Shown: positions 1-31,509 of the stretch, piece after piece
Layout of the letters: each line of letters opens with the position of its first letter
Numbering within the stretch: position 1 is the first letter of the stretch
Virus record (IMG/VR): IMGVR_UViG_3300022871_000073
Reading direction: 5' to 3' (one strand)
From: a virus
Length of the DNA stretch: 31,509 bases
Translations under genes and position numbers: made by a program
Notes under the pieces: model-generated
The model's input: only the letters and a program-made list of their open reading frames with translations
The model's database searches: none
Told to the model about the DNA's origin: nothing

Positions 1-114
1 AACAACCATACGAAAAATAAATAAATACTACTCACTAACATAAACAATCATGGCATACTAAGAAACAGCGAAAGCAGCCAAAGCCCCAAACTTGTAGAAT
101 ACACACAAGGAGGC

Positions 115-273
115 ATGCTAATCCGCTTCGATATAAAACCAGTACAACGCGAAGAAACCACAATGTTTGAGTACAAAGAATTTTGGTTCAATTTTGAAGC
201 TACCAATATTGAAGAAGTGGTAAAAGCAGAGGGCTTTGAGTTAACAAATGAGTATAAAGATTTATTAAAATGA
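115..273 (+). CDS. small hypothetical protein (52 aa)
   Basis: ATG at 115 with AAGGAGG 5 nt upstream. Stop overlaps the next start (ATGA at 270-273), suggesting translational coupling. Confidence 0.35.
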   Translation: MLIRFDIKPVQREETTMFEYKEFWFNFEATNIEEVVKAEGFELTNEYKDLLK

Positions 274-569
274 AAATAAATGAGTACTCAAGAGAACAAA
301 TTAATACGAAAAAATCGGAGGGTGATTTTATAATTGATATGGATTTTAATACAATAGATTGGACTATTTGGAATAAATATTATGCAACCCGAAATGAATA
401 CGGGAGCGGAGTTTTGCCTATGCTTAGTATGATACAAGGCAACAAGCTAATATCAATGACTAATGATGATGAAGTCTATCCATTTAAGACAGGTTATTTG
501 TGTACTAAGGGTAAGTTTGCTCAGAAGTTTGGAACATTTGAACTAACTTGTAAAGTGCCTAAAGAGTGA
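270..569 (+). CDS. hypothetical protein (99 aa)
   Basis: ORF track; coupled to the upstream small ORF. Confidence 0.5.
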   Translation: MKINEYSREQINTKKSEGDFIIDMDFNTIDWTIWNKYYATRNEYGSGVLPMLSMIQGNKLISMTNDDEVYPFKTGYLCTKGKFAQKFGTFELTCKVPKE

Positions 570-658
570 TAGCAAAGAGTGGATTTCAGTATAAATAATT
601 TTATTGAAAAACTAAAAAAGTTCATTGATAAATAGATATATAAAATAAAAATAAATTT

Positions 659-1099
659 ATGTCCAGAGTGCCAACATTTGATGAATACTTGGTTGAAAAC
701 CGTCTAACGAGAATTTTAACTTGGCCATTCCGTGCATTGTTAAAATCACTTTTCGGCATTTCCGGTGAGGAATGGCATGTTGAACAAAAAAATAATTTAG
801 CAACATTTATACTGGCGAAAAACCAAAAATACTATACATTTTCAACGAGATTGGGAAAATCTTCAAAATTTTTATCAGGTCAAACGTTCAAGTTACGTTT
901 CAATCGTAACGCAAACAAGGCAGAAGTAAAAAAAATCAAGGAAACAATTGAAGAAAAAATTCCAAGATCAAAAGTAACACTTGAAGAAATGAACAAACAG
1001 GAAGAAGCAATGTTACGTAAGCAACATGGTGAAAATTTCGTTGATTCGGTTGGAAAAGATAAATTATTCAGACGAAATAACAAAAATGACAAAATATAA
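659..1099 (+). CDS. hypothetical protein (146 aa)
   Basis: ORF track; no motif recognised. Confidence 0.5.
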   Translation: MSRVPTFDEYLVENRLTRILTWPFRALLKSLFGISGEEWHVEQKNNLATFILAKNQKYYTFSTRLGKSSKFLSGQTFKLRFNRNANKAEVKKIKETIEEKIPRSKVTLEEMNKQEEAMLRKQHGENFVDSVGKDKLFRRNNKNDKI

Positions 1100-1356
1100 A
1101 TGAGTGTAGCAATAACATCGGTTGAAAATACAATATCTTTCACATATTCCGATACTGGTAAGGTTGTAAGTATCACATGGAGATGCTACAAATACTTGGA
1201 TATCTTTGAATGTACAATTCAATGAAGAAATAGTACTCAAAGCAGAAGATGAAGATAAAATGACACTTACTATTAATGATGATTTAAGTGGACTATTATA
1301 TCTAAGAATTGGAGTAGGTAGTAAAGTAGAGTACAGAGAATTATAACCTGATAAAG

Positions 1357-1587
1357 TTATATCCAAATTTCATGTCCACATAATTTACATTCGAATAAAT
1401 CTTCATATGGTCCTTTACAAGATAAAAGATACTGATGAACACAATTATCTTGTATCTTTTCAATGTCTCCTTCTATCCTTCGAATTTCTGCTTTCACGTC
1501 ATTTAAATCACACATTAAAGAAATTATTTCCTCATTTTCGTGGCCAACGTATCGAGTTTGCCTATTGTACGTAATTTTCCTGCTCAT
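1357..1587 (-). CDS. hypothetical small protein with C-terminal CxxCxH motif (76 aa)
   Basis: ORF track; its start overlaps the stop of the upstream gene. Confidence 0.45.
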   Translation of the reverse strand: MSRKITYNRQTRYVGHENEEIISLMCDLNDVKAEIRRIEGDIEKIQDNCVHQYLLSCKGPYEDLFECKLCGHEIWI

Positions 1588-2150
1588 TACGCTAGTTTAA
1601 ACTGTGAAAGATAATTCTTGAGAACTGCAAGTTTCTTTGCTTCCGTTAAATCTTCATGTAAAGTAAGTAACCAATTTCCAAAAGTTACTGGATACCTTTT
1701 TTCTATTTCATCCAATTCAATGGGCCCATTCTTAAACAACTCCAGGTAAGGAATTGTTTCAAGTTTAGTTTTAAAGAAATCATTGATTTTTAAAAAATCA
1801 TCATGGTTAAAAATTGGTTCATCCGCTATGAACACAAATGCGGTTAATGCATCATTCAAGTCAGGTTCCCAAAAACTTTGGACAGGAATTCCTATCTCGG
1901 TAATTTCATTCTTAATTTCTTGCATTGTACCAATTTCCGATTGAAAATTGTAATGGCAAGTATCTCCACCTTCATTCGTTGTGCCACCCGCTAAAATAAT
2001 TATTGTTTTGTAAGTTGACATCCATTCCTTAAAATTTTCATTTTCACCGAATGATAACTGGTATTCTGCAAGCGCATGCGCAACTTGGATTCCTTTCTGT
2101 ATTCCCGTTAACTGGTACGGTACAAATGCATAAAGTCGTTGTTCTCTCAT
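1587..2150 (-). CDS. hypothetical protein (187 aa)
   Basis: ORF track. N-terminal segment YAFVPYQLTGIQKGIQVAHALAEY weakly recalls PTH2-type peptidyl-tRNA hydrolases; not reliable. Confidence 0.5.
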   Translation of the reverse strand: MREQRLYAFVPYQLTGIQKGIQVAHALAEYQLSFGENENFKEWMSTYKTIIILAGGTTNEGGDTCHYNFQSEIGTMQEIKNEITEIGIPVQSFWEPDLNDALTAFVFIADEPIFNHDDFLKINDFFKTKLETIPYLELFKNGPIELDEIEKRYPVTFGNWLLTLHEDLTEAKKLAVLKNYLSQFKLA

Positions 2151-2235
2151 TTTTTTTTCTTTTTTAATTTAATAATTTAACAAAAATATCATGCGAATCC
2201 TCCAATATTTAAACGTTTATTCATATCTATCCATT

Positions 2236-2775
2236 TTAAAATGTTGTTGAATGTGAAAAACCTAATTGATTTGTTTGATAAACACGAACATTTATTTTTT
2301 CGACAACTTCAAAGTTTTCTGGGAGTATTACATTAGGAAAAATATGAAGTATCTTATCACGGTGCGCATATTTATCATTCATTATGGTAGTTGTTGACAT
2401 ATTTTCAGTATCATCTGGTTCTTGCATGTGTAACCACGGGCTAAATGGACTTTCAATCCCTGATATTTTTAATAAATAATATGTTTCATCCGTACCGTAT
2501 ACATGGTCACCAAATTTCTTAAAATTAAGACCATGTTCAATACCATCATACATTTTGTTTCTGGGATGTATATACATTTTAGTGTATATCATATCCCTAA
2601 TGTACTTTGCGTTATTGTAATGTTCACCCTCCCAAGTATAAATACATTTTCGTTCTTTTAATCCATCACCATGAAATTCATCCCAGTGATGATCCATAGT
2701 TACATATGATGGTAATATACCATGTTGTAATATAGATTTCAAGTTTCGTTCACTTGTTAAATGTAACTTATCCAT
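2236..2775 (-). CDS. hypothetical protein (179 aa)
   Basis: ORF track. Confidence 0.5.
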   Translation of the reverse strand: MDKLHLTSERNLKSILQHGILPSYVTMDHHWDEFHGDGLKERKCIYTWEGEHYNNAKYIRDMIYTKMYIHPRNKMYDGIEHGLNFKKFGDHVYGTDETYYLLKISGIESPFSPWLHMQEPDDTENMSTTTIMNDKYAHRDKILHIFPNVILPENFEVVEKINVRVYQTNQLGFSHSTTF

Positions 2776-2956
2776 CTACTCGTTCCCATGTATCCTTGAA
2801 TGCCTGAAGGTAACCATCAACATACCTTAACCGTTGAATTGTTATTTCATCTTCATCGAAAAAATTCTGCAATGAGCATTCAACATCTGTGTAATGTTTT
2901 GCTTTTTCGTAAGCAATCAATGTAAGTTCATCAATTTGTTCCTTTGTTAGTTTCAT
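2768..2956 (-). CDS. hypothetical protein (62 aa)
   Basis: ORF track; fits the minus-strand gene string. Confidence 0.4.
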   Translation of the reverse strand: MKLTKEQIDELTLIAYEKAKHYTDVECSLQNFFDEDEITIQRLRYVDGYLQAFKDTWERVDG

Positions 2957-2961
2957 TTTTT

Positions 2962-3222
2962 TTATTCAAGTGCATCCAGATCATCTTTAGTTATGTTTAA
3001 AATATTTGATTCTGATTGATCAATTACATGTCCATAATCATCAGCGTAATATTTTTCAAGGTCCTCGTGAACATGTAAGCATTCTCCCATATATTGAATT
3101 ATTGCATCTAATTTCTTATGATGTTCACAAGTGAATTCCCATTTTTGACCATTTTCAACTGGATACTTGTCCTGTAGAAACTTTTTATACAGTTTCCATT
3201 CTTTTATGAGCTTGTATTGCAT
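2962..3222 (-). CDS. hypothetical protein (86 aa)
   Basis: ORF track. Confidence 0.45.
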   Translation of the reverse strand: MQYKLIKEWKLYKKFLQDKYPVENGQKWEFTCEHHKKLDAIIQYMGECLHVHEDLEKYYADDYGHVIDQSESNILNITKDDLDALE

Positions 3223-3234
3223 TCTTTTTTATTT

Positions 3235-3840
3235 TTAAACAATTCCCAAACATTTCAAAACTTTGTACCACCATACAGACCAGAGTCTTATGACAATTTC
3301 TTTTGGTGCAACTGATTGTCCACCAAAATACGGTTCGCATCTGATGAAATGTGGAGTTTTCTTTGATGTTATTATCACACTCTTTTTTGTATCCTCATCG
3401 TACACGTATCCTTCGTAAGCTTCTGTTAACACAGTAACTCCACCTTTGTAAACTTTATCTCCCTTAATTTTCATGATATTCTTTGCCAACCAAGGTGCTT
3501 CATCATTATGCACATACAGTACAATGTCAAACCAACCTTCATTTTCAAAATCAGGTTGCCAACAAAGTCTAGCAGAATAACTATGTATCATGAATCCGGT
3601 AAATCCAACCAATTTATTCCAACCTGTCAGAGGTTTACCATCGGGTCCTTTATCAAGAGCATCTTTTGGATACCAATCCTCTTTTCTGAGATGAATCATC
3701 CTTTCCATGTTTTTTCCGAAACGTAACATGAAAGTTCTTCTGAGTACTTCTCCGTTGATCAATCCCAGTAACAATGAAATGAAAAATCTTACCTTGGATG
3801 CATTATAGTGTTGTCCCTTTTTAATCTTGTATTTTGCCAT
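3235..3840 (-). CDS. hypothetical protein (201 aa)
   Basis: ORF track. Confidence 0.55.
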   Translation of the reverse strand: MAKYKIKKGQHYNASKVRFFISLLLGLINGEVLRRTFMLRFGKNMERMIHLRKEDWYPKDALDKGPDGKPLTGWNKLVGFTGFMIHSYSARLCWQPDFENEGWFDIVLYVHNDEAPWLAKNIMKIKGDKVYKGGVTVLTEAYEGYVYDEDTKKSVIITSKKTPHFIRCEPYFGGQSVAPKEIVIRLWSVWWYKVLKCLGIV

Positions 3841-3842
3841 AT

Positions 3843-4109
3843 TTATAATTCATTTTCAAATTTTTTCTCGATTTTTGCTAAATCCTTTGTAATTTTCTTA
3901 AGATTACTAAACCAGCTACATGACATTAACACAAGGTACCTGCCATCCCATCCATCCGAATTGGACATGCATTCAACATTTTCCACTTCAAAATCAATCA
4001 TCCCGTACGACAGAATTGCTTTCACAACAGCATCCAGGAATTTCTTGTTCTTGCAAGTTACTTCAAGCTCCCAATTTTGAGCATTTGACTTTTCATCTGA
4101 TTTTAACAT
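3843..4109 (-). CDS. hypothetical protein (88 aa)
   Basis: ORF track. Confidence 0.45.
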   Translation of the reverse strand: MLKSDEKSNAQNWELEVTCKNKKFLDAVVKAILSYGMIDFEVENVECMSNSDGWDGRYLVLMSCSWFSNLKKITKDLAKIEKKFENEL

Positions 4110-4120
4110 AATTTCTTTAT

Positions 4121-4426
4121 TTACAATTTAACATCATTTAACATTCCTTTCACTTCCAAAAACTTACGTTTGATCAGTTTGTAAAAAGTCTCGTACTTAT
4201 CTGATTTCTCGTAGTATATCCTATCATTATTCTCAGAGTTATAGAGCTTTAATTCCTGTCCATCAACTTCATCCGCAATAGAAATACTTACGAATACGTA
4301 CATACCAGCCAATGTTACACTAACAATTGGTAAATTATCCAGATCATTTCGCTTGTTGTACTTTGCGAAAAGCTCATCATTTATTTTATCCACTGCGGAT
4401 ACAGCATCTATTTGATCTTCTGTCAT
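4121..4426 (-). CDS. hypothetical protein (101 aa)
   Basis: ORF track. Promoter motif 30 nt upstream. An SD-like AAGGAAGTATG is tandemly duplicated at the start. Confidence 0.5.
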   Translation of the reverse strand: MTEDQIDAVSAVDKINDELFAKYNKRNDLDNLPIVSVTLAGMYVFVSISIADEVDGQELKLYNSENNDRIYYEKSDKYETFYKLIKRKFLEVKGMLNDVKL

Positions 4427-4455
4427 ACTTCCTTCATACTTCCTTATTTATTCAT

Positions 4456-4485
4456 ATTTTATATACGAGAAAGATGAAAAGTTCA
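4456..4485 (-). promoter_or_regulatory. phage promoter-like motif (TGAACTTTTC-N10-GTATATAAAAT)
   Basis: Lies between tRNA array 1 and gene 4121-4426; matches the recurring bipartite motif. Confidence 0.5.
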
Positions 4486-4500
4486 CACCAAACAATATCT

Positions 4501-4583
4501 GTAGCCCAGGTGGACTCGAACCCACAACCCTACAAAGGGACGGGAGTTTAAGTCCCGCGCGTATAACCATATTGTGACATTGT
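4501..4583 (-). tRNA. tRNA-like element, possibly degenerate (Leu-UAA-like anticodon arm and V-arm; acceptor pairing not found)
   Basis: Anticodon stem CGGGA/TCCCG with loop CTTAAAC, V-arm hairpin CCC-TTTGTA-GGG, T-loop TTCGAGT. No pairable 5' acceptor strand found. Confidence 0.3.
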
Positions 4584-4666
4584 AACCCTGGTGGGATTCG
4601 AACCCACAAACCTTTTGGTACCTGATCCTTAATCAGGCGCGTTTTAACCAATTTCGCCACAGAGCC
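4583..4666 (-). tRNA. tRNA, class II (Leu-like; anticodon loop reads AAG)
   Basis: T-arm GTGGG-TTCGAAT-CCCAC, acceptor GGCTCTG/CAGGGTT with G.U pairs, anticodon arm CCTGA-TTAAGGA-TCAGG, V-arm ACC-AAAA-GGT. Confidence 0.45.
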
Positions 4667-4672
4667 ATTTGT

Positions 4673-4746
4673 ACACCAGGAGAGAATCAAACTCTCGAAA
4701 AACAGGGCTTAAGCCTGTTGTGTATTTCATCGTCCACCACAGGTGC
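4673..4746 (-). tRNA. tRNA (anticodon UAA, short V-loop; Leu-like)
   Basis: T-arm GAGAG-TTTGATT-CTCTC; anticodon arm ACAGG-CTTAAGC-CCTGT. Paralog of the next tRNA. Confidence 0.45.
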
Positions 4747-4754
4747 ATAAAAAA

Positions 4755-4829
4755 GTACGCTTGATCGGAATCGAACCGACGAAAGGCACGGTCTAAACGT
4801 GTTATGTATTCCAACGTCCACCACAAGCG
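4755..4829 (-). tRNA. tRNA (anticodon UAG; Leu-like)
   Basis: T-arm GTCGG-TTCGATT-CCGAT, acceptor GCGCTTG/CAAGCGT, anticodon loop TTTAGAC. Confidence 0.45.
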
Positions 4830-4838
4830 CATGAATTA

Positions 4839-4923
4839 GTAACCGAAACGGGAATCGAACCCGTACGAGCGCAATGCTCACGAGATTTTAAGTCTCGCAT
4901 GTCTACCAGTTTCATCATTCGGT
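4839..4923 (-). tRNA. tRNA-Leu(UAA), class II
   Basis: T-arm ACGGG-TTCGATT-CCCGT, anticodon arm CGAGA-CTTAAAA-TCTCG, V-arm GAGC-ATTGC-GCTC. Confidence 0.55.
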
Positions 4924-4951
4924 CATTTCATTATTTCAAAGAGCATTTTTT

Positions 4952-5024
4952 GATGTCCTACCGGGATTTGAACCCGGACTGCCAGATTCAAAATCTGACG
5001 TGTTACCAATTACACTATGGGGAC
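4952..5024 (-). tRNA. tRNA-Gln(UUG)
   Basis: T-arm CCGGG-TTCAAAT-CCCGG; anticodon arm TCAGA-TTTTGAA-TCTGG. Confidence 0.45.
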
Positions 5025-5029
5025 AATTT

Positions 5030-5100
5030 GCTGAGATATTAGGAGTCGAACCTAACTTTGCGAGTTCAAAGCCCGCCGTAAAACCGATATACTGTATCTC
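5030..5100 (-). tRNA. tRNA-Gln(UUG)-like
   Basis: T-arm TTAGG-TTCGACT-CCTAA, acceptor TGAGATA/TATCTCA, anticodon loop CTTTGAA. Confidence 0.45.
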
Positions 5101-5113
5101 AAGTTTTCAACAT

Positions 5114-5144
5114 AAAAAAACCTGGATCAAATTAATGATCCAGG
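5114..5144 (-). terminator. intrinsic terminator / attenuator hairpin upstream of tRNA array 1
   Basis: CCTGGATC-AAATTAAT-GATCCAGG followed on the minus strand by U7. Confidence 0.6.
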
Positions 5145-5177
5145 ATTTCTTAGTTTTATTTTATGACATAACTCTTC

Positions 5178-5240
5178 CTAGACCACTATTTGCAATAGTA
5201 ATTGTTGGAGTTGTAATGTTATGTTATTCATTGTTTTCAT
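5178..5240 (-). CDS. leader peptide MKTMNNITLQLQQLLLQIVV (Leu/Gln-rich)
   Basis: ATG 18 nt after the promoter TATA. Five Leu and four Gln codons. The stop codon lies inside TCTAGGA, which can pair with the terminator 5' strand TCCTGGA. Confidence 0.5.
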   Translation of the reverse strand: MKTMNNITLQLQQLLLQIVV

Positions 5241-5258
5241 GTTTATTAATTATTCTGT

Positions 5259-5288
5259 ATTATATATACTTCAAAATGAAAAAGTTTA
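5259..5288 (-). promoter_or_regulatory. phage promoter-like motif (TAAACTTTTT-N9-GTATATATAAT)
   Basis: Consensus motif upstream of the leader ORF and tRNA array 1. Confidence 0.55.
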
Positions 5289-5335
5289 TCAATTAAATGT
5301 AAATATATCAAAAATGATGATCAGTTTGACATCTA

Positions 5336-5701
5336 TTAAAAAGTATTTAAATCAAGTTTACTTCGCAAAAAATAAATTGCATCGTTGTATGCATTGAGCA
5401 CCATCCGCTCATCGGTACCAAATGATCTTGATATGATTGATCCTAATTCCTCAATTTTCTTGATATCAAATTTTGTTCCATTGACCAGAACATCCATCAC
5501 GTTCATCACAACATCGTTATCGTACTGGCGTAACACTTTACTTTCAAGCTCAAGTATAATTTTATCCTTTGATTTTTCATCCAGCTCTAATGTTGCATCC
5601 TGAACATTTTTCGAGTTTTTCTTGAGTTTTTCAATTTCTGAAGTCCAGGAATCAATCCAAGATTCATTGATAAATTCATCGAAAGATGCGTGGTTTCTCA
5701 T
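5336..5701 (-). CDS. hypothetical protein (121 aa)
   Basis: ORF track; start overlaps the upstream stop (ATGA). Confidence 0.5.
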   Translation of the reverse strand: MRNHASFDEFINESWIDSWTSEIEKLKKNSKNVQDATLELDEKSKDKIILELESKVLRQYDNDVVMNVMDVLVNGTKFDIKKIEELGSIISRSFGTDERMVLNAYNDAIYFLRSKLDLNTF

Positions 5702-6483
5702 ATTTTGTATTTTTTAACAAGTCCTTCAGCGTAATCCAGAACATCCTTGAGTTTCGATGGTTCAACATCATCCCAAAATTCAGCGTCGTTATCCGACAAG
5801 ACGTTTTCGGAATATGAATCCCAATCACTTGTAGCTTTGCTATTTTTGGATTTCCATATTTTTTGTTCCACGTTATTTATATCATCAACAAGATCATCAA
5901 CCTCATTCATGAAGTTAAATTCTTCAAATGTTGGTGTGTATTTTTGTTCAGAGATTCTCAAAGATTTCTTGAGATGTGTCCAGCTTAGTTCACCCCTTTT
6001 TTCTTTAAACCTTTGTTTTAATTTACGTTTTTCTTTCTTGTACTCCTTTCCAGTTTCCCTATATTCCGCAGCAATTTTTCTTAAACCTTCAATGTGAATT
6101 ATTTCCTTGATCTGTTTTTCTATTTTCTTTTTTTCCTTTTCAATGGTCTTGACATTCTCAATTTTCTTTTCCGATTTTTGGGTCTTTTTTTCCAGATCCA
6201 AAATCTTCTTGCGCAAAGAAATTTCATAAACAGTTTCTTTGTTTAATTCAGCCTTAAGATTTTTGCGTTTTGTGTCATTTGTTTCATCCTTGATCAATTT
6301 GTAAATTCTTATCTGCTTTTGTATTGATTGGAATAACAAACTTAAAGTTGCTCCAATTGTGAAAGCGACTGCGCCAACTGCGATATCAAGAAATTCATTG
6401 ATTTCTTGATCCTCTATTTCTTCCATTAAAATATTTAATTTTTCGTCCAGGATTGTTTCGCCCAATTGTATTTCCATGCTCAT
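5698..6483 (-). CDS. hypothetical coiled-coil protein with N-terminal hydrophobic segment (261 aa)
   Basis: K/E-rich heptad-like sequence. TATATAAAAT lies 17 nt upstream of the ATG. Confidence 0.55.
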   Translation of the reverse strand: MSMEIQLGETILDEKLNILMEEIEDQEINEFLDIAVGAVAFTIGATLSLLFQSIQKQIRIYKLIKDETNDTKRKNLKAELNKETVYEISLRKKILDLEKKTQKSEKKIENVKTIEKEKKKIEKQIKEIIHIEGLRKIAAEYRETGKEYKKEKRKLKQRFKEKRGELSWTHLKKSLRISEQKYTPTFEEFNFMNEVDDLVDDINNVEQKIWKSKNSKATSDWDSYSENVLSDNDAEFWDDVEPSKLKDVLDYAEGLVKKYKI

Positions 6484-6510
6484 ATTTTTAATTTATTTTA
6501 TATATTCCTT

Positions 6511-7005
6511 TTAGAAAAGAGATTTTGATTCTTTGTTTGTTTCGTGAATTTTGCCCAGACATTTTTCATCACGAATTCTAGTCAATTGACCAATGAATTC
6601 ATTTACTGTTAATACTGTTAATTTAGGATCGTCGTATCCAACCTGATGAAAAAGTTTAAATTCTCCTGTTGCTTTGAGGGATTTCATGAAAAATGTATTA
6701 AGTGAAAGTGCATCGAATGCTTTTGTCAATAGATCTTGATACGCTTGAGACCCTCTTGAAATTTCTTTTCCTTTCCACCACAATCGTTGGTAAAATTTCC
6801 AATTGTTACCATCCTGACCCTTGGTTTTTGCTTTTTCCCCGTACATTTTACACATTGCCATCTGTGTTTCTTTATCTTCTATCTTGAGACTTTGTAAGAA
6901 TCCTTCCATTGAATTACATTTCACATCATCCACGACGAATTTATGGTACGCAAAATTTGAAAGATAATTTGCGGGTGGATCTGCATTGTATCGTATGTCT
7001 ATCAC
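6511..7005 (-). CDS. NADAR (YbiA-like, DUF1768) domain protein
   Basis: LSNFAYHKF...SMEGFLQSLKIED matches the NADAR signature (LSNF...EhyfQa.Kf). Confidence 0.55.
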   Translation of the reverse strand: MIDIRYNADPPANYLSNFAYHKFVVDDVKCNSMEGFLQSLKIEDKETQMAMCKMYGEKAKTKGQDGNNWKFYQRLWWKGKEISRGSQAYQDLLTKAFDALSLNTFFMKSLKATGEFKLFHQVGYDDPKLTVLTVNEFIGQLTRIRDEKCLGKIHETNKESKSLF

Positions 7006-7430
7006 TTTTTATTTTGTTTTAAAAAATTCAAAGATCGGTTCTTTTGTTCCACTTTTTGCGTTAATTTAACAATGAAATCAGCATTAATATTTTCAGAATC
7101 TGTATATGATGAGGATAGATAAAAATCATTGGTTTTTCCATCCTGTTCCCATAGGATAAATTTCTTCTTCATGCTTATGTAAGTAACTTTGAATTGCTCA
7201 ATTATTTCTTTTCTTTGTAAAAGTTCTACCAAAGTTGCATGTAAAATTCCATCACCGCTTGGAATGTCAATGTAAAAAAGATCACCGTTTTTATCACTAA
7301 CAGCTCTTCCGTTGCCAGTCATTCGTTTAACAGACTTGGGATTTTTGTACATTTCCCAATCAGTTCCGGTGAAAACTCCTAGATATTCTTCTTTTAAAAA
7401 TTCTTTAAATGATATAACATGCTGTTTCAT
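7002..7430 (-). CDS. hypothetical protein (142 aa)
   Basis: ORF track; overlaps neighbours by 4 nt at each end. Confidence 0.5.
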   Translation of the reverse strand: MKQHVISFKEFLKEEYLGVFTGTDWEMYKNPKSVKRMTGNGRAVSDKNGDLFYIDIPSGDGILHATLVELLQRKEIIEQFKVTYISMKKKFILWEQDGKTNDFYLSSSYTDSENINADFIVKLTQKVEQKNRSLNFLKQNKK

Positions 7431-7433
7431 GTA

Positions 7434-7866
7434 TTATATATCCAACTCGTCAAGTGTAGTTTTAAGAATATTATATGCTGAGCCTAATCCAGCTCTATCA
7501 TCTAAAAGTATTGAGAAAAATGGTTTGTAATTATCTGGATTTTGATGTTTGTGAAGTAAAGGACTTTTATTGACGTAGTTAACATTTATGTTTAATTCAT
7601 TACAAAAAATGTATTTTTTCATTCATTACTCGAAAACTATCTGAAGTATTAACAACCGAATAAAGACACATAGTAAATCCTAAGTCTGAACACCTTGCGA
7701 GTAATTCAATTGTTGAATTTAGTTCTAATCCTTTTTTGTGATAATCAAAAATTGTGTTATCAAAATCAAAACCGATTACAAGATTCTTATGTTCTGTGTA
7801 TTCTTTCTTGAGACGTTCTATTGCAGTCCTATCATTAAGGAATGAGTTTTCTGTTGTTTTATTCAT
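7434..7866 (-). pseudogene. HAD-family 5'(3')-deoxyribonucleotidase-like gene split by a +1 frameshift at an A6 tract
   Basis: N-terminal ORF (7600-7866, true start at MNKTTEN) carries motif I FDFDNTI. C-terminal ORF (7434-7622) carries LLDDRAG, the NT5C-type motif IV. Frames differ by +1 across GAAAAAAT at about 7610. Confidence 0.5.
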
Positions 7867-7868
7867 AT

Positions 7869-7898
7869 ATTTTATATACGAAAGAATCGAAAAGTTTA
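7869..7898 (-). promoter_or_regulatory. phage promoter-like motif (TAAACTTTTC-N10-GTATATAAAAT), ATG immediately downstream
   Basis: Between tRNA array 2 and gene 7600-7866. Confidence 0.5.
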
Positions 7899-7905
7899 TT
7901 TCTTG

Positions 7906-7979
7906 AGCAGATGATGGGTCTCGAACCCACAGTCTCGACATTGGCAATGTCACGCTTTGGCCAATTAAGCTACATTTGC
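7906..7979 (-). tRNA. tRNA-Gly(GCC)
   Basis: T-arm GTGGG-TTCGAGA-CCCAT; anticodon arm TGACA-TTGCCAA-TGTCG. Confidence 0.55.
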
Positions 7980-7986
7980 AGTTTAG

Positions 7987-8059
7987 AACTCCTATCGGGA
8001 CTCGAACCCGTATCTTGGCTTTCGAAGAGCCTTATTCTATCCAATTGAACTATAAGAGC
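7987..8059 (-). tRNA. tRNA-Arg(UCG)?
   Basis: Acceptor GCTCTTA/TAGGAGT; anticodon loop CTTCGAA. Paralog of the tRNA at 8144-8216. Confidence 0.4.
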
Positions 8060-8065
8060 ATTTGG

Positions 8066-8137
8066 GGCAAAAAAAGAGGTTCGAACTCTCACCTAAAGAT
8101 TGGAAATCTCTCGTGCTACCATTAACACCATTTCTGC
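8066..8137 (-). tRNA. tRNA-Gly(UCC)
   Basis: T-arm GAGAG-TTCGAAC-CTCTT; anticodon arm AGAGA-TTTCCAA-TCTTT; D-loop AATGGTAG. Confidence 0.55.
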
Positions 8138-8143
8138 ATTTGG

Positions 8144-8216
8144 TTGTCCTACCGGGATTCGAACCCGAATCACAGCCTTCGCAGGGCCACATTCTATCCA
8201 ATTAAACTATAAGACA
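8144..8216 (-). tRNA. tRNA-Arg(GCG)?
   Basis: T-arm TCGGG-TTCGAAT-CCCGG; acceptor TGTCTTA/TAGGACA; anticodon loop CTGCGAA. Confidence 0.4.
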
Positions 8217-8222
8217 ATATTG

Positions 8223-8305
8223 AGCAGGTAGAGGTAATCGAAACCTCATCCCCTGGGTGGAAGCCAGGTATAATTTGTCTTTCGACTCCATTATACGATA
8301 CCCGC
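8223..8305 (-). tRNA. tRNA-like, atypical 83-nt (extra hairpin GTC-GAAA-GAC in the D region; anticodon unresolved)
   Basis: T-arm GAGGT-TTCGATT-ACCTC; acceptor GCGGGTA/TACCTGC; possible anticodon arm CCTGG-CTTCCAC-CCAGG. Confidence 0.35.
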
Positions 8306-8310
8306 ATTTG

Positions 8311-8381
8311 AGCTCACATAGGGATTCGAACCCCAATATCTCGGGTTGCGACCGAGTACCTTACCAATCGGACATGTGAGC
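8311..8381 (-). tRNA. tRNA-Cys(GCA)
   Basis: Acceptor GCTCACA/TGTGAGC; anticodon arm CTCGG-TCGCAAC-CCGAG. Confidence 0.55.
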
Positions 8382-16659: not shown

Positions 16660-17271
16660 CTATTTTATACTTAGTAAATGTTGAAGATTATTTTCTTCCA
16701 ACATTTGCATGAGATTGATCGGTTTAAAATCGTGTTGATCAACGCATACATTGAAATGATTGGTCCATTCCACTGGATTTGGGTTATGCCGATGTCCATG
16801 TAAAATTAATTTTGAACCATGTTCCTTAACTCGTTTCGCGCATGCTTGAACACCTGGATGTGGGTATTTTGGATCCTCGATCGCGTAATAATGATTGAAC
16901 ATTATTTGACCTCTTGTCATGTAATCACCGACAAATAAAAAACCAAGATTTTGATAATGAATGTTTCCACGCTTATCGTGGTTTCCTCTTATGAGATATT
17001 TTTTCCCGTTGAGTCTATCAAATATATTTTTCCTTTGTTCAAAATTTCCTCGTTTATTGAAGAAAAAATCTCCTAGATGAATTACAACGTCGTCGTCGGA
17101 TAAAACTATCTCATTCCATGTGTTTATCATTGATTCGTTCATTTCATGAGTGTTTTCAAATGGTCTATCCTGAAATTTTATGATGTTTTGATGCCAGAAA
17201 TGATGATCAGATGTTACGTAAACATTCATTAAACTCTTGTTATTTTGTCGAACGTGTGACACTTTGGACAC
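16660..17271 (-). CDS. calcineurin-like metallophosphoesterase
   Basis: Motifs DHHFWH, HLGDFFFN, GNHDKR, HGHRH. Confidence 0.75.
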   Translation of the reverse strand: MSKVSHVRQNNKSLMNVYVTSDHHFWHQNIIKFQDRPFENTHEMNESMINTWNEIVLSDDDVVIHLGDFFFNKRGNFEQRKNIFDRLNGKKYLIRGNHDKRGNIHYQNLGFLFVGDYMTRGQIMFNHYYAIEDPKYPHPGVQACAKRVKEHGSKLILHGHRHNPNPVEWTNHFNVCVDQHDFKPINLMQMLEENNLQHLLSIK

Positions 17272-17411
17272 ATCACCAAAATCTTTTGTCCGTTTTCATT
17301 GTACGTGAGTGTTCCTGCACCATCAGTATTAACCGAGGTTCCAACCTTTACTCGTTGTGTAAAAGTTTGCATGCAATTATTACATTTTAAGTTAAGTGTG
17401 TAATTATTCAT
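17229..17411 (-). CDS. small zinc-ribbon protein (60 aa)
   Basis: CNNC...CPKC pairs. Confidence 0.45.
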   Translation of the reverse strand: MNNYTLNLKCNNCMQTFTQRVKVGTSVNTDGAGTLTYNENGQKILVMCPKCHTFDKITRV

Positions 17412-17736
17412 TTTTCATTTTTATTTTTTCTGATAGAAACACATTATCTCTACTATGTTCCTTTGACCAAACATTTTCCGCTTCGCATTGAATAATGTGT
17501 TTAGTTTTTAAGTTTTTGAATTTTCCAAGATACTTTACGCAATCTTCATAACTTTCAAGTATGTGAAATCCTGACATGTATTCTGTTCCTTTGCTTCCAT
17601 CATGCACAGGTTTAACATCCGCGGTAAACCATTCATTTTCTGGAATTTTGCGTGATTTGTTGACACCATGAAAAAGCAAAAAATAATCATCTTCTACTTT
17701 TTCAACAATCTTATACCAGTATTTTTTATTGTCCAT
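17404..17736 (-). CDS. hypothetical protein (110 aa)
   Basis: ORF track. Confidence 0.5.
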   Translation of the reverse strand: MDNKKYWYKIVEKVEDDYFLLFHGVNKSRKIPENEWFTADVKPVHDGSKGTEYMSGFHILESYEDCVKYLGKFKNLKTKHIIQCEAENVWSKEHSRDNVFLSEKIKMKNE

Positions 17737-18064
17737 GATATGTTGTATTTGCGAAAATTGATAATTTATCCCTTAAATTTTCCAAAGATTTACTTTTCTG
17801 TTCTTTCCATTTTTTTTGTAAAACTTGATAAATTTCTTCACATAATTTATCACTACAATCCATTTTAACATTATTTATGAAAACTTCAGTTACGGAGATA
17901 CCCGGTTTATTTTCATGAACTTCTAGATAAAACCCTCAATTGTATTTTGTATTTTTTTTTCTACGTGCAATTGAAAAATTCCATGGTTCTTCTTTGGTAT
18001 TTTTTTGACTGTGAGAGTTGGTCCCTTGATGTGATTCAAAAGTCCTGTTAAATTTTTTTCGTCT

Positions 18065-18328
18065 TTATTTTCTAAGGAGTTTTTCATATAGATCTTTTAT
18101 TTTTTGATCGTTGTCAAATTTCCAATCACCAAAGTAAAATTTTCCATCTTTTGGCATTTCCCATACGTTATAAACTTCGTTCATTTTAAATGGAAGTTGA
18201 TTCATTCGATTTGAACTCATCATAGTTCTTTCTCTGCAACGAAATTTTCTGTTTGCTATTCTTTTACCAATTTTGTCGGAATCTCCTGCAATTCCACTGA
18301 TCGGTATTTTCTTTCTTGATCTGCTCAT
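18065..18328 (-). CDS. hypothetical protein (87 aa)
   Basis: ORF track. Confidence 0.45.
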   Translation of the reverse strand: MSRSRKKIPISGIAGDSDKIGKRIANRKFRCRERTMMSSNRMNQLPFKMNEVYNVWEMPKDGKFYFGDWKFDNDQKIKDLYEKLLRK

Positions 18329-18373
18329 TTTTGCGATTATTTTAGTTATTGTAACTAGAACATCGCTGATTTT

Positions 18374-18718
18374 TTACTTGTTTTCATTTTCAATTTTTTT
18401 GTAATCATTGGTTCCAAAAATTAACAAGTTAAAATCATCTTCCGATAATCCTTTGTTAAATTCTTGGGTTGAATTGATGACTGATAATTTATCATCAATT
18501 AATTTTATTGTTAATGTTAAAGGATCCTGCCAGTCACCTCCACAACAAACGACCAACGTATCATCCGATACTTCCAACCATTCAAAGTTTTCAAAATCAA
18601 CTGTTTCTCCATCAATTTCAGGCAAATTCTCAAATTCTAAGTAATACGGTAAACCATAAAAATTTTCATCCTCATCCTGGTACACTTGTTTTGCTATTTT
18701 TGCTAAATATTTTTTCAT
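18374..18718 (-). CDS. hypothetical acidic protein (114 aa)
   Basis: ORF track. Confidence 0.5.
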   Translation of the reverse strand: MKKYLAKIAKQVYQDEDENFYGLPYYLEFENLPEIDGETVDFENFEWLEVSDDTLVVCCGGDWQDPLTLTIKLIDDKLSVINSTQEFNKGLSEDDFNLLIFGTNDYKKIENENK

Positions 18719-18732
18719 TTCCTGTAAACATA

Positions 18733-18918
18733 TTAATAAGTTTTAAGTACTGCTATAACTTCTTTCCATTGTTTACTACCTATATTCATTGCTTCATCAG
18801 TTTGTCCTTTATTTGCAAAATCTAAACAGAATTTAGCTAATTCAATAGCTGCTATCAAGTTATCTTTTTTGGATAATTTTCCATTATAAGGATTGTGATC
18901 AGTTGAATCTAACATCAA
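18733..18918 (-). CDS. hypothetical protein (61 aa)
   Basis: ORF track. Confidence 0.4.
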   Translation of the reverse strand: MMLDSTDHNPYNGKLSKKDNLIAAIELAKFCLDFANKGQTDEAMNIGSKQWKEVIAVLKTY

Positions 18919-18947
18919 TTTTGCTATTTTTGTTATTTCTTTTTCTA

Positions 18948-19373
18948 TTATTTTTTGATTATATCGTGTCCCATCTTAACAACTCCACTTATAAGTATTG
19001 GTTCATGAACTTTAACCCAATTTTTGATGTTATTACTTTCGGCTCCACCCTTACCGGTTTTACGATCGAACGCAAGAGTAACATGTGGTATTTTATTTTT
19101 TGATTTGATACCGTTGGTTAAAAATTTTACTTTTGCAGCAATGGCATCATCGTTAAATCCGAATTCCTTAACTTCCATTTTTACTGTTTTCCCAACATAC
19201 GTTAATTGCTCATTGCTTGGGATGCCAAAAACTAAAGTAACATGCTCACCACGGATCACCCAATCATCGTATTGGGTTTTATTTGCATAAAACTCATCAA
19301 GTAAATCCAATAATTTTATTTGACTTACATCATCAAGTATTATTGCAATTAATGTATTGGATATTTTTTTCAT
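18948..19373 (-). CDS. 2H phosphoesterase superfamily protein (LigT / Acb1-like), about 141 aa
   Basis: Two H-x-T-x motifs (GEHVTLVFG and IPHVTLAFD). Likely start at MKKISNTL, coupled to the upstream stop via TAATG. Confidence 0.6.
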   Translation of the reverse strand: MKKISNTLIAIILDDVSQIKLLDLLDEFYANKTQYDDWVIRGEHVTLVFGIPSNEQLTYVGKTVKMEVKEFGFNDDAIAAKVKFLTNGIKSKNKIPHVTLAFDRKTGKGGAESNNIKNWVKVHEPILISGVVKMGHDIIKK

Positions 19374-19564
19374 TAGTTTAAGTAAATATTTTCTTCCTTT
19401 GCTTTGAAATCCAAAGAAACTCCGTAACTGAACCAAAAGTTCCAAAGTTGATTGAAATTTAAATCGTTCGCAGCTTTTAATTGTTCAATTATTAAATCAG
19501 CAATAATTTGATAAACTTTTGTTTTTGCTTTTTTTACAATCTGATCGGTTTCTTTTAAATTCAT
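19373..19564 (-). CDS. hypothetical protein (63 aa)
   Basis: ORF track; promoter motif about 100 nt upstream. Confidence 0.45.
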   Translation of the reverse strand: MNLKETDQIVKKAKTKVYQIIADLIIEQLKAANDLNFNQLWNFWFSYGVSLDFKAKEENIYLN

Positions 19565-19663
19565 TTTTGCTTGTTTATATGGTTAATTTAAAGTTATTGA
19601 GAAGCTTTAGAATGACTTCTCGTGAATTTTTTAGTATTTTTATATATAACCTTTATACTTAAT

Positions 19664-19693
19664 ATTTTATATACAAAAATAATGAAAAGTTCA
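19664..19693 (-). promoter_or_regulatory. phage promoter-like motif (TGAACTTTTC-N9-GTATATAAAAT)
   Basis: Overlaps the 3' end of gene 19696-20793. Confidence 0.45.
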
Positions 19694-19695
19694 CT

Positions 19696-20793
19696 TTATT
19701 TCGGTTGTGCTATAATTTTACGAACATCTTTGGTTGTCTGTATTCGTTTTTCTTCATTATACATTGATGTTTTTATGTAATCTTCAACAATATCAATTTT
19801 TTCAATAATTTCACCATCAATTATCTTGAGATTGTGATCAATTTCATCGAGCTTTTCCAGGCGATCGATCGCAGTTTTTCGTTCAATTCGCTCCCGATGT
19901 ATGGTTTCCTCTATTTTACGTAATTGTTCCAACATTGTCTGTATTTTCTTGTGTTTTTTGTTGGAAATCGTATCAAGTTTTTTTATTAACCGTAAAGTTT
20001 GACTTCTTTTTTGTTTAAGTTCTTTTACATCTTCACGTAATAAAGCTATTTCCTTTCGATGTTCATTTCGAATTCCTGCCTCATCCTTTTTAATATCTTC
20101 AATTTTTTCTGTTCTCATTATGTATTTTGCAGTTTTTTTCATTTGTTTGACCCATTTTTCCCAACCAACATGCTCAATTAAAACAGGTTCTTTGGTTCCT
20201 TCGGTCAAAAATGTTCGTAGTGTAACTGATTTATCAGCAACATTTGGATCACCCTTTAGTATTTCCCTGTAAATTATATCTCCACTTAGGTAAAATGCAT
20301 CAATTGTCATTCCATCATTTTTACGTCGTAGTACCACAAATGTTGGACGATTTTTGGATTTTTTAATACTATCATTTGTTACAACAAATCCGATTGATAA
20401 TGCGGAATCCATGAGATTCCTCTTACCTGTTGAAGTTTCATAGTAGAGTTTATCATTTTCACCTATGACAATTTTACTTTCATCAATTTCAATTGTTTTT
20501 AACTCCGTATCAACGTATTTACCATCTTTTATCATTACCGCATCTGCACCATTTTGCGCATAAAATGCAAGTTGACCAAGTGGAATTGAAGCACGTATAT
20601 CGTTGATTGATTTGGATAAAGTGTCACTATGAACATTTGAAGCTTTTCCATCCTTGAGATCAAAGAATTTGTAATCGTAAAACGGAAAACTGTTTACTTG
20701 AAAAAGTTTAAAATTTTTCTTGACTCTCTCGTTAAATTCTTCATGCGTTGGTGTAATGAATTCCGTACCCAAATAATCTATAAAATATTCCAT
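19696..20793 (-). CDS. hypothetical protein with C-terminal coiled coil (365 aa)
   Basis: ORF track; promoter motif immediately upstream. Confidence 0.6.
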   Translation of the reverse strand: MEYFIDYLGTEFITPTHEEFNERVKKNFKLFQVNSFPFYDYKFFDLKDGKASNVHSDTLSKSINDIRASIPLGQLAFYAQNGADAVMIKDGKYVDTELKTIEIDESKIVIGENDKLYYETSTGKRNLMDSALSIGFVVTNDSIKKSKNRPTFVVLRRKNDGMTIDAFYLSGDIIYREILKGDPNVADKSVTLRTFLTEGTKEPVLIEHVGWEKWVKQMKKTAKYIMRTEKIEDIKKDEAGIRNEHRKEIALLREDVKELKQKRSQTLRLIKKLDTISNKKHKKIQTMLEQLRKIEETIHRERIERKTAIDRLEKLDEIDHNLKIIDGEIIEKIDIVEDYIKTSMYNEEKRIQTTKDVRKIIAQPK

Positions 20794-20796
20794 TAA

Positions 20797-20826
20797 ATTT
20801 ATAATAAAGAAAGTTGAAAAAGTTTA
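20797..20826 (-). promoter_or_regulatory. phage promoter-like motif (TAAACTTTTT-N10-TATTATAAAT), ATG 3 nt downstream
   Basis: Motif match. Confidence 0.45.
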
Positions 20827-20830
20827 TTAT

Positions 20831-21100
20831 TTAATGGATATTTTTTAATTTTTTCCATGAATATGCAATTCCTATACTATTTGGGTAACTTCCATCTGTA
20901 TAAATAGAATAATTTGGAAACTTAACAAAAATTTCCATTTCTTTTTTAACAGCAAACTTTTTCGCAATACGTTTTGCTTTTTCCTCTGATTTAGCAAAAA
21001 ATGTTTTTGAAGATTCTTGTATATCACCAAGCACAGTTGTTCCCCATGCTTTAACATAATAATTTGGATCTGGTTTTAGTTTTCTTTTAAACATCATCAA
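20831..21100 (-). CDS. hypothetical protein (89 aa)
   Basis: ORF track. Confidence 0.45.
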   Translation of the reverse strand: MMMFKRKLKPDPNYYVKAWGTTVLGDIQESSKTFFAKSEEKAKRIAKKFAVKKEMEIFVKFPNYSIYTDGSYPNSIGIAYSWKKLKNIH

Positions 21101-21290
21101 AAATTTTAAATTCTATTTTCCAAAAAGCTTCATTGTATTTTGCTTCGTAAAAAAGTAAATCGTATTTCATGAATTCTTCTGAACCTTTTGTTGTTTGTTT
21201 TCTTTTCTCCGCGTAAATATTGATTTTTTTACGCCAATGGGTTAAAGGATCACAGTATTCACCATCATCCCATATATTTTTATTTTTCAT
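21087..21290 (-). CDS. hypothetical protein (67 aa)
   Basis: ORF track. Confidence 0.4.
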   Translation of the reverse strand: MKNKNIWDDGEYCDPLTHWRKKINIYAEKRKQTTKGSEEFMKYDLLFYEAKYNEAFWKIEFKIFDDV

Positions 21291-21299
21291 TAATATGAA

Positions 21300-21527
21300 T
21301 TAAATTTCATTTTCGAAAACATTTGCAGAATTTAATTCAGTTCGCCATAATTTTATGAAAGTTTCTCGTGTGCAATTATTTTCACTTAAATAACAATACA
21401 AATCGGTATCCAAGTAAACTTTAAATTCTCTTGTTGAATTATTCAAGTAATCAACCTGTTTAATGAGATCAAATCTCAAAGATTGAATCCCATCATCGTA
21501 TATTCCATTTTCTACTGTGTAGTTCAT
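21300..21527 (-). CDS. hypothetical protein (75 aa)
   Basis: ORF track. Confidence 0.4.
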   Translation of the reverse strand: MNYTVENGIYDDGIQSLRFDLIKQVDYLNNSTREFKVYLDTDLYCYLSENNCTRETFIKLWRTELNSANVFENEI

Positions 21528-21856
21528 AATTTTTGTTGTTCACTGTAATTTAAAAGATCTTCAATGTTATAAAAAACCGGAATTCCTGACATGTTAGCAA
21601 TTTTTTCTTCCATTTCTGCTCCGGAACTTTCGCCGGGTAATCTTAACATGATATCACTTTGTTTCAACCATTCCAGATCAATATCAAGCCACACATCGTA
21701 ATCTCGAATTTGATGTATTTCCAGGTAATGGTACAAAAGTGGCACGAACGGTGCGAAACCAAGATCAATGAGTTTGTTGGAAATCTTAAAATGATCATTC
21801 AAGTTTTTAACCATGTCACCTTTGGTGTACGGCGATGATACAAAAACTTTTATCAT
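21524..21856 (-). CDS. DUF4406 / nucleoside 2-deoxyribosyltransferase-like protein
   Basis: N-terminal VFVSSPY and C-terminal LPGESSGAEMEEKIANMSGIPVF resemble the NDT-like fold. Confidence 0.45.
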   Translation of the reverse strand: MIKVFVSSPYTKGDMVKNLNDHFKISNKLIDLGFAPFVPLLYHYLEIHQIRDYDVWLDIDLEWLKQSDIMLRLPGESSGAEMEEKIANMSGIPVFYNIEDLLNYSEQQKL

Positions 21857-22125
21857 GATGTTTCGTTTTTATTCTCCGTATTGTTAACTGTGATAAAATT
21901 TGGTATCAATTTTTGAATTAATCCACCGATTACTGTTACGAATAAAATTAACGAAAAAGCAGTCCAGTATGTTATTTCAAATATTGGTAGATTACAACCA
22001 AGTTCAATAACTTGCGGTGCTAGATAGTTAAAAGTTAACATTAATATAAAAGCTTCCACGAATGAAACTCCTATTACTATAAGCCATTTCCAAAAATTGG
22101 CTAAAAATCCTACTATTGTAAACAT
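21853..22125 (-). CDS. small membrane protein (2 TM)
   Basis: Two hydrophobic helices. Confidence 0.5.
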   Translation of the reverse strand: MFTIVGFLANFWKWLIVIGVSFVEAFILMLTFNYLAPQVIELGCNLPIFEITYWTAFSLILFVTVIGGLIQKLIPNFITVNNTENKNETS

Positions 22126-22129
22126 AATT

Positions 22130-22666
22130 TTATTTTTTTAAGATGTTTTTGATTTTTTCCGAAGTTTTTCTTCGTCGTTTGTTTAAATTTATTTGTTTTT
22201 TATTGTACTGTAATTTTTTAAGTTTAGTTTTTGAAATTTCCTGAGTTGTATCGGATTCCACATGGTAAATTGCGTATCGTTTATCAAATATCGAAAAACA
22301 ATCATCTCTAATTCCAAACTTAACATTTGAGCTTTCAAGATCCTCCAAAATTTCATCAAAATCCGTAAATACTTGTTTTTTATTGTATAAATGAAATCCT
22401 AGAAAAATAACAGGTTTTAAAATTTCATGTTTTTTAACTTGTCGTAAAAAGGAAGTTGAAACTTCACAAACAACGTAAGTATTTTTTTCATTTACTGTCA
22501 TTTTGAAAAATACTTGTGAAACTTTTACATTATATATGTTAAAGTTATCAAATTTATCAATTTCCTTAAATTTTGATGAATCCAAATTTCGTATGAAACT
22601 CGAATCACCGAAAACAATACCTTTTATTTTCAATGATTCCAACACAATGTTAAACAGATCTTTCAT
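22130..22666 (-). CDS. hypothetical protein (178 aa)
   Basis: ORF track. Confidence 0.55.
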   Translation of the reverse strand: MKDLFNIVLESLKIKGIVFGDSSFIRNLDSSKFKEIDKFDNFNIYNVKVSQVFFKMTVNEKNTYVVCEVSTSFLRQVKKHEILKPVIFLGFHLYNKKQVFTDFDEILEDLESSNVKFGIRDDCFSIFDKRYAIYHVESDTTQEISKTKLKKLQYNKKQINLNKRRRKTSEKIKNILKK

Positions 22667-22682
22667 ATTACAAAATTAATTG

Positions 22683-22755
<73 letters not shown>

Positions 22756-22757
22756 AT

Positions 22758-22789
22758 ATATTTTATATACATTAAGTCTAAAAAGTTTA
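22758..22789 (-). promoter_or_regulatory. phage promoter-like motif (TAAACTTTTT-N9-GTATATAAAAT) abutting tRNA-fMet
   Basis: Motif match; no leader ORF or terminator follows. Confidence 0.5.
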
Positions 22790-22936
22790 AATTTTATTTA
22801 TTTCAGTTGCCATGCAAATTTCACCTTGTTCCTGTATAAGACGTTCCATATCATCGAAAGAAATGTAAGCAAATCCTCGTTTGGCCCAAGTTCTTATATA
22901 TCATTTTTCATAAAAATACTTGATATATAAATCATC

Positions 22937-23308
22937 ATGAAAACAATCAAAAAAATACTAAAATTTTTAGCAAGTTGGAGTGAATTGGTTACCATACCAA
23001 TTGCACTGATCCTATGGTACTTTAGCGGCACATTTTTACGGTGGTTGGATCCAACATCAGCCACGTATGATGCGGGTATTTTTCAAATCATATTATTTGC
23101 GATCATTCAATTTTTTATATTATCCGGAGTTATTTGGATTTACATGAAAATAACATTTCCAGAAGTATACAAATATCTAGATGATGCTCTAGGTGATAAT
23201 TTAAGGGTAAAAAATAATAAAATGACACAATGGGAAAAATCAAAAGTTGTATTATGGTTATTTTCCTTGTTTTTTCTATTAATTGTTCTTTTGGCCAGAG
23301 TAATTTAG
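22937..23308 (+). CDS. membrane protein with 3 TM segments (holin-like)
   Basis: Three hydrophobic helices; overlaps the downstream hydrolase gene. Confidence 0.45.
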   Translation: MKTIKKILKFLASWSELVTIPIALILWYFSGTFLRWLDPTSATYDAGIFQIILFAIIQFFILSGVIWIYMKITFPEVYKYLDDALGDNLRVKNNKMTQWEKSKVVLWLFSLFFLLIVLLARVI

Positions 23309-23955
23309 AACATGTAGTTAAATCAGGAGAAAGTCTTTCTAGAATATCCATGAAATACGATGTTTCTGTAAATGATTTAAAGGAATTTAACGGATTAACA
23401 TCCGATGTTATATTCATCAATCAGATAATTAACATACCGAAGTCTTACTCACCACCCGATCACGGAAACATGGAAACTTTGGACATATTCAATAGAATAT
23501 GTGTAAAGAGTGTTTATTACGATCAAATTGGAATAAGAGAATTAACAGGAAACAATGATGGATACCACGTTGAAATGTACCTGGAAGCTTCAGGTTTGGG
23601 TAAAGGTTATCCTTGGTGCGCTGCTTTTGTAAATTGGACGTTTCTTCAATGCGGAGACACTTTGAACCTGAAATATCCTGCTTGGGTACCATCTTATTTT
23701 CCTGATGAAAAACTCATTAAAGTAAGAGGTAAATTTCAACTAAGAAACCCAATATTCGGTGATCTCATCGGTATATGGTTTCCTAATAAGAATAGACTTG
23801 CGCACATTGGTTGGTACGATGGTGAAAATAGTAAATATTATTTTACGGTTGAAGGAAACACCAACGAAGCTGGTTCAAGAGAAGGTGATGGTGTTTATAG
23901 AAAAAGAAGAATAAAAAGACAAGTTCATTCAATAAGTTCCTGGATTGAACACTAG
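23230..23955 (+). CDS. secreted LysM-CHAP peptidoglycan hydrolase (endolysin-like)
   Basis: Signal peptide ...FSINCSFGQS; LysM module VVKSGESLSRISMKYDVSVNDLKEFNG; CHAP Cys (GYPWCAAFVNW), His (AHIGWY) and EGNT. Confidence 0.65.
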   Translation: MGKIKSCIMVIFLVFSINCSFGQSNLEHVVKSGESLSRISMKYDVSVNDLKEFNGLTSDVIFINQIINIPKSYSPPDHGNMETLDIFNRICVKSVYYDQIGIRELTGNNDGYHVEMYLEASGLGKGYPWCAAFVNWTFLQCGDTLNLKYPAWVPSYFPDEKLIKVRGKFQLRNPIFGDLIGIWFPNKNRLAHIGWYDGENSKYYFTVEGNTNEAGSREGDGVYRKRRIKRQVHSISSWIEH

Positions 23956-23966
23956 TTTAAAGTTGT

Positions 23967-24037
23967 TGGGCCACAGGGACTCGAACCCTGGCTACAACCA
24001 TGTAAAAGTTGGGTGCTCCCATTACACCATAGCCCAG
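23967..24037 (-). tRNA. tRNA-Val(UAC)?
   Basis: T-arm CAGGG-TTCGAGT-CCCTG; acceptor TGGGCTA/TGGCCCA; anticodon arm CAACT-TTTACAT-GGTTG. Confidence 0.45.
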
Positions 24038-24044
24038 TATAAGT

Positions 24045-24116
24045 AACGCTATCTGGTTTCGAACCAGAACCTTTGCTTCATGAGGGCAACGGATTAACCT
24101 ATTTTCCCATAGCGCT
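24045..24116 (-). tRNA. tRNA with CAU-type anticodon loop (Met or Ile2), irregular anticodon stem
   Basis: T-arm TCTGG-TTCGAAA-CCAGA; acceptor AGCGCTA/TAGCGTT; loop region CCTCATGAA. Confidence 0.4.
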
Positions 24117-24226
24117 GTAAAGGAACTTCCTCATAGTTAAATAGTCGAGGAGTCGAACCCCAATACCATCTATTTGCTTGAATATGATATCTCGAGATAT
24201 TCTAGCCTGTGTATCGATTGTTCCAG

Positions 24227-24301
24227 TGGTCCCGGGTGAACTCGAATCACCGACCTTTGCGTTATGAGCGCACTGCTACTACCGAACTGAGCTACAGGAC
24301 C
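24227..24301 (-). tRNA. tRNA-Met/Ile2(CAU)
   Basis: GGTCCTGTAGCTCAGTTCGGTAGAGC... ; anticodon loop CTCATAA; T-arm GGTGA-TTCGAGT-TCACC. Confidence 0.55.
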
Positions 24302-24308
24302 ATTATTG

Positions 24309-24379
24309 TGAGAATGGAGAGATTCGAACTCCCGCCGTGGGGGTTTCAACCCCATACTCTACCTCTGAGTTACATTCTC
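24309..24379 (-). tRNA. tRNA-Phe(GAA)
   Basis: Acceptor GAGAATG/CATTCTC; anticodon arm TGGGG-TTGAAAC-CCCCA. Confidence 0.6.
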
Positions 24380-24385
24380 AAATTG

Positions 24386-24458
24386 TGGTGAAAGTGTGAG
24401 TTGAACACACATCGTCGGATTTTCAGTCCGCCACATAGACCTCCTTTGTTATTTCACC
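24386..24458 (-). tRNA. tRNA-Phe(GAA)-like second copy
   Basis: T-arm GTGTG-TTCAACT-CACAC; acceptor GGTGAAA/TTTCACC; anticodon loop CTGAAAA. Confidence 0.45.
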
Positions 24459-24467
24459 ATTTAAAAG

Positions 24468-24540
24468 TACCCCAGGCGAGAGTCGAACTCGCATCATCTG
24501 ATTTAGAAGATCAGTGTATTTCCAATTATACTACCGAGGC
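24468..24540 (-). tRNA. tRNA-Arg(UCU)
   Basis: T-arm GCGAG-TTCGACT-CTCGC; anticodon arm CTGAT-CTTCTAA-ATCAG. Confidence 0.55.
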
Positions 24541-24607
24541 ATTGTACAGGTTGATATTATTTACATTAAAAGTGTAGTTGTTTTGTTTGCTGTAATCAAC
24601 CTTTTTG

Positions 24608-24695
24608 AGGCAGGAGAGGGAGTCGAACCCCCGGAACCCTCCGAAGAGGCCTCTTGGTTATGAGCCAAGCGAGCTGGCCACTGCTCTACCCTGCA
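24608..24695 (-). tRNA. class II (long V-arm) tRNA with CAU anticodon
   Basis: D-arm GAGC-AGTGGCCA-GCTC; anticodon arm CTTGG-CTCATAA-CCAAG; V-arm CCTC-TTCG-GAGG; T-arm GGGGG-TTCGACT-CCCTC. Confidence 0.45.
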
Positions 24696-24698
24696 ATG

Positions 24699-24770
24699 TA
24701 GACTGACTGGGACTCGAACCCAGGACCGGCTCCGCATCAGGAAGTTGCACTACCACCGTGCTATCAGTCT
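24699..24770 (-). tRNA. tRNA-Ile(GAU)
   Basis: D-arm GCAC-GGTGGTA-GTGC; anticodon loop CTGATGC; T-arm CTGGG-TTCGAGT-CCCAG. Confidence 0.5.
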
Positions 24771-24807
24771 ATTTAAAATTTTTCAATATGTCAATGAACT
24801 TGTATTG

Positions 24808-24881
24808 TGAGTCTGGTGGAAATCGAATCCACGACTCCCGATTTAAAAGACCGGTGCTCTAACCAACTGAGCTACAGACCC
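24808..24881 (-). tRNA. tRNA-Lys(UUU)
   Basis: GGGTCTGTAGCTCAGTTGGTTAGAGCA; anticodon arm CCGGT-CTTTTAA-ATCGG; T-arm GTGGA-TTCGATT-TCCAC. Confidence 0.6.
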
Positions 24882-24887
24882 ATATCA

Positions 24888-24943
24888 TAGGCCGGTGGAA
24901 TTCAGATCCACAACTGCTCTAAACCAACTGAGCTACAGGCCTA
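24888..24943 (-). pseudogene. truncated tRNA-Lys paralogue lacking the anticodon arm (56 nt)
   Basis: Acceptor, D-arm (GCTC...GAGC) and T-arm (GTGGA-TCTGAAT-TCCAC) are present and similar to the upstream tRNA-Lys. About 17 nt of anticodon arm are absent. Confidence 0.35.
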
Positions 24944-24986
24944 TAATATGACCTCATAACTACAATTAGTTATGTAGGTCGTTACT

Positions 24987-25021
24987 GTTTATATGTTTGT
25001 TTATATGTTTGTTTATATGTC
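24987..25021. repeat. 12-nt tandem repeat (GTTTATATGTTT x about 2.9)
   Basis: Direct tandem copies between the attenuator hairpin and tRNA array 4. Confidence 0.6.
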
Positions 25022-25051
25022 ATTATTTTTATTATTTTGTGTCTTAAAAAC

Positions 25052-31509: not shown

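Follow-up and report, generated by a model that had tools for sequence, protein, structure and literature searches.

Phage tRNAs with class I anticodons and long variable arms, including an initiator-type tRNA(CAU)

According to the textbook rule, bacterial tRNAs whose variable arm (V-arm) is long, the class II shape, are those for Leu, Ser, Tyr and Sec. The first-pass annotation of the locus studied here took this restriction as given, and as a rule it stands, but published exceptions exist, namely the allo-tRNAs and the selC* tRNACys (PMC5389517). The nev-tRNAs, described in 2012, resemble the phage tRNAs reported below in having a class II shape, 7/5 stems and class I anticodons (Gly CCC, Ile UAU); all 115 keep the A73 of Leu tRNAs and they are leucylated in vitro, which makes them Leu-type bodies with shifted anticodons (PMC3333845). 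The allo-tRNAs were described together with phage (8/4) tRNA-Ser and tRNA-His, and some of these genes lie within the tRNA clusters of phages and within polycistrons made up of irregular tRNAs (Mukai et al. 2017, PMC5389517). Allo-tRNAs are of Ser identity (G73 or U73), with 8/4 or 9/3 acceptor/T stems and a long D-stem that ends in a tetraloop (PMC5389517). Both known exceptions, nev-tRNAs and allo-tRNAs, are bodies of Leu or Ser identity. In engineered tRNAs tagged on the V-arm, an added or replaced V hairpin is compatible with translation, and synthetic His tRNAs with a long V-arm insert His in vivo in E. coli reporters, more so when HisRS is overexpressed (Mukai 2020, PMC7590224).

Here we compare with these systems a set of long tRNAs encoded in the window, by which we mean the whole 31,509-nt stretch of viral DNA that was analysed (IMG/VR record IMGVR_UViG_3300022871_000073). 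We estimate at roughly three in four the probability that these long tRNAs are functional, decode the codons indicated by their own anticodons and receive the matching amino acid from host synthetases; we favor this reading because each of them keeps the identity marks of its own amino acid. Accordingly worded as a mechanism, the acceptor-end and anticodon identity elements would have been kept while a short V hairpin was added, joined in the Thr, Asn and His tRNAs by a class II-type D-arm.

ARAGORN and Rfam, two independent methods, called 7/5 cloverleaf tRNAs on the minus strand at 24608-24695, 25691-25778 and 9785-9868, with anticodons CAU, GUU and UGU (Table 1). This bears out the long V-arms that the first-pass annotation had proposed at the three loci, and the strings it quoted for the anticodon arm (CTTGG-CTCATAA-CCAAG) and the V hairpin (CCTC-TTCG-GAGG, at 24638-24649) of the CAU gene are exact when read on the minus strand. 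It had missed a long tRNA-His(GUG), a Ser-type gene and two short Leu tRNAs. All four long genes scored above the Rfam RF00005 gathering score of 29 with full-length model matches (45.3 bits for CAU, 40.3 for Asn, 51.1 for Thr), and ARAGORN concurred; the Rfam scores of the long tRNAs are below those of the short ones. Aligned to the Rfam model, they show normal acceptor, D, anticodon and T arms, and the extra 11-18 nt or so are inserted precisely where the variable region lies. Taking as class II a variable region of at least 10 nt with a stem-loop, the CAU (20 nt, 4 bp), Asn (17 nt, 4 bp) and Thr (14 nt, 3 bp) tRNAs have both the length and the stem, and the His tRNA, with 14 nt and no predicted stem, has the length only. 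The class II D-arm, with a 3-bp D-stem, unpaired 13:22 and an enlarged D-loop, is present in the Thr, Asn and His tRNAs, unlike the CAU tRNA with its D-stem of 4 bp (GAGC/GCTC); position 13:22 is paired in 27% of long versus 70% of short phage tRNAs with class I anticodons. The anticodon loops of the long tRNAs are canonical, with 7 nt, U33 and a purine at 37. An intron or insertion was rejected as the source of the extra nucleotides, which lie in the variable region and not in the anticodon loop, with the hairpin at a conserved position, and an 8/4 allo-tRNA structure was rejected from the 7/5 stems and 8-11 nt D-loops of the Rfam alignments. The long genes sit in dense co-oriented tRNA arrays, in a large phage genome that is unchanged across several metagenomes.

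Table 1. Coordinates of the tRNA genes and tRNA features considered in the window.
Feature	Coordinates	Strand	Length (nt)	Sequence features	Source
Long tRNA-Met(CAU), full call	24607-24695	minus	89		ARAGORN
Initiator-type tRNA(CAU), to the discriminator	24608-24695	minus	88		ARAGORN, Rfam, alignment of 9 homologues
Anticodon CAU of this tRNA	24660-24662	minus		inside loop CUCAUAA	
Variable region of this tRNA	24633-24652	minus	20	AGGCCTCTTCGGAGGGTTCC (AGG-CCTC-UUCG-GAGG-GUUCC)	
Long tRNA-Asn(GUU)	25691-25778	minus	88	U1:A72, C2:G71, G73	ARAGORN, Rfam
Long tRNA-Thr(UGU)	9785-9868	minus	84	G1:C72, C2:G71, U73	ARAGORN, Rfam
Long tRNA-His(GUG)	9399-9482 (9399-9483 with encoded G-1)	minus	84 (without G-1)		ARAGORN, Rfam
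Ordinary short initiator tRNA(CAU)	22682-22755	minus			ARAGORN
Short CAU tRNA, likely tRNAIle2 (lysidine)	24226-24301	minus		G1:C72, C4:G69, C5:G68	
Candidate elongator tRNA-Met	24043-24116				
Irregular tRNA-like gene, Ser-type body	10142-10225	minus			ARAGORN ('tRNA-???'), Rfam (30.8 bits)
Class I-shaped tRNA-Leu(UAA)	4671-4746	minus	76	A73 kept	
Class I-shaped tRNA-Leu(UAG)	4755-4830	minus	76	A73 kept	

The focal CAU tRNA has a 7-bp acceptor stem in which U1xC72 is unpaired, followed by G2:C71, C3:G70, A4:U69 and G5:C68, and its discriminator is U73. The D-stem includes A11:U24, the T-stem has 5 bp, CCA is not encoded, and the 5-bp anticodon stem contains U29:A41 and ends with G30:C40 and G31:C39. 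A C(UUCG)G tetraloop closes the V hairpin. The minimum free energy fold reproduced the cloverleaf together with the V hairpin, at a folding energy no better than that of shuffled sequences (z = +0.19), so that the case against chance lies in the covariance-model score and in the covariation of homologues.

We searched for such genes with the pattern GGCTCATAACC-N18-35-GGTTCGANTCC, which requires a long variable region after the CAU arm. It matched at least 120 IMG/VR viral contigs (the count exceeded this number), and the matches listed contained 101 unique long CAU tRNAs, with variable regions of 12-23 nt in the phage family. In cellular genomes the same pattern was found at only 40 places in 596 Gb, mostly on contigs of metagenome-assembled genomes with 15-30 tRNAs per 8 kb or in archaeal genes that look intron-containing. 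The focal gene is one member of a family of V-armed initiator-type tRNA(CAU) genes with a wide distribution in phages and in mobile tRNA arrays. Cultured phages carry it too: in crAss001, t23 (87-88 nt, annotated tRNA-Met) combines A73 with C1xA72, G2:C71 and C3:G70, and the tRNA genes retrieved around it include no other initiator-type CAU tRNA, while the long copy of Kehishuvirus 'tikkala' was annotated tRNA-fMet. Beyond CAU, 74 of 705 phage tRNAs with class I anticodons (10.5%) were at least 80 nt long in 117 phage loci. The long tRNA families span crAss-like, huge and Cellulophaga phages, and the same long-tRNA sequence recurs identically in several independent metagenomes.

Other searches for relatives returned little. 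Compared with the phage collection by megablast, the window gave only tRNA-Met fragments and no close relative, two ORFs flanking the tRNAs led to no related loci, and relatives of a vault-like protein (about 55% identity, on contigs of 165-374 kb) had no tRNAs nearby. By BLAST, the long Thr tRNA had no match in the phage collection and the matches of the long CAU tRNA were confined to the 5' half of ordinary phage initiators; the cultured phages so matched (PegLeg, Caulobacter RB23 and phi4:1) have Met tRNAs of normal length. In the searchable literature we found no description of 7/5 phage tRNAs combining V-arms with class I identity, the closest report being PMC5389517, which mentions polycistrons of irregular 7/5 and 8/4 tRNAs. 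What we describe has the look of a phage tRNA design that has drawn little notice, not of a miscoding device.

Covariation among the homologues supports every helix, V-arm included. In the long CAU tRNA the flanks of the V-arm, AGG and RTTYC, are kept and the stem between them is rewritten (CAGA/TCTG, CGGT/ACCG, GTCT/AGAC, CG/CG), with four of the four V-helix pairs altered on both sides within the subfamily. The overall covariation score was 0.287, compared with 0.107 for shuffles, and none of 500 shuffles reached the observed value. What is selected in the extra arm is the helix, given that the sequence varies freely and the pairing stays.

Bacterial initiator tRNAs carry three consecutive G:C pairs, 29:41, 30:40 and 31:39, adjoining the anticodon loop. 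In the window copy and its subfamily the row is incomplete, with U29:A41 beside the two G:C pairs, and all three are present in 31 of the 101 unique long CAU tRNAs among the matches listed. Position 1:72 is unpaired in nine of ten subfamily sequences and in 57 of these 101 tRNAs, 19 more having a weak U1:A72; G2:C71 and C3:G70 are invariant across the subfamily, and A11:U24 is found in nine of ten of its sequences and is absent from crAss-type members. The window copy departs from its family in U73 (A73 in nine of ten relatives) and in C72 instead of U72. For the discriminator and acceptor comparisons we took the identity rules from PMC9976931, which gives the lack of pairing at 1:72 as the main feature read by transformylase. 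Minor determinants are G2:C71, C3:G70, G4:C69, A73 and purine11:pyrimidine24. The window copy has three of the latter, G2:C71, C3:G70 and A11:U24, with A4:U69 in place of G4:C69 and U73 in place of A73. As MetRS reads CAU, and as the unpaired 1:72 with G2:C71 and C3:G70 is what transformylase recognizes, we infer that the long CAU tRNA would receive methionine, be formylated and serve at start codons.

The window encodes further CAU tRNAs. The short gene at 22682-22755 is an ordinary initiator (U1xU72, G2:C71, C3:G70, A73, three G:C pairs adjoining the anticodon loop), and because the phage keeps this canonical copy, the long one could be redundant. Another short gene, at 24226-24301, is presumably tRNAIle2, an assignment that we base on the C4:G69 and C5:G68 determinants of E. 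coli TilS. The long CAU tRNA lacks these pairs (A4:U69 and G5:C68 instead), and with a likely tRNAIle2 at hand no Ile2 role is needed for it. The first-pass annotation had offered Ile or Met for this tRNA; more precisely, the features above point to an initiator-type Met tRNA and not to Ile.

E. coli ThrRS recognizes G1:C72, C2:G71 and the anticodon bases G35 and U36. The long Thr tRNA has a class II-type D-arm with the loop UAGCGGUCGAU and a variable region, UGGAGAAAUCCCAC, of a 3-bp stem with 3 unpaired nucleotides on its 3' side. In its family of 13 sequences, 95.9% of cells were paired, the covariation score was 0.80 compared with 0.19 for shuffles, and 20 of 23 pairs showed double changes. 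The MAFFT alignment of the Thr V-arm was out of register in several sequences, so that its figure of 69% paired for the V helix understates the pairing, and per-sequence folding was used instead. All 13 family members have G1:C72 and C2:G71, while pairs 3-7 vary; the short Thr(CGU) tRNA of the window has the same two pairs, and among long Thr tRNAs of phage loci U73 and C2:G71 are each found in 14 of 14. This agrees with the location of Thr identity in acceptor-stem pairs and anticodon (PMC9976931).

For Asn, identity resides in the anticodon GUU and the discriminator G73 (PMC9976931), and the long window gene has both; among phage Asn tRNAs, 12 of 15 long ones and 44 of 46 short ones carry G73. 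Its D-arm is of class II type (3-bp stem, 11-nt loop), its variable region UGAGUUAAUACUCCAUC is made of 1 nt, a 4-bp stem with a 4-nt loop, and 4 nt, and relative to the homologue in Cellulophaga phage phi4:1 three helices, those of the acceptor, the anticodon arm and the V-arm, show compensatory changes. The long His tRNA combines a G-1 encoded at 9483, directly 5' of the gene, with C73, the anticodon GUG and a class II-type D-arm, and G-1 with C73 is likewise found in the long His tRNAs of two other loci (L059 and L113). In long phage tRNAs of other isotypes the discriminators are U73 for Cys (six of seven), A73 for Ile and Lys, and G73 for Asp. The Thr and Asn genes had been called a paralogue pair, which holds to a limited extent: they are reciprocal best matches among the 36 tRNAs (74% identity, compared with 59 +/- 4% for all pairs) and share the D-loop and T-arm, but their acceptor, anticodon and V stems differ.

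Other irregular tRNAs were observed in the same window. The Ser-type body at 10142-10225 has a V-arm of 1 nt, 5 bp and 1 nt and an anticodon arm of only 14 nt (CGUCU-GGGA-AGGCG), and the array member at 25547-25618 is also clearly irregular. The two short Leu tRNAs at 4671-4830 break the class rule in the inverse sense; in other phage loci 18 of 100 Leu tRNAs are short, with the Leu-type D-arm retained.

Of the two options offered by the first-pass annotation, genuine tRNAs of the anticodon's amino acid or Ser/Leu-type bodies with swapped anticodons, the former gained support from matching acceptor-end identity elements conserved in diverged phage homologues. We regard it as very improbable that Ser-, Leu- or Tyr-type bodies with a shifted anticodon insert the wrong residue at Met/Ile, Thr, Asn and His codons, even though nematode nev-tRNAs and bacterial allo-tRNAs offer possible parallels and SerRS and LeuRS, as had been pointed out, do not read the anticodon (PMC9976931). 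The class II-type D-arm and D-loop (xAGCGGUCGAx) of the long Thr, Asn and His tRNAs do resemble those of Ser and Tyr tRNAs, and one mutation would turn Tyr GUA into Asn GUU, His GUG or Cys GCA, as one would turn Ser UGA into Thr UGU. Leu and Tyr charging is nonetheless unlikely, since A73, present in all phage Leu and long Tyr tRNAs, occurs in none of the long window tRNAs (U73 in CAU and Thr, G73 in Asn, C73 in His); nev-tRNAs, in contrast, all keep it (PMC3333845). Ser identity would combine G1:C72, G2:C71, G73 or U73 and a V-arm of the right size and orientation. G73 with a V-arm, the Ser signature that had been proposed as a check, does occur in the long Asn tRNA, and a long arm combined with G73 or U73 is acceptable to SerRS, in the case of U73 to some of these enzymes (PMC5389517); as this phage's own tRNA-Ser(GCU) has U73, the discriminator alone leaves partial serylation of the long Asn and Thr tRNAs possible, and the Asn tRNA may be serylated to some extent. 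Yet Thr and Asn have C2:G71 where 38 of 39 phage tRNA-Ser have G2:C71, the CAU tRNA has an unpaired 1:72, and the V-arms of long tRNAs with class I anticodons (3-4 bp and 3-4 unpaired 3' nucleotides) differ from that of phage tRNA-Ser (about 6 bp and 1 unpaired 3' nucleotide, n=48). Across diverged phages it is the cognate sets that are conserved: G1:C72/C2:G71 in Thr, G-1/C73 in His, the anticodon with G73 in Asn and the unpaired 1:72 in the initiator. A narrower alternative, that the long CAU tRNA accepts Met, or Ile after lysidine modification, and serves as an elongator, seems to us unlikely, though less so than miscoding. It would fit U73, A4:U69 and the two instead of three G:C pairs of the window copy, the loss of A11:U24 in crAss-type members and the presence of a canonical short initiator; the predominantly unpaired or weak 1:72, the invariant G2:C71 and C3:G70, the tRNA-fMet assignment by the Kehishuvirus annotators and the separate candidates for elongator Met and Ile2 speak for initiation.

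Non-translational roles have also to be weighed. That the long genes make tRNA-like decoys or sponges for host tRNA-targeting nucleases or toxins, or regulators, is in our judgment quite improbable. Some irregular tRNAs of bacterial arrays are charged yet unused in translation (PMC5389517), there are host defenses that cleave tRNAs in the variable loop and in the anticodon loop, and the long copies look partly redundant beside the short tRNAs of ordinary type that ARAGORN called for initiator Met, Asn and Thr(CGU). However, the long Thr and His tRNAs are the sole UGU tRNA and the sole His tRNA that ARAGORN found in the window and hence are not redundant, the tRNA genes retrieved from crAss001 include no initiator-type tRNA other than the long one, the anticodon loops are canonical, and a pure decoy would have no need of conserved synthetase identity elements. 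Least credible of all are decaying pseudogenes or prediction artefacts, in which the insertions would be junk in dying copies of a fast-evolving array. The tRNA-Pseudo flag on the long Asn homologue of Cellulophaga phage phi4:1 (GenBank, tRNAscan-based annotation), the lower Rfam scores and the irregular array members at 10142-10225 and 25547-25618 could be read in this way, but all helices are intact, compensatory changes extend across diverged phages and into the V-arm, identical copies recur in independent metagenomes and the families extend over crAss-like, huge and Cellulophaga phages; covariation appears already largely to refute decay.

ThrRS, AsnRS and HisRS, all three class II synthetases, approach the tRNA from the variable-loop side, so that tolerance of an extra arm is not self-evident. 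If the long tRNAs are genuine, as we favor, the synthetases involved evidently tolerate it. Our best guess is that the arm would stabilize the tRNA core, or would mark phage tRNAs apart from those of the host for tRNA-directed nucleases or modification enzymes. A bolder proposal, which we offer tentatively and consider doubtful, is that several phage lineages keep a private set of V-arm-tagged tRNAs, initiator included, in which the arm is a functional self-mark that arose on a Tyr-like class II core, with class I identity elements grafted onto it. Such a mark might let phage tRNAs escape host defenses that cleave or inactivate tRNAs, or an attack that the phage itself directs at the tRNAs of its host; or else phage factors might pick out the tagged tRNAs, giving a partly insulated translation layer.

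In summary, the rule that long arms belong to Leu, Ser, Tyr and Sec tRNAs only is broken here in the other direction and on a large scale: about one tenth of the class I-anticodon tRNAs in these arrays, the crAss001 initiator among them, are V-armed with their own identity elements, and some Leu tRNAs have lost the arm. Such genes are labeled generic Met or 'pseudo' in current annotation. Any selective advantage of the arm in phage-host conflict is directly testable in crAss001/Bacteroides and phi4:1/Cellulophaga, and the tRNAs, if charged as proposed, would provide tRNA engineering with natural V-arm-tolerant scaffolds of the 7/5 type, covering Met(i), Thr, Asn, His and Cys.

Compared with canonical tRNA-fMet, the long CAU tRNA shares the CUCAUAA loop, the unpaired 1:72, G2:C71, C3:G70, A11:U24 and G:C pairs adjoining the loop, and most family members also share A73. 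Canonical tRNA-fMet is a class I tRNA with a 5-nt variable loop and three G:C pairs; the window copy has two, with U1xC72 and U73. The V-arm of the long tRNAs matches that of bacterial class II tRNA-Tyr (1 unpaired nucleotide, 3-4 bp, about 3 unpaired 3' nucleotides), as do the 3-bp D-stem and AGCGG-type D-loop, and position 36 alone separates Tyr GUA from the GUN anticodons of Asn and His. Tyr identity, however, needs A73, whereas long Asn has G73 and long His C73 with G-1. Unlike the nev-tRNAs, which are eukaryotic and weakly expressed (PMC3333845), the phage long tRNAs have identity elements that match the amino acid specified by their own anticodon. They differ from allo-tRNAs in their 7/5 stems, ordinary D-loops and, in Thr and Asn, C2:G71, and the window His tRNA has the G-1, with C73, that the (8/4) tRNA-His lacks (PMC5389517). 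Finally, the V-arm-tagged tRNAs of PMC7590224 are artificial and built on an allo-tRNA chassis, whereas the phage long tRNAs are natural and of the 7/5 type.

The window holds 36 tRNA genes by ARAGORN, all on the minus strand and in three clusters, and 34 of them reach the gathering score of Rfam RF00005. The first-pass annotation had pointed to three loci in which a long variable region accompanies a class I anticodon, here named CAU-long, Asn-long and Thr-long, and had taken them for tRNA genes; both ARAGORN and RF00005 call all three as such. In the Rfam alignments their standard arms are regular, with acceptor and T stems of 7/5 length, and the surplus nucleotides are confined to the variable region. 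The strings reported for CAU-long were matched exactly on the minus strand, CTTGG-CTCATAA-CCAAG being followed by AGGCCTCTTCGGAGGGTTCC, and the minimum free energy fold is a cloverleaf with the variable-region hairpin (V-arm) CCTC-UUCG-GAGG. The energy of this fold was no better than that of shuffled sequences (z = +0.19), so thermodynamics does not serve as evidence here. Within the window, Thr-long, Asn-long and a further gene, His-long, are mutual closest relatives.

Coordinates of the long tRNA genes and related features of the window
Feature	Position	Strand	Remarks
CAU-long	24607/8-24695	-	ARAGORN and Rfam RF00005, 45.3 bits
Asn-long (GUU)	25691-25778	-	ARAGORN and Rfam RF00005, 40.3 bits
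Thr-long (UGU)	9785-9868	-	ARAGORN and Rfam RF00005, 51.1 bits
His-long (GUG)	9399-9482	-	overlooked in the first-pass annotation
Irregular Ser-type gene	10142-10225	-	overlooked in the first-pass annotation
Class I-shaped 76-nt Leu tRNAs, UAA and UAG	4671-4746, 4755-4830	-	overlooked in the first-pass annotation
Canonical short initiator, CAU	22682-22755	-	
Likely elongator Met, CAU	24043-24116		
CAU tRNA, presumably tRNAIle2	24226-24301	-	C4:G69 and C5:G68
NUMOD3 homing-endonuclease-like ORF	8361-9044	-	inside tRNA cluster
804-aa major-vault-protein-like ORF	14179-16593	-	vault shoulder, Vault_3 and Band_7 domains

Among the other tRNAs of the window, the 3' CCA is encoded only by Gly UCC (8063-8137, minus strand) and Arg GCG (8141-8216, minus strand); the remaining 34 end without CCA, most with a C after the discriminator (position 73). 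tRNA-Ser(GCU) (9241-9332, minus strand) has U73 rather than the usual G73, as does its counterpart in Cellulophaga phage phi4:1. One of the three Phe(GAA) genes (25547-25618, minus strand) shows an unpaired A1xA72, an irregular anticodon arm and a 2-nt deletion in the Rfam alignment.

A narrower pattern run on viral and metagenome contigs recovered the window's own CAU subfamily, aligned as 10 sequences. The flanks of its V-arm, AGG and RTTYC, are constant while the stem varies (CCTC/GAGG, CAGA/TCTG, CGGT/ACCG, GTCT/AGAC, CG/CG), with two-sided changes in 4/4 pairs; 93.2% of cells are paired, compared with about 50% once the partners are slid, and the covariation score of 0.287 (0.107 in shuffles) was reached by 0/500 shuffles. 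For the Thr(UGU)-long family (13 sequences), 95.9% are paired, the score is 0.80 vs 0.19 and double changes occur in 20/23 pairs, the hairpins being constant in position and variable in sequence. Asn-long has a homologue in the cultured phage phi4:1, annotated as 'tRNA-OTHER / tRNA-Pseudo', in which three helices have changed with pairing preserved: C4:G69 is replaced by U4:A69 in the acceptor stem and G31:C39 by A31:U39 in the anticodon stem, and the V stem reads GAGA/UCUC in place of GAGU/ACUC. Judged from these comparisons, the structure of the long tRNAs is under selection.

A scan for a CAU anticodon arm and a T-arm separated by 18-35 nt, against the 11 nt expected of a class I tRNA, matched at least 120 IMG/VR contigs; ARAGORN on the matches listed found 123 long CAU tRNAs, 101 of which are unique, and their variable regions measure 12-23 nt. 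Bacterial and archaeal genomes totalling 596 Gb contained the same pattern in only 40 places. Most of these are MAG contigs with 15-30 tRNAs per 8 kb, suggestive of mis-binned phages or mobile arrays, and several of the rest are archaeal genes that apparently contain an intron. This scarcity indicates that host initiators are not long and that the trait is one of phages and mobile elements. Among the matches listed, crAss-like sequences form the largest subfamily; an 87-88-nt copy annotated tRNA-Met is present in cultured Bacteroides phage crAss001, and one annotated tRNA-fMet in Kehishuvirus 'tikkala'. At 117 loci among the matches listed, all picked via the CAU pattern and thus selected for a long tRNA, 74 of 705 other class I-anticodon tRNAs (10.5%) measure at least 80 nt, the long share being 28% for Asn, 27% for Cys, 18% for Ile, 17% for His, 13% for both Thr and Gln, and 0/35 for Val. 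On an Algoriphagus sp. MAG contig (JAJTDZ010000036.1, 2600-2643) a long initiator-type tRNA stands alone; it has C1xU72, three G:C pairs and a variable region holding the hairpin CCGCCGCGGCGG. Since no tRNA array lies in the 8 kb around it, this copy may be chromosomal, or part of a prophage remnant, in a Bacteroidota genome.

Two explanations had been offered for these genes, namely tRNAs of the anticodon's own amino acid with unusual architecture, or Ser- or Leu-type bodies with swapped anticodons that would mis-incorporate. The evidence favours the first, as identity elements are conserved. The CAU anticodon is sufficient for MetRS, and the transformylase determinants include an unpaired 1:72, G2:C71, C3:G70 and A11:U24 (PMC9976931). 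CAU-long has these four, with U1xC72 unpaired, but departs from the initiator pattern at position 73 (U73), at 4:69 (A4:U69) and beside the anticodon loop, where it has two G:C pairs instead of three. In its subfamily, 9/10 sequences have 1:72 unpaired and 9/10 have A73; among the 101 unique long CAU tRNAs from the matches listed, 1:72 is unpaired in 57 and a weak U1:A72 in 19, with G2:C71 in 88 and A73 in 85. The Thr-long family keeps G1:C72 and C2:G71 in 13/13 while the remainder of the stem varies, Asn-long combines GUU with G73, U1:A72 and C2:G71, and in His-long, as in its counterparts in other phages, an encoded G-1 (9483) faces C73.

Across phages, the discriminator of a long tRNA generally agrees with that of short tRNAs sharing its anticodon (U for Thr and Cys, G for Asn and Asp, A for Ile and Lys) and does not track Ser (G) or Leu/Tyr (A). 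The Leu element A73, proposed as a check on a leucine body, is absent from the long tRNAs of the window. V-arm geometry separates the long class I-anticodon tRNAs (3-4 bp, 3-4 unpaired 3' nt) from phage tRNA-Ser (about 6 bp, 1 nt); in phage Leu and Tyr alike the stem is about 3 bp, with 2 and 3 unpaired nt, respectively. Thr-long, Asn-long and His-long have a class II-type D-arm, 13:22 being paired in 27% of long vs 70% of short class I tRNAs across phages, and no V stem is predicted for His-long. Partial serylation of Asn-long or Thr-long may occur, because SerRS tolerates U73 or G73.

The best-supported reading, resting on gene calls, recurrence, covariation and identity-element conservation, is that the long genes encode working tRNAs for the amino acid of their anticodon, to which an arm under structural selection has been added. 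Cognate host synthetases would charge them, and CAU-long would be formylated and used as initiator; they plausibly fit the ribosome, which also accepts the Leu, Ser and Tyr tRNAs that bear arms of this kind. For the role of the arm we can only guess at core stabilisation, or at a mark by which tRNA-directed nucleases or enzymes would tell phage tRNAs from those of the host. A single change separates the anticodons of Asn, His, Cys and Asp from Tyr GUA; this and the Tyr-like V-arm geometry suggest that the long tRNAs may have arisen from remoulded Tyr-type genes.

In the irregular Ser-type gene the D-arm is of Ser type, the V-arm has Ser geometry (1 nt + 5 bp + 1 nt), the first acceptor position is A1xG72, and the anticodon arm CGUCU-GGGA-AGGCG spans just 14 nt, with a 2-nt 'anticodon' according to ARAGORN. 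As the window's tRNA genes include no UCN-reading Ser tRNA, it may be an unconventional tRNA-Ser or a damaged one; other phage loci also contain long tRNAs whose anticodon loop has 6 nt. The two short Leu tRNAs have A73 and adjoin two normal long ones. Short forms make up 18/100 Leu tRNAs in the CAU-pattern phage loci, retaining the Leu-type D-arm, and are also annotated in crAss001, Kehishuvirus, phi4:1 and mycobacteriophage PegLeg.

The window has about 32% G+C and genes densely arranged on one strand, and encodes a T4 gp30.3-family protein, a virion/tail-related protein, a phage-type phosphoesterase and a LysM/CHAP protein, as well as TonB_C and DUF4842 proteins typical of Bacteroidota. The vault-like ORF has more than 6000 metagenome homologues, many on 100-500 kb contigs resembling huge phages, and the window's own sequence, long tRNAs included, is present in several ENA, JGI and Logan metagenomes. 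We conclude that the window is a piece of a large phage genome, the host probably being a member of the Bacteroidota. The NUMOD3 ORF overlaps tRNA-Cys (8310-8381) by about 20 nt; in crAss001, HNH Gp8 likewise overlaps tRNA-Gly just upstream of the long tRNA-Met, and PegLeg has such an arrangement too. A 165-aa ORF (18948-19445, minus strand) scored 20.3 bits, below the cut-off of 23, for the tRNA ligase cyclic phosphodiesterase (2H) domain; on this weak match it is possibly an RNA-repair enzyme in a tRNA-rich phage.

Among known systems, nev-tRNAs share the class II shape with class I anticodons, but all have A73 and are leucylated (PMC3333845), and the window's long tRNAs lack the defining features of both nev-tRNAs and allo-tRNAs. 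Phage (8/4) tRNA-Ser and tRNA-His have been reported, the latter without G-1, unlike His-long, and polycistrons of irregular 7/5 and 8/4 tRNAs are mentioned (PMC5389517). The literature searched yielded no account of phage tRNAs that combine 7/5 stems, V-arms and class I identity, and GenBank members carry generic or 'pseudo' labels. Compared with canonical initiator tRNA, CAU-long has the main determinant but not all minor ones. The long phage tRNAs are real and extend the known non-canonical tRNA designs; they are of interest because they are widespread, count initiator tRNAs among them and are accessible to tests in cultured phages with their hosts.
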